Shown here in pieces: positions 1 to 64,000 of a stretch of 64,000 nt of DNA. How positions within the stretch are numbered: position 1 is the stretch's first letter; every line of letters starts with the position of its first letter. Source of the stretch: a virus. The translations under genes were made by a program, and so were the position numbers. The stretch covers positions 11,529-75,528 of IMG/VR virus record IMGVR_UViG_3300012919_000005; one strand, written 5' to 3'. The notes under the pieces are model-generated. The model saw nothing but the letters and a program-made list of their open reading frames with translations. It was not told the origin of the DNA and searched no databases.

Positions 1-343
1 TAATAGTTTGTGAGTTTCTTGCTTCTATATGTTTTAAAAATACTATACATAATTGTCTTTCTTTTATATTAAATTCTTTTAACATAGTTCCAAGTGCGGA
101 ATAATCTTTTCCTAAGTATGAACCACTCATTCCTTCCCATCTATCGGGAAGTAAATCATGTATTGTAAAAGCTTCTTGTACTTCTATTGGAAACTCACTT
201 CTATCTGGTGGCATTTTATCTGGGTCAGGCTCTTCTCCTAACTCCTCACATACTCTCAAATATGTGTCTATTGGTAGCATACCTTCTTTATAATGTCTAT
301 CCAATTTTGCAAGTATTTCTACTACTTGCTGTGAGAAAAATTT
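1..343 (-). CDS. Tail assembly chaperone C-terminal (GT-type) extension, read in the -1 frame; runs off the window edge
   Basis: Manually translated open frame KFFSQQVVEILAKLDRHYKEGMLPIDTYLRVCEELGEEPDPDKMPP...LPDRWEGMSGSYLGKDYS... with no stop to position 1; begins at a slippery heptamer. Confidence 0.7.
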
Positions 344-750
344 TCTAGGTCACCTACCACCTCCGTAACCCACATGTCGAAGTCAGACGCATTTTTCATA
401 AGTATTTCTGCATCTTCTTGACTATAATCTAACTCACCATTTAAATCTTTAACGTTAGCTAAATTAACTAAAAGCATTTTTTCTAAGTATTTGTACTTAA
501 GTCCTTTCCAACCTTTTATTACTGCTTTACAGTATTCGGTTAAAAATTTATCGTCGTCCATTTGCTCTTCAAATGCTCTAGTTTTTCTGTTGAACTTTTG
601 AGTAAGACATTTACTTCTTAATTTAAGTAACTCTTCTCTTGCTAAGTAACAGAGGTCAACAGTAAATCCTTCAAATTCAGGATAGTCTACTGTTACTGTT
701 TTACTTGGAGTTAATAAACTCGCTAGTGATACTTTTTTGTTTTCTTCCAT
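322..750 (-). CDS. Tail assembly chaperone (G-type)
   Basis: 142 aa directly downstream of the tail tube gene; ends in a slippery site; standard siphovirus synteny. Confidence 0.75.
   Translation of the reverse strand: MEENKKVSLASLLTPSKTVTVDYPEFEGFTVDLCYLAREELLKLRSKCLTQKFNRKTRAFEEQMDDDKFLTEYCKAVIKGWKGLKYKYLEKMLLVNLANVKDLNGELDYSQEDAEILMKNASDFDMWVTEVVGDLENFSHSK
337..343 (-). promoter_or_regulatory. Programmed -1 ribosomal frameshift heptamer A AAT TTT
   Basis: Minus strand GAA AAT TTT TCT fits X XXY YYZ four sense codons before the stop; the -1 frame is open for more than 110 codons. Confidence 0.7.
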
Positions 751-761
751 TTGTATTCCTT

Positions 762-790
762 AAAAAAGGGGAGGAGTTACCCTCCCCGGG
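762..790 (-). terminator. Rho-independent terminator after the major tail gene
   Basis: Minus strand GGGGAGG-gtaact-CCTCCCC-TTTTTT. Confidence 0.75.
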
Positions 791-800
791 TTAATTGGTA

Positions 801-1955
801 TTAACTACCTGTATAAGTAACTTTTGCTTCAAACTGATCAGCAGTTGTCGGATCTACTGAGGCTGGTAAAGCATGGAAACTTGTTTCTACTGAAATTATA
901 TCATCAATAGAATGAGCGGGTACTTCAAAGTGACATTTCGGTAAATCGATTTGTATCTTTGGAGCTGTTGTTCCACCTATTTTAAATACTGTATTAAAAC
1001 TATTAGTTACAACTGTATTAGCTTCAATTAAGTCTTCAAATAAGTCTGCACTTCCACCTGTCTCGTTATTTAAATAACAAGTAAAGTTTCCTGAAACACT
1101 TCTTGTTCCTGTAACATGTCCTAATGGTTGGTTAACGACTCCTAAAGTTTCTGGAGTTAAGTAAGTAATATTATTTTCCATTGTTATATTACCACCTGTT
1201 AACACTAAGTTATAAACACCATTAGATGATGCACCTGGGAATGTAGTTGTGTCTGCAGCTGTTACTGCTAGCTGAGTTAATCTATTTCTTATGAAATTAC
1301 CTGTTCCTGTTGTTCCTTCAGAAATTAATGTGCCAGAAGCTAGTGCACTTTCGTCAGTAATCATTGAAGCATTACCTGACCAAGTTGCAGTTGCTATACC
1401 ATCGATATCAAAATCAATAGATACAGAACTTACTACACAATTAGCTAGTTTGTAGAAGGTTTCCCCACTACCTTGGGTTGCACCCATTTCAAAGAACAAA
1501 TCAAAAGTTGCCAATGCTGGTACTTCTGAGTTTGTGAAATCAAAGACAACATTTGATGTTGAGTTGGTTACTGTATCACTCCATGAAGCTTCGGTTGCAC
1601 CATTAGTTTTAGTAAACGTTGCTGCTCCCATAAAGCAAGCCCATAAAGCTTCCTCTACTGCGTGATGGTGATTATCAGAACCTGAGCCTTCCCAACCATT
1701 AGTCGCTCCAGCTGTTGCTTGGAACGGTCTTAAATAAGTTTGGAAAGACCACTCAGCTGGTGCATATGAATCAGTAAACATTTGTCTACTTCTTCTGCTT
1801 TTACCGCTGCCGTCTGCCATTTCATTCAGAGTAATTTCACTTGTGTTTGTGCCTTGTGAAAAACTGAAGCCATCTAAAACAGGGATAAGCCACTTGGACG
1901 AATCCTTTATTAAATAAACTTCGGTATCTCGGCTAAAATAAAATTTATCTGCCAT
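801..1955 (-). CDS. Major tail tube protein (T5 pb6-like)
   Basis: 384 aa; IPVLDGFSFSQ, APAEWSF, SIDFDIDGIATATWSG, GTRSVSGNFTCYL motifs of T5-like tail tube proteins. Confidence 0.85.
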   Translation of the reverse strand: MADKFYFSRDTEVYLIKDSSKWLIPVLDGFSFSQGTNTSEITLNEMADGSGKSRRSRQMFTDSYAPAEWSFQTYLRPFQATAGATNGWEGSGSDNHHHAVEEALWACFMGAATFTKTNGATEASWSDTVTNSTSNVVFDFTNSEVPALATFDLFFEMGATQGSGETFYKLANCVVSSVSIDFDIDGIATATWSGNASMITDESALASGTLISEGTTGTGNFIRNRLTQLAVTAADTTTFPGASSNGVYNLVLTGGNITMENNITYLTPETLGVVNQPLGHVTGTRSVSGNFTCYLNNETGGSADLFEDLIEANTVVTNSFNTVFKIGGTTAPKIQIDLPKCHFEVPAHSIDDIISVETSFHALPASVDPTTADQFEAKVTYTGS

Positions 1956-2014
1956 TTTTATTCTCCTAATCTTGAAAAGAGCCTTGACAAATAATTACTT
2001 ATCGTGGCTGTTTT

Positions 2015-2479
2015 CTAATATTGAACCTCTATTTGTATTTCTCCTACTCCTAGAGGGTCTAAGACACCTTCATCGGTATCTACGCTTAGTATTGAAGTTT
2101 GCACAGTACTTTGTGCAACTCCATTTTTATCATAATATGTAAGAGGATCTTTTGCCTCTAAGACAGTTTCAATGTCTTCAAGTAAAGCATCTAATGCTCC
2201 TACACTATCTTCATTATCTTCTACATAACATCTTAATGTAATTGCAAGATAACGAAATTTAAATCCTCCTCCATCATATGAGCGGGTTTCTCTACCTGCA
2301 TTTATGTGGACGGAAGGAAATTCTGTTACTTCGTCCCAAAATTTTAGTCTTGGTTCTACTGTATGTAATGAGGATTGATAAGCACCTGTACCGTCAATAA
2401 GTTCTAATGCATCAACGAGTGCATTGACAATATTTTGTCTTCGTGTTGTATATTGTCTTGTACTAGTTTCTGTTGGCAT
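2015..2479 (-). CDS. Tail terminator protein (T5 p142-like)
   Basis: 154 aa; RLKFWDEVTEFPSV and DTDEGVLDPLGVGEI motifs; synteny. Confidence 0.75.
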   Translation of the reverse strand: MPTETSTRQYTTRRQNIVNALVDALELIDGTGAYQSSLHTVEPRLKFWDEVTEFPSVHINAGRETRSYDGGGFKFRYLAITLRCYVEDNEDSVGALDALLEDIETVLEAKDPLTYYDKNGVAQSTVQTSILSVDTDEGVLDPLGVGEIQIEVQY

Positions 2480-4062
2480 TAGCTAAATACTCTCCTTGTT
2501 GACGCAACTGGTTGACCTCCCATGTTTACTGCAACTATCTCTCTTATACTCATTCCTATTAAATGTCTTGGGTCTCTAAATTGATTTGCCCAGGGGGCTT
2601 TACCTGTACCCGGTTCAAATACTCCATAAGGTTTTTGTGGATATGAATAATCTATATACAATCCTCCTCTTGGCCCTACTATAACTTGTTCTACTTTTGA
2701 TTCTCTTCTTAGTCTACCTGATTGATTCTGTAATCTTGGACGAACCATATTCTTATCCATTGCTCTAGGTAATAATCTATTAATTAAATCTCTTATAAGC
2801 AAACCTTCCTTATCCATTCTAAATCCTGAATTTTGTAAATGCTCTCCTCTTTTATTTGGAGATACTTTACTTAAGGCAACTTTCTTAACTTTTGGTTTCT
2901 TAGTCGCTACTACTGTTTTAACAGCTTTATTACTTTTTGGTGTTACAAAACCTTCTTTCCCTTGTTTCTTTTCGTATCTTACTTTTTCTAACTGTTTTTT
3001 AAAACTTATTTTTGTTTTCTTTACTATACCTTGATTCATTCTACCTGAACTTCTTTGCATAGCTTTAACAGATCTTTCTATTTGTTCTATCCACTGATCT
3101 TCAGATATACCAGCTCCTTCATCATCAAAGTTGGGAGAGTCTGCTATATAATTAACTTTTTTTAATCCTGTTAAAGTACTTGCATAAGCAGTCATCTGTG
3201 TATTAAATTCTTCAGTGAATAAATCTAAAAATTCTTTACTGTCACTTTTATCGGGAGCACCAGTATTTCCTACTGATCTTCCTGGCATCATAACAATTCT
3301 TATTGTATGATTTCTTTGTATACTATTTTTTGTTTTTCTTCTATCTACTTTAGTACCATATTTATACTGAAAATAGTTTAGTATAAATCCTTTTTCCCAG
3401 CCTAGCCAATCTTCAGTACTTGCATTTCCAACTATACCAGCAATAATTGCATTATTTATATTATTACCTTCAGAGCCTGGTCTAGTTTGTGCTTGAACAC
3501 TAGTAGCTTGACTCATAGTAAATCCACTCAGTTGTTGCATTGCGCCTTGTTTCTGAAACTTTTGAACAAGTTTACCATGTTCAGCTGTAGAAATTCCTTT
3601 ATGCCATTTTTTTATAACATTCTTTTTTAAAGATCTTATTGCGTTTGCTGCCCATTTTTTATTTAGATTACCAGACTTTAAAGTTTGTCTTCTATTTACA
3701 CATGTAAAAGTATAACTTTTACCATTATCACTTACCCATCTACCTGCTCCATCTTTTTTAGTATACCAAGTAGGTCTTTTACCAAACTTCATCCAACCTT
3801 CTAAATGCTTTTTAAACGCTTTCCAAGATTTATCAGTTTCTGATTTACCATCTCCTTCCATATATGCTTTAAAAGCTAATGCTGTTTCATCGCCTGTGTC
3901 TTGGTCAAAATCTTTAATTTCTTGTATAATCTTCTGTTTTAAAGAGTCTAACCAATCTGATTTATTTATAGTAAAAGTTAAATACTGAATAGAAGAAGTA
4001 TCTCTTTCATTTTTTATTCTATGATACTCTTGTATTGCTTGCTTTCTTCTTGCTATGGACAT
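2479..4062 (-). CDS. Tail completion protein (T5 p143-like C-terminus) with a long basic N-terminal extension
   Basis: C-terminal LQNQSGRL...YSYPQKPYGVFE...RDPRHLIGMSIREI motif; lies between head completion and tail terminator genes. Confidence 0.6.
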   Translation of the reverse strand: MSIARRKQAIQEYHRIKNERDTSSIQYLTFTINKSDWLDSLKQKIIQEIKDFDQDTGDETALAFKAYMEGDGKSETDKSWKAFKKHLEGWMKFGKRPTWYTKKDGAGRWVSDNGKSYTFTCVNRRQTLKSGNLNKKWAANAIRSLKKNVIKKWHKGISTAEHGKLVQKFQKQGAMQQLSGFTMSQATSVQAQTRPGSEGNNINNAIIAGIVGNASTEDWLGWEKGFILNYFQYKYGTKVDRRKTKNSIQRNHTIRIVMMPGRSVGNTGAPDKSDSKEFLDLFTEEFNTQMTAYASTLTGLKKVNYIADSPNFDDEGAGISEDQWIEQIERSVKAMQRSSGRMNQGIVKKTKISFKKQLEKVRYEKKQGKEGFVTPKSNKAVKTVVATKKPKVKKVALSKVSPNKRGEHLQNSGFRMDKEGLLIRDLINRLLPRAMDKNMVRPRLQNQSGRLRRESKVEQVIVGPRGGLYIDYSYPQKPYGVFEPGTGKAPWANQFRDPRHLIGMSIREIVAVNMGGQPVASTRRVFS

Positions 4063-4649
4063 TACACTATTACTCTATACAAATCAAGCACTCTTTTAAT
4101 ATGGTCAGGAAAATCAGTATTATTTCTAACACTTGAGGAGCCTTGTGATTCTATTGTTGCTCCTTGCATTGTTCTTCTTGACTTATGCTCATCTCGTAAG
4201 TAGTATGTAATTAAATCCATTACGGCTAATTTAAGATCAGAAGGTACAGCTGAGTAGCCAGATCGATATGCTATTTGTACGGCTCCAAAACCTTTCTGAT
4301 AGTTTTTTGTACCATTACCAACAATTCTTCTTACTGCGTCAAATGTATTATCAACATAGTAATCTTGATTCGCTGTTAAAGTAGTATAACTCTCAGTTGG
4401 GCTGCCGCGTTCTTTAACAGATGTCACGCTAATCAGTGGACTTTCACTTACTATTATAACTGAAGTGTCCTCTGTAACATTGAATGTCTCTGTTTTATCA
4501 GAACTGAAAAAATCAACAAAACTTGTTCCACAATATCTCTTTACTAATTCGGAGATTTGAGGAACTAAAATATTAAGGCGATCGTCGTCCTTAGCACCAG
4601 TTAGCCCTTCTGCGTCTTTATAATCTTGTACTGTTACTAAGTCTGCCAT
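4062..4649 (-). CDS. Head completion / head-tail adaptor (T5 p144-like)
   Basis: 195 aa; YRSGYSAVPSDLKLA and FPDHIKRVLDLYR motifs; directly downstream of the capsid gene. Confidence 0.75.
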   Translation of the reverse strand: MADLVTVQDYKDAEGLTGAKDDDRLNILVPQISELVKRYCGTSFVDFFSSDKTETFNVTEDTSVIIVSESPLISVTSVKERGSPTESYTTLTANQDYYVDNTFDAVRRIVGNGTKNYQKGFGAVQIAYRSGYSAVPSDLKLAVMDLITYYLRDEHKSRRTMQGATIESQGSSSVRNNTDFPDHIKRVLDLYRVIV

Positions 4650-4698
4650 AATTCAAGTGTGGGTTTTAAGGTAAACCCACAAAACCATAATTAAGCTA

Positions 4699-6735
4699 TT
4701 AACTAGCTTTGTAGTTTCTGATAACAACTGCGTCAGAACCGCCGATGATGTCATCAAATCCAAGTCTTTGTGAAGCCACAAGTACTCTTCTCTGATTAGC
4801 TACATCGTAGTCTGATTCAATTGTAACGCCTCTTAATCTAGGCATAACGAAGTTTCTAGCATATAAAGCTACAGCGTGAGTCTTATTAGCTGCTCTTGCT
4901 GCGAATTCATCACAGATTAATACTCTAGATCCGAAGACCTGACCAATCTCACCAGATAGCTTAGTTGCCATATCGCCAACGAGGTTAGCGTCTTGGAACT
5001 CAGCATCTTCTAGCAAGTTGTAGTATGCTTCTTGTGATACAATATATACGACTTCATTTGGATTTACACCATATTTGCCCATTGATTTTCTCATTTCTAA
5101 TAACTCTGTTGCAGTAAGTTTATCAGCTGCGAAAGCTTCTGAACCTACGAGTACATTTGAAGCATCAGTAGCTTTGTGAACTAGTCCATCAAAAATACCT
5201 GATGTGTATGTACCTTGTGCATTGTTACCAAATAAGATAGCATTTTCCATACCTCTTGCATGAGCTCTAACCATTGATTCTCTGATTAATGGTAGAATTG
5301 GCATAATCGCGTCTTCTTCTGTTTCATTACCAATAAATGATTTTGAAATCAATTTCTTAACAGTTAATGTTTTTTCTGTTAAGTCGATACCGCCTCTATC
5401 ACCAGTAGTTACATAAGAGTCGCCTCTTTCTGATAAGTTACCGTGTGGGCTTGCACCGTCGCCTGTACCAGCAGCTGATACGAATTCAGCGTATCCTGCA
5501 TCTGGTAAGATTGGCATAATCATTGAAGCACTAGTCATTGCAACTTCTCTAAATAGAGGAGCTAAGACTAATTCATTTTGAATGTCTCTTTCAACATTAG
5601 TTGAAACAACTTGTTCGAAGTCTGCAGATGATACTGCAACACTTGAGTCAGCGTTTACTTTTTCTATGATACCTTGACCATATTTTGTGCTTTCAATTGA
5701 TTTCTGTCCAGTAATAACTGAAAGAACTTTTGCGTCCATGATTTCCTCTTTATGAGTTTCTTTCCAGTTAGAGTTTGTACCTCTATCTGAGAAGATTCGC
5801 TTGGACTCTCTCATCTTCATGATTTCATCTGATTTCTCAGTTAAATCTTTTTGTAGTTCTGAAACTACTGATGAAAGCTCTTCATTCTTTTCTAACAGTC
5901 TTGACTCGACATCATTTACTAATTTCTCGGCACCGGATAATCCAGCTTCGATTATAGTTTTCTGTTCGTCCTGTTTTGCCTCTTGAACAGCCTTTGCTTC
6001 AGCCTCGACATCAGCAGCTTTTTGAAGTTCTGCGTCGTCTTTAGCTTTTTGCTCTGCTTGTTGCATAGCAATAGTAGTTGCAGTTTTCTTAGCAACTTCT
6101 TCAGCAAATGCCTTCAGATCAAATTCTGGACTCTGAGTGTCATTTGACATATCTTTCTCCATATTATCCGCATTTGCGGCACTTGGCTGCTCAGTTTTGT
6201 CAGTAATAACTGACTCCACAGAGTGAGCCTTGTTAAAATGCTGTTTAAACTCTTGATACTCATCATCGCTGTCAAATGACTTTGATATTGAGAAAGTAGC
6301 AGTTTGATTAGCTGGTATGCTAACCACTGATACTTCAAGAAGTTCAGCACTTTTTATAAAAAATCCGTCAGTTTCTTTATTGTATTCAGCGTCCTTGACC
6401 TTGAAACCAACGGAAAAGGCTCCAAGGACACCGTCTTTAATTAGGTCTACTACATCTCCAGCAGACTTTGAAATTTTTGCTTCTATTTCAAGGCCGTTTT
6501 GAGTAACATCGCAATATTTTGCTCTACCAATCGGTCTATCATAGTTGTGATTAAAAAGAATAATTGGGTTATCCCCATAATTATCTAAACCACCTTGTTT
6601 CCATGCATTGTGATCAATTACATCTCCGGTTCTATCTAGTGCACTAGTACTAGCTAGACCTTTAATATTAATTGAACCATCTTCAGCAACATCAGATTTC
6701 TGAAAAGTGTTAGTCATGTGAAATATCTTTTTCAT
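4699..6735 (-). CDS. Fused HK97-type prohead protease + delta/scaffold domain + major capsid protein
   Basis: N-terminal protease motifs (ILFNHNYDRPIG, AFSVGF, LLEVSVVSIPAN), a coiled-coil middle and an HK97-fold capsid C-terminus (ETEEDAIMPILPLIRESM, RVLVASQRLGF). Confidence 0.88.
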   Translation of the reverse strand: MKKIFHMTNTFQKSDVAEDGSINIKGLASTSALDRTGDVIDHNAWKQGGLDNYGDNPIILFNHNYDRPIGRAKYCDVTQNGLEIEAKISKSAGDVVDLIKDGVLGAFSVGFKVKDAEYNKETDGFFIKSAELLEVSVVSIPANQTATFSISKSFDSDDEYQEFKQHFNKAHSVESVITDKTEQPSAANADNMEKDMSNDTQSPEFDLKAFAEEVAKKTATTIAMQQAEQKAKDDAELQKAADVEAEAKAVQEAKQDEQKTIIEAGLSGAEKLVNDVESRLLEKNEELSSVVSELQKDLTEKSDEIMKMRESKRIFSDRGTNSNWKETHKEEIMDAKVLSVITGQKSIESTKYGQGIIEKVNADSSVAVSSADFEQVVSTNVERDIQNELVLAPLFREVAMTSASMIMPILPDAGYAEFVSAAGTGDGASPHGNLSERGDSYVTTGDRGGIDLTEKTLTVKKLISKSFIGNETEEDAIMPILPLIRESMVRAHARGMENAILFGNNAQGTYTSGIFDGLVHKATDASNVLVGSEAFAADKLTATELLEMRKSMGKYGVNPNEVVYIVSQEAYYNLLEDAEFQDANLVGDMATKLSGEIGQVFGSRVLICDEFAARAANKTHAVALYARNFVMPRLRGVTIESDYDVANQRRVLVASQRLGFDDIIGGSDAVVIRNYKAS

Positions 6736-6736
6736 A

Positions 6737-7024
6737 TTACGTCTCCTTTACTTCTTTCTTTGCTACTGGTTTAGCTTTTACTTTAGGTGCAGGCTTGTGC
6801 ATTTCTTCCCATTTCTCTGGAAAGTTAGACTTAATAAGTTGTGTAAGTCTTGACCAGCTGCCCCATGCTCTTTTTATAAGTATATAATTATAAGGTTTGT
6901 CGGAAGCTGCTTTGTATTCTACAATACTTAACATTTTGCCTTTTGATACCATATAATCAGCTACTTTTTCTAGTATTGCTTTTCTATTCATCGTTTTCCT
7001 CTGTTTGCTCAGGCGGTCTTCCAC
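6737..7024 (-). CDS. Hypothetical protein (likely start at 6991, MNRKAIL)
   Basis: ORF between portal and protease, closely coupled to both. Confidence 0.55.
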   Translation of the reverse strand: MEDRLSKQRKTMNRKAILEKVADYMVSKGKMLSIVEYKAASDKPYNYILIKRAWGSWSRLTQLIKSNFPEKWEEMHKPAPKVKAKPVAKKEVKET

Positions 7025-8198
7025 CTTCTTCGGGATTTGCTGCTGAACCTGCTATATTTGCAGGTACACGAGGTTCATCGAATCCCTCCATTCTTTCTAA
7101 TCTTAATGCGTCCCTAGCCTCGTTAGGTGACATTATTCCTGTGTTCACAAGAGTTGCATAGTAGCCTGCTTGATCTCTTAGCTCTGGCTGTAAAGCAGGT
7201 ATTCCTGATACATTTTCATTTGCTTCGAAACCGAAGTATCGTTCTAATGCATACTTAATTTTTCTAACTATAGGTAGTATTGTTTCTAAGTAATACAATC
7301 TATGATTAGGTCTTATGTTTGCATTGTTGCCACTATTTAAAAGGATAGGCGGTATGCCTAATGCTTCTAAAATTACTCTCTCACATTGTGTGATAGAGTC
7401 TTGAAAGTCCAACTCTTTAAAGTTTACATTTGTTAGTTTATCAACTTCCAAACCTCCATCTAAAATAAGTGGTCTTCTTCCACCGGAAACAGGATTATAT
7501 CTAGCTGTCCATGCTTGTAACATTCTCTCTTTAATTTTCTCAGAAAGAGTGTTAGGACTTTTTAGTACTAATCCTGGCACTGCTCCATTTTTAAAGAAGT
7601 TATCCTGAAAGTGTCTTAAGTTAGAAAGTAGATTCATTGTTCTAAATGCAGGCTTAAGTCTAGGTACTCCCCTGTAAATGGAGTGAAAACTGTTTTCTTT
7701 TATGTGTATGATTTCGTTTACCTGATAATCGATAGAGGAATCAAACTCATACTTTTCTACATATAGTTTATCATCAGTATGAATTCTTACCTTTTCGGCT
7801 GGTAAGTGATATAGATGCATTCCATCAAAGTATATAAATATATTACCATCTAGTAATAAATCTATAATAAGATTTCTTTTAAATGTACTAACATCTTGAA
7901 ATGGATTAGGTTCGTAGTTTAGTATTAAATCTACTCGTGATTGTCTTATGTTCTTGATTATGGGCGTCATGCCAACTATTTTGCCATCAAACTCAAAAGG
8001 AATTTCAGCAACGTCATCAACTATCATGTTTACGCCACGATTTACTACTTCTAGTTTTTCATAAGCGTCTCGATAATTTTGAACTCTTTCACGAGATGCG
8101 ATTTCTAATCCCTCATCTCTGGCGATAATATACTGCGCAGGATTGTGCTTTTCCTCTACGCTTTTATTTCCGCCTGTTATAAAATCATACCATGCCAT
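6984..8198 (-). CDS. Portal protein (HK97 family, T5 pb7-like)
   Basis: DLLLDGNIFIY, IIHIK, FFKNGAVPG, ALGIPPILL, GIMSPNEAR motifs. Confidence 0.92.
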   Translation of the reverse strand: MAWYDFITGGNKSVEEKHNPAQYIIARDEGLEIASRERVQNYRDAYEKLEVVNRGVNMIVDDVAEIPFEFDGKIVGMTPIIKNIRQSRVDLILNYEPNPFQDVSTFKRNLIIDLLLDGNIFIYFDGMHLYHLPAEKVRIHTDDKLYVEKYEFDSSIDYQVNEIIHIKENSFHSIYRGVPRLKPAFRTMNLLSNLRHFQDNFFKNGAVPGLVLKSPNTLSEKIKERMLQAWTARYNPVSGGRRPLILDGGLEVDKLTNVNFKELDFQDSITQCERVILEALGIPPILLNSGNNANIRPNHRLYYLETILPIVRKIKYALERYFGFEANENVSGIPALQPELRDQAGYYATLVNTGIMSPNEARDALRLERMEGFDEPRVPANIAGSAANPEEGGRPPEQTEENDE

Positions 8199-8556
8199 AT
8201 TTATTCCTTTGAATCTCTACCCATTTTTCTTGCTTTTGTGCTGTTATCAATTTTGGTTTCTTTCCATAAATCGAATGTAGTTTCAAATGATGTTTATGGC
8301 ATATGGTAACAGCTTTGTTATAAATTTTATCGAAGTATTCTTCAATAAACTTCTCTCGAACTTCGAGAATTTGTTCTTCTGTTGTTATTTCCAGATTATG
8401 CTTTGTCATATACTCTTCAAACAACTCTGTCAATGAGTAAAAATGATGAAAGTCTAATCTAGTCTGAGAACCGCAGATGTAACATTTATCTGTTTTCTCG
8501 TACTTGGATTTTGCTTTATCCCTTATGTATTTTATTAGGTCTCTTTTTAATTCCAC
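8185..8556 (-). CDS. HNH nicking endonuclease (T5-like, packaging-associated)
   Basis: CYICG...LDFHH...CHKHHLKLH motif; between TerL and portal as in T5. Confidence 0.8.
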   Translation of the reverse strand: MELKRDLIKYIRDKAKSKYEKTDKCYICGSQTRLDFHHFYSLTELFEEYMTKHNLEITTEEQILEVREKFIEEYFDKIYNKAVTICHKHHLKLHSIYGKKPKLITAQKQEKWVEIQRNKYGMV

Positions 8557-8568
8557 TTTATATTATCA

Positions 8569-8597
8569 ATTATATCTATTTTTTAACCAAAAGTCAA
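8569..8597 (-). promoter_or_regulatory. Sigma70-type promoter
   Basis: TTGACT-17-TATAAT upstream of the HNH/portal genes. Confidence 0.75.
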
Positions 8598-8614
8598 GAG
8601 TTATTTTTGACATG

Positions 8615-9916
8615 CTAAAAAGTAGTCGCAGTCGTTTCAAAAGAATATAGAGCATACCTTATTGCATCGGCCATGTGAGACGCAGCATTGTGCTTAGGTT
8701 TCTCTTTCAGCAAATTAGGATTTGGATCCCACTGATACTGGTCAAGACACATTAACGCTTCGTTACATCTCTGGTCAACTAATAATAAGTCATTGTCTAC
8801 TACTGTTGCCACTTTACCAATTCCATCTAGTACTGACTTTTTCGCATTAATAGTAGTAATGTCATAATTCTGTGCAAAATCAAATCTAGTCTGTTGAGCT
8901 GCAGAATCAATATAAATATAGTCAATATCCCACTTTTGTATTAACTGTCGTATTTGCACTGCATGTTGTTCGGTAGTTCTTTCTGCATCTAAGTATTCAT
9001 CAACTAAGTAATACTTTTGTTCGTCCCAATCATATGCTATTACACAAAATGCTGTGGGGTCTTTATAACCGACATCAAGCCCTGCAAATACGTCCATTTT
9101 ACTAGTGTCAAAAGCAGATAGGTCTGCTACACAATCCTCATGGTTAAAGGCCCAGACTTGTCCTTCATAAATATTAAAGTCTGCTTCATACTCTTGGCTA
9201 AACTCAGCTTCTGACATGCTGATTTTTGCTTCTTTAATGTCTTGTTCTGATAGTCTTGGATTCTCGTGATAAGTTGCTCTAAGTGATGCCCATTCTGGGT
9301 ATTCTTCACTAAAGCCTCTGTAATAAAAATCTGCAAACCAATTGTTTCTTCCACGAGGAGTTGATATAAATAATGCTTTTGAATTTGCTTTGTCTAGTGT
9401 AGGACGAAGAGCTACATTAAAGGCATCTTTACCATTTACTAATGCTGCTTCGTCAAAAATAATTAAGTCGTAACTTCTACCGACCACTGAGTCAACTTGA
9501 TTTACAGATCCCATTCTAACTGTTGACCCATTAGAAAGTTCAATAACTTTGTCTTTTGCATTATCCTTAACAACCTCTAAAGCGAAGTGTTTGATTAGAT
9601 TTCTTTGTAAATCAAAAGAAATTTGGGATAATGAATAGTTAGGTGACATTAATAATATATGAGAGCCAGGTACTAAAGAAACTAACTGGCCAATAATATT
9701 AGCAATATATGTTTTACCTTGTCTACGAGAAACTGCCGCACATACAAATCTATATTTAGGATTATTAAGTGCATTTATGATAGCAGTTTGTGAAGAATTT
9801 GGTGTAATTCCTAGTAAGTCCATATAGCCTTCAATAGGTAGCTTGATAAATCTATCCTGTTCTTGAAAGTCCATCAAGTACTCTTTTACTATATCTTCTC
9901 TACTTAGTGTTAACAT
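8615..9916 (-). CDS. terL: Terminase large subunit
   Basis: Walker A SRRQGKT, Walker B IIFDEAA, ISTPRG coupling motif, RNase H-like GLDVG and HMADAIRY. Confidence 0.95.
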   Translation of the reverse strand: MLTLSREDIVKEYLMDFQEQDRFIKLPIEGYMDLLGITPNSSQTAIINALNNPKYRFVCAAVSRRQGKTYIANIIGQLVSLVPGSHILLMSPNYSLSQISFDLQRNLIKHFALEVVKDNAKDKVIELSNGSTVRMGSVNQVDSVVGRSYDLIIFDEAALVNGKDAFNVALRPTLDKANSKALFISTPRGRNNWFADFYYRGFSEEYPEWASLRATYHENPRLSEQDIKEAKISMSEAEFSQEYEADFNIYEGQVWAFNHEDCVADLSAFDTSKMDVFAGLDVGYKDPTAFCVIAYDWDEQKYYLVDEYLDAERTTEQHAVQIRQLIQKWDIDYIYIDSAAQQTRFDFAQNYDITTINAKKSVLDGIGKVATVVDNDLLLVDQRCNEALMCLDQYQWDPNPNLLKEKPKHNAASHMADAIRYALYSFETTATTF

Positions 9917-10155
9917 TAGTGAAGAATCTCGTCTTTAAAAAAGTTATCCTCATCTCCAGGTTTCAGTAATCCTTCTTCCTGGACTTTATGATATAGATAG
10001 CAGTACGCTGCAGCAATCTGTTTCATGCTTACTTCTCTAGGCGTAAGTTCTCTTCTTTCTTCTGTGCCTTCCATTCTTACTAATGTTTTAGTACTACTTA
10101 GTAGACATTCTTGAAGCCAGAGTTTTCTGCCATCTATCATATATTTTCTTGCCAT
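9916..10155 (-). CDS. Hypothetical protein (MARKYMIDGRK...)
   Basis: Likely start at ATG 10155, right after the stop of the upstream ORF; stop overlaps the TerL start. Confidence 0.55.
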   Translation of the reverse strand: MARKYMIDGRKLWLQECLLSSTKTLVRMEGTEERRELTPREVSMKQIAAAYCYLYHKVQEEGLLKPGDEDNFFKDEILH

Positions 10156-10156
10156 A

Positions 10157-10384
10157 TTATCTTTTAAATCTTGGTTTTGGTGGGTTTTTAGTTTTACCGA
10201 ATCTAGGTCCGATTGCTTTTGGTGCTGCTGCATACCTAAAAGCTGTAAATCCGTTATGAAGTTTAGTATTAACTGGAACTCCAGCAGCTGCATTCATATC
10301 TCTCGTAACGCCTCTTTTGAGTACATGTTTACGAATTTTTTGAGTACCGTGCGTGCCTGTTGGTCCGCTTAGAAACTTTGCCAT
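10157..10384 (-). CDS. Small basic protein
   Basis: 75 aa, Lys/Arg-rich, AGGAG RBS. Confidence 0.6.
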   Translation of the reverse strand: MAKFLSGPTGTHGTQKIRKHVLKRGVTRDMNAAAGVPVNTKLHNGFTAFRYAAAPKAIGPRFGKTKNPPKPRFKR

Positions 10385-10418
10385 TGCATTCTCCTTTTAG
10401 CTTAGCGTTATAATACGC

Positions 10419-10541
10419 CTATTTAGTTTTTACTGCTTTTTGTTTAGCTGCTATCATTTTATCAGTGATATCAACTGTACCGTCAAAGTTTTTATCTTTG
10501 AGAGTAATTATATTCCAAAGCATTTTTAAATATTTTATCAT
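10419..10541 (-). CDS. 40-aa microprotein with an EF-hand-like DKNFDGTVD motif
   Basis: Manual translation MIKYLKMLWNIITLKDKNFDGTVDITDKMIAAKQKAVKTK; ATGA overlap with the upstream stop. Confidence 0.5.
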   Translation of the reverse strand: MIKYLKMLWNIITLKDKNFDGTVDITDKMIAAKQKAVKTK

Positions 10542-10837
10542 CTTTTTTTCCTTCTAGTTGTTGTTCTTTTCTTTCTGCGTCTACCTGCAAAGGTTTTAAC
10601 ATTAGTAGGTTTTCCACCTACTCCTTGCTTCTTTGCCCTCTTTCGTCTAACTGCTGATTTAATTTGTGCCTTACTCATTCTAGCTGCCTTTGATGCAGGA
10701 ACGCACTTAGGATACCCTCCTTTTCCTGCCTTTCTTCTTCCACATGGAGCGTATCCACCACCTTTCTTTGGTCTAGAAATGTCTACCCACTTCTCACCAA
10801 ACCATTTGGTTAATCCTCCACTTCTTCTTACAGCCAT
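10538..10837 (-). CDS. Small highly basic protein (LTKWFGEKWVD...CGR...YPKCVP type seen in aquatic viruses)
   Basis: 99 aa; TAATG coupling to the upstream ORF. Confidence 0.65.
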   Translation of the reverse strand: MAVRRSGGLTKWFGEKWVDISRPKKGGGYAPCGRRKAGKGGYPKCVPASKAARMSKAQIKSAVRRKRAKKQGVGGKPTNVKTFAGRRRKKRTTTRRKKR

Positions 10838-11010
10838 TACTTACCAACCTTTCGCATAGCTAATTTATGGGCTTGACCAAAAGTTTTTCCTTCTTTCATA
10901 GCTCTCACCATAACTGTCATATGCTTTTTGGTATGGTGAGACCTATGTCTGCGGAGTGTAGCAATTTGTCTCTTAGTTAGTTTTTTAAGTTTTTTCTTTT
11001 TTCTAGCCAC
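10837..11010 (-). CDS. Small basic His/Lys-rich protein
   Basis: Manual translation from GTG: MARKKKKLKKLTKRQIATLRRHRSHHTKKHMTVMVRAMKEGKTFGQAHKLAMRKVGK; coupled stops and starts. Confidence 0.6.
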   Translation of the reverse strand: MARKKKKLKKLTKRQIATLRRHRSHHTKKHMTVMVRAMKEGKTFGQAHKLAMRKVGK

Positions 11011-11185
11011 GACGATATCTTCCCCCTTTTTTCTTTTACTCTCTTACAAGCCACGCATTTGCATATGCACTTGGATATACCGCAAACTTTCTTTTTGCTG
11101 CTGCTTTAACTCTAGCATACAACTTTGAGTTTGTAGGTATGTTACGCTTTTTAGTACTCTTTCTTCTTTTTCTTTTAACGGCCAT
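11003..11185 (-). pseudogene. Small basic protein (...YPSAYANAWLVRE*KKKGGRY...) interrupted by an in-frame TAA
   Basis: TAA at 11036-11038 where a Tyr is expected from my recollection of the SAYA...YKKRGG motif; the frame continues to TAG at 11003. Confidence 0.5.
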
Positions 11186-11331
11186 TACTTACCTCGTTGC
11201 TTTTTTAAGATTGCTCTTTGCAAAGCCATAGGTAGTTTCTTTTGTTTAGCGGTCAAACCTTTCTTTTTCTTCATTCCGCCTTTTTTCTTCTTACCGTTCT
11301 TCTTTTTCTTTTTACCTGTGTGATATGGCAT
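11185..11331 (-). CDS. 48-aa poly-Lys microprotein
   Basis: Manual translation MPYHTGKKKKKNGKKKKGGMKKKKGLTAKQKKLPMALQRAILKKQRGK; TAATG overlaps at both ends. Confidence 0.6.
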   Translation of the reverse strand: MPYHTGKKKKKNGKKKKGGMKKKKGLTAKQKKLPMALQRAILKKQRGK

Positions 11332-11540
11332 TATATACTCCATTGTCCTAAAGGACACTCTGCCCGTTTGATTCTAGTTTTGATGGGCATAAAACATTTA
11401 CAAACTTTACAAATATTTAATGTGAAGTTTGGACACTTCTTGCAAACAGCAAGTCTGTCCTTATAATTTTGTAACGAATTCTTTTGCGTCTTTGTTTGTG
11501 AGGAATACTCCAAGTCTGTTACCGTTAAGATCTTTAACAT
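11331..11540 (-). CDS. Small Cys-rich metal-binding protein (start uncertain)
   Basis: RLAVCKKCP...CKVCKCFMPIK...CPLGQW pattern. Confidence 0.6.
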   Translation of the reverse strand: MLKILTVTDLEYSSQTKTQKNSLQNYKDRLAVCKKCPNFTLNICKVCKCFMPIKTRIKRAECPLGQWSI

Positions 11541-11649
11541 AATATCTTCCTCTCTTCTCTTCTATAAGAGCTTTATCAGGTTTTATTGTTGCCTCTACTT
11601 TTATTTCAGGCTCACCTGCTTTCATTTCTTTTGTTGTATATTCTTTCAT
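11461..11649 (-). CDS. Hypothetical protein
   Basis: 62-aa ORF in a coupled operon. Confidence 0.5.
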   Translation of the reverse strand: MKEYTTKEMKAGEPEIKVEATIKPDKALIEEKRGRYYVKDLNGNRLGVFLTNKDAKEFVTKL

Positions 11650-11651
11650 AA

Positions 11652-11855
11652 TTAGTGTATTGTTAATAGGGTTACTATCAAGCCTGCCATAAATATTATG
11701 ACTCCGCCCGCTCCTGATAAGAAATAAGTATCTATTCGATTTAGTCTTTCTTCAATTTCATCAAAGCGATTAAATGCAGTCTTCCACCGTTCTGCAACGG
11801 CAGTCTCAAGTTTTGCTAAATCTATCCTTATCTTATTCATTTCGTCATCTGACAT
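11652..11855 (-). CDS. Small coiled-coil protein with a C-terminal transmembrane helix
   Basis: GGAG RBS; hydrophobic C-terminus; first gene after the promoter. Confidence 0.6.
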   Translation of the reverse strand: MSDDEMNKIRIDLAKLETAVAERWKTAFNRFDEIEERLNRIDTYFLSGAGGVIIFMAGLIVTLLTIH

Positions 11856-11895
11856 TTTGACTCCGTTTCCGCTGTGAGAATTTCACATAGATTAT

Positions 11896-11924
11896 ATTAT
11901 ACTAAAAGTGGCAACAAATGTCAA
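11896..11924 (-). promoter_or_regulatory. Sigma70-type promoter
   Basis: TTGACA-17-TATAAT. Confidence 0.8.
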
Positions 11925-11927
11925 GTA

Positions 11928-13709
11928 CTATTTTCGTATGGTATAGATTTCAACGGGCTCATTCTTTCCTTTAACCTTTACTTGGTCTAAAAACTCGTAA
12001 TCGTAATCATCGAGTAAACTGTGTTCGGAAATTATTAAGTCAGTATCGTACTCTTTACAACTTGATTCTAAACGCGCAGCAAGGTTGACAGAATCCCCAA
12101 GAACGCTATAGTCGAAGCGAGTGCTAGAACCAAAGTTTCCGACCACGCAGAGTCCTGTATTGATTCCCGCTCCTGTATTAATTTGATCCAAGCCTTCTTC
12201 TCTGAGTCTTTCATTTAACTCTCCTAATGATTCTCGCATTTCGAGAACCGCCTTGGTTGCATTCTCCACTTGATTTTCATCGTCAAGTGGTGCACCCCAA
12301 AATGCCATTATACAATCTCCCATATACTTGTCAATTGTACCGCCATGTTTTAATATAATCTCTGTTTGATTGTCTAAAAATCTATTTATTAACTCAGTTA
12401 ATCCTTGTGGATCTTTTTGATATTTTTCCGATATTGGTGTAAATCCTCGAATATCAGAAAATAAAAATGTTAGTCGTTTTGTCTCCCCACCCAATCTCAG
12501 CAATGTTGGGTCTTTTTGTAATTTTTTAACCAAGGCAGGACTAACGTATGTCCCAAATTGTCGTTTTATTTCCATTTTCTCGAAGTAGGTCTTTATAAAA
12601 TTCCTGAAACTTTCAATACTCCAGAATAAAATCGATATTAAAATAATGCCTGAAACGTCAAATAAGTAAGAAGATTGAAAGGCATACCAGGCTCCATATG
12701 CTGAACCTCCTACAACTAGCACTAAAGCGGGCAAGCTTAAATAAATTCTACTAGCTGTTAGTAATAAAACGAGCAAAGCTAAGACTGCAGCTCCTAGCTC
12801 CGCTCCTGCACTCCAATTTGGAATTGAAGGCGCTGTGCCTGATACTAAATTATGCAATACATTTGCTTGTACCTCATGCGGGTATTTAGCTCCAGATGCA
12901 GTAGGAACTGGATTTACCACTCCTTCTGCTGTTACTCCAAATATAACAAAAGGTGCAGGAATTGGATCAGCCATATATTGTGCTGCAGTTTGTCTATAAA
13001 ACTTTACATTCGTATTTATCCAAATAAACCCATTAGCATCGGTATTCATATTTGGATAGTTAGGAACTCGAATCCACTCTACACCTGTATCTCCAGTTTT
13101 AATTTGATAGCTTGGGTCGCCTACAGCGAGTCTAAGCATTTCTAGTGCAAAACTTGGGTATATTTTTCCCTCACTTCCTACGACTACGGGCAGTCGCCTG
13201 ACGACGCCGTCTAGCTCTGGTGAGGAGTTTACGATACCTTTGCCGTCTGCGCTTACCGATAAGATTGGTAATTGTCGTAAAATTCCTGGATATGTTAATA
13301 GCCATTCTAATGGATCACCTCCTAATTGAGCAGTACCTACATGAGGGCCTAGCTCAGATGCTTGTGTTGATGCTGCGTAAGCTAACACTGTGGGTTTATT
13401 GGCTAATGCACTTGCTAAGTACAAGTCATTTTCGTTGCCACGTAAATCTGGGTCAGGCATAAGAATAGTAAAGCCCCCTATTCCAGGAGTCCTTTCTATC
13501 ATTTGTCCATATAGTTTTCTTGGAAGTGGATAACCTCCGTATGCTTCGACGATGTTTTCATCGATGTCGACAATTAGAATATTGTCATTTTGAATTTCTG
13601 GTTGACTATTCATAATATAGTCGAATGTTTTTAGTTCTAGAATTTGTAGAGGGTACGGATTCCAGATAAAGAATCCGAGTACCACTCCAAAAGTAATTAA
13701 TCTTACCAT
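11928..13709 (-). CDS. CHASE2-domain class III adenylate cyclase
   Basis: CHASE2 motifs (IVDIDE, DGVVRRLP, PSFALE), three TM helices, cyclase domain FSDIRGFT / DKYMGD / FDYSVLGDSVNLAARLE with the ATP-specifying Lys and Asp. Confidence 0.92.
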   Translation of the reverse strand: MVRLITFGVVLGFFIWNPYPLQILELKTFDYIMNSQPEIQNDNILIVDIDENIVEAYGGYPLPRKLYGQMIERTPGIGGFTILMPDPDLRGNENDLYLASALANKPTVLAYAASTQASELGPHVGTAQLGGDPLEWLLTYPGILRQLPILSVSADGKGIVNSSPELDGVVRRLPVVVGSEGKIYPSFALEMLRLAVGDPSYQIKTGDTGVEWIRVPNYPNMNTDANGFIWINTNVKFYRQTAAQYMADPIPAPFVIFGVTAEGVVNPVPTASGAKYPHEVQANVLHNLVSGTAPSIPNWSAGAELGAAVLALLVLLLTASRIYLSLPALVLVVGGSAYGAWYAFQSSYLFDVSGIILISILFWSIESFRNFIKTYFEKMEIKRQFGTYVSPALVKKLQKDPTLLRLGGETKRLTFLFSDIRGFTPISEKYQKDPQGLTELINRFLDNQTEIILKHGGTIDKYMGDCIMAFWGAPLDDENQVENATKAVLEMRESLGELNERLREEGLDQINTGAGINTGLCVVGNFGSSTRFDYSVLGDSVNLAARLESSCKEYDTDLIISEHSLLDDYDYEFLDQVKVKGKNEPVEIYTIRK

Positions 13710-13993
13710 TTAACTTTGTTTGCCCAATAAGCTGCAGACATTTTTCCTTTGGCTATGTTTCTTCTATGTCTTGCTTTGAATGAAGCTCTTTTCTTCTTCA
13801 TTCTCATTGATTCACCTTTCTTTGGTTTACCAGCAGTTTTTGCTCCCTGCTGTCCAAATCGTATTGTCTTTATTTTGTTGCCTACTTTAGCAACTACAAT
13901 ATGAGACTTCTTAGGGTGTCCAGGTGTTCTTTTTGGTTTATTAAAACCTCTAACGCCTGCTCTTTTTAGTCTTGGATCTTTTTTTCTTGGCAT
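13703..13993 (-). CDS. Small highly basic protein (IRFGQQG...RASFKARH...SAAYWANKVKW type)
   Basis: 96 aa, extremely Lys/Arg-rich; motif familiar from marine phages. Confidence 0.7.
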   Translation of the reverse strand: MPRKKDPRLKRAGVRGFNKPKRTPGHPKKSHIVVAKVGNKIKTIRFGQQGAKTAGKPKKGESMRMKKKRASFKARHRRNIAKGKMSAAYWANKVKW

Positions 13994-14273
13994 TGTTTGC
14001 TCTCCTTAAACTTGCCTTACCAGATTTAAATACTGATGCGACAGTTTTCTTGCCCATAACTTTTGCTCGTTGTTCTCCTACAGTTAGTATTTGAATTTTT
14101 CTAGCATAAGACTTACGGACTCTTTTTACTTTTCGTACTGTTGCTCTTGCATCTTTTACAGTTGCAAATTTAATTCTAACGGTATCTTTTGGATTCTCGT
14201 CAGTATAGAGTCTTCTTCCAGACCCCTTAGGTTTTTTACCTGTTCCTTTTTTTGGATCTCTTTTCTTACTCAT
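13950..14273 (-). CDS. Small highly basic protein (GSGRRLYTDENPKDTV type)
   Basis: 107 aa, Lys/Arg-rich. Confidence 0.65.
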   Translation of the reverse strand: MSKKRDPKKGTGKKPKGSGRRLYTDENPKDTVRIKFATVKDARATVRKVKRVRKSYARKIQILTVGEQRAKVMGKKTVASVFKSGKASLRRANNAKKKRSKTKKSRR

Positions 14274-14697
14274 TGTCTATTATTACCCAAGTATTATTTA
14301 TAACTACTAACGCACCAAGTGTGTTAAAATTTTCTATTGTTTCAATGTCTTCAAAAACATTCATTGTATATAGTAAATAATTAACTGCTAATTTTTGAGC
14401 TATCAATCTTTCTAAAGAAGGATAGTCTGGTAGTAAAGGATTTAGCTCTTTTCCGTACCTTCCACGTATTGCTCTATTTGTAGTGTATACATCAAGTACA
14501 TTCCAAGCAACCCATTCATGAATATGTGAGTTATCTGACATTTTAAAATGCATTGTTTGATTTTGATTGTATTGTTCTATGAGTAAAGCATCTGCTTTAA
14601 TTTGTTCATAGTCCCAAGGTATATCAACCTCCAGATTGGCGGATTGTAATGACTGAGCCAGACCCAGAGTTAAGAATAATGTTATAAGCTTTTCCAT
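14266..14697 (-). CDS. Exported or membrane hypothetical protein
   Basis: N-terminal signal peptide; overlaps the FecR gene. Confidence 0.55.
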   Translation of the reverse strand: MEKLITLFLTLGLAQSLQSANLEVDIPWDYEQIKADALLIEQYNQNQTMHFKMSDNSHIHEWVAWNVLDVYTTNRAIRGRYGKELNPLLPDYPSLERLIAQKLAVNYLLYTMNVFEDIETIENFNTLGALVVINNTWVIIDNE

Positions 14698-15742
14698 CTT
14701 GTTCTATTATTATATTATAACTTGTAGTGCCATTTAAATCAAGTCTCACATTTTGATTAACTTGTCTTAAAATGCTTACTACTTCCCCATCTGTAAATGT
14801 GGTAATTTGGGTTGTGGGGTCATTCCCAAATTGTGTACCTTGTAAATCTATAGGCGAAAAGCCATCTTGGGCTAACTCGTCCTCAGAGGATAGAGCATCT
14901 AGTTCTTCAATAACATCTAATAAATCCTCTAAAAAGTTTACGTCTAAGTATTCGATATCTAGTTCTGTGAATTCTAATTCATCTGTAGCTAAATAATCTG
15001 TTTCTAACTCGTCGTAATCGAGGAAATCGATATCAAGAATATTGTTATCAGAGTCGTCAGTTCGAGCTTCTCCTGCAGTTTGTCCTTCTTCATCTTTCTT
15101 TGGTGGGCTCACTATGAGCATATTATCTATGAGGTCTAGTGTCAGATCCAGTATTACTGGTCTAGTAGGAATTGCTTCCCATACACTCGTAACAGTAGAC
15201 TCATATGGTTTGTTTAAAATTACAGAACCCAAAGCAGTTGTTACGACAATCTCCCCTGAGCTTATACCAAATTCGTCTGGTAAAAGAATAACCAAACTTC
15301 TTCCTAATTCATCAACGGTAACAGTAAAATCTGTCCCACGAATTGCTATCTGAGAAGTTGGTGTTGATAGATTAATGTTTTGTTTATTAATACTACCTAT
15401 CTTTCCAGTTATAAAACGAGCAGTCCCACTGGCAAACTTAAGTGCCATTTCTGACTTGTTTGGGTCGGGATTAAAAACAACCTTATCAATAATAAGTTTG
15501 CTATGCTCTGTTAGTCTGACTTTGCTATCATCTAAAAACGATATTGCTAATCGGCCATTACCTGTGCGAACATCGTCCATTTGCTGTATGTCAAAGCCAA
15601 CCTCAGCGGTATAGGTGTCATCTCGTAAGACAGCACCTATTCCACGAAGTTCTGTGATATCACCTATATTGTCAGCATGAAGTGGAGGTGCCACCATCAT
15701 TTTGAACAATACAAATATTTGAATTAGATGTATCAGCTTCAA
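14624..15742 (-). CDS. FecR-domain periplasmic protein with an acidic tail
   Basis: DDVRTGNGRLAISFLDDSKVRLTEHSKLII and TPTSQIAIRGTDF FecR motifs; signal peptide. Confidence 0.85.
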   Translation of the reverse strand: MKLIHLIQIFVLFKMMVAPPLHADNIGDITELRGIGAVLRDDTYTAEVGFDIQQMDDVRTGNGRLAISFLDDSKVRLTEHSKLIIDKVVFNPDPNKSEMALKFASGTARFITGKIGSINKQNINLSTPTSQIAIRGTDFTVTVDELGRSLVILLPDEFGISSGEIVVTTALGSVILNKPYESTVTSVWEAIPTRPVILDLTLDLIDNMLIVSPPKKDEEGQTAGEARTDDSDNNILDIDFLDYDELETDYLATDELEFTELDIEYLDVNFLEDLLDVIEELDALSSEDELAQDGFSPIDLQGTQFGNDPTTQITTFTDGEVVSILRQVNQNVRLDLNGTTSYNIIIEQDGKAYNIILNSGSGSVITIRQSGG

Positions 15743-16388
15743 TTTTCAACCAGTCTGCTGCAAGTGTAGAAGATTGAGTAATAGTCATTGTATTACTATC
15801 TCCGTCTAAATCTAAATAGAAATAAGCGGCATCGCTACTGCTTGCTCCGTATCCACTGCCTGTGAATGTAAGTGTATTAGAGTCTCCTAAAATGTCCATG
15901 TAATTTGTGGCGTATGCAGAATCTAAGTCTAGAGTGATTTCATTACTGTCACCAGTAAATAACCAGTCTAAGTCTAAATACGATACGTCATCATCTTGGC
16001 CTAAGTCGATATCTGCTGTGTTTGAAGAACCAGTAATGTCAAAATTTAAATTAACATAGTCTGCTCCGTTTAAACCATCAGTATCCATACTTATAGTCCA
16101 TTCGTTAGAGTCACCAATAAAATCAAATGTTCCAGTGAAGTTATCACCTATTATTCCGTCAGTAAGAAATAAGTTGGAGGCTCCTATTTGATTTAAATCT
16201 AATGTCCAAGAGGTGCCATTTAATATTGCTGCTGTCATTGAACCTGTTGTTGCATTTAATCCACCAATTAAATTGCTGGAACCAAGTTGTTCAATATCTA
16301 TTGCTGCATTGTCACCTGTTTGGTCGATATAGATTTCATTGTCTGCATAGAGACCGATTGATAAAAATAAGGCAAATAAAGCTCTCAT
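15672..16388 (-). CDS. Curlin-like (CsgA/CsgB-like) repeat protein
   Basis: Signal peptide; repeated x-Q/I/T-x-G-D/S-S-N beta-arc units (IDQTGDN, EQLGSSN, NQIGASN, FIGDSN, ITGSSN, FTGDSN, ILGDSN, LDGDSN); directly after csgG. Confidence 0.7.
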   Translation of the reverse strand: MRALFALFLSIGLYADNEIYIDQTGDNAAIDIEQLGSSNLIGGLNATTGSMTAAILNGTSWTLDLNQIGASNLFLTDGIIGDNFTGTFDFIGDSNEWTISMDTDGLNGADYVNLNFDITGSSNTADIDLGQDDDVSYLDLDWLFTGDSNEITLDLDSAYATNYMDILGDSNTLTFTGSGYGASSSDAAYFYLDLDGDSNTMTITQSSTLAADWLKIEADTSNSNICIVQNDGGTSTSC

Positions 16389-16389
16389 T

Positions 16390-17241
16390 TTACTCTCCCA
16401 TGTAGTACTTCCAGTACCCTTTCTCTATTCCTTGTTTAATTAACGCTACTACTCCTGTTTCTACTGCTGCTTGCACAGCGATATACTTAGGTTCATTCAT
16501 TGTGTTTCCACTTTCAAATTCAACGAGTTCAGTATCATTTGAATGAAATCTAAAATAGTCATTACTTAAACCTACGGATAGAATTGCTTTTGAAGTAAGG
16601 ATCTCCAATAAGATTTCTCCTGTACTCACAGAAACTAATCTCATAGAAACGATTACCTTATCTTCACGATATTGTTTAGAAGTGCCAATGCCTAAGTTTC
16701 TAGCACCTACACCTCCAGTTAATAAGTTAGTATTGTAATCAACAATACCACCTTCGATAATAAGACCAGCAAACAGTAAAGGTTGCTGCTCTTTATCGTC
16801 TTCAAAACTTTGTCTTGTTTGTCTAATTAATTGTCTTTCTTTTGTTAAGTGGTCTAACCCTTTTCTTTCTACCACTTTGAAGAAGCCGGATTGTTTTAAT
16901 GCACGAATTAAATATGCTTCTGGTGCTTGTGTGACTGCACTTGAGAAGTCTGCTATACCGTCCCTTGATTTTCTTTGACCAGTTAAGTCTTCAAACTTAT
17001 ATACTGCAACAACAGGAACTCGTGCCGGTAATGGCACAGTAGTTATTGCTTTTGTTATCGGTTGCTCAATAATAGAATCACCAGAGAAACATTTTGCTTC
17101 TCCAACAATTGTGACTAAGTCTTTGTAATCCCCTTGAGGATTAGTTAGACAGGGTGATGCGTATTTCCAGTGCGTTGCGCAACTAGAAACCAAAATCGCC
17201 GATAGGGATAGTAATAGTAGTTGTTTCACCTGTAGCTTCAT
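16390..17241 (-). CDS. csgG: Curli secretion channel lipoprotein CsgG
   Basis: Lipobox LVSSC; VAVYKFEDLTGQRK, FSSAVTQ, VVERKGLDHLTKERQLIR, LLFAGLIIEGGIVDY, RLVSVSTGEIL. Confidence 0.92.
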   Translation of the reverse strand: MKLQVKQLLLLSLSAILVSSCATHWKYASPCLTNPQGDYKDLVTIVGEAKCFSGDSIIEQPITKAITTVPLPARVPVVAVYKFEDLTGQRKSRDGIADFSSAVTQAPEAYLIRALKQSGFFKVVERKGLDHLTKERQLIRQTRQSFEDDKEQQPLLFAGLIIEGGIVDYNTNLLTGGVGARNLGIGTSKQYREDKVIVSMRLVSVSTGEILLEILTSKAILSVGLSNDYFRFHSNDTELVEFESGNTMNEPKYIAVQAAVETGVVALIKQGIEKGYWKYYMGE

Positions 17242-17668
17242 TAAATATAGTTAGGGTGATTGATATACCATCTGATGTCCAAGTAATTAGATTATCAAAT
17301 AATGTAAATGACCCTTCCGTTGCAGGATTCTCTCCAAATAGCTGGTCTACCAACTGTCTAGAAAGCTGTGCATAAATTCTACTCTCAAAGTTCTTTAAAA
17401 ATCTAGCAAGAGTAGTATTATCTTCTTCTCTTTGCAAAGCTTCTTGCATTGCTTTTATTTCTAGTCTTAGTGCCTCTTTTCTTGAGAACTCTTGATTCTC
17501 AATGGTTAAGTAGTGACTTGATGTACCTATGCCACTAAAAGAGGGTGACTTGAATTCATGTTTAATTTCATCTGCAGAAAGTTCTGCTACAAATAAAACG
17601 CTAAGTAGTACAAAAATTGTGCCTAGTACAGCATTAGATACTCTATTGTTTATTTTTCTTTCGTTCAT
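17183..17668 (-). CDS. csgF: Curli assembly protein CsgF
   Basis: Signal peptide then EIKHEFKSPSFSG; ESRIYAQLS and TGETTTITIP motifs; upstream of csgG. Confidence 0.8.
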   Translation of the reverse strand: MNERKINNRVSNAVLGTIFVLLSVLFVAELSADEIKHEFKSPSFSGIGTSSHYLTIENQEFSRKEALRLEIKAMQEALQREEDNTTLARFLKNFESRIYAQLSRQLVDQLFGENPATEGSFTLFDNLITWTSDGISITLTIFNEATGETTTITIPIGDFGF

Positions 17669-17897
17669 TTTCTTTTAACTGTAAAACTGTGTCCAGTTTC
17701 TTTTGCAGTCGAATCATATCATTATCTAACATTCTTATCTGGTCAATTAACTGTAAGATTGTCATCTTCATGTCTTCGATTGCAGGGTCTATCTTTTCGG
17801 TTACTGTAGTCCAAACAAAGTATACGAAATATCCTAATCCAACCATTGCAACAACTGGAAAACCAAATTGTTGAATAGCATCAATCACGTCTTGCAT
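17643..17897 (-). CDS. Small membrane protein (one TM + coiled coil)
   Basis: FGFPVVAMVGLGYFVYFVW...RMLDNDMIRL; similar to the adjacent ORF. Confidence 0.7.
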   Translation of the reverse strand: MQDVIDAIQQFGFPVVAMVGLGYFVYFVWTTVTEKIDPAIEDMKMTILQLIDQIRMLDNDMIRLQKKLDTVLQLKENERKKNKQ

Positions 17898-18174
17898 CTA
17901 TACTTCCTGATTCTACAAAATTTTCTGCTCTTGCTATTTTATCTAAGTCTGGTGTGAGTCCAAGAGCTGAACTTACACTCATGTCTATCTTAATCATATC
18001 ATTGTTCATTGTTTTAATACGAGTAATTAGCATTTTTGAAATACCTTGTACTTCACAAGTATCGCCTACTACATCGTCCATAATTTTTCTTATGATTAAA
18101 AAGATGAAGCCTCCCATAAACAGTGCTGCTGCTATTGGTGCTCCTACTTGTCCTATTATATCAAATACTTCCAT
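17881..18174 (-). CDS. Small membrane protein (one TM + coiled coil)
   Basis: VGAPIAAALFMGGFIFLII...KTMNNDMIKI; similar to the adjacent ORF. Confidence 0.7.
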   Translation of the reverse strand: MEVFDIIGQVGAPIAAALFMGGFIFLIIRKIMDDVVGDTCEVQGISKMLITRIKTMNNDMIKIDMSVSSALGLTPDLDKIARAENFVESGSIDARRD

Positions 18175-18539
18175 TATACCTCTATTGCGAATATTTTATC
18201 TTTATCTACCTTTTCTAAATCAAAATTTATTGAAACTCCACAACCACAAGAAGACTGCTCTTTTGGGTTGATAAACTTAAATACTTCATTTAGTCCTTCT
18301 ACTTGAAAGTCTAATGTCATTCCTACTAAGTATGGAACTGATATTTTATCTATTAGTATCCTAAAGAGTCCATAATCCAATTCCACGTCTTCTTCAGTAG
18401 CTGCATTATTAGTCCGATCAAATACATACTCAAAACCAGCACACCCCCCACCAGTAATACCCAAGCGGATACCAGTAAACTTCTCTCTTTCCTGTTTCTC
18501 CAAAATCTTGGTGATTGCTTCATCTGTAATCTCTATCAT
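18174..18539 (-). CDS. iscA: Fe-S cluster A-type carrier (IscA/HesB family)
   Basis: GGGCAGFEY and NP...CGCGVS motifs. Confidence 0.9.
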   Translation of the reverse strand: MIEITDEAITKILEKQEREKFTGIRLGITGGGCAGFEYVFDRTNNAATEEDVELDYGLFRILIDKISVPYLVGMTLDFQVEGLNEVFKFINPKEQSSCGCGVSINFDLEKVDKDKIFAIEV

Positions 18540-18730
18540 GGCATATTGTCGCCGTAGAACTCTCTACATTGCTCTTCAAAGTCTGAATCCCAGTATTCGT
18601 CTGTTTTCTTTTTATTTTTGTGAACTTGAGTTCTGCCGTGCTTTGGTGTCTTTTTTCGTGTGAATATCTTATCGTAGTTATCTCTGAACTGCTTTTCGTT
18701 TGTTGGTCTTCGTTTGCTTCCCTTTCCCAT
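18536..18730 (-). CDS. Small basic protein (MGKGSKRRP type)
   Basis: 64 aa; MGKGSKRRP...NYDKIF motif common in marine phages. Confidence 0.6.
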   Translation of the reverse strand: MGKGSKRRPTNEKQFRDNYDKIFTRKKTPKHGRTQVHKNKKKTDEYWDSDFEEQCREFYGDNMP

Positions 18731-18786
18731 CTTCTACTAATCTCCAAACATTTTGTATTCTATTTTGTTTCATAAACTTATGAATA

Positions 18787-19200
18787 TCATTTATTATCTT
18801 TGTCATGTTGCTTCTGCTCCCAGTTTTCAATTGCTTTTTTAATCGAATCTTCAGCTAAAACAGAACAGTGTAATTTTATTGGAGGCAATTGTAATGCCTC
18901 GGCTATGTCTTTATCTTTTATTAATTTGGCTTCTTCTATGCTAAGGCCTTTCAGCATTTCAACAAACATAGTAGAGGAAGCAATTGCGCTTCCACAACCA
19001 TAGGTCTTAAACTTGATATCTGTAATAATATCGTTTTCATCTAGTTTAAGTTGTAACTTCATGACATCACCACATGCGGGTGCTCCTGTCATTCCTGTTG
19101 CTACATTTGGGTCTTTTGGATCAAACCGACCGACGCTAAACTGCTGCGGACTGTTCAAGACTCCGTAAAATCTTTCTGTGACTTCTTTACTATAGGCCAT
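18787..19200 (-). CDS. iscU: Fe-S cluster scaffold IscU
   Basis: GAPACGDVMKLQ, FKTYGCGSAIASS, LPPIKLHCSVLAED. Confidence 0.95.
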   Translation of the reverse strand: MAYSKEVTERFYGVLNSPQQFSVGRFDPKDPNVATGMTGAPACGDVMKLQLKLDENDIITDIKFKTYGCGSAIASSTMFVEMLKGLSIEEAKLIKDKDIAEALQLPPIKLHCSVLAEDSIKKAIENWEQKQHDKDNK

Positions 19201-19667
19201 TATTTTTTCTCTTCTTTGAGAAGCTTGGACATAAGCTTCCCATAGTTCCCTGTGCCAAAGGCACCATCATTTATTTGTACATTAGTTTGATTTTTAATAT
19301 TTGTAGCTTTTGCTTTTTCTAGTTCTGCTTGAGCTTTTAGTTCGTCCATTCTCATTTTGTGGGCCATTTGTAGTAAGTCTGCGAGGTCTTTGCTAGTATA
19401 TATTTCCGACTCTTCGGCTTCTTCCATTTTCTTATCAATCAAAGTATCTAATGTGTCCGCAAGTTTAAATCTATTTCTATACCCTGTGTCTAGATATACA
19501 GTGTCAATATATTGTTTGACTTCTCTGCGATTTAATATTTCACTAACTTGCGCTTCTCCTAAACCCATTCTAAGGCTAACAGTCGGGATTGAGCCATGCT
19601 GCAAATATGCATTGGCTATCTCGAGACCCTCTGGGCTTATTTTTGTTGTTAAAGCTACACTTGACAT
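19200..19667 (-). CDS. terS: Terminase small subunit (T5-like)
   Basis: ISPEGLEIANAYLQ, YIDTVYLDTGYRNRF, DLLQMAHKMRMDE, NYGKLM resemble T5 TerS. Confidence 0.8.
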   Translation of the reverse strand: MSSVALTTKISPEGLEIANAYLQHGSIPTVSLRMGLGEAQVSEILNRREVKQYIDTVYLDTGYRNRFKLADTLDTLIDKKMEEAEESEIYTSKDLADLLQMAHKMRMDELKAQAELEKAKATNIKNQTNVQINDGAFGTGNYGKLMSKLLKEEKK

Positions 19668-19675
19668 ATAAACAT

Positions 19676-19704
19676 ATTATACTAAAAATATAACCATTTG
19701 TCAA
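19676..19704 (-). promoter_or_regulatory. Sigma70-type promoter (near-leaderless terS transcript)
   Basis: TTGACA-17-TATAAT; ATG is 8 nt after the -10 box. Confidence 0.8.
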
Positions 19705-19909
19705 GAACTATTTATCCATATGTATCATTATGATACTATACGGCACTTTTTTGTAAGTACCATTTTTTCCAAAGTTGTACGCGCGGGGGAGTCTGCGGGA
19801 GCGTGTCAAGGTAGGTCTGATAACCCCCCTAACTACTGTATAAACGCAGAAAACTACTGTATATACTGTGACAATTGTGTGACATCGCTTTTTTGGGTGT
19901 ATAATTAAC

Positions 19910-20150
19910 TCAATTGCTTATGCGACTGAATATCGGACGGCACAGGGGAAACCCCACGAAGAGACCGCCTTGCAGATTCAGAAAACAAGATAAACTTCTA
20001 CTGTTTATCGGTGAAACTCTCTCAGAGAAACTTACGGCAATGAGGTTGGAGACAATCGGTTTATATACTCCCAATATGTAAACTGCTCACGAATCGAACG
20101 CTCGGAACAACGAGGTTAAATAAAAATTAAAATTTTCCTTAAATTAAATG
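19910..20150 (+). ncRNA. Candidate structured ncRNA or long leader
   Basis: Follows TATAAT at 19900-19905; no ORF of 60 aa or more; stems CTGAAT/ATTCAG, GGGG-aaa-CCCC, GATAAAC/GTTTATC, GGTTTATAT/ATGTAAACT, CTCG/CGAG. Confidence 0.4.
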
Positions 20151-20163
20151 CGAGGTATTTAAT

Positions 20164-20346
20164 ATGAAAACTACTAGAAAACGATACAAGATTTATCAAT
20201 TGGTTGAAAAGGAATCATGGCTCGGCAATTATGAATTTTTTGCTCTGTATATGGTTACTACTTCAATACGCCAACGAATGAGGACTGTATCGAGGTTGAA
20301 TAAAAGGGGAATCAAAACCAATGTCGTGGTCGAGATTCTAAAATAA
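20164..20346 (+). CDS. Hypothetical pre-early protein
   Basis: GAGGT RBS; followed by a hairpin at 20351-20381. Confidence 0.55.
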   Translation: MKTTRKRYKIYQLVEKESWLGNYEFFALYMVTTSIRQRMRTVSRLNKRGIKTNVVVEILK

Positions 20347-20399
20347 CTATAAACGCTCTCAGACGCTCTCTGAGGGCGTTTCTTTTATAGGGGGTTTCT

Positions 20400-20588
20400 A
20401 TGACTATAGAAAACTTAAAACAAACGATTAGACAAGCTCATACGCTATCTGATACTCAACTAAACTTCGAGCTAGACGCTATATTGTGTGTGATGGATTT
20501 CAACACACAAGCGTTAAGCATGGAAGAATGGAATTATCTCAGAGCAACGAGGTTGCTAATCGAAGAAATACTAAACAACAGGGTATAA
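20400..20588 (+). CDS. Hypothetical pre-early protein
   Basis: G-rich RBS; followed by hairpin GGCTCGTT/AACGAGCC. Confidence 0.55.
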   Translation: MTIENLKQTIRQAHTLSDTQLNFELDAILCVMDFNTQALSMEEWNYLRATRLLIEEILNNRV

Positions 20589-20650
20589 AACTGTTGGGGT
20601 CTAGGCTCGTTACCTAATACAAAAACGAGCCAATTTAATGAGGTAATATT

Positions 20651-20842
20651 ATGGCTAATGCTAATAATAAAACGACTTCTGAATTGAAGAAGATGACAAG
20701 GACTGATTATGAAAAATTAGTCCGAGACACTTTCGGAGATGAAGAAGGTATCGAGACACTTCTTCGCTCAGGCATGAAGGGTCTTAAAATGGTGCTTATC
20801 GGCATGGGTGTTAAACCTATCGCGGGTAAGAAGTGGGGTTAA
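20651..20842 (+). CDS. Hypothetical pre-early protein
   Basis: GAGGT RBS, 63 aa. Confidence 0.55.
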   Translation: MANANNKTTSELKKMTRTDYEKLVRDTFGDEEGIETLLRSGMKGLKMVLIGMGVKPIAGKKWG

Positions 20843-21719
20843 CGCTATGGTTATGGTTCAAGACTATAGGCATAAGCATATCGCTTTAATCCTAGATACT
20901 GAAACTTGCTTTAAGAACGAACATCAAGGCTTAATCGCTGAGATAGGTTGGACTTTTGGCAATGTTCTTAATAATCAAGATACGCCTACTTGTAGGCGTT
21001 TTCTTGTAGCTGATACGCTGTTCAATCCTAACTATTGGTTACATTCTCAAAAATTGAAGAATGTTCACGAATCGTTGCAAGGATTAGCAGAGGGTGAAAG
21101 GACGGCTTACAAGACTGATTCGAGATATGTTGAATATCTTGAACAGTTAAAGCGACTGAATCAAATCGGAAAGACCGATAAGGTTCTAAAATCGTGGCAG
21201 GAAATATTAGAAATACTTACTAAGGATTTGGCTTTAGTCGATTCCGTAGGTGCTTATAATATGCCTTTCGACCTACGAGCAATGCAAACGACAACGAAGA
21301 GATTTCATCATTCACATTATGTAGAAATCGAAAGGTTGCCGAAATTTTGCTTAATGGATATGTTCGCTAACAAGGTTATAAACCGAAGATATTTCGAAAA
21401 GGTTGATAATCTAAGCGAAGAAGAGAGAGTAAAATTCATGTCAAAAAGTGGCAAGAATCTTGGGTATTCGGCTGAGATAATGGCTCGATATATTCAAGAA
21501 GACCTTGGGTATGTAGAATGTCATACTGCCTTAGAGGATTCACTAATTGAATATGAACTTGCTCAATACTTCTTGGATAAATACAAAGATTCATTCTTTG
21601 AAAATTATCTTAACAAGATAGGTTCTGTATCTTGGCAATCAATCCGTAAGAGGTTGACTGCTAAAGATAAGGAAGAGCAACGAGAACTCAATTTCGGAGG
21701 GTTTGAAAATGAAACTTAA
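20808..21719 (+). CDS. DEDDh-type 3'-5' exonuclease (likely start ~20847)
   Basis: ExoI LILDTET, ExoII AYNMPFD, ExoIII HTALEDS. Confidence 0.75.
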   Translation: MLNLSRVRSGVNAMVMVQDYRHKHIALILDTETCFKNEHQGLIAEIGWTFGNVLNNQDTPTCRRFLVADTLFNPNYWLHSQKLKNVHESLQGLAEGERTAYKTDSRYVEYLEQLKRLNQIGKTDKVLKSWQEILEILTKDLALVDSVGAYNMPFDLRAMQTTTKRFHHSHYVEIERLPKFCLMDMFANKVINRRYFEKVDNLSEEERVKFMSKSGKNLGYSAEIMARYIQEDLGYVECHTALEDSLIEYELAQYFLDKYKDSFFENYLNKIGSVSWQSIRKRLTAKDKEEQRELNFGGFENET

Positions 21720-22323
21720 ATACATTTTAAATCCGAGAGATAATTGGGAAAGGGCGACACGACATATGTCGCCCATTCTCGACTATAGAGCAAAGCACGG
21801 ACTAATAAAGAAGGCTAAGAGGAATACTGACAATCTTTTGAAGGTATTCGCTGAATCAAAAGATGTGTTTATTTTCGACCTTGATAAAACGACTTTTATC
21901 AGACCGAAGATATTCACTCATAAGATTAAATTTTCTTTCAAGAAGGGTTTCTATCTTGTTGAGGATTTAGCAACTTATATCTTTTGGGATTCTTTTATCG
22001 TGTCCTTATTTGATAGACCCCTACCACTAGCCAAAAAGATGAAGAGATTCATTCGAGAAGGCAAAAAGGTAGGTATCTATACTGCTAGGCAATATCGTTG
22101 GTTTTCCAAACTTTGGATAAGGTTAAAAATTGGTAAGGTTTCTTTTATCAAATTTAGACCTAAAGGCGATAACACTATCGACCACGAGTTGAAGGAAAGG
22201 TATCTAAAAGAGTGTATTCATACTTACGATTACTTCACCTTTGCTCATATCGTTGCTTATGATGATAATGCAGAGATTATCAAGATGTATCATCAAAACG
22301 ATATAGAGGGTATAAAATGTTAA
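21703..22323 (+). CDS. HAD-superfamily phosphatase (nucleotidase / PNKP-phosphatase-like)
   Basis: Motif I FDLDKT, motif II YTAR, motif III K, motif IV YDDN. Confidence 0.7.
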   Translation: MKMKLKYILNPRDNWERATRHMSPILDYRAKHGLIKKAKRNTDNLLKVFAESKDVFIFDLDKTTFIRPKIFTHKIKFSFKKGFYLVEDLATYIFWDSFIVSLFDRPLPLAKKMKRFIREGKKVGIYTARQYRWFSKLWIRLKIGKVSFIKFRPKGDNTIDHELKERYLKECIHTYDYFTFAHIVAYDDNAEIIKMYHQNDIEGIKC

Positions 22324-22583
22324 GCGTTTCAATGGTTGTCGCAACTGTTGTCTTTTGGAGCATGGGGGTAGGCTTAGTCGCCTACGCCCTTGCCTTTATA
22401 GACAAGAGAATACGAGCGTATTACATCTGTATTATCTTCGGTAATGCAATAATACTTTTAACTAGCCCTTTGATTTATCAGAGTGAATTTAATATCGGTA
22501 TCTTAACTATGGTTATGGTATCGGCTCAGATTAAATCAGGATTAGGAGAAAGGAAACGATTAAACAATGGGGGTTGGTTATGA
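22317..22583 (+). CDS. Membrane protein (about three TM helices)
   Basis: Hydrophobic 88 aa; coupled to the upstream gene. Confidence 0.55.
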   Translation: MLSVSMVVATVVFWSMGVGLVAYALAFIDKRIRAYYICIIFGNAIILLTSPLIYQSEFNIGILTMVMVSAQIKSGLGERKRLNNGGWL

Positions 22584-22746
22584 AATGGTTATTTCAAGAT
22601 AATCCTACGCCTACCCAAATTGCTAATCGTATAATTTTTAACGCATGGGTAAAACGCCAAAAGAAAACATGGTTGAATGTGCCTTTTCTAGGTATCTTTC
22701 TGATTACTGCTTTGGTTTGGGTTTTATTCTTTATGGGGGTATTTAT

Positions 22747-22941
22747 ATGAATGGTAAACGACCTTTTGTAAGGGAAAATGCCTATGATTTAGCCGATATG
22801 GTAGCAAAAGAATTTGCTAAACATAATCCTGACAAGAAAACGATTCGAGAGATTCAGTCGGAATTATATTTTAGAACAAATGCTGTTGCTAAAATAATCG
22901 GGCAAATCATAGAGACCTATTTTAAATCCTTGCCTAAATGA
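22747..22941 (+). CDS. Hypothetical protein (MNGKRPF...)
   Basis: C-terminal part of track ORF 22645-22941; G-rich RBS before this ATG. Confidence 0.45.
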   Translation: MNGKRPFVRENAYDLADMVAKEFAKHNPDKKTIREIQSELYFRTNAVAKIIGQIIETYFKSLPK

Positions 22942-23069
22942 GTAAAAATCGGGTGCAACGATTAGAGGAGCGGTGGTTTTGGATAAGACTAATAATGGAA
23001 TTTCTTAGAACGATGATTCCTGTTCTTGTCCTGATACTACAAATCGTTGTATTGCAGAAATTACTCTAG
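22938..23069 (+). CDS. 43-aa single-TM microprotein
   Basis: Manual translation ...EFLRTMIPVLVLILQIVVLQKLL; paralog at 28398-28538. Confidence 0.55.
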   Translation: MSKNRVQRLEERWFWIRLIMEFLRTMIPVLVLILQIVVLQKLL

Positions 23070-23120
23070 GTTTGCGATTTAAGGGAACGGCTTGGCTAGA
23101 GCCGTGAAAATCTAGCCATT

Positions 23121-23172
23121 AGCGTGGTGGATTCTTTACTCGACTGGTTGGATCCGCCACGCTTTTTTTTAT
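23121..23172 (+). terminator. Rho-independent terminator closing the pre-early operon
   Basis: AGCGTGGTGGATT...GATCCGCCACGCT followed by a long T tract. Confidence 0.75.
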
Positions 23173-23331
23173 TTTTTATTTTTCTGCGCCTAAGTAGTAG
23201 TACGACGACGACTTTTGTAGCGCGTCAGCGCCAAAGTGCAAGTACGAAGTATAAAACTGGTCTGTCTGCGCGGCCGCGACATTTGTCCCATATTATGCGA
23301 AGTCTGTCCTTCCCTCCCCACCTACCCCATT

Positions 23332-23360
23332 ATTATATCACAAAAATTTGAGCATGTCAA
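23332..23360 (-). promoter_or_regulatory. Leftward sigma70 promoter with no downstream ORF
   Basis: TTGACA-17-TATAAT. Confidence 0.75.
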
Positions 23361-23403
23361 GAAAAATATGAAAAAACTTTTTTGAAAAAACTTTCGCAAT
23401 TGC

Positions 23404-23432
23404 TTGACAAAACCCATTTCGCCTTATATAAT
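23404..23432 (+). promoter_or_regulatory. Sigma70 promoter (leaderless transcript)
   Basis: TTGACA-17-TATAAT; ATG at 23440. Confidence 0.8.
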
Positions 23433-23439
23433 AATACAC

Positions 23440-23598
23440 ATGAAAAACGAAAAAACAATCGAAAAGGTCAAAAGACCAAACAAGAAAGTTTTATTACGCG
23501 AGATTGCTGACATGACTGGCAAAAGCATCAGAGACCTTGATAGCTTAGGAAGAAGCAACATCAGCACAATCGAATGGGTAAAAGAACTTGTGTCCTAA
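23440..23598 (+). CDS. 52-aa protein resembling the C-terminal module of A2-like proteins
   Basis: MKNEKTIEKVKRPNKKVLLREIADMTGKSIRDLDSLGRSNISTIEWVKELVS; compare DIASLEKATKIDL in 24594-24923. Confidence 0.55.
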   Translation: MKNEKTIEKVKRPNKKVLLREIADMTGKSIRDLDSLGRSNISTIEWVKELVS

Positions 23599-23682
23599 TT
23601 TCTGAAGTGTAAGCGACTTTATTACTCAACGCTAGACATCGGTCCCTATTGGCACGGGACGGTTGTCCGCTTTTGCGCGCCG

Positions 23683-23711
23683 ATTTTACCACATCTATTC
23701 TAGCTTGTCAA
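23683..23711 (-). promoter_or_regulatory. Leftward sigma70 promoter with no downstream ORF
   Basis: TTGACA-17-TAAAAT. Confidence 0.65.
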
Positions 23712-24036
23712 TACCTGCGTGAAAAATAATTCAACTTTTTTATTTGCTAAGTCTCCCTAAAACAAGGGTCTTGCCGACCTTCTCGCAAATCCCCTACAAC
23801 CCCCATTCTTACTCACTTCGCAAACCTTATAAAATAGGGTTCTCCAGTGATAGTAAGTACTAACTATGCGAAGACCATGGCACAAGTGTTTCAAAGGTAG
23901 CCGCCCCGCGCGCCCAAGTGCGAAAACGATAAGTGCCAAAGTGGTGAGCCTGCGCCAATAAGTGCAAAACTGGTAAGTGCTAGGTCTACTTTAGTGGGCA
24001 AGTGGCCGCCGCGAGTCTAGAATAAGTCTTATTTAT

Positions 24037-24065
24037 ATTGTATCATGCTTTTAAAGACTTGTCAA
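24037..24065 (-). promoter_or_regulatory. Leftward sigma70 promoter with no convincing downstream ORF
   Basis: TTGACA-17-TACAAT. Confidence 0.65.
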
Positions 24066-24171
24066 GACTTTTGCTGACTTGCGCCGACTTTTTTAAGGCT
24101 TTGCTACGGTTTCGCGTCCGGCCCCCGAGAATTCCTTTGCGTAAGTTTATTAATATTTCTTTTGCATTTGC

Positions 24172-24200
24172 TTGACACTACATCAATAGCTTGATATAAT
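24172..24200 (+). promoter_or_regulatory. Sigma70 promoter
   Basis: TTGACA-17-TATAAT. Confidence 0.8.
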
Positions 24201-24206
24201 ATATAC

Positions 24207-24340
24207 ATAATTTGAAGTGAGGAAACCACCGAACACCAAAAGCGACCTACGGGTCGAGAGAGTAGAAGTGATTCGCTGTAGGAATTGAAGCTATACGGCA
24301 AAGATTCAAAAAAATGTTGGCAGTCTTCCCCGAACTCGCT
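24207..24340 (+). ncRNA. Candidate small structured ncRNA
   Basis: Own promoter, no credible ORF; stems TTTGAA/TTCAAA, CGACC-TACG-GGTCG (UNCG loop), GCTGTAG/CTATACGGC. Confidence 0.45.
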
Positions 24341-24351
24341 TTAAATTATAC

Positions 24352-24380
24352 TTGACAAGACAATGTCAGCGTGATATAAT
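24352..24380 (+). promoter_or_regulatory. Sigma70 promoter (leaderless transcript)
   Basis: TTGACA-17-TATAAT; ATG at 24388. Confidence 0.8.
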
Positions 24381-24387
24381 ATTAAGT

Positions 24388-24504
24388 ATGAAACAGAAAA
24401 GATTACCGAAAAAAATGACTGCCGAGATGAAACTCGTAATAGTAAATCTAATAGCCATTGGAGTAGGAGTAGCAATACTGATATGGGACACATGGTTAAG
24501 GTAA
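24388..24504 (+). CDS. 38-aa leaderless single-TM microprotein
   Basis: Manual translation MKQKRLPKKMTAEMKLVIVNLIAIGVGVAILIWDTWLR. Confidence 0.55.
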   Translation: MKQKRLPKKMTAEMKLVIVNLIAIGVGVAILIWDTWLR

Positions 24505-24528
24505 GTTTGAAAAAGATTAAGCAATCAC

Positions 24529-24557
24529 TTGACAAAACCTTAAACGCAGTATATAAT
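24529..24557 (+). promoter_or_regulatory. Sigma70 promoter
   Basis: TTGACA-17-TATAAT upstream of the A2-like gene. Confidence 0.8.
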
Positions 24558-24593
24558 ATAAAGTATAAATTAAATATTAAAACAGGAGTAGAA

Positions 24594-24923
24594 ATGGCAT
24601 CAGCTAAAAATTACACAGATGAAATGGTCAACACAATGACCGAACAATACCAAGCTAATCCGACAAGGGAAACTGTTGACGCACTAGCAAGAGAATTTGG
24701 CAAAACTACAAGAAGTATTATTGCTAAGTTATCAAGAGAAGGCGTATATGTTGCTCAACCAAGAACAACAAAAACAGGCGAGCCTATCGTTAGCAAAAAT
24801 GAGATTGTCAATGACATTGCTAGCCTTCTACAAGTTGAAGTTGATGACATCGCTTCTCTTGAGAAAGCAACAAAGATTGACCTCAGAAACTTAGTGGAAA
24901 GACTCGAAGCAGTCGTTCAGTAA
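24594..24923 (+). CDS. T5 A2-like DNA-binding protein
   Basis: AGGAG RBS; NYTDEM...ALAREFGKTTRSIIAKLSREGVY...DIASLEKA resembles T5 A2. Confidence 0.7.
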   Translation: MASAKNYTDEMVNTMTEQYQANPTRETVDALAREFGKTTRSIIAKLSREGVYVAQPRTTKTGEPIVSKNEIVNDIASLLQVEVDDIASLEKATKIDLRNLVERLEAVVQ

Positions 24924-24988
24924 GAAAGTGATGAGGTAGTGTTAAAACTACCTCGCCACAGTCAAGATAACCTCGTTAAAAATAGTTC

Positions 24989-25017
24989 TTGACAAAAGGT
25001 TATTAGCGAGATATAAT
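24989..25017 (+). promoter_or_regulatory. Sigma70 promoter
   Basis: aaatagttc-TTGACA-17-TATAAT. Confidence 0.8.
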
Positions 25018-25023
25018 ATATCT

Positions 25024-25185
25024 TATAAAATAAAAAAAGAACAGTAGTGAAACTACGCAGACAATGACCAACATTGCGTAGTTTGAAAGTGGTAAACCTA
25101 CTCTAGCTATGAAAAATACCCTATCACATAGCAGATAGTGCACTTTGGGAAAGTGGCGGGATTTAACTACTGAGCTCAAGAAAGT
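25024..25185 (+). ncRNA. Candidate ~150-nt structured ncRNA with a possible pseudoknot
   Basis: Closing stem CAGTAGT/ACTACTG; AAACTACGCA/TGCGTAGTTT; GCTATG/CATAGC crossing CTATC/GATAG; CACTTT-ggg-AAAGTG. Confidence 0.55.
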
Positions 25186-25197
25186 GAAAAATAGTTC

Positions 25198-25226
25198 TTG
25201 ACAAAAGGTTAAAAGCTTGATATAAT
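25198..25226 (+). promoter_or_regulatory. Sigma70 promoter driving the large non-coding unit
   Basis: aaatagttc-TTGACA-17-TATAAT. Confidence 0.85.
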
Positions 25227-25232
25227 ATACAT

Positions 25233-26040
25233 ATCAAAAACAAAAAAAACAAGGGGATTTCTGACTCGCCAAGCAAGTAGTAATCTGAGCATTAGCCAGC
25301 ATCACTACAGCGAGAGTCAGAAACCACGAGAGGCATCTCATTAAATATTGCCGTATGCTCTTTCAATGATTAGAGGGACACGATATCAGAGTAAATCATT
25401 CGACAGTTGCAGGTTGCTAGTAGTTAACAGATTCACGGAAGAATAAGGGAACTAGCCGTTTTAACTCAAACGATAAGGAGTAAGTGCAATACTACAGCAG
25501 TAAGTGTGTAAGTGCGTAGTCTCAACCGATTCGGTAGCAGACATAAGAAGACCTTCTCACGAGGGCAAAGCCGACCAGTTAGCCTGTAGTTCCCACTTCT
25601 CGAGCAGTTTGTCGAAACTTAAAAACCTACGGGATTACGCAGTATTACAGTAGTAAAACAGTAAATCTTCGCGTGATTGACACCAGATACAGCGATAATA
25701 TCAGGGAGTGTTTAGTAGCAAAACGCTTCGGTCATCAAGTCCTGCAGATGTAGGAAACGACAGATAAAGGTGAACTACCATAAGAACGGCATCTCTATCT
25801 CTAGTGTAAAAGTGATGATTGTAAAGAGACGCTATAGTAGACAAATGACTTCTCGAACATCATTTGAAGTTTGCTAGAGTTCTTTACCAAACTAGCACTT
25901 TCAACCTAGTGTAAAAGGTGTAGGTTTTTAGGACGCTATTGTAATAAAATGCCGACCTACTGCACGACAAAGGAGTAAACTTTCTAACTGTGTAAACAGA
26001 TTAAGTTTGAAGGGCGACTCTTCGGAGTCGTCTTTTTTTG
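25233..26040 (+). ncRNA. Candidate large (~800 nt) ornate ncRNA
   Basis: Bounded by a consensus promoter and a strong terminator; no ORF of 60 aa or more in six frames; many local and long-range complementary stems. Confidence 0.65.
26012..26039 (+). terminator. Rho-independent terminator
   Basis: GGCGACTC-TTCG-GAGTCGTC-TTTTTTT. Confidence 0.9.
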
Positions 26041-26088
26041 TCTCAAATGCAGATATCACAAAATTTCAAGGTTAATTTAAAAAAGTTC

Positions 26089-26117
26089 TTGACAAACAAC
26101 TTAACGCTTGATATAAT
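26089..26117 (+). promoter_or_regulatory. Sigma70 promoter of the early operon
   Basis: TTGACA-17-TATAAT, then AGGAG RBS. Confidence 0.8.
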
Positions 26118-26140
26118 ATATAGTATAAAAAGGAGAAAAA

Positions 26141-26488
26141 ATGGATATATGGACAATGCTTAAACAAATTGAGAAGTCTGGAGACTGCTTAATTTATGGA
26201 GTGCTAGAGATACAAGGTGTAGCAGAAGATTTATCTGGCTGGCCTGAGTTCGATAGTAGTGAACCTATGAGCCACTTATATCTCATGGATTCACAGGACA
26301 TACCAAAGCAACTTATGTTAGATGCCTTTCAAGTAGCATACAACAATACAAGTTGCGAGTATGACTCTTACAACAATATGCTAGAAGCAGTTGGAGAGTA
26401 TATAATAGAAGAATTAAAAAAGAAGCAGTGCGTATGTGGAACAATAGATTGTGAAGATGCATATGGCTGCGTAACACACGGAGTATAA
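26141..26488 (+). CDS. Hypothetical protein
   Basis: AGGAG RBS; Cys-rich C-terminus. Confidence 0.6.
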   Translation: MDIWTMLKQIEKSGDCLIYGVLEIQGVAEDLSGWPEFDSSEPMSHLYLMDSQDIPKQLMLDAFQVAYNNTSCEYDSYNNMLEAVGEYIIEELKKKQCVCGTIDCEDAYGCVTHGV

Positions 26489-26490
26489 GA

Positions 26491-26781
26491 ATGGCAGATA
26501 GTAGAAAAACGAAGGGAGTCAAAGGCGACCAAAGTGGTAAAGTGATGCCATTCCCAACTCTCGATAGAGTAGCATTCTATAGAGAACACTTACAAAGAAG
26601 TATGCGTTCTACATTAGAGTTATACTCTGAATACATAAACATACAGGATAGGCTAGTATCAGAAGTAATAGAGTGCGAAAACTGTATGCTAGAATTAGTA
26701 GAAGAAATAGGCAGACTTGAAAAAGTCTTAAATCAAACGGCAATACATCAAAAGGAGGTGCACGATGCCAGCAAAATTTAA
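26491..26781 (+). CDS. Hypothetical coiled-coil protein
   Basis: Coupled ORF with GGAG RBS. Confidence 0.55.
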   Translation: MADSRKTKGVKGDQSGKVMPFPTLDRVAFYREHLQRSMRSTLELYSEYINIQDRLVSEVIECENCMLELVEEIGRLEKVLNQTAIHQKEVHDASKI

Positions 26782-26983
26782 ACCAAGTGAAAAAATATAC
26801 AAGCGAGGAGTTCCTGCTAGTAAACAAAAAACTAGGCATTACTACCTGCACAACACACCAAAGCAAGAGTTATTTGATTACATCAATAAACATAATGCTA
26901 AACCTAAAATTAGACAAAAGTGCTTAAACGAATTAGTTCGCAGAGGTATCAAAGTAGTCTGGGAGGTGCAAAGTGGCAGTTAA
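26765..26983 (+). CDS. Hypothetical basic protein
   Basis: AGGAGG RBS. Confidence 0.6.
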   Translation: MPAKFKPSEKIYKRGVPASKQKTRHYYLHNTPKQELFDYINKHNAKPKIRQKCLNELVRRGIKVVWEVQSGS

Positions 26984-27116
26984 AAGTAGATGGCAACAAG
27001 CACATACCTCGCACAAGAAGAAAACGGCACAAGGCGATTCTCACCCAAGAATTAGCTTAAACATGAACAAAAATAAAAAGCGTTCATTTAAAAAATACAG
27101 GGGGCAAGGCAGATGA
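26973..27116 (+). CDS. Small basic protein ending KKYRGQGR
   Basis: GGAGG RBS, GTG start; C-terminal motif common in marine phages. Confidence 0.55.
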   Translation: MAVKSRWQQAHTSHKKKTAQGDSHPRISLNMNKNKKRSFKKYRGQGR

Positions 27117-27401
27117 GAATAGTATATCTTCCCCAGACCGAGTATAAAAACTACCAACGCAAAGTAGCAAAACTTAAGCAAAAGGGCATTAATTTAGACA
27201 TAGTAGTAGCACAACCAAAGAAAAGAAAGGTAAAGCTAACTGTAAACACTGAATACGATTGGCAGGAGTTAGACAGACTATGCGAAAGTTAATCAAAAAA
27301 ATTAACCACGAAGTATGGCGACCTTATGATAGTGGAGTAGTAGATAATCTACTGCTTACTATCGGGGTCGCTTTTTTCGTATATATAATAGGAGTAGGCA
27401 T

Positions 27402-27800
27402 ATGATAAATGAATATGGCAAATTTGTGGACTCCACCACAAGTAGCGAATCTAAGTATACAGGTGACCTAGTAGCAAGACTAACAGTTTTGCAGACCAAA
27501 CACAAAGATATCGCATGGAGTAGATTAATGACTTCTGCTATAGGAATGTTAGCAGAAAGTGGTGAATTTGCTGAAATAATGAAAAAGATATTATTTCAAG
27601 GCAAAGTAATGAATGATGATAATAGGTATCATATGAAGCGTGAACTAGGAGATATCCTTTGGTATTGGATTCAAGGGTGCATTGCGCTAGGTTATGAACC
27701 TGAAGATGTAATGAAAGAGAATATTTCAAAGCTAGAAAGTAGATATCCGAATGGTTTTGAGATTGCAAGAAGCGAATACAGACAAGAGGGGGATATATAA
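27402..27800 (+). CDS. mazG: MazG-like nucleotide pyrophosphohydrolase
   Basis: GMLAESGEFAEIMKK...KRELGDILWY...NISKLESRYP. Confidence 0.85.
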   Translation: MINEYGKFVDSTTSSESKYTGDLVARLTVLQTKHKDIAWSRLMTSAIGMLAESGEFAEIMKKILFQGKVMNDDNRYHMKRELGDILWYWIQGCIALGYEPEDVMKENISKLESRYPNGFEIARSEYRQEGDI

Positions 27801-28405
27801 TGGCAAATCATGTATATTTTAATATAGACCTAAGTTTAGATGCAGGTCAATCAGAATTAGTAGAGAAACTAGGTAATTCTTGTCGCCATGCTCAGGGAGA
27901 GATGCAGTGGATAACTTATGAAGTAGAAACTCTACCTATATATCCTGTGCCTTATGATGAAGAAGACTGGTATAGCTGGGGTTGTGAACAAATGGGAGCT
28001 AAGTGGGTGAGCGTAGATGACTGGAATGAGAATATTATTAGTGGTCATTCAGCTTGGAGTCCTCCAATACCTTTTATTACAAACCTAATACAACACATAT
28101 ACGACCAAGTAGGTGGTATACCTAGTGCAAAAATGACATATGAAGACGAGTTTAGAAACTTTATAGGAGTGTGTGAAGTATGGATTACAGGTGATGATGT
28201 GGATTGGGATTACTACGAAGTAGAAGGTAGTGATTTGAATGAAGCTATGCAAGAGTGGAGTGGCTGGGATATTGACAGTCCAGAGTTTGACTGGTGGGCT
28301 TTAACTGAAGCTAAAAATGGTGATAAGTATGAGCCTCAAGAAGTAATAGATGAAATGGTCTATGGCTTCTTTGAAGATAAGGAAGTAAAGGTGAGACATG
28401 ACTAA
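27800..28405 (+). CDS. Hypothetical acidic protein (DUF1281/YubB-like motifs)
   Basis: MANH...DWYSWGCEQMGAKW...SAWSPP. Confidence 0.55.
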   Translation: MANHVYFNIDLSLDAGQSELVEKLGNSCRHAQGEMQWITYEVETLPIYPVPYDEEDWYSWGCEQMGAKWVSVDDWNENIISGHSAWSPPIPFITNLIQHIYDQVGGIPSAKMTYEDEFRNFIGVCEVWITGDDVDWDYYEVEGSDLNEAMQEWSGWDIDSPEFDWWALTEAKNGDKYEPQEVIDEMVYGFFEDKEVKVRHD

Positions 28406-28538
28406 GCAAATGAGAAAAAGACAGAAGAAGTTAGAATACGAACTAGCGAAAACAAAACACACGCTTGAACTTATAAGAACGATAGTGCCAGTTGCAGTTC
28501 TAATTCTACAAGTAGTAATTCTAAGTAAGGTGATATAA
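28398..28538 (+). CDS. 46-aa single-TM microprotein
   Basis: Manual translation ...ELIRTIVPVAVLILQVVILSKVI; paralog of 22938-23069. Confidence 0.55.
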   Translation: MTKQMRKRQKKLEYELAKTKHTLELIRTIVPVAVLILQVVILSKVI

Positions 28539-28795
28539 TGACTGAGTATAGTGAAAGAGTAGTAAAACGAGCTAAAGAAATAGCTGCTGAAGCTTGGGCA
28601 GGTAAAATAAGGGATATTCATATGCACAGGCTAAACAGTATGTGGTATGAGCCAGAACCTGATGTTGCTAAAGACCAAGGCGTGACTGATATAACCTACA
28701 ATAGTGGTAAAATTACGAGAGATGGTAAGACGATTGTAGAGGGAGTAACTGGAGAAGACCTAATATCAAAATGGGAGAAAACGAATGAATTATAG
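28538..28795 (+). CDS. Hypothetical protein
   Basis: Coupled ORF. Confidence 0.55.
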   Translation: MTEYSERVVKRAKEIAAEAWAGKIRDIHMHRLNSMWYEPEPDVAKDQGVTDITYNSGKITRDGKTIVEGVTGEDLISKWEKTNEL

Positions 28796-29111
28796 TAAAG
28801 AAATGACGCTAGATATGGTGAGTTGTTATAAGGAAGCTCCAAACCGTGCCACCGTTGCGATTCTCGCAGAAAGGTATGGCAAGTCGGAGAAGTCAATAAT
28901 TGGAAAGCTATCTAAAGAAGGTGTGTATCAAAGGCAAGAGTATAAAACAAAAGCTGGAGAGAAGCCAATAACAAAGGCTGAGATAGTAGAAAATCTAAGT
29001 GGAGAACTGAACGAAAATTTGAGTGGGCTAGAGAAAGCTCCGAAAGAAGTATTAAAACGATTGTGGTTTGCACTAGAGGAATATAGATGGAGGGCAATAT
29101 GCGAAGACTAG
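28785..29111 (+). CDS. Second A2-like DNA-binding protein
   Basis: NYSKEM...LAERYGKSEKSIIGKLSKEGVY...KTKAGEKPITK...GLEKAPK aligns with 24594-24923. Confidence 0.7.
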   Translation: MNYSKEMTLDMVSCYKEAPNRATVAILAERYGKSEKSIIGKLSKEGVYQRQEYKTKAGEKPITKAEIVENLSGELNENLSGLEKAPKEVLKRLWFALEEYRWRAICED

Positions 29112-29320
29112 TAATGACAAGTAGAGGACTCGGAGTGTGCGAAGGAGTACAAAAACGACATGGAGATTTATTATACCTAGAAGTGACGCTAAAGACTGGA
29201 GAAAAATTCTGGGAAATGAATACGGATTGTCGGTATATAGACCTTGAAGTTGAAATTGAGGAAATGAAAAGACGCAAAAGATTAGACCAAATTACAGGAA
29301 AAATAGATAAAAAATTTTGA
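29087..29320 (+). CDS. Hypothetical protein
   Basis: ORF with GGAGG RBS (start probably 29099). Confidence 0.5.
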   Translation: MEGNMRRLVMTSRGLGVCEGVQKRHGDLLYLEVTLKTGEKFWEMNTDCRYIDLEVEIEEMKRRKRLDQITGKIDKKF

Positions 29321-29369
29321 AGTTGGGCGAAGTCGTCGCTTAGATTAGACGCATTTGTAGTAAATTAAT

Positions 29370-29562
29370 GAAAGACCGATTGCATGTTAGTAGTCGGTCT
29401 TATATATTATTTATTTAGATTAAAACTGTTTCTCTCGGTTTTTGCTCTCGTTTCATCTCTAGTCTCTTCTTCGCTTACGCTCGAAGAGCCTTAGTCAAAG
29501 ATAAATCGAGAAAACCTTCGAGAGGAAAGAGATTACAATTACTAAAGTAATTAATATAATTT
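29370..29562 (-). other. Long imperfect rod hairpin with its own promoter (ncRNA or origin-like element)
   Basis: Promoter TTGCTT-17-TATAAT at 29569-29597; stacked stems around a GC-GTAA-GC apex; 3' hairpin AGACCGA/TCGGTCT. Confidence 0.5.
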
Positions 29563-29642
29563 ACATATATTATACCACAACTTTTGCAAGAAAGCAAGTG
29601 ATATTTTTGGGTAGGTTATCATTTGAGGGGTCTGGGAGCGTC

Positions 29643-29870
29643 TTATCTCCGAGAAAATTTATTCCTCTGACGATAGTTAGTAGGATTTTGATTGGATTTT
29701 TTAAGATGTCTCTTCTTTCCTTCGTTCTTTTTGCGTTTGCGTTTTGCTGTTGGTTTCTCATAAAATTCAAGTTCACGGCATCTTTCTTTTATCTTAGCCG
29801 TCTCACATTTCTTACGAAAAATCCGAATTGCCTTTTCTGTAGGCATATTTTTACAATAAACGCTAGGCAT
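29643..29870 (-). CDS. rpsU: Ribosomal protein bS21
   Basis: MPSV...EKAIRIFRKKCE...RELEFYEKPTAKRKRKK signature. Confidence 0.85.
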   Translation of the reverse strand: MPSVYCKNMPTEKAIRIFRKKCETAKIKERCRELEFYEKPTAKRKRKKNEGKKRHLKKSNQNPTNYRQRNKFSRR

Positions 29871-30033
29871 TTACCACCTTTCCAAAAGTCCAACCTCGTT
29901 TTCGAAGGTAATGTATTTGAGAATAAAGTTGCTGTTCACTTACCTTTAGCTCTTTACATATCTCGCTAGTAGGTAATACACGATAATTATCGCGTAAGTA
30001 TTGTTTTTCAGCCTGAGTCCATCTTTTATTCAT
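29863..30033 (-). CDS. Small Myb-like HTH DNA-binding protein (leaderless)
   Basis: MNKRWTQAEKQYLRDNY...EICKELKVSEQQLYSQ; TTGACT-17-TATAAT promoter at 30040-30068. Confidence 0.65.
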   Translation of the reverse strand: MNKRWTQAEKQYLRDNYRVLPTSEICKELKVSEQQLYSQIHYLRKRGWTFGKVVNA

Positions 30034-30301
30034 ACACATATTATACAAAAATTCTGAGCATAAGTCAAGAATTATTTTTCACCATCTTAAAAATTGTTCT
30101 TGACTTGGCTTCAAAATAGTAGTATAATATATACATTAATTTAAGGAAAACAATATGAATAATGATATCGCATTTTTAATTTGGTTAATTCTGACAAATA
30201 TAGCAACTTACTTTTATTGTAAGTCATATTTTATAAAATTTACCATAGATGTTCTTGATGAAAAAGGCTTACTGTTAGAAGAACCAAACGGAAAATAATT
30301 C

Positions 30302-30497
30302 TTGACAGCAGGTGCAAAATTTAGTATAATATATCTGTAGTTAGATTAATCTAGCTAAGGGATTTGGGAAGGACATAATCCGTTCTATAAAACAAGTTCT
30401 TTCTGCATCTAAAGACATTCGTTTTAGGATTATGGGAACTACTACCGAAAGGAGTAGAAATATAACAGATGCAAAGCTTACTGAAAAGGAGTAAACA
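30302..30497 (+). promoter_or_regulatory. Sigma70 promoter and structured ~160-nt 5' UTR of hsp20
   Basis: TTGACA-17-TATAAT; stems CATAATCC/GGATTATG, TGCATCT/AGATGCA, CTACT/AGTAG and TTACT/AGTAA overlapping the RBS. Confidence 0.6.
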
Positions 30498-30893
30498 ATG
30501 ACAATAGATAACCTATTATATAAGCACTTTCTCGGCTTTGACGAGAGATTTTTTAACCCTGTCGAAGATACACAATATCCTCGACATAATATAGTAACAC
30601 ACGGTGATGACTACTTTCGAATTGAAATGGCGTTGCCAGGCTGGATAAAAGAGAACATTAAAGTCCAATTAGACAAGCGAGTCTTGACTATTGAAGGCAC
30701 ACAAAAACTCGAGTGTGGAGAAGAAGAACAATATTTACACAAAGGAATAAGTGGAAAAATGTTTAAGAGAACATTCTCATTGGGTGAGTTCATAGAAATC
30801 CAAGGAGTAAAGTTTGAAAACGGCTTGCTAAGCATTGAATTAGAGAAAGTCATACCCGAAGATAAAAAACCAAAGGTATATGACATTCAATGA
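30498..30893 (+). CDS. Small heat-shock protein Hsp20 (IbpA-like)
   Basis: YPRHNI...IEMALPG...YLHKGIS...FKRTFSL...FENGLLSIEL. Confidence 0.92.
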   Translation: MTIDNLLYKHFLGFDERFFNPVEDTQYPRHNIVTHGDDYFRIEMALPGWIKENIKVQLDKRVLTIEGTQKLECGEEEQYLHKGISGKMFKRTFSLGEFIEIQGVKFENGLLSIELEKVIPEDKKPKVYDIQ

Positions 30894-31042
30894 AAACAAA
30901 AATTTACGAATTAAAAACTTTAATTTGTGAAGACGGCAGGTTCTGTGATGCTACTATGAACTACATACTAATAATCGCTTTCGGCGCAGTAGTATGGAAT
31001 AGTATCGTTTCACTTACCTAAAGAAATTACAGGGAAAAGTTT

Positions 31043-31064
31043 GGGGAGCTTCGGCTCCCCTTTT
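31043..31064 (+). terminator. Rho-independent terminator
   Basis: GGGGAGC-TTCG-GCTCCCC-TTTT. Confidence 0.8.
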
Positions 31065-31076
31065 ATGGAACAATAT

Positions 31077-31517
31077 ATGAAAATATCAGAAAACGGACTT
31101 GAAATTATCAAGCATTTTGAAGGCTTAGAATTAGAAGCCTATAAATGCGCAGCCAATGTATTGACTATCGGTTATGGACATACAGCAGGAGTGCAGGAAG
31201 GTGATGTCTGGTCTGAAGAACAAGCAAATGAACAATTAGAAATCGACATGGAAGAATATGCTGGGTATATAAACGACCTAGTAACATGTCCCCTATCACA
31301 AAACCAGTTTGACGCCCTAGTATCTTGGGTTTACAATCTCGGCCCCGCTAATCTAAAAGCATCTACTTTATTAAAACGGCTCAATGCAGGAGACTATTCT
31401 GATGTGCCAAATCAAATAAAAAGGTGGAACAAAGCTGGAGGAAAAGTTTTAGAAGGCTTAGTAAGAAGACGAGAAGCAGAAGCGTTAATGTTTGAGGGAA
31501 AGGAGTGGAATCACTAA
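31077..31517 (+). CDS. Endolysin, GH24 phage lysozyme
   Basis: HFEGLELEAYKC...TIGYGHT, QNQFDALVS, RWNKAGGKVLEGLVRRREAE. Confidence 0.93.
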   Translation: MKISENGLEIIKHFEGLELEAYKCAANVLTIGYGHTAGVQEGDVWSEEQANEQLEIDMEEYAGYINDLVTCPLSQNQFDALVSWVYNLGPANLKASTLLKRLNAGDYSDVPNQIKRWNKAGGKVLEGLVRRREAEALMFEGKEWNH

Positions 31518-31871
31518 TCGAACAACTACAAATAGTAGTAAGCAATTTAAACAGAAGAGTCTCAGAGTTAGAGAAAGATTCACACCCAGCAATAGGGCTG
31601 TGTGAATTTGAGGGCTTCAAAGAGTTATTAGAGAGGATAGAAAAATTAGAAAGCAATTTGAAAGATTCAAACAATGGATAATCAGTTTATTCACTGAGAG
31701 GTATAAACTTACAGTAAGTTATAACTCTACATATGGAGACGCTGATGACCAGAGCTTTGTTGTAAAGAAATTTTATTACAAACAAGATAAGTATATCTCT
31801 TTTAAAACAGTAGACAATGAAGTTGTAGAGATAAGAGGAGCGGAAGGTTTAAATTATAGGATAAGTAAATT

Positions 31872-32282
31872 ATGAATCAATTTTATATAGGGATTATATT
31901 AGTGTTAGGTTTAGGAAGCTATTGGTTATATAATGAGAATCAAACACTAAAAGAAAACAATGCCCAATTACAAGTAGGTATTGAAACACAAGAAAAAACA
32001 ATAGAGTCTTTAAAAAATGACTTTGCATTACAGGGAGAAGCTTTAGGCACTCTACAGGCAAAGAATAACGAGATAGAGTTAGAAATGAATCGCTATCTTG
32101 ACATTTTTAAAAGACATAATTTAACCAAGTTAGCTGCTGCAAAGCCAGGCTTGATAGAATCAAGAGCTAACAAAGCAACGAAAGAGGTATTTGATGGAAT
32201 TGAAAACGACAGTAGGGATATTGACAACCTTGATAATGGTGTCGAACTGCTCCCTACTCCCAACGAAGACATTAGAGGTTAG
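31872..32282 (+). CDS. Inner-membrane spanin (Rz-like)
   Basis: N-terminal TM + coiled coil, AAAKPGLIE motif; overlapped by a lipoprotein gene. Confidence 0.75.
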   Translation: MNQFYIGIILVLGLGSYWLYNENQTLKENNAQLQVGIETQEKTIESLKNDFALQGEALGTLQAKNNEIELEMNRYLDIFKRHNLTKLAAAKPGLIESRANKATKEVFDGIENDSRDIDNLDNGVELLPTPNEDIRG

Positions 32283-32556
32283 TGCAGAGCCAATCGAAAG
32301 GCAGATAATACAACCTGTTATGCCTCGAGAAATAGATTTGAAGGAGCCATATTGGTATGTGGTTTCATCAAAAAATCTTGACGAATTTCTTGCTCGTATA
32401 GAGAAAGACCAAGGTCAAGTAGTATTTTTTGCTATGTCTGTTCCAGACTACGAACTCATGGCATACAATACTCAAGAGCTAAAAAGATATATTAGAGAGC
32501 TCAAAGAGGTAGTAGTTTACTATAAAACAGTAACGACTACCGAACAAGGAGACTAG
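32191..32556 (+). CDS. Outer-membrane spanin lipoprotein (Rz1-like)
   Basis: Lipobox-like IMVSNC, Pro-rich segment; overlaps the 3' end of the i-spanin gene. Confidence 0.7.
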   Translation: MMELKTTVGILTTLIMVSNCSLLPTKTLEVSAEPIERQIIQPVMPREIDLKEPYWYVVSSKNLDEFLARIEKDQGQVVFFAMSVPDYELMAYNTQELKRYIRELKEVVVYYKTVTTTEQGD

Positions 32557-32557
32557 A

Positions 32558-32734
32558 ATGTTAGAATTCTTCGAATGGATTATCCGATGGATACAAATTG
32601 TTCCATGGTTAGTTATGGGAGCATCGTTAGTTGCTGCTTTAACTCCTACACCACTCGACGACGGCTGGGTCAAGAAAATATACAAAATTCTTGATTGGGT
32701 CGCATTAAATGTCGGAAAGGCAAAGGATAAATAA
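32558..32734 (+). CDS. 58-aa membrane protein, possible holin
   Basis: Manual translation MLEFFEWIIRWIQIVPWLVMGASLVAALTPTPLDD...LNVGKAKDK; AGGAG RBS; in the lysis cluster. Confidence 0.5.
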   Translation: MLEFFEWIIRWIQIVPWLVMGASLVAALTPTPLDDGWVKKIYKILDWVALNVGKAKDK

Positions 32735-32736
32735 TC

Positions 32737-33114
32737 ATGGCAGATGCAACAACTGACAATTCGAGAAACGAAGTTCAAATTGATTTAGAAAAGTATATGT
32801 CCCTAGTAGATAAACTAGATGCGGCAGAAGATACAATTACTGAACTCAAAGACGAAGCTAAGAAGGCTCGTGACCAGCTCGCTCCACCTAAGAGAAAATT
32901 TATGGATTTATTCCTAGATGATAATGATATAAATGAGAAAGCTATCATAGGATTTCTTTCTTTCTTCTTAATGTTCGTATTCGGAATGTGTGATTTACTC
33001 ACAGCATTTTGGGGTATGGATTTAAAGATTTCAGATACAATTTACACTTCTTTTGTAGTTGTAACACTAGGAGCATTTGGTATTTCTGAAGCAGGCAAGG
33101 CGTTCGGAAAATAA
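32737..33114 (+). CDS. Two-TM membrane protein, possible holin
   Basis: Coiled-coil N-terminus and two hydrophobic helices; in the lysis cluster. Confidence 0.5.
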   Translation: MADATTDNSRNEVQIDLEKYMSLVDKLDAAEDTITELKDEAKKARDQLAPPKRKFMDLFLDDNDINEKAIIGFLSFFLMFVFGMCDLLTAFWGMDLKISDTIYTSFVVVTLGAFGISEAGKAFGK

Positions 33115-33241
33115 TTATCTCAATACACGAAAGTCGGACTCACTCGTAGTTCGACTTTCACTTACTCTAACCCCACATTATCACAAACCTCACTAAAAAT
33201 AAGTCTTGACAACAGGTTCAAATTTCTGTATAATATGTATT

Positions 33242-33841
33242 ATGAATTTATTTTATTTAGACGAAAATCTTGACAAATGCGCAGAATATCATGTAGATAA
33301 GCACATAGTTAAGATGCCGTTAGAGGCAGCCCAGCTGCTATGTACGGCCGTCTGGGTGGATTCCGTTTTAGGTTTCGTTCCGAGAGCATTGAATAAAGAG
33401 GAAACTCGAGAACTTAATTCTCGTAAGTCAGAAATTAAACATTTGCCAATGGAGGAGAGACCTTTAACACCTTACCTTCCTATGATGTACAACCACCCGT
33501 GCACGATTTGGACTCGGTCATCTCTTGATAACTTCGAATGGGTTCACTGTTATGCAAACGCCCTCAACGATGAATACTTTTACAGATACGGGAAGCAGCA
33601 TAAATCAGTGGTGGAAGTTATTAACAGACTACCAGAACCCAAGAACATGACTAGGCTAGGAATGACGGAGTTCCTATTAGCCATGCCGGACGAGCTCAAA
33701 ATGGAAGGTAATCCGATTCAGTCTTATAGAGACTATTATCATTTAGACAAAGCAACATTTGCTAGTTGGAAGTATCGTGAGAAACCTCATTGGTGGAATG
33801 AAGACTATGCAGATTATGACAAAAGGATTACAGCAAAATGA
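33242..33841 (+). CDS. Pyrimidine-dimer DNA glycosylase-like (DenV-related) protein, leaderless
   Basis: MNLFYLD...DKHIVKMPLEAAQLL...HPCTIW...YRYGKQHKS...YRDYY; promoter TTGACA-17-TATAAT at 33206-33234. Confidence 0.75.
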   Translation: MNLFYLDENLDKCAEYHVDKHIVKMPLEAAQLLCTAVWVDSVLGFVPRALNKEETRELNSRKSEIKHLPMEERPLTPYLPMMYNHPCTIWTRSSLDNFEWVHCYANALNDEYFYRYGKQHKSVVEVINRLPEPKNMTRLGMTEFLLAMPDELKMEGNPIQSYRDYYHLDKATFASWKYREKPHWWNEDYADYDKRITAK

Positions 33842-33956
33842 TTGATATAATTATAGGAATAACAGGATTAGTAGTGGTTCTTTTTGGAGGATACTTTGCT
33901 TATATGTCAAGTCATATAATAGAAGAAGAAAAACAAGGCAAAAGAATTCCTTTGCC

Positions 33957-34202
33957 ATGGGAGAAGAAATGAACAAAGTTATAATTTATAGCAAACCTAG
34001 TTGTCCTGCATGTAAACAGGCAAAGATGTTAGCAGAAAATAAAAAGTGCGAAGTAGAGTATTTAATGATGGGAGAAGATTTTGATGCCAGTGTTTTAATG
34101 GCAACTTTTCCTGGAGCTAGAACCTTTCCGCAAATTATTTTTAATGAAGAAAAAATAGGTGGACTAGCTGCCTTGATAGAGATGCTAACAAATGAAGTTT
34201 AA
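33957..34202 (+). CDS. Glutaredoxin
   Basis: CPAC active site; RTFPQI and IGG motifs. Confidence 0.85.
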   Translation: MGEEMNKVIIYSKPSCPACKQAKMLAENKKCEVEYLMMGEDFDASVLMATFPGARTFPQIIFNEEKIGGLAALIEMLTNEV

Positions 34203-34452
34203 AGAAGATAAAGTATTAAATTGGGTTCAAAATCACATTCGTGATACATATGGACAACATTATGGAGAGAGTAAAATTCAGACAACTGAGTTTGTATTTG
34301 ACTCTGGACATGGTGAGGGATTCTGTATCGGTAATATAATTAAATATGCACAACGATACGGAAAGAAGGCAGGGCATAACCCTGAAGATTTATTAAAAAT
34401 AATACACTACGCAGTTATTTTATTAGGGAGTGAACATTATGATAAAAAGTAA
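34192..34452 (+). CDS. DUF3310-like protein
   Basis: HY...GFCIGNIIKYAQRYGKK...DLLKIIHY. Confidence 0.75.
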   Translation: MKFKEDKVLNWVQNHIRDTYGQHYGESKIQTTEFVFDSGHGEGFCIGNIIKYAQRYGKKAGHNPEDLLKIIHYAVILLGSEHYDKK

Positions 34453-35095
34453 ATCGTATGAAAAACTATCAGACACAAACATTGAAAAAGTTGTGTCTTT
34501 GCTAGAACAAGATAATCCTATAACTAAAAAGGAAGCTTGTAATATTCTTAATATAAGGTATAACACGACCAGACTAGCAAAAATAATAGAAGAATGGAAA
34601 GACACACAAGACTTTCGACAAAGAAGAAAAGCACAGAATAAAGGTAAAATGGCTACCAAAGATGAGATTCGTATGGTAGTCCAAAGCTATTTGGAAGGAG
34701 ATAACATTTCTAATATTTCACAAAGCATTTATCGCTCATCTTCTTTTGTTAGAAACATAATAGAAAGGCTCGGTGTTCCTCAGAAGTTAGCAGAATCTGA
34801 CCATGAGGGAAAAAGAAGAGCAATGTTACCAGAGCAGTGTGTAAGTGAAAAGTTTCAAGTAGGTGAAAAAGTATGGTCACCAAGAAACAATAAGTTCGCA
34901 GAAGTAATAGAAGAGTTTGATACTCCATACAATGAAGAAAAGTATGGGTGTCCTTGTTATAGACTATGGGTTCTAGAACCTTGCGACACTTCACAAACAT
35001 TCTTCCCATGGCTAGATGGAAGTAGAACAGGCTATACAAGTTTTGCATTAGCCTATGAACTAGGAAGTTTAAGACACTTAAAAGAATATTTATAA
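34430..35095 (+). CDS. T5 D2-like protein
   Basis: TKKEACNILNIRYNTTRL and YLEGDNISNISQSIYRSSSFV HTH motifs. Confidence 0.65.
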   Translation: MNIMIKSKSYEKLSDTNIEKVVSLLEQDNPITKKEACNILNIRYNTTRLAKIIEEWKDTQDFRQRRKAQNKGKMATKDEIRMVVQSYLEGDNISNISQSIYRSSSFVRNIIERLGVPQKLAESDHEGKRRAMLPEQCVSEKFQVGEKVWSPRNNKFAEVIEEFDTPYNEEKYGCPCYRLWVLEPCDTSQTFFPWLDGSRTGYTSFALAYELGSLRHLKEYL

Positions 35096-35104
35096 GGATT
35101 ATCA

Positions 35105-35359
35105 ATGTGGGAATTATTATTGGCATTTTATATGTCAAGCGTAGGAATGTTAATGTATCGTCTATGGTGGCCGATACACAAGTTTATGCGCAAAACTCAC
35201 CCACACCATACAACAACACAGTATTGGCCAGTTATATTTATAATATTTTTGGTCGGATTAACAGTAGGAGCAGTCTTTTTACTCGGTTGCATCATAAGTG
35301 ATGACTTGAGAGAAAGATTCTGCTCTAAGTATTTATTAACATTATTCGAGGAAACATGA
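35105..35359 (+). CDS. Membrane hypothetical protein
   Basis: Two hydrophobic segments. Confidence 0.5.
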   Translation: MWELLLAFYMSSVGMLMYRLWWPIHKFMRKTHPHHTTTQYWPVIFIIFLVGLTVGAVFLLGCIISDDLRERFCSKYLLTLFEET

Positions 35360-35568
35360 GCAATAATTACAGAGAAAGATTAGTAAAAGCACTCATAAAA
35401 TTTTATGAAGGTGGTATAGAAGCCCACAAAGTAAACATTGAAGTTTTGTTAGGCTCTCATGTGGGACTAGCAGAACACGGAGACATTATCGAAACTCTTG
35501 ACGCAGAAATAGAAAAGCTAGCAGCTCTCGAAGATAAATTAGCATCATTGAAAAAGTATTTTTCATAG
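35356..35568 (+). CDS. Hypothetical protein (VGLAEHGDI motif)
   Basis: Coupled ORF; motif common in marine phages. Confidence 0.55.
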   Translation: MSNNYRERLVKALIKFYEGGIEAHKVNIEVLLGSHVGLAEHGDIIETLDAEIEKLAALEDKLASLKKYFS

Positions 35569-35728
35569 CATGTCTAAAATAGTTCTTGACAAATCTTTCA
35601 AAATTTAATATAATATATTATAAATTTAGGAAAGATATCAATATGAGTGATAGATTTTATTTTCAGATGAAGCAGTCAACGGGTTGGTGCCCTGGCATGC
35701 CAGAATCTTACAAAAACAGGAGAAGAAG

Positions 35729-36086
35729 AATGTCAACTTGGACAGATGAAACAAAACAAGAAGCAGTAGAATTATATACTGCTGAAGAACCAACTCCAGA
35801 AAACAGTATGGAGATTGTTGCTGACATAGCTGAGCAACTTGGACAAACACCTAATGGTGTTAGAATGATATTAACAAAAGCAGGAGTATATGTTAAGAAA
35901 ACTCCAGCCGCTAAATCCTCAGGTGGAAGCACAGGTGGAACTAGAGTATCAAAACAAGACGCTCAAGAGAGCTTAAGTGCAGCAATCAGTGATGCAGGAC
36001 ACGATGTGGACATGGCAATCATTGATAAATTAACAGGTAAAGCAGCGAATTACTTTGCTGACATTATCAATAAACTAAACGCGTAA
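35729..36086 (+). CDS. T5 D3-like DNA-binding protein
   Basis: MSTWTDETKQEAV...IAEQLGQTPNGVRMILTKAGVYVKK...KLTGKAA; AGGAG RBS; promoter at 35586-35614. Confidence 0.7.
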
Positions 36087-36093
36087 GTTTTAT

Positions 36094-36119
36094 ACCCCGA
36101 CTAGTTTCGGGGTATTTTT
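36094..36119 (+). terminator. Rho-independent terminator
   Basis: TACCCCGA-ctagtt-TCGGGGTA-TTTTT. Confidence 0.75.
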
Positions 36120-36183
36120 GTATCTAAAATATTGACCTTCAGTTAAAAAGAAGAAAATTTTCAACTATTAACTAAGGAGCAAT

Positions 36184-36453
36184 ATGAAGAAAAAAGAGTT
36201 CATCGAAAAGATGGACAGAGCAGGCGATGCAATAATTACTTACAGAAGTCAAAATAGTCGTAAACTAAAATATAATGTTTGCACAATGGATTTTGATAAC
36301 AAGTATATTCAGTCTAAAAAGACTAGAGCCAAGGCAGGTCAACATACTGTTTTATGCTTTTGCTGGGATACAGATTCATACAGAATACTTATACCCGACA
36401 ATGTAACTTCTATAGTTCCATTAAATAAGGTGATAAAAAATGAACCTTTATGA
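36184..36453 (+). CDS. Conserved T5-like hypothetical protein (SH3/WYL-like)
   Basis: ITYRSQNSRKLKYNVCT...FCWDTDSYR. Confidence 0.6.
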   Translation: MKKKEFIEKMDRAGDAIITYRSQNSRKLKYNVCTMDFDNKYIQSKKTRAKAGQHTVLCFCWDTDSYRILIPDNVTSIVPLNKVIKNEPL

Positions 36454-36742
36454 AGTACCAGCAACATACGAAAAAGTTATTTCAATCAACGAAGATAACT
36501 CAGAACAAATAAGACTAGTAATAAATAGTTTTAGAGGGAAAGAGTATTTACATCTTCGCAAGTACTACCAAGACTTTGATGAACAATGGAAGCCTAGTAA
36601 GGACGGTATTGCTATGTCTATAGATTTTAATAATACTAGAGAACTCTTCCAAGGATTAGTAGAGATTATTTCTCTCGCTGAAAGCAAAGAGATACTAGAA
36701 AGAGAGTTTAAAGAGTTGATAACAAATACCTATCAATCATAA
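36440..36742 (+). CDS. PC4/p15-like ssDNA-binding or transcription cofactor
   Basis: RLVINSFRGKEYLHLRKYY...WKPSKDGI. Confidence 0.75.
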   Translation: MNLYEVPATYEKVISINEDNSEQIRLVINSFRGKEYLHLRKYYQDFDEQWKPSKDGIAMSIDFNNTRELFQGLVEIISLAESKEILEREFKELITNTYQS

Positions 36743-36788
36743 AAAAATAATTCTTGACAAATCCTCATAATTTTAGTATAATATACAT

Positions 36789-37082
36789 ATGATTATAAAA
36801 GGAAACATGGGCTACGACCAACACGGGCGTAAAAGAAAGAGAAGACCACTTAGCAGGAAACGACCTAAAGCCAAACTTGGCTGGTCGGTAGTAAAGCGAA
36901 AAGAGTATACAGAAAACAAAAAAAGAAATGAAATAAAAAGTGCACCTATAGGAGAGTATAAAGTTCCTAAAGACACTTCTTATAAAAAAGAAATAAGTAA
37001 ACAATACACAGTCTCTATTGCATATAACAAAGGTGCCTACCAAGTTATACCTAATAGTGACATTGAGCATATAGGCAAATGA
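36789..37082 (+). CDS. Hypothetical basic protein (AYNKGAYQV motif), leaderless
   Basis: Promoter TTGACA-17-TATAAT at 36754-36782; ATG 6 nt later. Confidence 0.6.
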   Translation: MIIKGNMGYDQHGRKRKRRPLSRKRPKAKLGWSVVKRKEYTENKKRNEIKSAPIGEYKVPKDTSYKKEISKQYTVSIAYNKGAYQVIPNSDIEHIGK

Positions 37083-38011
37083 TAGACAAATTAGTTAGAA
37101 CAGCAGCGCAAGCATATTATGAAGGCAATCCCATCATGTCAGATGAGATATATGACCACTTATTAGAACTTGCAAGTATCGAAGATGTAGGCTACTCAGC
37201 CAATTCAGAAAAAAGATTTCCACATTTATATCCAATGTTTTCCCTACAAAAAATTTGGGACGCAGAGGATAGACCTATGTGGAAAGAAGCATTTGTTAGT
37301 CCAAAACTAGATGGAGCCGCAGTAAGCATTCTTATTGGTGAAGGTATTTTACAAAAAGTACTAACACGAGGTGACGGTAAAGAAGGACTTGACATCACAC
37401 ATCTTATGAGATATAAACTTCCAACACATTTTCCAAATCAAGGAGTGTATCAGATAACAGGAGAAGTAGTAGCACCTAAAAGTATACCAAATGCAAGAAA
37501 CTATGCTGCAGGAGCGTTGGGGCTAAAAGATGCAGAAGAGTTTAAAACACGAGATGTTAGATTTGTAGCATACGGTATAGAGCCTTCTCCAACAGAAGAT
37601 TATCATAACGATTTAAGATTCATAGAAACATTAGGATTTACAACAGTAAAAAACTTATCTAACCCTGAGAAATATCCACAAGATGGTATGGTTGTTAGAA
37701 TGATGAATAATGCAGACTTTTACGATGCAGGATTTACTAGTCACCACCCAAGAGGAGCATATGCTCTGAAAGAAAGAGAGAAGGGAGTAGTTACAAAACT
37801 ACTTGATGTAGAGTGGCAAGTTGGAAAATCAGGAGCAGTATCTCCAGTTGCAATATTAGAACCTGTTATGATAGAAGACGCAGTAGTTAGTAGAGCAAGT
37901 TTACATAATAAAGGAATCATAGAGGCGCTTGAACTAGAAATAGGTTGTCAAGTAGAAGTAATTAGAGCGGGAAAAATAATCCCACAAATAGTAGGAAGGA
38001 TAGATGTTTAG
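37079..38011 (+). CDS. NAD-dependent DNA ligase, subunit A (adenylation + OB domains)
   Basis: YY..MSDEIYD, PKLDG, TRGDG, DGMV, WQVGKSG, RASLHN, RAGKIIPQI. Confidence 0.9.
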   Translation: MIDKLVRTAAQAYYEGNPIMSDEIYDHLLELASIEDVGYSANSEKRFPHLYPMFSLQKIWDAEDRPMWKEAFVSPKLDGAAVSILIGEGILQKVLTRGDGKEGLDITHLMRYKLPTHFPNQGVYQITGEVVAPKSIPNARNYAAGALGLKDAEEFKTRDVRFVAYGIEPSPTEDYHNDLRFIETLGFTTVKNLSNPEKYPQDGMVVRMMNNADFYDAGFTSHHPRGAYALKEREKGVVTKLLDVEWQVGKSGAVSPVAILEPVMIEDAVVSRASLHNKGIIEALELEIGCQVEVIRAGKIIPQIVGRIDV

Positions 38012-38201
38012 TGTAGAAAAAGATATATTACATGAGTATAGAAAAGGTTCAAGATGGGCACAAGTGTACCAACTGAATAGTGGACACTATCTTGTTAGAA
38101 TGTTTGAAGAACAAGTCTGGCAAGAAGATAGAGTAATAAAAAACAAAACAGAAAGATACGCAGAAGATTGTGCTGAAAATTATGTTGAAGGAATCTTTTA
38201 G
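38004..38201 (+). CDS. Hypothetical protein
   Basis: YAEDCAENYV C-terminal motif; coupled ORF. Confidence 0.55.
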   Translation: MFSVEKDILHEYRKGSRWAQVYQLNSGHYLVRMFEEQVWQEDRVIKNKTERYAEDCAENYVEGIF

Positions 38202-38313
38202 TGGAATTTATTATAGGAGCAGTATGGATTTTATATATGGTAGCAATTCATGTACTAGCAATTGTTGGTAGTGTAGTTGGCTTTATCATATGGGAGCAAG
38301 GTAGGAAATACTA

Positions 38314-38649
38314 ATGAAATCTTTATGGCATGATTATATGACAAAACAAAAATTCACACTTGCAGAAATAGAAAACAGCAAAAGAATATACAAAAGTGCA
38401 ACGCCTAAACAAACCTTAGATTGGTATGTTAAGTGGATAGCTTCTACTATATTGTTATGTGGTATGATGTTTCGGGCAGAAGGATTGTACCCATTAGCTG
38501 ATTTAGTTCTATCTTTTGTAGGAGTTACTCTATGGTTATGGGTAGCACTTATTTGGAGAGACCGAGCATTAATTATACTAAATGCAGTAGCAATGTTAGT
38601 ATTAGGCTCGGGATTACTTAGGTATTTTTCACCGATGCTTCTATCGTGA
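38314..38649 (+). CDS. Membrane hypothetical protein
   Basis: DWYVKW...WRDRALIILN; about three TM helices. Confidence 0.55.
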   Translation: MKSLWHDYMTKQKFTLAEIENSKRIYKSATPKQTLDWYVKWIASTILLCGMMFRAEGLYPLADLVLSFVGVTLWLWVALIWRDRALIILNAVAMLVLGSGLLRYFSPMLLS

Positions 38650-39014
38650 GTAAGGGAGTATATAACCAAACATACTTTAACAACCACCCACTAGAAAAAG
38701 AAAGGGAAGGAGTTTTATATGGCGTGATTTTGGTAAACACAAGAACATGGGAACGCGAATGTATCAAAGTCGGAATTGCTAGTGGGAAAGACTGGCGCCA
38801 TGTAATTAAGCGCAGTCGTGGCTTCAAAGGATATGATTTAAGAATCCAAAGAACTTTCCATGACACGATTTACAATTGCTGGAAGTATGAACAAGAACTT
38901 CATACTAAATATCAGCAAGACAAGTATAGTCCAAAAATTAAGTTTGGAGGACATACGGAGTGTTTCAAAATTTCGTCCTCAATTCTACAGGACTTCCCGA
39001 AAAATAAATCTTGA
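38646..39014 (+). CDS. T5orf172/GIY-YIG-like putative nuclease
   Basis: LYGV...IKVGIA...EQELH...FGGHTECF. Confidence 0.6.
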   Translation: MSKGVYNQTYFNNHPLEKEREGVLYGVILVNTRTWERECIKVGIASGKDWRHVIKRSRGFKGYDLRIQRTFHDTIYNCWKYEQELHTKYQQDKYSPKIKFGGHTECFKISSSILQDFPKNKS

Positions 39015-39062
39015 CAAATGGTCAGAATCTTAGTATAATATATAATATATTTTGAGAAAAGA

Positions 39063-39806
39063 ATGATAGCAATACCAACAGAATGTCCAAGTTGTAAATC
39101 AAGTCTAAAACTTGTTAAGGATATTTTGTATTGCTTAAACGACCATTGTCCTGCTAAGTGGGACAAACGGGTGGAAGGCTTTGCCAAACACCTCAAAATA
39201 AAAGGTCTCGGACCTTCGACCATTCAGAAACTAGAGTTACAGGACTTTCACGACATATACTCTCTTGAAGAGCCAGTGATTTCTGACCTCTTAAATTCTG
39301 AGAGATTGGGTAGTAAACTCTGGAAAGAGATTGCTTTATCCACAGACAAAGGTCTCGAAGAACTCCTCCCAGCATTTGGTATTCCACTTGTTGGCAGGTC
39401 AGTTGCTTCGAAGATATGTTCTAAAATTGAACATATATCTCAAATTAATTGGGATTCCTGTCGTCTTGCAGGTCTAGGTCCGAAGGCTTCTCAAAACTTA
39501 ATAAACTGGATAGAAGATGAGTTTTATCCCTATGAATACGACAAACTTCCTTTCTCTTTCAAGACGAAACAAAAAAGTGTAAAAGAAGAGAGTAAAGGAG
39601 TCGTCTGTATCACAGGAAAGCTTAAAAGTTATCCGAATAAATCAGCTGCTCATGCAGTGCTTGAGAAAGCTGGTTATACAGTAAAAAGTAGTGTGACAAA
39701 CGCCGTTACAATACTTATAAACGAAAGTGGCATTGATAGTTCTAAAACTAATAATGCCAGAGCAAAAGGCGTAAAGATAATAACAAATATAAAGGAAATA
39801 TTATAA
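39063..39806 (+). CDS. NAD-dependent DNA ligase, subunit B (Zn finger, HhH, BRCT)
   Basis: PTECPSC...YCLN..CPA, IKGLG, GIPLVG, BRCT VCITG...SSVT; own promoter at 39011-39039. Confidence 0.88.
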   Translation: MIAIPTECPSCKSSLKLVKDILYCLNDHCPAKWDKRVEGFAKHLKIKGLGPSTIQKLELQDFHDIYSLEEPVISDLLNSERLGSKLWKEIALSTDKGLEELLPAFGIPLVGRSVASKICSKIEHISQINWDSCRLAGLGPKASQNLINWIEDEFYPYEYDKLPFSFKTKQKSVKEESKGVVCITGKLKSYPNKSAAHAVLEKAGYTVKSSVTNAVTILINESGIDSSKTNNARAKGVKIITNIKEIL

Positions 39807-39817
39807 AAGGAATAATT

Positions 39818-40537
39818 ATGGCATTACCAAAGTGGACAGACGAGAGAACCGATCAACTGGTTAACTTTGTCGGTGACGGACCTGTTTCCCAACATCAAGT
39901 AGCTGAAGCTGCTGATATGTTAGAAACTTCAACAAGAAGTGTTTCTAGCAAGTTGAGAAAAATGGGTTATGAAGTTGAATTAGCTTCTTCATCAGCAACT
40001 AAAGCTTTTTCTGATGAACAAGAAGCAACCCTACAAAATTTTGTAGAATCAAACAGCGGAACATATACATACGCTGAAATAGCAGAGTCTTTTGAAAACG
40101 GACATTTTTCTGCTAAATCAATACAAGGAAAAATCCTTTCTATGGAATTAACAGAACATGTTAAACCAGCAGAGAAAGTTGTAACACCTAGAACTTACAA
40201 CGAAGACGAAGAAGCACAGTTTATTCAAATGGTAAACGATGGTGCTTTCGTAGAAGCTATAGCTGAAACTCTTGACAGAAGTGTAAACTCTATCAGAGGT
40301 AAAGCTCTTTCTTTACTTAGAAGTGGCGATATTAACGCTATTCCTAAGCAAGAGTTCACAAAAGGCTCAAACAAAGCTGACCCTTTTGCAGACTTAGATA
40401 TTGCTTCAATGACTGTAGAAGAAATCTCAGAAAACATCGGCAAAACTGTTAGAGGCGTGAAAACAATGCTAACAAGAAGAGGTCTTGCATCAGCAGACTA
40501 CGATGGTTCAGCTAGAAAAGAAAAATCAGTCAGCTAA
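39818..40537 (+). CDS. T5 D5-like DNA-binding protein
   Basis: Repeated HTH units (TRSVSSKLRKMG, VNSIRGKALSL, VRGVKTMLTRRG). Confidence 0.75.
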   Translation: MALPKWTDERTDQLVNFVGDGPVSQHQVAEAADMLETSTRSVSSKLRKMGYEVELASSSATKAFSDEQEATLQNFVESNSGTYTYAEIAESFENGHFSAKSIQGKILSMELTEHVKPAEKVVTPRTYNEDEEAQFIQMVNDGAFVEAIAETLDRSVNSIRGKALSLLRSGDINAIPKQEFTKGSNKADPFADLDIASMTVEEISENIGKTVRGVKTMLTRRGLASADYDGSARKEKSVS

Positions 40538-40580
40538 TTTTATTAGTTTAATTTAAGTGAGTGGGGAGTAATCCTCACTC

Positions 40581-41951
40581 ATGTTTTTTGGGAGAAAAGC
40601 ATTGACACTTGCATCAGCACTGTTGCATCAAATTATATCACAAGAACATATTTCAGTTTGGACAGAACTGAAGGAATCTTATTTACCTCAAGAATATAAA
40701 TCGCTATGGAAAATAGTTAACTCGCATGTCGACAGATATGGGAGACTTCCTTCGTTTGAAGATTTAAAGTTTGAAATTAGGGATTCCAAACTACAGGAAA
40801 TGGTTTTTGCGATAGAATCGATAGAAACAGAAATCGATGCAGACACTCTGCTTGATTACCAAAAGAACGAATACACACAAAATGAGATATTATCTCAGAT
40901 AGATAAGTATGTAGATGAAACGATTGCGTTCTCTACAGCTGAAGAAAATCTCGAAGGACTACAAGAAATAGTTATCGAGGTTTCAGAAAAGGTAGATACT
41001 ACTCCGCCTGAAGAAAACATGTCAAAAATAGAACTGTTTGATGCAGAAGACGAACTTGGCAAGTATGTAACTTTAGGGTTAAATCAGGAGTATGATTTAG
41101 ACTTTTCATTTTCTCCCAAGGACTTAGTGCTAGTGGGAGGACGACGAGGTGCAGGTAAATCTATTACCTGTGCAAACCTGGCTAATAGTATATACGAAAA
41201 AGGAAGGTCTGCTGTTTATTTCACGATTGAGATGGATAGTAGACAAATCCTACAAAGAATCTGTGCTTTAGGAGCAAATGTTCCAGTTAACAGATTAAAA
41301 CAGAAAAACTTATCCCAAGATGAATGGAATAGAGTAGCAAAATGGTGGTGTGATAGATACGAAGATAGTGAAGGTCATTTAGTTGACTTTTATGAACATC
41401 GTAACTTTGATGCCATGCACACTAAACTAGTTAAGGGAAGTTTACGAGAAGATAGGCAAATAGAGATAATCTATGACCCTATACTTACTATTGGAAAAAT
41501 TGACGCAGTTTTAAAAACTAAAATGAATCAATTACCAGATGTTGGAGTAATCATTGTAGATTACCTCAACCAAGTCAAACGCTCGCTAGCACAAGGTCGT
41601 CAGTATGAGTGGACAGAACAGATAGAAGTTAGTAAAGCTTTGAAGTCTATGGCTCAAGAGTATGAAACTATGGTGTTCTCTCCATATCAAACTGATGCAA
41701 CAGGAGAAGCAAGATTTGCAAAAGGTATACTTGATGCTGCTGATGCAGCCTACAGTCTTAACGCATGGAATCAAGAAGATAGTTGTATTACTTTCAGCTG
41801 TCAGAAAATGAGAAGTGCACAAATGAGAGACTTTACTTCTGAAATGGATTGGGAAACATTACGAATTGGACCGCAATCTGTGATGAATCCAGAAGAAAGA
41901 GAAGAAATGAAAGAAAGTATGGCAACAGGAGAATCAGTAAATGAACTTTAA
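40581..41951 (+). CDS. Replicative DnaB-like helicase (T5 D6-like)
   Basis: Walker A GGRRGAGKS, FTIEM, IVDYLNQ. Confidence 0.88.
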   Translation: MFFGRKALTLASALLHQIISQEHISVWTELKESYLPQEYKSLWKIVNSHVDRYGRLPSFEDLKFEIRDSKLQEMVFAIESIETEIDADTLLDYQKNEYTQNEILSQIDKYVDETIAFSTAEENLEGLQEIVIEVSEKVDTTPPEENMSKIELFDAEDELGKYVTLGLNQEYDLDFSFSPKDLVLVGGRRGAGKSITCANLANSIYEKGRSAVYFTIEMDSRQILQRICALGANVPVNRLKQKNLSQDEWNRVAKWWCDRYEDSEGHLVDFYEHRNFDAMHTKLVKGSLREDRQIEIIYDPILTIGKIDAVLKTKMNQLPDVGVIIVDYLNQVKRSLAQGRQYEWTEQIEVSKALKSMAQEYETMVFSPYQTDATGEARFAKGILDAADAAYSLNAWNQEDSCITFSCQKMRSAQMRDFTSEMDWETLRIGPQSVMNPEEREEMKESMATGESVNEL

Positions 41952-42121
41952 AGAATGGGCAAAAGATTGTATCCTTAGAAAATTACTAGGATTACCACTA
42001 AAGTGCCCGCATTGTGATGAAGATTTACCAAAGGAGTTAGAATGGACACAACAACAATAATAATAGTAGCAATGTTTTTGGTTTATATGTATTTCAATGA
42101 TAACGACAGGAATGGATACTC

Positions 42122-42316
42122 ATGAGATTATTAGTAGAAACAGTTGGAGAAGTAAGAGTATTCAAAGATAGGTCACTATTTGGGCTACCTAGATATGTGG
42201 TAGAACATTTTGACCCAGAGTTTGGATTTAGATATACAAAAGTATTATCAGGAATATGGTACAAAAAAGATGATGTAATAGAAATAGCCACAAATATTAA
42301 TGAGGGGTTAGAATGA
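42122..42316 (+). CDS. Hypothetical protein
   Basis: 64-aa ORF in the operon. Confidence 0.45.
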   Translation: MRLLVETVGEVRVFKDRSLFGLPRYVVEHFDPEFGFRYTKVLSGIWYKKDDVIEIATNINEGLE

Positions 42317-42485
42317 TATTATATACAGAAAAACAGTTACAAACAGCTTATATTAAGTATGTAAGAGAACTACATAAATATAATATAAGTAATAAACTTT
42401 ATATAAAGATTCCTACATTGGAAGAGTTTAGACCAATGTATGAAGCAGAGATGGAATTACAAATGGAAGGAGGAGATATACACTA

Positions 42486-43328
42486 ATGGAAGCAGTACAA
42501 TTACTAGATGATAAAGGTGTTGACTATACATTATCGGGGAAAGATGCAGTTATAAAATGCTTGAACCCTGAGCATGATGATAACAACCCTTCTATGAGAG
42601 TAGACAAAGTTACAGGAATGTTTCATTGTTTCTCTTGTGGTTTCAAAGGTAATTTATTTACTTTCTTTGGTGCACCTCAGTCACCTCTTGAAGTAAAAAG
42701 AGCATTGTTAAAAGAGAAAATAGCAGAAAAGAAAGCTTCAAGTGTTGGATTAAAAATGCCAACAGGAGCAATGATGTATAATGGAACACTAAGAAATATT
42801 AGTGCAGAAACATTAAAAATATGGAGTGCTTTTACTTGGGACGATGGAGACAAATTTACAGGTAGAGTTGTCTTTCCTATACGAGATATAACAGGGAAGA
42901 CAGTAGGATTGATTGGAAGATTATTAAAAGATGACCCAACAAGACCTAAGTATCATATCTACCCACCAGGATTAAAATTACCATTATGTCCTGCAAAACC
43001 AAAAATGATACAAAATAGGGTAATATTAGTTGAGGGTATATTTGATGCTCTCAATCTATGGGATAAAGGATTAAAAAATACAGTCTGTTGTTTTGGAACA
43101 CAGTCTGTAGATTGGGTAAAACTATCTATTCTAAAAATGCAAGGCGCAACAGGAATGGATATTATGTTTGACGGAGATGAAGCAGGGCAAACAGCTGCCA
43201 CTAGAGTGCAGTCTATATGTGATGAACTTGGTCTTGCTCATCAAACAATAAAATTAAAACAGGGAAATGACCCTGGCAACTTCACAAAAGAGGGAGTTAC
43301 TAGATTAAAAAGGAGATTATATGGCTAG
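42486..43328 (+). CDS. DNA primase
   Basis: Zn finger CLNPEH...HCFSCG; TOPRIM LVEGIFD and FDGDEAG. Confidence 0.92.
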   Translation: MEAVQLLDDKGVDYTLSGKDAVIKCLNPEHDDNNPSMRVDKVTGMFHCFSCGFKGNLFTFFGAPQSPLEVKRALLKEKIAEKKASSVGLKMPTGAMMYNGTLRNISAETLKIWSAFTWDDGDKFTGRVVFPIRDITGKTVGLIGRLLKDDPTRPKYHIYPPGLKLPLCPAKPKMIQNRVILVEGIFDALNLWDKGLKNTVCCFGTQSVDWVKLSILKMQGATGMDIMFDGDEAGQTAATRVQSICDELGLAHQTIKLKQGNDPGNFTKEGVTRLKRRLYG

Positions 43329-45594
43329 AGTAGCACTAATAGAAAGTAAACCATCAAAGACCGATTTTATTGGACACTTTGATAATTCATTTGAGTTTGA
43401 TAGATATTCTTTAGCCTCTGACCCAAGTTTGAAGAAAGTATTAAAGAGAGATGTTGATATAGAAATAGACATAGATAGTTATGATTGGATAATACTAATC
43501 GGGTCTGAATGTCTAAAGTTTTTTACTAATGTTACATCTATTATGGAGTATAGTGGTAAAGTGGTAGACAAAAAGTTTATCCCTGTCATAAATCCATCAA
43601 TGCTTGCTTTTAAACCAGAAGTTAGAGACTTATGGGAAGACTCTAAAAGTAATATTCAAAAGTATGTATCTGGACAATTAAAAGTTGTGGAGATAGATGA
43701 AAGCATGGCATTTGGTATTACAGATAGTAGAGATTTATATGTATTCTTAGATGATGCATTAAATGATAGTGGAGAGTATATTGCACTCGACTCAGAAACA
43801 ACAGGATTATACCCGCGTGACGGACACATGATTGGAATTAGTTTAAGCTTTGATGGAAAGAAAGGGGCATACATAGATTCCAACTGTATTGATGAAAGAG
43901 CAGAACACTTACTGCAACTACTCTTTGATAAGAAGATAGTAGTATTTCATAATGCAAAGTTTGATGTATCTTGGTTTGAGTATCATTTTAACTTTAAGTT
44001 TCCACGATTTGAAGATACTATGTTACAACACTACTTAATAGATGAAAACCCAGGCACACATGGACTAAAACAATTATCACTAAAACATACTAAGTATGGA
44101 GACTATGAAAAACCAATGTATGATTGGATAGAACAATTTAGAAAATCACATGGTATTCTTAAAGCAGATTTTACTTGGGATATGATTCCGTTTGATGTAA
44201 TGAAAACATATGCTGCAATGGACGCAGTTTGTACCTACATCTTACACGGAAAATTTAAGAAAGCATTAGACACTAATAAGAGACTAACTTGGGTATATGA
44301 AAATATTCTGAAACCTGGCTGTAGATTTCTTATAGATGCAGAAAATAATGGTGTCCCTTTTGATAAAAACAGATTGTATAAATCACAACAACTTATGGGT
44401 GATGTGATAGAAGATGCTGCACATAAACTTGACGAGTATGACGCAGTACAAAAATATAAACAAGTTACAGGAGACTTTAATCCTAACTCAACAAAGCAGT
44501 TGAGAGAGTTATTATTTGACTATATTGGATTACAGCCTACTGGAAAGTTGACAGGAACAGGTGCACATTCTACTGATGCAGAAAGTTTACAAAACTTAGC
44601 AGAAGAGCATGAGGTTCCACAACTCATTCTGAATGTAAGACAGAATGTAAAAATAAAAACAACTTACATTGATAAAATTATACCTGCACTAGATAGAGAT
44701 GGCAGATTAAGAACAAACTTTAATCTTCATGGTACAACATCAGGTCGTCTATCTTCTAGTGGTAAATTGAATATGCAACAACTACCTCGTGATAATCCGA
44801 TAGTAAAAGGTTGTATGAAAGCAAAAGACGGAAATAAGATAGTTGCAATGGACTTAACAACTGCCGAAGTATATTGTGCAGCAGTTCTTGCAAAAGATGA
44901 AAATCTAAAAGATGTCTTTAGAAGTGGAGGAAACTTCCATAGTAATATTGCTAAGTTAGTATTTGGACTACCTTGTGAGGCAGACCAAGTTGCAGAACTC
45001 TATTCAATGGAAAGACAGGCAGCAAAAGCTGTTACTTTTGGTATAATGTATGGGGCTGGCCCACAGAAAATAAGCTGGCAAGTAACAAAAGATAGCGGTA
45101 AAGAGTTTACCGTAAGAGAAGCAAAAGAGGTAATTGATGACTACTTTAAACAGTTTTCGGGGTTACGAAGATGGATTGATACCTCTCAGAACTTTATTCG
45201 TGATAACGGTTTTATCTACAGCCATTTTGGCAGAAAGAGAAGGTTACCGAATGTTGCCAGTAAAGACAAGGGTATTGCCTCACATGAGGTTCGCTCAGGG
45301 TTAAACTTTCTAGTTCAATCCGTAGCCTCCGATGTAAACTTATTAGGAGCGATTGATGCTCATAATGAAGTAAAACAAAAAGAAATCCCTGCAAAAATAT
45401 TTGCACTAGTGCATGACTCAATTTTAGCAGAGGTTCAAGAAGACGCAGTAGATGAATACTGTGAAATATTACAAAGAAATGTTCAAAAGGATAGAGGACT
45501 ATCAATTATAGGTTGCCCTATTGGGTGTGACTTTGATATAGGTAATGACTATTCTTTTGGAAAGTTTAGTAAGAAATATGAGGATTTAGTATGA
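43321..45594 (+). CDS. Family A DNA polymerase with 3'-5' exonuclease
   Basis: ALDSETTGL, FHNAKFD, TTSGRLSS, RQAAKAVTFGIMYG, LVHDS. Confidence 0.95.
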   Translation: MARVALIESKPSKTDFIGHFDNSFEFDRYSLASDPSLKKVLKRDVDIEIDIDSYDWIILIGSECLKFFTNVTSIMEYSGKVVDKKFIPVINPSMLAFKPEVRDLWEDSKSNIQKYVSGQLKVVEIDESMAFGITDSRDLYVFLDDALNDSGEYIALDSETTGLYPRDGHMIGISLSFDGKKGAYIDSNCIDERAEHLLQLLFDKKIVVFHNAKFDVSWFEYHFNFKFPRFEDTMLQHYLIDENPGTHGLKQLSLKHTKYGDYEKPMYDWIEQFRKSHGILKADFTWDMIPFDVMKTYAAMDAVCTYILHGKFKKALDTNKRLTWVYENILKPGCRFLIDAENNGVPFDKNRLYKSQQLMGDVIEDAAHKLDEYDAVQKYKQVTGDFNPNSTKQLRELLFDYIGLQPTGKLTGTGAHSTDAESLQNLAEEHEVPQLILNVRQNVKIKTTYIDKIIPALDRDGRLRTNFNLHGTTSGRLSSSGKLNMQQLPRDNPIVKGCMKAKDGNKIVAMDLTTAEVYCAAVLAKDENLKDVFRSGGNFHSNIAKLVFGLPCEADQVAELYSMERQAAKAVTFGIMYGAGPQKISWQVTKDSGKEFTVREAKEVIDDYFKQFSGLRRWIDTSQNFIRDNGFIYSHFGRKRRLPNVASKDKGIASHEVRSGLNFLVQSVASDVNLLGAIDAHNEVKQKEIPAKIFALVHDSILAEVQEDAVDEYCEILQRNVQKDRGLSIIGCPIGCDFDIGNDYSFGKFSKKYEDLV

Positions 45595-45974
45595 AAAAAT
45601 TAATTTTTTGGATAGTAGATTGCTGGAGACTTGTTATGGATATGAGATATAATCCTCTAAGACATATAAAAGACCCATCAATACAAATGTATTTCTATCT
45701 AGCACTCTTTATTATGTGGAGTGGTTACTTTTCTGTAGTAGCATGGACATGGTTAGCATGGGAAAACTATAGTGTAGTTGTATCAATTATTATACATATG
45801 GCTGTATTAGTTCCCCTATTTATTACTACTCAGATATTTGCAGAAGCAGAAAAGAATGGTTCCAAATGGTATAGACAATACCGAACTGAACAAAGCATTG
45901 AAGCGATGAATCAAAGACTTAAACAAAGAAACTATGAAAAGCGTGTAAAATGGGATATAGATAGAGAAGCATGA
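45591..45974 (+). CDS. Membrane hypothetical protein
   Basis: VMDMRYNPLRHI motif and two TM helices. Confidence 0.6.
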   Translation: MKKLIFWIVDCWRLVMDMRYNPLRHIKDPSIQMYFYLALFIMWSGYFSVVAWTWLAWENYSVVVSIIIHMAVLVPLFITTQIFAEAEKNGSKWYRQYRTEQSIEAMNQRLKQRNYEKRVKWDIDREA

Positions 45975-46420
45975 GAAACGAATCATTTTATTTAGTTATA
46001 GGTATATGTGGTTTTATGTATGGCATAATATCACATACTTACTCAAATCTAGAGTATAAAGGTTATGAAAGAAATACTGCATGTTATGGCGAATGTTATG
46101 AAAAATATGTAGAAGAAAATGGCACAGTAGTTGAACAACTACAAGCAAAACAAGCTGCAGCAGCAGAAGACCCTTTCTCTTCAATAAGAGGACTATGGGC
46201 AGGCTGTGCTGCTTGTCACGGACAAAATGGACAGGGTATGGGAATATTTCCTAAACTCGCAGGACAAAGTTCGGAGTATATAGTTGATAGACTTACAACT
46301 TATAAAAATAGAGGAGAAGTAGGAAACATGAGTTCTACAATGTGGGCTCAAGCAGGAATGTTATCTGAGCAAGATATGCAAACAATAGGTAACTTTATTG
46401 AGGAAACTATGAATGAATAG
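45971..46420 (+). CDS. Membrane-anchored monoheme cytochrome c (c553/c4-like)
   Basis: CAACHG heme-binding motif, PKLAGQ, candidate axial Met (STMWAQA); N-terminal TM. Confidence 0.85.
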   Translation: MRNESFYLVIGICGFMYGIISHTYSNLEYKGYERNTACYGECYEKYVEENGTVVEQLQAKQAAAAEDPFSSIRGLWAGCAACHGQNGQGMGIFPKLAGQSSEYIVDRLTTYKNRGEVGNMSSTMWAQAGMLSEQDMQTIGNFIEETMNE

Positions 46421-46871
46421 ATTTAAAGCTCCACCAAATATAGCAACCTTCTTCTTAAGAATACCATTGTCGGCTATGTTTCTTCAGCAGGGACTAAGTA
46501 AGTTACCTGTTGATGGTACAGTTGCCGAAGCATGGGGATTGCCGTATATAGTATGGTGGTTTGTAACTTGGGGAGAGATTGGTGCTGCTGTAGGACTAAT
46601 GGTAGGTGGACTAATAGGACTAATACCTTGGACAGCTAAGCATTTCTTCTTAGCAAGAATAGGTAGACACCACCCTAATTTTAAGTTGATAACTGAAGAG
46701 TTAGGAGACTTAATTACAAGATTTAGTGGTATTACAATGACTTGTATAGCTACTGGGGTCATTTGGATTCTCAGTCCTGCAAGTCTATGGGACGTAATTT
46801 ATAATGACTATTTACATATAAGTTTATATGTTGGTGGTCTTTATTTCGCATTAAGAGGAAATGTAAGATGA
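46413..46871 (+). CDS. DoxX-family membrane protein
   Basis: LRIPLSAMFLQQGLSK...GEIGAAVGL...TRFSG; four TM helices. Confidence 0.7.
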   Translation: MNRFKAPPNIATFFLRIPLSAMFLQQGLSKLPVDGTVAEAWGLPYIVWWFVTWGEIGAAVGLMVGGLIGLIPWTAKHFFLARIGRHHPNFKLITEELGDLITRFSGITMTCIATGVIWILSPASLWDVIYNDYLHISLYVGGLYFALRGNVR

Positions 46872-47077
46872 AGAAAAGAGGATATGAAGAACAACTACAG
46901 TTTAATTTACATAAACCAAGAGACGCAACTCCTAAAGAGTTTGAAGATTGGTATAAAGATGAATTAGAGCCTTGGGGAGAAAAGCAACTATCCATAGTAT
47001 TTGTTATGGCACTAGTACAGTTTTCCGCATTGGCTTTTATGATGCTTTCTTTCTTTGTCATAGGGAGAGGACTATGA
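46868..47077 (+). CDS. Small membrane protein
   Basis: Coupled ORF with a C-terminal TM helix. Confidence 0.5.
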   Translation: MKKRGYEEQLQFNLHKPRDATPKEFEDWYKDELEPWGEKQLSIVFVMALVQFSALAFMMLSFFVIGRGL

Positions 47078-47568
47078 TATATGATGAAATACAGTTTCCA
47101 ATCTATGTTGTCGGCACAGAAGATGTTGACTTAATTGATGGCTTGCTTGTGGCAGATGGACAAGTTATTGATGATAAAAATATGCCTGGCAATAATCTTG
47201 CTATGCGTAGACTCCAGACGCCAATGAAGAGTATTTATCCTCTAAGATTTATGATAGATACAATTCCAGATTTGATACGGCATAGAGGCAAGAGTTATAT
47301 TGATAGTAATGGACAATACTTCTTACTAGAGAAAACAAAGACTGCCTCTATCAAGTATCATAAAATAGGTAAATTAGAGGGCAAGGGTAACGCAGCGTTA
47401 GTTTGGTGTTTAAAAAGTGACGGAATAGATATACCCTTTCCATTCGTTTGTAAAAGACCGCCAAAGTTAGAAGAAACTTGGGCAGGAATACTGTATAGAA
47501 ATGGACTTCCATGGGAATTGTGGGAGTTTGCTACAGAGAAAAAGAGAGACACATGGCGAAAAATTTAA
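47074..47568 (+). CDS. Conserved T5-like hypothetical protein
   Basis: IQFPIY...VIDDKNMPGNNLAMRRLQ; start trimmed from track ORF 46972. Confidence 0.6.
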   Translation: MIYDEIQFPIYVVGTEDVDLIDGLLVADGQVIDDKNMPGNNLAMRRLQTPMKSIYPLRFMIDTIPDLIRHRGKSYIDSNGQYFLLEKTKTASIKYHKIGKLEGKGNAALVWCLKSDGIDIPFPFVCKRPPKLEETWAGILYRNGLPWELWEFATEKKRDTWRKI

Positions 47569-47789
47569 TAGAAGATTTAACAGGTGGACTTTGTCTAGTA
47601 AAGTTTCAAAGTCTAAAGAGAGGTGGAGAAAGGGAAATGGAAATGACTCTTGACCCAGAACAAATACCAAATCATTTTGTAATGAATCAACGAGATGATA
47701 GTGATAAAATTTTAATGTATAACACTACTTTTGAAAAATGGGAAGATATACAACAGGACACAATAATAGAATGGACAAAGCTGTACTAG
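47553..47789 (+). CDS. Hypothetical SH3/WYL-like protein
   Basis: CLVKFQSLK...REMEMTL...WEDI. Confidence 0.5.
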   Translation: MAKNLIEDLTGGLCLVKFQSLKRGGEREMEMTLDPEQIPNHFVMNQRDDSDKILMYNTTFEKWEDIQQDTIIEWTKLY

Positions 47790-49054
47790 CAAATAGAGTA
47801 TTTATGGAAGTTCCTGCCGATGTTCGTGAGAAAATCGACAGAGAATTAACATATGCTATACCGCCAAGAAATCCACAAGATCCGCCTTTCATGATAAAAA
47901 ACATGGGGTATATTCGTGGGGGATTAATTTCCATACCAATTGGAAGATTGGATTTAATCCCAAGTAATTACACGATAGTTGATATGCGAGTAAACAAACC
48001 AATCGACTTTCCTGATTTTGCGTTCACTTTACGAGAATCGCAACAAAAGGTTTATGACGAAGTGCAAGACTGTGCAATAATAAACGCATGGGTTAGCTGG
48101 GGAAAGACTTTTACAGGTTTAGCAATCGCATCAAAACTAAAACAAAAAACATTAGTAGTTGTCCACACAATTGCACTAAGAAATCAGTGGGCAAAAGAAG
48201 TAGAAAAAGTCTTTGGATTTACGCCAGGAATTATTGGAAGTGGAAAGTTTGAAACTGATACTCCGATAGTGATTGGAAATATACAAAGTCTTTATCGTAA
48301 AGTTGATGAAATAAAAAAGGAGTTCGGGACAGTCATACTTGACGAGATGCATCACATCTCAAGCCCGACATTTAGTAGAATTATCGACAAATTACATTGT
48401 CGATATAAAATAGGACTTACAGGAACATTGGAGAGAAAAGATGGAAAGCATGTAGTATTTCGAGATTATTTCGGACAGCATGTACTAAAACCACCAAAAG
48501 AGAACTTCATGACTCCTGTAATTGACATAATTGAGTCAGATGTGCGCTTCCTCGATGGGAATCGCGTACCTTGGGCAAATAGAATAAACCATTTAGTTTC
48601 GCAAGAAGAGTATTTACATAGTGTGGCAATGATTGCTTCGGGCTATGCTGCAAAGGGACACAAAGTTCTGGTAGTAAGTGACCGAGTATCCCTGCTAAAG
48701 ACTTGCGCGAGACTAAGTGGAGAGGCTGCCGTCTGCATTACAGGTGAGCTAGACCAAGAACAGAGAGAAAGTCTTTTAGAAAGTGTACAAACTTCTAAAG
48801 ATATTCTCTATGGCACACAAGCGATATTTTCGGAGGGCATCTCACTTAATGCTCTGAGTTGTCTAGTTTTGGCTACACCTATTAATAACGACCCTTTACT
48901 TACGCAGTTAATCGGCAGAATCGTTCGAAAGCAAGAAGGAAAGAAACAGCCTGTTGTTGTAGACATACACCTAAAAGGTAAAACGGCTACAAGACAGGCG
49001 AAGGCTCGATATGGCTTTTACATGAAACAGGGCTATGAGATACGAATTTTATAG
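47738..49054 (+). CDS. SF2 DNA helicase (T5 D10-like; likely start 47771)
   Basis: SWGKT, DEMHH, GLTGT, QLIGRIVR motifs. Confidence 0.9.
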   Translation: MGRYTTGHNNRMDKAVLANRVFMEVPADVREKIDRELTYAIPPRNPQDPPFMIKNMGYIRGGLISIPIGRLDLIPSNYTIVDMRVNKPIDFPDFAFTLRESQQKVYDEVQDCAIINAWVSWGKTFTGLAIASKLKQKTLVVVHTIALRNQWAKEVEKVFGFTPGIIGSGKFETDTPIVIGNIQSLYRKVDEIKKEFGTVILDEMHHISSPTFSRIIDKLHCRYKIGLTGTLERKDGKHVVFRDYFGQHVLKPPKENFMTPVIDIIESDVRFLDGNRVPWANRINHLVSQEEYLHSVAMIASGYAAKGHKVLVVSDRVSLLKTCARLSGEAAVCITGELDQEQRESLLESVQTSKDILYGTQAIFSEGISLNALSCLVLATPINNDPLLTQLIGRIVRKQEGKKQPVVVDIHLKGKTATRQAKARYGFYMKQGYEIRIL

Positions 49055-49118
49055 TCTAGGTAACAAAGTAGGTCAGAAAAATAATGCTTGACACAAGTTC
49101 AAATTTTTGTTATAATAT

Positions 49119-49529
49119 ATGATATTGTATAATTGGAAAAAGATTCTAAAAGAGACAAACGGTAGTGTAAAAGATGTCATGGTCATTCTTGACATTTTAA
49201 CTCACAGAATACCGCCATCAAATTACTACGACCCCAAGTTCAAATTCTGGACGAAAAAATGGGGTGGGCGTAGTTATCTCTTGAATCCACAAGCATTATT
49301 TATACAACGGAATTTATATTCCGATAGAGAGATTGTGGAATATGCTGGTGTCGCTTCATTCCGCAACTATAACAATTATGTTAGAACAAAAGACACCACA
49401 CTGGACCTCATTATGTACCCACTTAGTGAGGATATAATAACAAATAATAGATTACTTTGGATTGAAAATGATAAGATACATTTTAAGTTCGAAGAAATCA
49501 CAGACCTAAAGGAATTAAAATGGCAATAA
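49119..49529 (+). CDS. Conserved T5-like hypothetical protein
   Basis: Between D10 and D11; promoter TTGACA-17-TATAAT at 49088-49116. Confidence 0.55.
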   Translation: MILYNWKKILKETNGSVKDVMVILDILTHRIPPSNYYDPKFKFWTKKWGGRSYLLNPQALFIQRNLYSDREIVEYAGVASFRNYNNYVRTKDTTLDLIMYPLSEDIITNNRLLWIENDKIHFKFEEITDLKELKWQ

Positions 49530-50152
49530 AATTTAATCAAACTAAAGGCGAAGCAAGAAAAGAGAAACTTGACTCTTATGTATACACAGGAAAAGAAGAC
49601 CACCATGTAAGACTAGTGGGCGACTTACTTCCAAGATATGTATACTGGGTAAAAGGTGAGAACGGTAAAAATATACCTATGGAATGTCTTGCTTTCGATA
49701 GAAACACAGAAACATTTAACAATGCTGAGAAAGACCATGTTCAATCATACTTTCCTGATTTAAAATGTGGCTGGTCATACGCTATACAATGTATAGATTA
49801 CGGCGACAACAAAGTAAAAATCTTCAACCTAAAGAAGAAGTTATTCGAACAACTTACTGTCGCTATGGAAGACTTAGGTGACCCAACAGATTTTGAGACT
49901 GGTTGGGACGTTTTCTTCAAAAGAAAGAAAACAGGGCCAAATGCTTACAATGTTGAGTATCAACTACAAGCATTAAAATGTAAAGTAAGACCGTTAAACG
50001 AAGATGAGTTATCATTAGTTGAAAACTTAAAATCTATGGACGAAGTATTACCAAGACCTACACCTGAAATTCAATTGGATTTACTCAAAAAGATAACACA
50101 AGCTGATGATGATATGGACGATTCTGTATCTGACGAGTTTGATGTTGCGTAG
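49520..50152 (+). CDS. ssDNA-binding protein (T5 D11-like)
   Basis: VRLVG..LPRYVYW, LGDPTD..TGWD, KTGP..YNVEY, acidic C-terminal tail. Confidence 0.8.
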   Translation: MAIKFNQTKGEARKEKLDSYVYTGKEDHHVRLVGDLLPRYVYWVKGENGKNIPMECLAFDRNTETFNNAEKDHVQSYFPDLKCGWSYAIQCIDYGDNKVKIFNLKKKLFEQLTVAMEDLGDPTDFETGWDVFFKRKKTGPNAYNVEYQLQALKCKVRPLNEDELSLVENLKSMDEVLPRPTPEIQLDLLKKITQADDDMDDSVSDEFDVA

Positions 50153-50161
50153 GAGACTGAT

Positions 50162-50701
50162 ATGATTGGAGTTGGAGAAAAATTTCCCGAGTTCGAAATG
50201 AATGGAGTAATCGGTAGTGGCGGTAATGCAGATTTACCTGACCATGACTTCTGTACTGTAAACAGTTGGGGGTTGACAGATTGGTCTATCATTTATTTTT
50301 ATCCAAAAGATTTTACATTTATCTGTCCAACAGAAATTGTAGCTATGGATAAGTTAATGAACGAAACAACTGACATCATTGGTGTTAGTGGAGATAATGA
50401 ATACTGCAAATTTGCATGGAGAACAGCAGATGAACACCATGACTTATATGCGGTAGAACACGTCTTAGCTGCAGACTGTGGTCTTAAGTTAGCTTCAGAA
50501 CTAGGAATAGTAAATGAAGACGAAGGAGTTTGCTACAGAGCAACTTACATACTTGACCCAGAAGGAATCATAAGACATGTATCAGTCAACGAACTTGACA
50601 CAGGAAGAAATGCGGAAGAGATTAGAAGAACTCTTAAAGCACTTAAAGCTGGTGGACTCACTGGTTGTGCATGGGAAGAAGGAGATGATTTCGTAGCATG
50701 A
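50162..50701 (+). CDS. Peroxiredoxin (AhpC)
   Basis: YFYPKDFTFICPTEI, RATYILDPEG, GRNAEE. Confidence 0.92.
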   Translation: MIGVGEKFPEFEMNGVIGSGGNADLPDHDFCTVNSWGLTDWSIIYFYPKDFTFICPTEIVAMDKLMNETTDIIGVSGDNEYCKFAWRTADEHHDLYAVEHVLAADCGLKLASELGIVNEDEGVCYRATYILDPEGIIRHVSVNELDTGRNAEEIRRTLKALKAGGLTGCAWEEGDDFVA

Positions 50702-51660
50702 TTCTATTTACTGCAGATTGGCATATAAAACTAGGGCAAAAGAATGTACCGATGGAATGGGCTTGTAGTAGATACAAGCTATTCTTCGACCAAATCTATG
50801 ACTTAGAGAAGAATGTTAATCTGCATATCATTGGTGGGGACTTATTCGACCGAGTCCCCTCAATGGACGAGTTAACGCTCTACTTTGATTTTGTAAAAGG
50901 TGTTACTGTGGAAACTATTATATTTGATGGTAACCATGAAGCAACTCGTAAAAACAGAACATTTTTTACAAACTTAAAAAGAGTTACAGAAGAACTCAAT
51001 CCTTTAGTACAAGTTGTAGATACTACATGGTACTTAGGAACGGAAGGCAAAGCTGCAATATTACCGTATGCTGAACTTCACAAGAAAAACAGTATAGAAT
51101 CTATAGATGATACTGTAGAGTATTTATTTACTCACGTTCGTGGAGAGATACCTCCCCATGTAACACCCGAAGTAGATTTAGAAAGATTTGACAAGTTTAA
51201 ACTTGTTTTTGCAGGAGACTTACATGCACATGAGAACACTCAGAGAAACATTGTCTATCCTGGAAGTCCAATGTCTACTTCGTTTCATAGAAATGAAATC
51301 AAGACTGGTTATCTCTTAATTGATGATGACTGGTCTTGGACATGGCATAAGTTTGACATGCCACAGCTTTATCGAAAGACTGTGACAGACCCAGCAGACA
51401 TGATACCTACAGATTTTCATCATACAATATATGAAATAGAAGGAGATGTTACTGACTTAGCAAACATTAAAAATTCAGAGTTGCTGGATAAAAAATTATT
51501 AAAAAAGACAAGTGAATCTACTCTTGCTCTACTAAAAGAAATGAGTATAGAAGAAGAACTTGCACTATACTTTACAGAAGTATTGAATTTAGAAAAAGAT
51601 AAAATAAGCAAAATTATAGGAGTATTTAGTGATTATTCTAAAGAAGTTGACATGGAGTAA
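50698..51660 (+). CDS. SbcD/Mre11-like nuclease (T5 D12-like)
   Basis: TADWH, GGDLFD, GNHE, AGDLH, YPGSP. Confidence 0.9.
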   Translation: MILFTADWHIKLGQKNVPMEWACSRYKLFFDQIYDLEKNVNLHIIGGDLFDRVPSMDELTLYFDFVKGVTVETIIFDGNHEATRKNRTFFTNLKRVTEELNPLVQVVDTTWYLGTEGKAAILPYAELHKKNSIESIDDTVEYLFTHVRGEIPPHVTPEVDLERFDKFKLVFAGDLHAHENTQRNIVYPGSPMSTSFHRNEIKTGYLLIDDDWSWTWHKFDMPQLYRKTVTDPADMIPTDFHHTIYEIEGDVTDLANIKNSELLDKKLLKKTSESTLALLKEMSIEEELALYFTEVLNLEKDKISKIIGVFSDYSKEVDME

Positions 51661-53446
51661 CTGCTTCTCGTACGGAGAAAATGTAGAGCTTGATTTAACA
51701 AACTCTACTCTTACGCAGTTAGTAGGAACAAATGGTGTCGGTAAGTCATCTATTCCACTAATATTAGAAGAGGTATTATTCAACAAAAACAGTAAAGGTG
51801 TTAAAAAAGCTGATATTCCTAATAGATATGCAAACAAAGGATATAGTATAAATCTTACTTTCTCTGTAGATGAAGATGATTACGAGATAGATGTAAATAG
51901 AAAAACTAGTATAAAGTGTAAATTACTAAAAAATGGAAAAGACATATCTTCGCATACAGCAACAAATACATATAAAACAGTAGAAGAGCTATTAAAATTA
52001 GATTTTAAGACATTTACACAGTTAGTATATCAAAATACTAATGCAAGTTTGCAGTTTTTAACTGCCACAGATACTAACCGTAAAAAGTTCTTGATTGACT
52101 TATTGAACTTAGACCAATATGTAGATTTTTTTGAAGTGTTTAAAGAAGAAACAAGGCTTTCATCTCAGCAATTGTCACACCTAAATGGAAGATCAGAACA
52201 AATTGTTTCATGGTTACAAGACAACAAATCGATGGATATGACACTACTATCAAAAGTGGATTTACCAAAAATCTCGGAAGAAGATGAAGAAACTTTACGT
52301 TCACTATTAATAGAAATTGAAAATATCTCTGAAAATAACAGAAAAATTTTAGCAAATGAAAATTATAAACAAGCGTTAAAAGAAATCAGTATTTCCCAGT
52401 ACCAGAATCTTGTAGCAAACGGAAAGATTGAAGATACAAAATTAAAAAGAGAAAGTCTAGGAACATGGAAGTCAGAACTATCTCGTGAAGTAAGTATGAG
52501 AAGTAAGTATGAAAACTTAAAAAATAGTGAAGATGCAGAGTGTCCAACTTGTGAACAACCAATTGATATGGAATTTATAGAACAACAGTATCAAGAACAT
52601 AATAAGTCAGCAAAGTATATTAGTGATGAAATAAAGAAAATAAGTGAAAAACTAGAAGAAATGGAACAAAATAATAGGGTACTAAAACACGCAGAACAAC
52701 AAATAGATGAATGGGAAAGATTATATAAGAGTATAGACCAATCCTTGCCGACAAAGACCGCAATAAAAGATGAATTAGAAGATAAAGTAACAATAATAAA
52801 AACTAAAATACAAGCGGAAAGAGGAGCATTGGAAGATGCAATAGCAGAAAATACTCGAATAGAAAGACATAACACTAAAATAGGTATCTGGCAAGAACAG
52901 AGTGAAGGATATGAAAAACAATTAGAAGAAGTTACTTCCAGCACAATAGAAGAAGAAGAAAGAAATACTTATTTAGAAGTGTTGAAAAAAGCATTTAGTA
53001 CAAATGGACTACTTGCTTATAAAATAGAAAGTCTTGTAAAAGACTTAGAAGAATTAGCAAACAAATATTTAGCAGAACTTTCTGATGGTAGATTTAATTT
53101 ACAATTTGTAATTAACAATGATAAATTAAATGTAGAAGTAGATGACAACGGTAAAGCAGTAGAAATACTAGCACTCTCTAGTGGAGAGTTAGCCAGAGTT
53201 AATATTGCTACTCTTATTGCTATCAGAAAATTAATGGCAAGTATATCAAAGTCAAGAATAAATATCTTATTCTTAGATGAGGTAACTCAGGCTCTTGATG
53301 AACAAGGAAAAGAAAAAGTAGTTGAAGTATTATTGGGAGAAGATAATTTAAATACTTTTATGGTTTCACATGGTTGGACACACCCTTTACTTGCAAAAAT
53401 AGAAGTTATAAAAGAAAATAATATGAGTTATTTAAATGACGGATAG
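51629..53446 (+). CDS. SbcC/Rad50-like ATPase (T5 D13-like)
   Basis: GTNGVGKS, CPTC zinc hook, LSSGE, LFLDE. Confidence 0.92.
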   Translation: MIILKKLTWSNCFSYGENVELDLTNSTLTQLVGTNGVGKSSIPLILEEVLFNKNSKGVKKADIPNRYANKGYSINLTFSVDEDDYEIDVNRKTSIKCKLLKNGKDISSHTATNTYKTVEELLKLDFKTFTQLVYQNTNASLQFLTATDTNRKKFLIDLLNLDQYVDFFEVFKEETRLSSQQLSHLNGRSEQIVSWLQDNKSMDMTLLSKVDLPKISEEDEETLRSLLIEIENISENNRKILANENYKQALKEISISQYQNLVANGKIEDTKLKRESLGTWKSELSREVSMRSKYENLKNSEDAECPTCEQPIDMEFIEQQYQEHNKSAKYISDEIKKISEKLEEMEQNNRVLKHAEQQIDEWERLYKSIDQSLPTKTAIKDELEDKVTIIKTKIQAERGALEDAIAENTRIERHNTKIGIWQEQSEGYEKQLEEVTSSTIEEEERNTYLEVLKKAFSTNGLLAYKIESLVKDLEELANKYLAELSDGRFNLQFVINNDKLNVEVDDNGKAVEILALSSGELARVNIATLIAIRKLMASISKSRINILFLDEVTQALDEQGKEKVVEVLLGEDNLNTFMVSHGWTHPLLAKIEVIKENNMSYLNDG

Positions 53447-53930
53447 TAGAGCAAAAGGAGCTAGAGGAGAATACTTAGTAAGAGATATGCTTCGTAGGCA
53501 TGCAGGGTTGGAGTTCGAAAGAATTCCATCATCTGGTGCCTTACATTACCTTAAAGGAGATATATATGTTCCACACAAACACAATCTCTTTTGTATAGAA
53601 GTAAAGAATTATAAAGATTCACATTTTAACGATAAAGTATTTACTAGTAAAAGTAACCAATGGATAAAGTGGTGGAGTAAACTTTGTAAACAGGCACAAG
53701 CTGGAGAACAAGAACCACTATTATTCTTTAAATACAATAGGTCTAAAATATTTGTAGCTACAGTACGCAAACCAAAGGTTTGCAAGAGATATATGTATGT
53801 CAACTGGGTAGGAGCGTATGTAGCTCTTGCTGAAGATTGGCTAGAATTAGAAAAGGTGGAATTTACAAATGGCGATAAAATTTACAGACCATGGGAACCC
53901 GATACCGAATGGGAACTTGCTGATAGTTGA
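53436..53930 (+). CDS. Holliday junction resolvase-like PD-(D/E)xK nuclease (T5 D14-like)
   Basis: SRAKGARGE...SGA...GD...IEVKNY. Confidence 0.8.
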   Translation: MTDSRAKGARGEYLVRDMLRRHAGLEFERIPSSGALHYLKGDIYVPHKHNLFCIEVKNYKDSHFNDKVFTSKSNQWIKWWSKLCKQAQAGEQEPLLFFKYNRSKIFVATVRKPKVCKRYMYVNWVGAYVALAEDWLELEKVEFTNGDKIYRPWEPDTEWELADS

Positions 53931-54708
53931 TGGTTTCAACATTATTTGGCGATGGGTTCATGCAAAAAAATTAGATTTTCAGTTTGACTTTATTCGAACT
54001 GTAGAATCACTAGCAAAATCCTACGATTGCGGAGGAATTGTTGTGCTTGGAGATGGTGGTAGCCACTATCGAAAAGATATTTACCCTGAATATAAAGCAA
54101 ATAGAAGGGAAAAATTAGCAGACCAAACAGAAGAAGAGGCTGCACAATTCCAAGAAATCTTAGAGGAGTTTGATTTAAGTCTAAAAAGTTTTCAAGAAAG
54201 AGGAATACCAACACTTCGCTTTGGCGGAGTAGAAGCAGATGACATTGCTGCTTACATAGTTCAAAAAAGAAAAGACTATAACATAAATGATATTTGGTTG
54301 ATTTCTTCTGACAAAGACTGGGACTTACTAGTGCAACAAGGAGTTTCTAGATTCTCGACAGTTACGAGAAAAGAAACAACAATCGATAACTGGGACGAAC
54401 ATTATGATGTTGAACCTGAAATGTATTTAACTTATAAATGCTTAACAGGGGATAAAGGAGATAATATTCCAGGAATCAGAGGAGTTGGTCCAAAAAGAGC
54501 AACTCAATTAATACAACAATATGGCGATATTTATGACATATACAACTCATGTCCTTTAGAAAGTCGTTATAAGTTTGTACAAGAACTAAATAATAATAAA
54601 GAACAGTTGTTACTGAATGTAGAATTGATGGATTTACAAGAATATTCAGAAACAGCATTAGGTAAACATACAAGAGTTGTAGACGATATTATAGGAAATT
54701 ACATATGA
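53869..54708 (+). CDS. 5'-3' flap endonuclease (T5 D15-like)
   Basis: LIVDG, YKANR, EADD, SSDKD, GDKGDNIPGIRGVGPKRA. Confidence 0.92.
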   Translation: MAIKFTDHGNPIPNGNLLIVDGFNIIWRWVHAKKLDFQFDFIRTVESLAKSYDCGGIVVLGDGGSHYRKDIYPEYKANRREKLADQTEEEAAQFQEILEEFDLSLKSFQERGIPTLRFGGVEADDIAAYIVQKRKDYNINDIWLISSDKDWDLLVQQGVSRFSTVTRKETTIDNWDEHYDVEPEMYLTYKCLTGDKGDNIPGIRGVGPKRATQLIQQYGDIYDIYNSCPLESRYKFVQELNNNKEQLLLNVELMDLQEYSETALGKHTRVVDDIIGNYI

Positions 54709-56477
54709 TAAAATTAGATTACAGTAGAGACAAGTTACTAAGTGATTTTAGTAAAATAACTTTAAGAGATAGATATATGTTGCCAGGGGAGGATTCTCCG
54801 CAGGAAGCATTTGCACGAGCTGCAGAAGCTTTTGCTGATGATGAAGACCATGCACAAAGAATCTATGATTATGCAAGTAATCTATGGTTTATGTTTGCAA
54901 CACCAGTTCTTTCAAATGGCGGAACAAAAAGAGGTCTGCCAATAAGTTGTTTTCTAAATTACGTAGATGACAGCAGAGAGGGAATAACAGGGCATTATAC
55001 AGAAAATGCTTTTTTATCCTCTTTTGGTGGTGGAATCGGTGGATATTGGGGAGATGTTCGTTCTTCAGGAACTAAAACATCTAAAGGCTCAGAATCTACA
55101 GGTATCATACCATTTTTAAAGGTTGTAGATGCAGAAATGTTAGCATTTTCACAAGGTGTAACTAGACGGGGTAGTTATGCTGGGTATCTCAATATTGACC
55201 ACCCCGAAATCGAGGAATTTTTAGATGTTAGAAAACCTACTGGTGGGGATAGTAACCGTAAGTGTCTTAATTTACATCATGGGATTATCGTCTCGGACAG
55301 ATTCATGGAAACAATCCACCTCGCCACAAAAGAACCAGGATACGACGACTCGTGGGAGTTAATTGATCCTCATAGTGGAGAAGTGAAGAAGACTGTCTCA
55401 GCAAAGGCATTATGGGTAAAAATACTTCAAAACAGAATGGAAACAGGAGAGCCATATATTATGTTCGAAGAAGCGGTGAATAATGATTTACCCCACTTTC
55501 AACAAAATAAAGGTTTAAGAGTAAATCAGAGTAATCTTTGTTCAGAAATAACACTTGCAACAAACGAAGAAAGAACAGCTGTATGTTGTCTTTCTAGTGT
55601 TAATTTAGAGTATTATGATGAATGGAAAAAGATACCTGCATTTATTCCTGATTTAATTAGATTTCTAGACAATGTTTTGGAGTCTTTTATAGAAACAGCC
55701 CCCAGAGAACTAAAAAGAGCTAGATATAGTGCTAAAAGAGAAAGAAGTATTGGTCTCGGTGCCATGGGATTCCATGCGTACTTACAGAAAAATATGGTTT
55801 CGTTTGAGAGCGCAGTTGCGGCTGCACTTAATGAGGAAATATTCTCTGGTATTAAAGATTTAGCAGATAAAGAGACTAGAAGACTAGCAGTTGAGAGAGG
55901 AGCTTGTCCAGATGATGATTCTTGTACAGTAAGAAATGCACATCTACTTGCTATTGCTCCCAATGCTTCTTCTAGTATTCTTTGTGGAAACACAAGTCCA
56001 AGTATAGAACCTTTTAGAGCAAATGCTTTTAACCAAAAAACTAAATCTGGCTCTAATTTGTTAAAAAATAAGTATTTGGACGAATTATTAATGAAGAAAA
56101 TAGGACACGCTGACTTATACAATGAAACTTGGAGAAGTATAGTTGTAAATAAAGGTAGTGTTCAACATCTTGATTGTTTATCAGAACATGAAAAAGATGT
56201 ATTTAAAACAGCGGTAGAGATAAATCAAGCCTGGGTAATAGAACATGCAGCTGAAAGACAACAGCATATATGTCAGTCTCAAAGTCTTAATTTATTTTTC
56301 CCGCCAGACGTTAACAAAGGAGATTTACATAATATCCATATGTTAGCATGGGCAAAAAATTTAAAAACGCTTTACTATTTGAGGTCGGAAGCTATATCAA
56401 GAGCTGATGAAGTATCTAGTCAAGCTAAGAGAGAAATAATCTTTGAGCAATCAGATTGTTTAAGTTGTGAGGGATAA
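54705..56477 (+). CDS. nrdA: Ribonucleotide reductase class I alpha subunit
   Basis: LPISCF, SNLCSEI, VCCLSS, AIAPNASSS, KTLYY, C-terminal CLSCEG; no ATP cone. Confidence 0.95.
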   Translation: MIKLDYSRDKLLSDFSKITLRDRYMLPGEDSPQEAFARAAEAFADDEDHAQRIYDYASNLWFMFATPVLSNGGTKRGLPISCFLNYVDDSREGITGHYTENAFLSSFGGGIGGYWGDVRSSGTKTSKGSESTGIIPFLKVVDAEMLAFSQGVTRRGSYAGYLNIDHPEIEEFLDVRKPTGGDSNRKCLNLHHGIIVSDRFMETIHLATKEPGYDDSWELIDPHSGEVKKTVSAKALWVKILQNRMETGEPYIMFEEAVNNDLPHFQQNKGLRVNQSNLCSEITLATNEERTAVCCLSSVNLEYYDEWKKIPAFIPDLIRFLDNVLESFIETAPRELKRARYSAKRERSIGLGAMGFHAYLQKNMVSFESAVAAALNEEIFSGIKDLADKETRRLAVERGACPDDDSCTVRNAHLLAIAPNASSSILCGNTSPSIEPFRANAFNQKTKSGSNLLKNKYLDELLMKKIGHADLYNETWRSIVVNKGSVQHLDCLSEHEKDVFKTAVEINQAWVIEHAAERQQHICQSQSLNLFFPPDVNKGDLHNIHMLAWAKNLKTLYYLRSEAISRADEVSSQAKREIIFEQSDCLSCEG

Positions 56478-57437
56478 ATGAGTTTATTAAAAGAAAGAAA
56501 CTATTATAAACCTTTCAGTTATTCTTGGGCATTTGAGAATTATAAAAAACAACAACAAATGCATTGGTTACCAGATGAAGTACCTTTACAAGATGACATT
56601 AAGGACTATAATGAAAAATTATCAGAAGATGAAAGACTGTTATTAGATAATATATTTCGGTTTTTCACTCAGGCAGATGTAGATGTGTGTGGAGGCTATG
56701 CCCACCATTATTTACCTACATTTAAACAACCAGAAGTAAGAATGATGTTAGTTGCATTTGCTGCAATGGAAGCAGTGCATCAAGAAGCATACTCTTTACT
56801 TTTAGAAACTCTTGGAAAAGATGAAGATATCTATAAAGAGTTTATGGACATAGCAGCTATGGTAGAAAAACATGAGTATCTAACAGATTTTAATATGGAT
56901 ACTCCACATGAGATGGCAAAGACCATGGCAGTTTATAGTGGAATGACAGAAGGAGTGCAACTATTTAGTAGTTTTGCAATTCTTCTTAATTATCCAAGAC
57001 ATGGATTAATGAAAGGAATGGGACAGATTGTTACATGGTCAATAAGAGACGAAAGTCTACATGTAGAAGGTCTATCCAAACTTTTCAGAACGTTTATTGC
57101 AGAAAACCCAGAATTATGGACAGATAAGTTAAAATATGAAATTTACTGTGCAGCTGAAAGAACTGTAGAACTAGAAGACAAATTTATTGATGTCTGCTTT
57201 GCAAAAGCAAATGTTCCAGATTTAACAGCAAAAGAGGTAAAAGAATATATTCGTTATATTGCGGATAGAAGATTACTAGGACTAGGAATGAAGAAAATAT
57301 TCCACAGTACTGAAAATCCTTTACCATGGATTGATATGCAAGTTAATGCAGTTGAGCATACCAACTTTTTTGAAAATCGTGCTACAGAGTATGCTAAGAG
57401 TAGTACCCAAGGAAATTGGCAAGATATATTTATTTAG
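56478..57437 (+). CDS. nrdB: Ribonucleotide reductase class I beta subunit
   Basis: HWLPDEV, EAVHQEAY, EGVQLFSSF, RDESLH, NFFENRATEY. Confidence 0.95.
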   Translation: MSLLKERNYYKPFSYSWAFENYKKQQQMHWLPDEVPLQDDIKDYNEKLSEDERLLLDNIFRFFTQADVDVCGGYAHHYLPTFKQPEVRMMLVAFAAMEAVHQEAYSLLLETLGKDEDIYKEFMDIAAMVEKHEYLTDFNMDTPHEMAKTMAVYSGMTEGVQLFSSFAILLNYPRHGLMKGMGQIVTWSIRDESLHVEGLSKLFRTFIAENPELWTDKLKYEIYCAAERTVELEDKFIDVCFAKANVPDLTAKEVKEYIRYIADRRLLGLGMKKIFHSTENPLPWIDMQVNAVEHTNFFENRATEYAKSSTQGNWQDIFI

Positions 57438-57446
57438 GAGAACATT

Positions 57447-57713
57447 ATGTCGACAGAAAATATAGCTCCTCAAGTAGGACAACAGGAAGAGCCTGTTTTA
57501 ATGCTTGATGATAAAAAATATGTCATTTCAGAGTTAAATGATGAAGCAAAATATTATGTTGCTTGTTTGAATAATCTAGGCGCAAAAAGACAAAATTTGC
57601 AAATGGAATTAGACCAAGTAACTATTGCATCAGAAGGGTTTACCAGCAGACTAAAAGAAGTTGTTGATAAACCTCAGGAAGAACCTGAAGTGGTAGAGGC
57701 CGAAGAGGCCTAA
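57447..57713 (+). CDS. Hypothetical acidic protein
   Basis: AGGAG RBS; last plus-strand gene. Confidence 0.6.
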   Translation: MSTENIAPQVGQQEEPVLMLDDKKYVISELNDEAKYYVACLNNLGAKRQNLQMELDQVTIASEGFTSRLKEVVDKPQEEPEVVEAEEA

Positions 57714-57745
57714 AAAGAAAGAGGGGCGTTAAGCCCCTTTTTTAT
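57712..57745. terminator. Bidirectional terminator between convergent early and late blocks
   Basis: A tract-AGGGGC-gttaa-GCCCCT-T tract. Confidence 0.8.
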
Positions 57746-59007
57746 ATTTCAGAATCTACTAGGACACCATTGGCATAAAAGTTGCCTAGTGATGTTTTAA
57801 TTGCATAGGTTCTATGAGTGCCAGAATAAGCTTCTATCGAGGTTACTGTCTCTAAGCTTCCATCTTTCTTCATTAATTTATTCCCTACTACTATTTCAGT
57901 AGAATCTTTTTCATAGTTTTCTTTTGCTTTTGTCGGATTGACAGAAACAGGTGTGTAGTTTTCAGTATACAGTATGTGATCGTCAGTTAGCATTATATTA
58001 TTTATTTTATAAAGAGTATCATGCTCTACAACTTTTATTTCCCATATGTCTACAAGTTCATCTTGATTTGTGTCTTTATTCCAAGACCATATTTTTGGTG
58101 GTGCTTTATCAATAATATCATCAATAGTCATATTACCTCTTTGTGTAGAAACCAACATATCTTCATGTATACAGAAGCCTTCACCACCACCGCCTCCAGG
58201 CCCTCCGGTACCACGAGTTGCTGATAAATATACGGATCTAGGAGTTCCAGATATCGCATTTGCTCCACTACTATTCGAAGCAACTGTCCAATCAGGATTT
58301 GAATTACTTCCCCCAAAACTAGTTATACTTCTTGTACCAGCCCCACTATTTACAGTACACGACCATTGCCATGTAGGACTATAATTAGAAGTACTTATTG
58401 CTGTATAAGTATTTGTTGCAGGAGAGCCAGAAGAGGGATTTTCTGCAGTTCCTACAAATCCCGTTGTTGAAGTTGCGTATTCACATTTTGCATAAAAAGT
58501 ATTTGTCGCAAAACCATCATAACCTACATATGCATAGCTATAAGATGATGCAGCTGCTTGAGTATAAGTAGTCCATCTCATTGCAATTCTATCATTTGAT
58601 TGATCGTTCTGAAACCCACAATTACACCCAGCTTGTGCAAAGAAAGCATTACTCGTAGTTGCACTACCCCATTGAAATGGAGCATCTCCACCGAGTCCAC
58701 CAACTTGAAACCAGCTATCTTCTCCAGAACCTGGAAAGGCATCTGTTACTTCATCATGATTGTATCCACGAAACTCAGACATTGCATATGGACTATTTAT
58801 TAAGTTTGCTCCACCTGAAGCAGTACTTGCATAACTTGTGTTTAAATTTATATTACCACCAGACGCAGTATCACTATATGAATTACTTGACAAGCCTCTT
58901 AAACTGAGACCAGTCTCGCCGTCCATATTTGATGCACCATAGTCATCTTCATTCTTTTCAGAAAAGATTCCTTTCATGCTTATTGATCCACTGCTAGGTA
59001 CTGCCAT
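57742..59007 (-). CDS. Tail-associated protein with a C-terminal Hint domain
   Basis: MAVPSSGSISM N-terminus; Gly linker then CIHEDMLV...LTDDH...NFYANGVLV Hint motifs. Confidence 0.7.
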   Translation of the reverse strand: MAVPSSGSISMKGIFSEKNEDDYGASNMDGETGLSLRGLSSNSYSDTASGGNINLNTSYASTASGGANLINSPYAMSEFRGYNHDEVTDAFPGSGEDSWFQVGGLGGDAPFQWGSATTSNAFFAQAGCNCGFQNDQSNDRIAMRWTTYTQAAASSYSYAYVGYDGFATNTFYAKCEYATSTTGFVGTAENPSSGSPATNTYTAISTSNYSPTWQWSCTVNSGAGTRSITSFGGSNSNPDWTVASNSSGANAISGTPRSVYLSATRGTGGPGGGGGEGFCIHEDMLVSTQRGNMTIDDIIDKAPPKIWSWNKDTNQDELVDIWEIKVVEHDTLYKINNIMLTDDHILYTENYTPVSVNPTKAKENYEKDSTEIVVGNKLMKKDGSLETVTSIEAYSGTHRTYAIKTSLGNFYANGVLVDSEI

Positions 59008-59010
59008 ATC

Positions 59011-59277
59011 TTAGGCCCAAACTGCCGCACACACTGTTTTTACAAGTGCGTCTTCGCTTGAATAATCTGTGTTTGCTCCATCGTCAGCAACTAATTTAGT
59101 TATATTTTTCACTCTTGTAGCAGTTACAGGTAAATCTGCATCACCACTATCATCTAGAGTGTCTTCGTATACAACCATTACTCTTTCATGCGCATCCATT
59201 TTTGTAGCTTCTGCTGTACTATCAATTGGTGGGTAAACTTCAATTCTACCTACCTTTGTTGTTTTTGTTATTGCCAT
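59011..59277 (-). CDS. Small tail-fibre-associated hypothetical protein
   Basis: MAITK...EDALVKTVCAAVW; AGGAG RBS. Confidence 0.6.
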   Translation of the reverse strand: MAITKTTKVGRIEVYPPIDSTAEATKMDAHERVMVVYEDTLDDSGDADLPVTATRVKNITKLVADDGANTDYSSEDALVKTVCAAVWA

Positions 59278-59304
59278 AATATTTCTCCTTTATTGGCTTG
59301 CTTC

Positions 59305-59592
59305 TTATGAAGCGGGTACTTCAATTACTCCTAGAGCAATTTTATTTTCGACTCCCATCGCAACTTCTGCACATCTTGCTTTTGTAGCTGTATCATCGTA
59401 GTTTCCACTACCATCAAAGCATACATTTACATATCGTGTATGAGTTACATCAGGGCTATCACTTTTAAATTCAACTTCGATGTCAGTAACATCAGCAGTT
59501 GTATCAATTGTTTTTCCTTCGTTCTCTGGATCAGGGGTTTTTGTAGTCCTTTTTCCAGTGAAAGTTTCTTTTAGCGTATAAGTTACTGCCAT
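59305..59592 (-). CDS. Small tail-fibre-associated hypothetical protein
   Basis: Follows the fibre gene; AGGAG RBS. Confidence 0.6.
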   Translation of the reverse strand: MAVTYTLKETFTGKRTTKTPDPENEGKTIDTTADVTDIEVEFKSDSPDVTHTRYVNVCFDGSGNYDDTATKARCAEVAMGVENKIALGVIEVPAS

Positions 59593-59593
59593 T

Positions 59594-62500
59594 TTATTTC
59601 TCCTTCTTTTCTAGATCGTTAATTCGATCGGTTAGTTTATTAATTGTTTCTTGTTGTTCTTTTATTGCCTCTACAAGTAGTCCTACCATATTACCATAAG
59701 CTACTGTTTTAATATCAGTATCTTTATCATGTAGAACAACTTCAGGTAAGACTTTTTCTACTTCTTGTGCTATTACTCCAGTATGTTTTCTTTCATCTTC
59801 TAAATCATTTCTAGTAAAAGTTACTCCTCTTATTTGTTTTACTTTTTCTATTGGATTTTCGATTACTTTTATGTTGTCTTTCAACTTTTCATCTGAGAAA
59901 GCCACTACATCTCCAGTAACAGTTAGATTACTACTAGTATCTAGTGTCATTCTTATAGTACCGTTACCACTTCCACTTGTAAATTGTAAATTACCTGCCG
60001 CATTTGTTTGGTTATTTGGTGATTCATATATCTGCCACAGACTACCACCATTCCACTTAATACCTTCTTGAACTCCAGGGTCATTAAAAGATAAATCATT
60101 TAGATTAGTAATAGAAAAGTTTTGCATATTAATACTAGCAGTTGCAGTTGTTCTTGCAAAAGATGAAGCATGTAGTCCATCAAGTAAATCTGCATCTAAT
60201 CCTGAACCTGCTCCGTCATTAGCTGCGTGCCACATTAAGTTTCCACTAGCATATAGTAAGGTTTTATTAAAATAGAAATTACTTCTATCAGTATAAATAT
60301 GAGCATGACTTGTGTTTGCTGGGCCAATCTGTATATATCCATGAGCTGTCTGATTTTTTATCCAATCTCCAGTTGTTCTGTTACCGTAGTTACTTGGATA
60401 GTAAGTCCAGTCATTAAAATATACTTGGTTTCCAGAATATGGATAAGAAAATACTTCATACCTAGTTCCAGCATTAATTCTGTAGAATGTAACATAATCA
60501 TTTGTTTCGCCTGATGCGAATGCTGGAGAGCCGTCTCCATTGTATGACATTCCTCCACCATGACTTCCATTGTCTTGTGAAACTTCAAATGCTCCAGTAC
60601 CTTGTCCATCTCCTCCAGCTCTTACTATGGCTTCACCAGCATTATCACATTTAACATTTAATAAAGTATTTGTTCCAGAATCTAAAACTAGATTTCCAGT
60701 CATTGTTCCACCAGCAAGTGGTAGTTTATTTGTTATGGCACCGTTTGATGCTGTAATGTAACCAGCTCCATTTGTTAGCTGATTATTATTTGTTGGTATT
60801 GTTGGTGTGTTTGCTATAGTATTATAATTAATATGTGGACTAATTGAAACTCCAAAGTTTGCAGGAGTTTGGTATCTTATATAGCCATCTTGTGAACAAT
60901 AAATTCTTTGCAAAGTGCTTGAAGTTGCTCCAGATGTAGTATTAATCCACCCTAACATTGTATACCCATTGTTTTGAGTTCTTATTATTTGATTCGCAGT
61001 GTTCTGAGTACCTTGAGTATTATGTAGCTCTAAACCATCAAGCGTATCGGCATCTAATCCTGAACCTGATCCGTCGTTACCTGCATTCCAAACTACATTT
61101 GTACCAACATAATGTTGACCAGTAGAACTTATAACACCATTACTTCCACCAAGAAAAACTCTTGCGTCGCCATCGGCAGCAACATACATTCCCCAACCAG
61201 AAACTCCTGTACCCCCATAAAAAGATGCATCAGAGTGACTGTAGCCAATACCATACATATTACTTAATGCAGACTCGCCTGGATTGTAACTTGAACCAAT
61301 TGTATAAATTGGATTTGATTTAGTACTATTTCCACCTACATTATTGTATGAACCTTCTAAATGACCTGAGTTATGGTTCGATCTCATTAAGACATATCCA
61401 GATTCTAGTTGAATATCTCTTGTGCTAAACTTACCTGCTCCATTAATACTCCAGCCTGTACCATCAAGGACATTGGCTCGGAAGTGTATATTGTCTCCAC
61501 TACTGTCACCTATATATTGATTAGTTGCATAGTTATAGTAGTTAGTTACAGAGTTTTGTATGTAAAAATCGCCATTTGCAAAGGCAGTTCTACCATTTGT
61601 GTCACTAAAGAAGTAACCATCGTTACTACCTGCTCCTATATATAAGTTGCCTTCTACTGCTAGATTGTTAGTAAAAGTTTCTGCAATATCAGTTCTCGCA
61701 AGATTAGCTAATTGAACACCATCAACTGTATCAGCATCTAAGCCACTGCCTGCACCATCATTGCCTGCATGCCAGACAAGATTTGATGTACCTTGATAAA
61801 TTCCTGTACTATTAATTTTTGCCCAGTTACTTGTTCCACCATCACCAAAATTAATTGGTCCGTTTGCTGCTGGAGATAATTCTATTCTTGCTTGAGCACT
61901 TCGTAATGTAAGTCCCCAGTAAAAAGCAATCTGAGCTTTGTTATATCCTGAACCATTATATCCTGGTACATTTGTTCGACCTATACCATACCAAGGTGAA
62001 TCGTTATAGGCGTCTGTAAATGAGGTTGTTCCGTTAGCGATTAGTAACTTGTTATTGTAGAGGTATTGTAAATTTAGGTAATTTGCCGCTGACTGGGCAC
62101 CATTATCTTGTGCATCACTTCTTAAGAATGAGGAACCTTGTACACCGTCAAGAAGATCGGCGTCTAGTCCTGAACCAGAGCCGTCATTACCACTATCCCA
62201 GACTTTTCTCCAACCAGAGTATTCGTCATTATTCCAACCATTTTGTATAAATAAACTTCCAGTATGGGGTGCATACATTTTAAATGTAGAATTATCTAAT
62301 TGCCAAGATAGTACCCCACCATACCCATATGCGCCTGTAGGATAGTTAGAGTGACTACCGCCAGTTATATTTTGTACTTCATATACACCCATGTGTCCAT
62401 CAGTCTGACTGAAAATAGTATCCCAGTTTCCAGAAACTACACCTTTATAATGCATTAGGAAATCTTTGTGTTTACCGTCAACAGTATCAGCGTCTAAACC

Positions 62501-64000
62501 TGAGCCAGAACCGTCATTTGCTGAGTGCCAAATTAGTCCAGCTTCATCGCCTTTATATAAGTTCCCATTAGATTTACATTTTAATAACCAAGCAGCACTA
62601 TTATTTAATATACCTATATCATTATCAGATTCTGCATAAAAATACCCCATTACAGTATTAGAATTGTTTGACATTGCTAGTCTAGAGGTAGTTGAATTTC
62701 CACTTCTATGAAACCACCCATTTGTACCATTTGCATACCAATGAGGTCCGTAAGTAGAAGAATAAAGTCCTGCGCTTCCAACATCTATCCAGTTTTGCAT
62801 GTACAGGTAACCGTTTGAATGTGTTCTTAATATTTGATTAGAACCTGCTGAACCAGTTGCACTTTTAGGTTGCATACCGTCTAGGGTGTCAGCGTCTAAT
62901 CCAGAACCTGCACCGTCATTACCTGCGTCCCAAACAGTATTACTATTTCGCGTTAAAGTACCAGAACCACTTGTTGCAACATTTACACCACCATAAACAG
63001 ATAATCCACCAGAAGGAGCTGCCGTACTACTATGTCCCCAACCAGCCGGACTTCCAATATGAACTCTTTCATACATCTGTATAAAATCACCAGTCTGTGA
63101 TCCGAGGGCTGCACCTCTGATACCAGTAAGTTCGACACTTTCCGCGGCTGTAAAAGTAATTTTACCACTCGCAGTATCATTTGCATTACTTCTTAAGAAT
63201 TGTCCTTCAAATGCTCCAATAGTAGTTGAGTCTAACGAAGCTACATTTGCAAGTTGTCTTGCATTGGTAAAAACAGTTGTTCCGTCTATTTGTAGTGATT
63301 CAAGCACATTAAAAGCTCTGTCATGAGTTGTAATATATGCTTTTGTTATACTACCATAAAATCCTGTTAGCTGTATGCCTCCAATTGTAATACTATTCGA
63401 TGCATGTGACCATGTAGGCACAATACGAATTCTAAAATTATTTCTATAAGATGAGCCTACACCAAAAGAAACTTTTGTTACAGTTTCTCCCGGCCAACTA
63501 CCAACACCTGATATAGTTGTTTCAGTTGTATAACCACTCTCATACCCATTTGTTATTGATTCTTTTGTTTCTAGATAAATTGCCATAGTATTACCATTTG
63601 TACTATGTTGCATTCTAAATTTTCCTGGGAAAGAATATCCTAAGTTTGCTCCAAAGTCAATTACAAATTCTTGATAACTTTGAGATAGTGTAAGACCTCC
63701 ATACTGATGAGCATAATTTCCATCTAATACTCCGTCGCAGTTTCCTAAATTTGTCCAGGAACTACCATTGTATCCCCAAAGTGTTGCGTCTTTATATCTA
63801 AGAAAATCACCAATTGGTCCGTTATTAGAATGATCTGCGTCTCCCCAGCCTTGTAAAAAGTAAGAGCCTTGTAAGTTTGAGCCACTAGTATGACTATCTA
63901 TTATATCACTCGCACCACTTCTTAAGAATGCTGTAGAGTTTAATCCATCAAGTGTATCAGCATCTAACCCACTACCAGAACCATCATTACCTGCATGCCA
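59594..64000 (-). CDS. Long tail fibre with a C-terminal peptidase S74 intramolecular chaperone (5' end outside the window)
   Basis: Frame appears open to 64000 (WHAGNDGSGSGLDADTLDG in frame at the edge); repeated GSGLDAD junctions; FSDEKLKDNI...GVIAQEVEKVLPE...VEAIKEQQ. Confidence 0.88.
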   Translation of the reverse strand, partial: WHAGNDGSGSGLDADTLDGLNSTAFLRSGASDIIDSHTSGSNLQGSYFLQGWGDADHSNNGPIGDFLRYKDATLWGYNGSSWTNLGNCDGVLDGNYAHQYGGLTLSQSYQEFVIDFGANLGYSFPGKFRMQHSTNGNTMAIYLETKESITNGYESGYTTETTISGVGSWPGETVTKVSFGVGSSYRNNFRIRIVPTWSHASNSITIGGIQLTGFYGSITKAYITTHDRAFNVLESLQIDGTTVFTNARQLANVASLDSTTIGAFEGQFLRSNANDTASGKITFTAAESVELTGIRGAALGSQTGDFIQMYERVHIGSPAGWGHSSTAAPSGGLSVYGGVNVATSGSGTLTRNSNTVWDAGNDGAGSGLDADTLDGMQPKSATGSAGSNQILRTHSNGYLYMQNWIDVGSAGLYSSTYGPHWYANGTNGWFHRSGNSTTSRLAMSNNSNTVMGYFYAESDNDIGILNNSAAWLLKCKSNGNLYKGDEAGLIWHSANDGSGSGLDADTVDGKHKDFLMHYKGVVSGNWDTIFSQTDGHMGVYEVQNITGGSHSNYPTGAYGYGGVLSWQLDNSTFKMYAPHTGSLFIQNGWNNDEYSGWRKVWDSGNDGSGSGLDADLLDGVQGSSFLRSDAQDNGAQSAANYLNLQYLYNNKLLIANGTTSFTDAYNDSPWYGIGRTNVPGYNGSGYNKAQIAFYWGLTLRSAQARIELSPAANGPINFGDGGTSNWAKINSTGIYQGTSNLVWHAGNDGAGSGLDADTVDGVQLANLARTDIAETFTNNLAVEGNLYIGAGSNDGYFFSDTNGRTAFANGDFYIQNSVTNYYNYATNQYIGDSSGDNIHFRANVLDGTGWSINGAGKFSTRDIQLESGYVLMRSNHNSGHLEGSYNNVGGNSTKSNPIYTIGSSYNPGESALSNMYGIGYSHSDASFYGGTGVSGWGMYVAADGDARVFLGGSNGVISSTGQHYVGTNVVWNAGNDGSGSGLDADTLDGLELHNTQGTQNTANQIIRTQNNGYTMLGWINTTSGATSSTLQRIYCSQDGYIRYQTPANFGVSISPHINYNTIANTPTIPTNNNQLTNGAGYITASNGAITNKLPLAGGTMTGNLVLDSGTNTLLNVKCDNAGEAIVRAGGDGQGTGAFEVSQDNGSHGGGMSYNGDGSPAFASGETNDYVTFYRINAGTRYEVFSYPYSGNQVYFNDWTYYPSNYGNRTTGDWIKNQTAHGYIQIGPANTSHAHIYTDRSNFYFNKTLLYASGNLMWHAANDGAGSGLDADLLDGLHASSFARTTATASINMQNFSITNLNDLSFNDPGVQEGIKWNGGSLWQIYESPNNQTNAAGNLQFTSGSGNGTIRMTLDTSSNLTVTGDVVAFSDEKLKDNIKVIENPIEKVKQIRGVTFTRNDLEDERKHTGVIAQEVEKVLPEVVLHDKDTDIKTVAYGNMVGLLVEAIKEQQETINKLTDRINDLEKKEK

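Follow-up and report, generated by a model that had tools for sequence, protein, structure and literature searches.

Gene content of the module

The window analysed here, a stretch of 64,000 nt of the IMG/VR virus record IMGVR_UViG_3300012919_000005, carried on its minus strand a run of ten ORFs (11928-18174, coordinates verified) that included curli, FecR and cyclase genes. A pair of small membrane paralogues was followed by CsgF, the CsgG lipoprotein and a beta-solenoid protein with curlin repeats. Next came a FecR-domain protein that is secreted, a 143-aa exported protein, two basic ORFs and, last, the class III adenylate cyclase with its CHASE2 domain; the features given below with coordinates all lie on the minus strand. 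Domains were called as Pfam bit scores against curated cut-offs. Pfam, PHROG and structure matches agreed with the gene identities proposed in a first-pass annotation of the sequence.

CsgF (17183..17668), which carries a signal peptide and assists curli assembly outside the cell or at the pore, matched PF10614 (64.9 bits, cut-off 25.8, profile positions 4-132 of 132) and phrog_35372 (E 2e-37), while a sequence search of the PDB returned no match. CsgG (16390..17241), the outer-membrane lipoprotein secretion channel, matched PF03783 (161.4 bits, cut-off 20.8) and, over residues 64-278 (215 residues), the E. coli CsgG structures (E 4e-44). Its signal peptide, as read from the sequence, ended in a lipobox-like VSSC. 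In the alignment to E. coli CsgG, R93, D98 and F99 corresponded to Y51, N55 and F56 (literature numbering), the constriction residues of the E. coli channel.

The sole CsgA/B-like subunit of the window was a secreted curlin-repeat protein of 238 aa (15672..16388), with a marginal Curlin_rpt match (22.1 bits, cut-off 20.7) and conserved G-x-x-N units spaced ~22-28 residues apart, as well as conserved Q positions. Matches to the NCBIfam CsgB and CsgA models were weak (E 0.009 and 0.04, respectively) and far under the equivalog cut-offs, and the product was therefore named a curlin-repeat protein rather than a CsgA or CsgB orthologue. Its AF2 model (pLDDT 82, pTM 0.79) was all beta and displayed a full-length beta-solenoid, matching the SufB/D beta-helix (Z 16) and adhesins (Z 10-13); this is a match to a generic beta-solenoid, with CsgA absent from the top matches. 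Many relatives harbored two curlin genes, compared to one in the window. CsgE was missing, as noted in the first-pass annotation: a six-frame HMM search with PF10627 recovered the E. coli control but gave nothing for HTVC008M, Melnitz, the window's contig or two further contigs of T5-like phages. Type VIII secretion was represented by the CsgG channel, CsgF and a secreted curlin-repeat subunit, but not by CsgE, and the curlin protein may be exported and form amyloid fibres.

The FecR-domain protein (14624..15742, 372 aa), whose gene has a TTG start and a 71-nt overlap with the curlin gene, matched PF04773 (45.6 bits, cut-off 24). A signal-peptide-like segment led directly into the FecR-type beta domain (about 25-200), and in the AF2 model this was followed by a disordered, acidic linker (207-296) and then by a small C-terminal beta domain (300-370). 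The N-terminal domain matched the cell-surface-signalling domain of PupR (6OVK_R; Z 16.1, rmsd 2.5, 138 aligned) as well as 4M0N (BDI_1681; Z 14.8). Neither the Pfam search nor the AF2 model revealed an anti-sigma domain, a TM segment or a further Pfam domain. An assignment as a FecR-type anti-sigma regulator was rejected, since the N-terminal cytoplasmic anti-sigma domain and the TM helix are absent, hence the name FecR-domain protein instead of FecR regulator.

The cyclase (11928..13709) encompassed CHASE2 (PF05226, 105.1 bits, cut-off 26.3, residues 10-316) and Guanylate_cyc (74.1 bits, cut-off 21.9) domains and matched phrog_35576 (548 bits), its cyclase domain being similar to P. aeruginosa CyaB (3R5G, E 3.9e-40). 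With TM segments read from the sequence, one TM segment at the N-terminus precedes the periplasmic CHASE2 domain, and three more separate it from the catalytic domain in the cytoplasm. D419 and D465 (the metal-binding aspartates of class III cyclases), K461 and S535 (substrate-specifying) and N542 and R546 (transition-state residues) were invariant in 69/69 T5-like homologues, while position 535 was S or T in bacterial relatives. Judged by sequence, all six catalytic and substrate residues are intact, as had been claimed for the catalytic and ATP-specifying ones.

The two small single-pass membrane proteins both matched phrog_18771: paralogue 1 (17881..18174, 97 aa, E 5e-23), whose start overlapped the IscA stop by 1 nt, and paralogue 2 (17643..17897, 84 aa, E 4e-27). 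Paralogue 1 corresponded to the 'HK' of Wittmers et al. 2022 (PMC9599517) and was 45-47% identical to the genes at the same position in HTVC008M and Melnitz; it had no Pfam or NCBIfam match and no kinase domain. The nearest family-bearing Atlas clusters of the small membrane proteins were YvrJ (0.88) and Holin_BhlA (0.85); both scores fall short of the 0.9 reliability line and serve as leads only.

The spacer between FecR and cyclase genes was the most variable part of the module. The exported protein (14266..14697, 143 aa, signal-peptide-like N-terminus) is a variable accessory part of this spacer, and roughly half of the T5-like loci have a homologue in this place; the Atlas gave viral hypothetical clusters only, and a DUF5658 match was weak (E 0.024). 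The two basic ORFs had been counted among the module parts by the first-pass annotation, but they are usually located elsewhere in relatives and are therefore regarded as inserts rather than core parts. The 107-aa ORF (13950..14273), with no family match in Pfam or PHROG, was found between FecR and cyclase in 1/53 mapped loci and elsewhere in the rest, and the homologue of the 96-aa ORF (13703..13993; phrog_7595, E 2.7e-41) was located between cyclase and TerL in most relatives.

A sigma-70 consensus promoter-like site upstream of p155 (19676..19704; TTGACA-17-TATAAT, 12/12 match) probably drives the run p155-NifU-IscA-module; promoter-like sites in total were not above shuffles, and this one stands as a consensus match only. 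On this strand, perfect sites next occurred at 12334-12307 and 11924-11896.

Carrier and distribution of the module

The phage is T5-like, as the first-pass annotation had recognized, and its backbone displayed the T5 hallmarks: a split NAD-dependent ligase, SbcCD, a D10-type helicase, primase, DnaB and a family A polymerase, together with a protease-capsid fusion, portal, TerL and a siphovirus major tail protein. The polymerase was 44-45% identical to those of Proteus and Vibrio Demerecviridae, which makes the phage a distant relative and not a member of a named genus. It belongs to an uncultured, abundant marine T5-like siphovirus group. The cyclase had matches in at least 599 IMG/VR contigs, of which the best 80 all shared the backbone and gene order of the window. 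Near-identical contigs were also present in marine RNA libraries from three studies, although carried-over DNA may also explain this.

In the T5-like lineage, the module was inserted between the Fe-S assembly genes (NifU, IscA) and the terminase. The cyclase was found in 26 of the 38 loci selected by TerL, while in at least 7 of these loci NifU adjoined the basic ORFs and TerL, all module genes being absent. Within this lineage the module is an all-or-none accessory cassette. Fe-S genes were kept in relatives devoid of the module, so that their linkage to it is positional.

The module itself is already known. Wittmers et al. 2022 (PMC9599517) described pelagiphage podoviruses and myoviruses with an identical gene order that extends to FecR and the cyclase, the carriers being phages of SAR11 and OM43. 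The first-pass annotation had named csgF and csgG in pelagiphage myoviruses but understated prior knowledge, the whole set having been published. HTVC008M and Melnitz were syntenic with the window, the order was also matched in IMG/VR myovirus and non-myovirus loci, and it was kept on three phage backbones. Novelty appears confined to the carrier, a third phage lineage consisting of a large uncultured marine T5-like group; a literature search found no published description of the module in a T5-like phage, in line with the earlier claim.

Bacterial relatives of the FecR-cyclase pair

Viral cyclases were monophyletic with respect to the nearest bacterial ones, and T5-like cyclases formed a deep clade of their own, with the cyclases of myoviruses and podoviruses as its sister clade. 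The nearest bacterial homologues were alphaproteobacterial (31-39% identity). A FecR gene was located nearby in about 30 of the 80 closest bacterial cyclase loci, which together with the FecR-CHASE2 pairing of a Burkholderia LysM-FecR/CHASE2 histidine kinase operon (PMC5192318) bears out the initial statement that FecR neighbours CHASE2 sensors in bacteria. CsgG, CsgF or curlin were found near none of these cyclases (0/80 loci). The FecR-CHASE2 pair is of bacterial ancestry, and its union with curli genes is virus-specific. Co-conservation of cyclase and FecR with csgFG, the test set in the first-pass annotation, held in viruses (three backbones, all-or-none) but not in bacteria.

Proposed mechanism and co-variation within the lineage

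We consider it probable that the locus is a pelagiphage-type auxiliary envelope module on a third, T5-like lineage, operating through a FecR-coupled secretion and cAMP mechanism, for which we infer fibre formation, the FecR contacts, the signal sensed and the role of cAMP. During infection, the phage would give its host, probably devoid of curli, an outer-membrane CsgG-CsgF channel through which the beta-solenoid curlin subunit would leave to the cell surface. The FecR-domain protein, which shares its fold with the part of FecR and PupR that grips an outer-membrane partner by its periplasmic domain, would act as periplasmic adaptor of the secretion unit, possibly replacing the missing CsgE, and would also be the inherited partner of the CHASE2 sensor. 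The inner-membrane cyclase would make cAMP depending on the state of the envelope or secretion apparatus. This cAMP would be read by host proteins, because no phage-encoded cAMP receptor or cNMP-binding protein was found. The trans-envelope circuit put forward by the first-pass annotation, from curli or pore through FecR and CHASE2 to cAMP and CRP, is a plausible hypothesis.

In the T5-like lineage, CsgF, CsgG, curlin and FecR co-varied as one cassette (r 0.84-0.96) with breakpoints at both borders of the block, a pattern that could stem from recombination blocks instead of physical contacts. Variation in the cyclase and in the small membrane proteins was separate from that of this cassette; the two paralogues were correlated with each other (r 0.80), compared to r 0.31 between paralogue 2 and the adjacent CsgF. 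The correlation of the CHASE2 domain with FecR type was weak (r 0.44-0.47) and no better than that with TerL (r 0.57), so that no specific FecR-CHASE2 co-adaptation was visible.

Two functions might instead travel together, a self-contained fibre or secretion cassette and an independent cyclase flooding the host with cAMP for takeover, with no FecR coupling. The cyclase correlated with the four-gene cassette at r 0.33-0.44 only and tracked the backbone more closely, and the variability of the FecR-cyclase spacer points the same way. The cyclase is moreover missing in many podovirus versions (Wittmers et al., PMC9599517), so that the curli part can work without it. We nevertheless regard such uncoupled functions as unlikely: the adjacency of FecR and CHASE2 is ancestral in bacteria (PMC5192318), FecR overlapped the cyclase start by 4 nt in 10/53 mapped loci, the T5-like lineage gained or lost the module in one piece, and its order was constant on three backbones.

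The FecR-coupled secretion mechanism is challenged by the lack of clumping of Melnitz-infected cells (Buchholz et al., PMC9004378), an observation that favours a role in lysis timing. For Melnitz, structure modelling and synteny were used to argue for such a role (Buchholz et al. 2022), in which CsgG-CsgF would form a gated pore in the outer membrane or an analogue of a pinholin, and both small membrane proteins would be holin-like. The YvrJ and holin-like BhlA neighbours of the small membrane proteins and the missing CsgE gate agree with it, but the Atlas scores are too low to be reliable (under 0.9), recombination of these proteins is independent of that of CsgF/CsgG, and the conserved secreted curlin subunit(s), FecR and cyclase would be left unexplained. 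CsgG is also an outer-membrane protein and cannot by itself depolarise the inner membrane, and a lysis-timing function seems quite improbable.

An uptake channel for nutrients or cofactors, in which an ungated CsgG pore would admit small solutes (for example iron chelates or vitamins) to the periplasm for sensing by FecR (an option of Wittmers et al. and Zaragoza-Solas et al.), is very unlikely: the missing CsgE, the FecR family name derived from ferric-citrate signalling and the position of the T5-like module downstream of NifU and IscA in one apparent operon would fit, but the FecR-domain protein is devoid of two parts of true FecR, the anti-sigma domain and the TM helix, its fold serves protein-protein binding and is not known as an iron-binding site, curlin and CsgF are left unexplained, and the Fe-S genes persist in module-less relatives.

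Comparison with known systems

With enterobacterial curli (csgBAC-csgDEFG), the phage shared the CsgG lipoprotein channel, CsgF and a secreted repeat protein with the curlin signature, modelled in the phage as a beta-solenoid. Unlike these systems, it harbored no CsgE, CsgC or CsgD and a single 238-aa curlin of about 8-9 repeat units, and its curli genes were joined to FecR and cyclase genes, which was the case in no examined bacterial locus.

The FecR/PupR anti-sigma regulators share the fold of their periplasmic domain with the phage protein, and 6OVK_R shows the PupR domain bound to the signalling domain that an outer-membrane transducer exposes in the periplasm. The phage protein differs by the absence of the cytoplasmic anti-sigma domain and TM helix and by its acidic linker and extra C-terminal beta domain, and the module encodes neither a TonB-dependent transducer nor an ECF sigma factor.

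Bacterial FecR-CHASE2 pairs resemble the phage in that the gene directly upstream of the CHASE2 membrane sensor codes for a secreted FecR-domain protein. These pairs never adjoined csgG/csgF in the loci examined, their FecR partners were often far larger (1,300-2,000 aa) or carried LysM, and their output was sometimes a kinase and not a cyclase.

The pelagiphage T8SS-FecR-AC region (PMC9599517; HTVC008M, Melnitz and HTVC023P-type environmental genomes) shared its order with the window: two small membrane proteins ('HK'), CsgF, CsgG, curlin, FecR, an optional second curlin and cyclase. Each component of the window was homologous to that of HTVC008M/Melnitz (31-50% identity), both regions were devoid of CsgE and CsgD, and their cyclases belonged to one viral clade, in which the T5-like ones formed a deep clade separate from the pelagiphage-type ones. 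The backbone was a T5-like siphovirus in the window and T4-like or HTVC023P-type in the pelagiphage region, and the module was inserted between NifU/IscA and TerL in the former and after ssb in the latter. The window also differed by its single curlin gene, by the exported 143-aa protein located where the pelagiphage region has the second curlin, and by its two inserted basic ORFs.

Gene content and sequence features of the module

All ten ORFs listed in the first-pass annotation were recovered on the minus strand at 11928-18174, most of them overlapping or abutting, and six Pfam families scored above their curated cut-offs: CsgG (161.4 bits, cut-off 20.8), CHASE2 (105.1 bits, cut-off 26.3), Guanylate_cyc (74.1 bits, cut-off 21.9), CsgF (64.9 bits, cut-off 25.8), FecR (45.6 bits, cut-off 24) and, marginally, Curlin_rpt (22.1 bits, cut-off 20.7). 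The gene content noted in that annotation was thus confirmed, as was its observation that CsgE is missing, since none was detectable in a six-frame HMM search. CsgG aligned with E. coli CsgG (E 4e-44) and carried a signal peptide ending in a lipobox-like VSSC. CsgF returned no match in a PDB sequence search.

The two small membrane proteins were paralogues (both phrog_18771). Their nearest family-bearing ESM Atlas clusters were YvrJ and BhlA-holin, with scores under the reliability line. The name 'histidine kinase', applied to these proteins in a 2022 paper, is not supported, as no kinase domain was found in Pfam, NCBIfam or Atlas. For the exported 143-aa protein (14266-14697, minus strand), Pfam, NCBIfam and Atlas gave no informative family or neighbor.

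The cyclase domain matched P. aeruginosa CyaB (3R5G) with an E-value of 3.9e-40. The six canonical class III positions (D419, D465, K461, S535, N542 and R546) were unchanged in 69/69 T5-like homologues, in agreement with the catalytic and ATP-specifying residues having been described as intact; position 535 is S or T in bacterial cyclase relatives.

The two basic ORFs (13950-14273, 107 aa, and 13703-13993, 96 aa, both minus strand) belonged to a family of small, K/R-rich and extremely basic ORFs (49-107 aa) located at 10157-11358 and 13703-14273 on the minus strand of the window. Members were scattered in the interval between cyclase and TerL, with two copies inserted within the module, and several had a common C-terminal aromatic motif. 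One member fell in phrog_7595 and weakly resembled a 'minor head protein and DNA pilot' family. The placement of these ORFs varied among relatives, which suggests mobility or duplication.

Carrier phage and genomic context

The viral contig holding the window (IMG/VR, 75.5 kb, CheckV completeness estimate of 77%) encoded T5 hallmarks for replication (split NAD-dependent ligase, SbcCD, helicase, primase, DnaB, family A polymerase and RNR) and structure (TerL, portal, protease-capsid fusion and siphovirus major tail protein). Together with the 44-45% identity of its family A polymerase to those of Proteus and Vibrio Demerecviridae, these genes identify a distant, uncultured, marine T5-like phage; its T5-like character had been noted in the first-pass annotation. 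No tRNA was found within the window. The C-terminal region of a 1,339-aa tail fibre (59594-63613, minus strand) matched many T4-type long-tail-fibre distal-subunit families, an unusual finding beside a T5-like backbone.

Genes for Fe-S cluster assembly, encoding an IscA-like protein (18174-18539, minus strand, phrog_17776) and a NifU/IscU-like protein (18787-19200, minus strand, phrog_8429), immediately preceded the module and apparently share an operon with it. Both were kept in T5-like relatives, including those without the curli module.

A perfect sigma-70 consensus was located just upstream of p155 (19704-19676, minus strand). The next perfect minus-strand TTGACA-N16/17-TATAAT sites were at 12307-12334, within the coding sequence of the cyclase catalytic domain, and at 11896-11924, right after the cyclase stop and before the small ORFs leading to TerL; all of these are consensus matches only. 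The placement of these motifs suggests that the module may be co-transcribed with the Fe-S genes. Parts of the module were matched by contigs from the RNA libraries, marine and aquatic, of three studies; several of these contigs agreed with the curlin-CsgG junction and CsgG at every position. Such matches denote presence in RNA libraries rather than proven transcription. Contig depth is unsuited to ranking the genes, and a lack of cover over a given part has no meaning.

Distribution in the T5-like lineage

Scanning IMG/VR with the cyclase retrieved at least 599 matching stretches. The best 80 of these loci (46-84% identity) were all on the backbone of the window, with TerL (76-88%), portal and protease-capsid fusion downstream, and p155, NifU and IscA upstream. 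The order of two small membrane proteins, CsgF, CsgG, curlin, FecR, spacer and cyclase was retained in every contig long enough to display it. The spacer between FecR and cyclase occurred in several forms: a second curlin (220-300 aa), either by itself or together with the exported 143-aa protein; the exported protein alone, as in the window; or no spacer, the FecR gene running 4 nt into the start of the cyclase gene (10/53 mapped loci). Basic ORFs like the two of the window were found in this spacer at very few loci, the usual place of their family being the cyclase-TerL interval. At four surveyed loci where FecR overlaps the cyclase start (L016, L025, L027 and L071), the second curlin was retained and had moved upstream, to a position flanked by the small membrane proteins and CsgF.

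A TerL-seeded scan, independent of the module, was restricted to loci with enough upstream sequence (n=38), and the cyclase was present in 26 of them. In at least 7 relatives, NifU adjoined the basic ORFs and TerL, with zero module genes. The module therefore behaves as an all-or-none accessory cassette in the T5-like lineage.

Co-variation within the module

Pairwise-identity matrices compared across genomes with complete modules (n=27-28) resolved three blocks. The two small membrane proteins formed the first (r 0.80), CsgF, CsgG, curlin and FecR the second (r 0.84-0.96), and the cyclase stood as the third, correlating with the four-gene cassette at r 0.33-0.44. The CHASE2, transmembrane and catalytic parts of the cyclase followed TerL (r 0.55-0.61). 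Adjacency alone is insufficient to account for the four-gene block, since the second small membrane protein gene overlaps CsgF and yet correlated with it at r 0.31. The fastest-evolving parts were curlin (mean identity 40%) and the FecR C-terminal region (35%), compared with 79% for the cyclase catalytic domain and 81% for TerL. FecR is thus evolutionarily tied to the secretion unit, and no sign of specific FecR-CHASE2 co-adaptation was seen among these genomes.

Structure of the FecR and curlin proteins

In the FecR protein model (pLDDT 68.6), a confidently predicted N-terminal beta domain was joined by an acidic, disordered linker to a small beta domain at the C-terminus. The N-terminal domain was close to the cell-surface-signalling domain of PupR (Z 16.1) and to a Parabacteroides anti-sigma factor (Z 14.8). 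In the PupR structure, the FecR-type domain is complexed with the periplasmic domain of an outer-membrane transducer. Where PupR/FecR regulators have an anti-sigma domain and a TM helix, the phage protein has a signal peptide, which makes it a secreted FecR-domain protein rather than a FecR regulator.

Curlin-like repeats in the FecR C-terminal domain, which would have allowed this tail to dock on the fibre, were discarded: the hhalign score against curlin (P 0.007 over 22 columns) was no better than that of the N-terminal domain used as control (0.011), and Pfam was empty there. The 5IX9 'cell surface anchoring domain' was also rejected as an explanation for the C-terminal domain, as VIA aligned it to residues 23-120, the FecR-domain region. 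Weak Ig-like matches (Z about 3) were obtained for the C-terminal domain, and nothing better.

The curlin model (pLDDT 82, pTM 0.79) formed a beta-solenoid over its full length, and G-x-x-N units were conserved in the alignment. Foldseek gave no significant match (CsgA fibril 8ENQ at E 0.4), and VIA matched generic beta-solenoids solely. The predicted fold is consistent with curlin, without specificity for it.

Origin of the viral module

A scan seeded with HTVC008M CsgG recovered myovirus loci and a non-myovirus group on 14-43 kb contigs, all with the same gene order. The latter group is probably of podovirus type, its flanking genes (RNR, primase and epimerase) fitting HTVC023P-type podoviruses without proving it. 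In the cyclase tree, viral proteins were monophyletic relative to the 25 sampled nearest bacterial homologues (SH-aLRT 100) and split into two deep sister clades. One intermixed myovirus and non-myovirus versions (support 100); the other contained T5-like versions only (support 98), with an internal diversity at least that of the first. This topology indicates that the T5-like module branched off long ago and independently from a single viral invention, and was not acquired recently.

The closest 80 bacterial CHASE2 cyclases (31-39% identity) were mostly from Alphaproteobacteria, with a few from SAR86 and Elusimicrobia. A FecR-domain gene was found within 9 kb of the cyclase in about 30 of the 80 loci, often on the same strand and directly upstream, while CsgG, CsgF or curlin genes were near the cyclase in none (0/80). 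As FecR-CHASE2 pairing is also documented in Burkholderia histidine kinases (PMC5192318), the bacterial neighborhood invoked in the first-pass annotation is well founded: FecR-CHASE2 is a sensor pair of bacteria, joined to curli genes specifically in viruses, as also concluded by Wittmers et al. (PMC9599517). In Bradyrhizobium and relatives (loci L088, L091, L096, L100, L106, L114 and L118), very large FecR-domain ORFs of about 1,300-2,000 aa adjoined the closest bacterial cyclases, directly upstream; these may be secreted multi-domain proteins.

A possible signalling role

A trans-envelope circuit is a reasonable, though hypothetical, model. It would fit the ancestry of the FecR-CHASE2 pair in bacteria, the overlaps of 4 nt and the inheritance of the module as a whole or not at all. 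A looser coupling is favored by the weak degree to which FecR and CHASE2 track each other and by the cyclase often being lost in podoviruses. In the full version of the circuit, which we consider unlikely, a phage-built sensor kept and exchanged by three unrelated phage lineages of oligotrophic-ocean bacteria would link a curlin fibre and CsgG-CsgF pore, through the secreted FecR adaptor, to the CHASE2 cyclase, so that events at the surface of the infected cell would be turned into a cAMP signal retuning host physiology in the course of infection. Such events might be contact with cells or particles, superinfecting phages, or secretion jamming. No cNMP-binding domain was encoded in the contig of the window, two other T5-like contigs, or complete HTVC008M or Melnitz, so any cAMP would need host proteins to act.

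Of the auxiliary modules known from ocean viruses, phage curli genes are one of the more puzzling; to our knowledge, curli are absent from their hosts and no role for the phage genes has been demonstrated. Experimental handles are offered by the CsgF, CsgG, curlin and FecR cassette, exchanged as one unit, by the FecR-CHASE2 pair, with its clear bacterial ancestry, and by a cyclase that, judged from its residues, should be catalytically intact and would act without a phage-encoded receptor.

Comparison with published phages

Among deposited phages, tblastn with the cyclase and CsgG retrieved Pelagibacter phage HTVC008M and Methylophilales Melnitz phages, whose annotated neighborhoods were syntenic with the window (two small ORFs, CsgF, CsgG, curlin, FecR, a second curlin-repeat protein and cyclase); megablast of the module region against deposited phages gave no DNA-level match. 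The csgF and csgG genes were reported in pelagimyophages by Zaragoza-Solas et al. (2020, PMC7029224), and Buchholz et al. (2022, PMC9004378) discussed them in Melnitz. The complete set, with FecR, adenylate cyclase and the small proteins named 'histidine kinase', was described for HTVC023P-type podoviruses and for myoviruses by Wittmers et al. (2022, PMC9599517), who remarked on the absence of CsgE, showed global distribution and expression, and proposed roles in aggregation ('sibling capture'), in defence against superinfection and in import. With the entire module and the main ideas on its function already in print from 2020-2022, the broader novelty suggested by the first-pass annotation does not hold. 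Its narrower statement, that a T5-like carrier of the module had yet to be described, stands as far as the searched literature shows: these three papers do not mention a siphovirus or T5-like carrier, and full-text searches found no further paper combining curli, phage, FecR and cyclase. The T5-like lineage is a third abundant phage lineage with the module, and the finding opens no new category. The occurrence of the seven-part module in this third lineage, as a deep and diverse all-or-none cassette, makes a stronger case for selection on the whole set, FecR and cyclase included.

Follow-up and report, generated by a model that had tools for sequence, protein, structure and literature searches.

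The locus examined here raises the question of what is transcribed from a stretch of some 800 nt that lies between a perfect promoter and a strong terminator and contains no ORF of appreciable length. It belongs to a window of 64 000 nt, the whole stretch of DNA that was analysed, taken from a 75.5-kb IMG/VR virus record. The original prediction read the stretch as a large ornate non-coding RNA, and our analysis backed that reading with covariation among relatives, an independent promoter-to-terminator unit and a fold rich in pseudoknots. We consider it very likely that positions 25233-26039 of the + strand form an independent gene whose product is a non-coding RNA of ~800 nt, a member of an uncatalogued family of 0.8-1.25 kb found in a sizeable group of marine phages, uncultured and only distantly T5-like; we have little doubt that the RNA gene is genuine, that it stands alone, that its product is structured and that Rfam lacks the family.

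Both ends of the unit were as originally described, with a perfect promoter that carries TG ahead of its -10 element and a UUCG-capped terminator followed by a T run. Because a 12/12 promoter is expected by chance only ~0.001 times per 10 kb, the site at 25198-25226 is not a chance occurrence. It forms part of a promoter island (23.3-26.1 kb) comprising seven perfect + strand sites, this one included, as well as three - strand sites scoring 11-12/12, and several of the island promoters drive short ORF-free units. The claimed absence of any ORF of 60 aa or more between promoter and terminator held in all frames, the longest being 49 aa with a GTG start. The + strand of the unit folded better than its shuffles with a z-score of -4.1, compared with -2.9 for the - strand. 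At more than 500 nt, without a conserved ORF and with its own promoter and terminator, the unit has the hallmarks of a large ornate non-coding RNA. Transcription is predicted to start near 25233, and expression 'very early' in infection, as originally proposed, we infer only from the host-type consensus of the promoter. All motifs quoted in the original prediction were present where it had placed them, among them TTTCTGACTC at 25258 and GAGTCAGAAA at 25314, TGCTAG at 25872 and CTAGCA at 25892, and the repeat modules CTAGTGTAAAAG (25801 and 25906) and GACGCTAT (25828 and 25932). The features of the unit are as follows.

25198 to 25226, + strand: sigma-70 promoter matching the consensus at 12/12 positions (TTGACA, 17-nt spacer ending in TGA as an extended -10, TATAAT)
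25233 to 25257, + strand: A-rich unstructured leader, from the sequence
25258 to 25323, + strand: 5' hairpin with the originally predicted 10-bp stem, from the MFE fold, motif positions and alignment; lineage-specific
25328 to 25339, + strand: small conserved hairpin GAGA-GGCA-UCUC in a boxB-like position, 99 % paired
25356 to 25364, + strand: boxA-like word UGCUCUUUC following the small hairpin, 8/9 core bases
25365 to 25400, + strand: H2 (25365-69 with 25396-400), 92 % paired, double-sided changes at 5/5 pairs
25416-22 with 25450-56, + strand: H3 of the long arm, 99 % paired, double-sided changes at 7/7 pairs
25429-32 with 25440-43, + strand: H4, the distal part of the long arm (25416 to 25456), 86 % paired, double-sided changes at 3/4 pairs
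25457 to 25472, + strand: hairpin H5 (25457-61 with 25468-72), 100 % paired
25465-67 with 25602-04, + strand: LR1, from the H5 loop; 27/29, 28/29 and 26/29 sequences paired at the three positions, each showing 4-5 pair types
25478-80 with 25599-601, + strand: LR2; 27/29, 26/28 and 24/26 sequences paired at the three positions, the types being GC, AU, UA and GU
25606 to 25705, + strand: double-pseudoknot core (P1, PK-A, PK-B, T3 and P3), proposed from the alignment
25606-10 with 25615-19, + strand: P1, a core hairpin
25627-30 with 25650-53, + strand: PK-A, interleaved with PK-B as an H-type pseudoknot, 95 % paired
25638-42 with 25667-71, + strand: PK-B, interleaved with PK-A
25672-74 with P3 loop bases 25692-94, + strand: T3 (3 bp), 98 % paired
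25683-89 with 25699-705, + strand: hairpin P3
25706 to 25728, + strand: hairpin P4 (GAGTGTTT/AAACGCTT), from the alignments, with partial support
25729 to 26008, + strand: variable 3' domain of predicted hairpins and internal repeats, varying in length and aligning poorly
26009 to 26039, + strand: intrinsic terminator, a UUCG loop on a GC-rich stem of 12 bp (26009-36), then a U tract

Public sequencing runs supported the presence of the RNA. All or part of the stretch was contained in 20 runs, eight of them on record as RNA, from four studies. Contigs were compared over 22000-29000 for three RNA runs of one study (X4, X7 and X10) and one DNA run. A 764-nt contig of X7 corresponded to 25254-26015 with zero differences and contigs of X4 and X10 also covered the gene, while the DNA run gave a single contig across the whole 7 kb. 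The 800-nt RNA is present in marine RNA libraries in a manner consistent with the predicted unit, contigs giving no ends, strand or level. Two further patterns were suggestive and were not counted: flanks without RNA-library cover (e.g. 23638-24105 and 27382-28083), contigs not being evidence of ends, and a contig word depth in X4 of ~1200 over the RNA vs ~111 downstream (flat at 14.5 in the DNA run), which is not evidence of level.

The protein encoded immediately upstream (24594-24920) matched more than 595 IMG/VR stretches, and via this gene 80 related loci were examined. In 68 of these a homologous small DNA-binding-like gene was followed by a promoter-RNA-terminator unit, 48 of the units being non-redundant. 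The gap between gene and unit ranged from 55 to 730 nt across the 68 loci; short gaps were empty, and in long ones lay one or two small units, each under its own promoter. Measured from one perfect promoter to the next, the related units spanned 862-1302 nt, with a median of 57 aa for the longest + strand ORF and no ORF conserved. Homologues lacking covariation, or conserving short ORFs instead, had been named at the outset as findings that would count against an RNA; the homologues covary, as set out below, and conserve no ORF. The promoter block was 75-85 % identical across the 48 units, the A-rich leader was present in every aligned relative, and a T run lay 53-59 nt ahead of the next -35 in 46 units, preceded in 39 of the 48 by a hairpin of -8 kcal/mol or better whose stem sequences differed. 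In all relatives more distant than L004, the nearest at 94 %, blastn detected only islands of similarity, of which those at 25600-25713 were strongest. As a side observation, leader bases 25241-25249 paired with the terminator U tract (26033-26039) in the MFE fold, and both elements were invariant in composition across relatives.

Comparison of the RNA-encoding DNA with 50,697 phage records gave zero matches, and the upstream protein had no match in the 50,697 cultured phage records (tblastn) or in T5. We therefore assign the locus to a phage group that has no cultured relative there. Demerecviridae polymerases from Proteus and Vibrio phages shared 45 % identity with the DNA polymerase of this phage, which is only distantly T5-like; the original prediction had taken it to be T5-like. 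When viral contigs were scanned for a gapped core motif of 14 bases, nearly all matches were due to chance, L118 alone being real, and the chance matches were reused as a negative control.

Twelve helices showed compensatory changes, comprising three local hairpins, the 5-bp H2 stem, a two-part arm, two long-range pairings and the double-pseudoknot core. Overall, tested pairs were 92-95 % paired vs at most 46 % in slid controls, and the formal count stood at 44 pairs, 35 of them with double-sided changes, a complement of helices and pseudoknots befitting a large ornate RNA. For Domain I (25360-25482), which holds H2 to H5, 23 sequences in a plain MAFFT alignment were 95 % paired vs at most 44.5 % when slid, with double-sided changes at 18/21 pairs. 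A strict all-against-all scan returned only nine helices, eight of them anatomically coherent, and added the hairpin at 25328-39 (double-sided changes at 3/4 pairs, 27 cells), LR1 and LR2; the ninth, a weak call of 3 bp (25869-71/25885-87), fell in the 3' domain and had a register unlike that of the stem originally predicted there. LR2 closes a variable insert (25478 to 25601) with three GUAAGU words, at 25480, 25500 and 25508. Covariation of LR1 and LR2 indicates that, around this insert, Domain I and the core are joined by these two pairings over ~120-140 nt. A permissive version of the scan was swamped by A-run/T-run and G.U artefacts and was replaced by the strict one. The palindromic H2 loop (GAUAUC or GUUAAC in ~10/23 sequences) was considered as a dimerization site and set aside, as it is not universal.

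The long-range architecture originally proposed was not upheld. Its two nested stems, TTCGACA/TGTCGAA (25399/25610) and GGGAACTA/TAGTTCCC (25447/25587), were ~20-70 % paired in relatives at most positions and clash with the covariation-supported H2, H3 and P1. The fate of two local stems was mixed. The one at 25258-25323 was correctly placed and appears in the MFE fold, but it is specific to the window and its nearest relative: the hairpin is common only to the 94 %-identical L004, other relatives having different hairpins or lacking the part. For the GAGTGTTT/AAACGCTT stem (25706-28; P4), only the inner pairs are kept and the rest is not conserved, relatives carrying at this point a hairpin built on G-U-G...C-A-C.

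The core contains the unpaired invariant words GAUUGA and UAAAACAG and 13 invariant columns in 35 sequences. Among 18 MAFFT-aligned sequences, 85 % of cells were paired vs 30-44 % when slid, with a covariation score of 0.46 vs at most 0.12 that none of 500 shuffles reached; over both alignments slid partners gave 28-46 % and the score was 0.46-0.52, with controls again at most 0.12. We built a covariance model, R1, from the nested core helices only, excluding PK-A and T3. R1 gave exactly one + strand match per related locus (32 matches), and its sole match in 886 kb of unrelated viral DNA was the contig already known to carry the RNA (L118). In the resulting 32-sequence alignment 91.8 % of cells were paired vs at most 46 % when slid, and 17/23 pairs had double-sided changes; PK-A and T3, although outside the model, nonetheless paired at 95 % and 98 %. 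A second form of the core was found in 11 members (L006, L007, L015, L022, L032, L038, L041, L042, L049, L051 and L060), in which a ~45-nt hairpin capped by C(UUCG)G takes the place of PK-A on the same helix, PK-B, and P1, T3 and P3 are retained. From the mixed alignment of 35 sequences RNAalifold recovered only seven pairs, the input combining two core variants and register shifts.

Outside Domain I and the core, the family varied by larger blocks. The 5' domain was absent from L008, L073 and L077, and the 3' domain ranged from ~300 to ~600 nt among relatives. Within the 3' domain, 25861-77 resembled 25404-20, the start of the Domain I arm, at 82 % identity, and two ~40-nt modules (25801/25906 and 25828/25932) recurred 104-105 nt apart. 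The longer relatives L035, L013 and L015 showed similar repeats of arm and core words, and together these patterns suggest that the family grew by module duplication. Variation of both end domains and the existence of two core forms indicate that the RNA is modular, and part of it may therefore be dispensable or processed.

The main rival to a single RNA with one closed fold is accordingly a composite transcript, in which separable RNA modules share one promoter and are perhaps processed. The loss of the whole 5' domain in three relatives, the spread of 3' domain lengths, the exchange of the core pseudoknot for an extended hairpin in 11 members and the internal duplications would all fit such an arrangement. 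Against it, LR1 and LR2 covary while joining Domain I to the core over ~120-140 nt, each unit has a single promoter and a single terminator, and the RNA-library contig spans 25254-26015 unbroken. We regard the composite transcript as a minority possibility that deserves to be taken seriously, and a single stand-alone structured RNA as the better account.

The architecture of the core also brings to mind a ribozyme or ligand-sensing RNA, with the invariant unpaired bases of the double pseudoknot as its active site, given that nested or double pseudoknots and invariant single-stranded bases are typical of catalytic and ligand-binding cores. No Rfam ribozyme, intron or riboswitch model matched, however, and neither flanking exons nor cleavage signatures were found, which leaves this explanation improbable.

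The alternative that the original prediction itself raised, a divergent member of the GOLLD or ROOL families, was addressed by comparison with known RNAs. No Rfam 15 model matched the window at gathering score by cmscan, and at E-values up to 10 on 22900-26200 the matches (E 0.35-7.9) were to unrelated eukaryotic or small-RNA models and none was relevant. The covariance models of GOLLD (RF01998) and ROOL (RF03087) gave no match at gathering score in the window or at E up to 10 on 22900-26200; likewise no Rfam 15 model for OLE, HEARO, group I/II introns, RNase P, tmRNA, 6S or IMES matched. In the literature searched we found no description of the 800-nt RNA, pieces of which could be among the 10,006 candidate IMG/VR motifs of PMC10690425.

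GOLLD is phage-borne, lies near tRNA islands, is abundant, has many pseudoknots and forms RNA-only nanocages, its function being unknown (PMC12286853). The 800-nt RNA resembles it in being phage-borne and ORF-free, in its length of ~800 nt or more, in its many pseudoknots and in combining one conserved with one variable part (PMC12286853). The two differ in that the conserved part is the 3' half of GOLLD but the central and 5' portion of the 800-nt RNA, and in that GOLLD is carried by Lactobacillales or mycobacterial prophages and the 800-nt RNA by marine T5-like phages. ROOL, too, is a large ornate RNA of phages and prophages, near tRNA islands, with an abundance of up to rRNA level and no known protein partner (PMC12286853, PMC5737381), and forms RNA-only nanocages (PMC12286853). 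Its likeness to our RNA lies in being large, ornate and of phage origin (PMC12286853, PMC5737381), but the present family is longer and more variable in length. Membership in either family might seem favoured by the comparable size class, the phage origin, the pseudoknots, the high expression and the tRNA neighbours of some relatives (PMC12286853), yet the lack of a match to any Rfam model at gathering score, and to either model up to E 10 on 22900-26200, makes this very unlikely. With no detectable GOLLD or ROOL membership, it was the second of the options originally offered, an undescribed large non-coding RNA, that stood, and the family is new to the literature searched as well as absent from Rfam.

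The nearest phage lineage does have an RNA of comparable kind. T5 rnaX (T5s08, NC_005859 40848-41566) is 719 nt long, is annotated as a 'stable RNA with unknown functions', has its own promoter and adjoins tRNA-Arg; no description of it was found in the literature searched. It shares with the 800-nt RNA the character of a stand-alone non-coding 'stable RNA', at ~720 nt and with its own promoter, but sits in a tRNA region rather than beside a small DNA-binding-like gene. With filters off, R1, a model of the core only, found nothing in rnaX on NC_005859 38500-44000, its best score being 9.8 bits elsewhere in the locus. Separately, we noticed that the 5' part of rnaX scored 38.3 bits with the Rfam tRNA model (gathering score 29), although the record does not annotate it as a tRNA; this tRNA-like element corresponds to T5 41432-41503 (2933-3004 of our NC_005859 extract, L200, minus strand).

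Strand asymmetries point to the + strand as the RNA strand. In the 48 units C(UUCG)G occurred 67 times on the + strand vs seven on the - strand, and G.U cells outnumbered A.C cells in the tested helices by 60 to 12. CUUCGG was 15-fold above expectation, and AGUAG, AGUAA and GCAGUA were ~2- to 4-fold above; the suggestion of E-loops and tetraloops in the original prediction fits the enriched AGUA/AGUAA words and the C(UUCG)G loops. These data also bear on the idea that the locus acts as DNA, whether as an origin, a ColE1 RNA II-type primer RNA or an RNA-polymerase sink. An island of very strong promoters near a switch in transcription direction, in a phage that encodes a Pol I-type polymerase, could suit such a role, but the compensatory changes and G.U asymmetry reflect selection on an RNA fold, a strong terminator releases the RNA, and the GC-skew turn lies at ~19-20 kb with no origin signal at the locus. 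We judge a DNA-level element to be most improbable.

Coding can be dealt with briefly. Single-base indels occurred inside the conserved core, and at a single location there the peptide-level matches to relatives spanned several frames and both strands, which shows that they reflect nucleotide conservation; together these observations exclude a conserved ORF. That the unit encodes one or more small proteins is barely credible: ORFs of 25-49 aa are present and short peptide-level matches occur in the core, but besides the indels and the multi-frame, two-strand nature of those matches, no ATG ORF with a ribosome-binding site was found in the unit and 19 of 32 cores had stops in all three + frames.

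The 5' part of the RNA offers a possible clue to how so long an untranslated transcript is completed. The boxA consensus, UGCUCUUUAACAA, is an antitermination element of rrn operons. Compared with it, the boxA-like word of the window matches 8/9 core bases and 9/13 overall, and many relatives have UGCUCUUUA, the rrn boxA core, at this position. The exact 8-mer GCUCUUUA was found in 10/47 non-redundant units, 120-178 nt from the -35, and was 21-fold denser at the leader position than in the rest of the loci; with the preceding U it makes up a 9/9 boxA core, other relatives having one mismatch. The word was absent from the subgroups that lack the 5' domain (L008, L073, L077 and L030). BoxA-dependent NusB/NusE complexes shield long untranslated rRNA from Rho (PMC4807359, PMC10250234). 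Like the leader of an rRNA operon, the 800-nt RNA has, close to its 5' end, a hairpin with a UGCUCUUU(A) word after it, and in both cases the transcript is long, untranslated and structured (PMC4807359, PMC10250234); the likeness is one of sequence only, the word being missing in some subgroups and no boxC or leader-trailer helix having been identified. We infer that the word may have an antitermination role, but it may also be conserved for folding alone.

From these elements a mechanism can be proposed for the stand-alone RNA. Host RNA polymerase would produce it in high copy number from the start of infection. In most members the hairpin and boxA-like word ~100 nt into the transcript would recruit NusB/S10, so that, as happens in rRNA operons, the long untranslated RNA would be spared termination by Rho. 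Once folded, the RNA would work in trans like GOLLD and ROOL, as a stable particle with a structural role, built of RNA alone or together with a protein; it would serve neither as mRNA nor as an antisense regulator, and its invariant core would provide the pocket for binding or activity. This functional reading, an abundant trans-acting structural particle aided by a boxA-type leader, is put forward tentatively and may well prove wrong. Our leading guess is that the target would be linked to tRNA or translation, because tRNA or tRNA-like units share the promoter island in relatives. In L081 the slot equivalent to 24989-25192, which separates the upstream gene from the big RNA, holds a tRNA-Glu, and tRNAs lie 4-5 kb from the RNA in L014, L070 and L084; tRNA-Arg lies beside the 719-nt RNA of T5, and GOLLD and ROOL are found near tRNA islands (PMC12286853). 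The boldest version is a new class of kilobase-sized viral RNA machine, a self-assembling particle or a ribozyme with the core as its active centre, which as the most abundant early product of a very widespread set of ocean phages would exploit host rRNA antitermination and take over or shield the host tRNA and translation apparatus; we think this rather unlikely.

To our knowledge, large ornate RNAs without an assigned function are very few (GOLLD, ROOL, OLE and a small number of others), and each has proved structurally surprising. The present family equals or exceeds these in size, and its dozens of divergent members provide rich covariation for modelling, making the 800-nt RNA a ready target for cryo-EM. 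Its carrier phages are common in seawater, judging by the more than 595 IMG/VR contigs with the neighbouring gene, which opens the question of what use abundant marine phages make of RNA, in place of protein, when infection starts. The boxA-like leader, for its part, suggests how phages might protect long untranslated transcripts from Rho.

Several neighbouring elements were also recorded. PHROG profiles identified a head protease/major-head fusion, an SbcC-like protein, MazG and, immediately upstream of the 800-nt RNA, a small 'D5-like' DNA-binding protein; Pfam gave nothing usable on ten neighbouring proteins. The fusion is a 678-aa ORF on the - strand (4699-6735) that matches both head-maturation-protease and major-head-protein profiles, apparently joining protease and capsid. 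A 593-aa cyclase-like protein (11931-13709, - strand) shared 36-39 % identity with the 'adenylate/guanylate cyclase' found in the Methylophilales (OM43) Melnitz phages and in Pelagibacter phage HTVC008M, which may be a weak hint at the type of host. ARAGORN found no tRNA within the window. Directly upstream of the 800-nt RNA, an ORF-free unit with its own perfect promoter (24989-25192) was called as a tRNA by neither ARAGORN nor Rfam; it folds as a four-way junction with a 7-bp closing stem (z -2.36) and is ~73 % conserved in L006 and L007. A second ORF-poor zone (22941-24480) contains perfect + strand promoters at 23404, 24172 and 24352, with another at 24529 just beyond, and strong - strand promoters at 23360, 23711 and 24065, along with repeated AAGTGC words and GC-rich stretches. 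The GUAAGUG word of this zone recurs three times in the 800-nt RNA (25480-25514).
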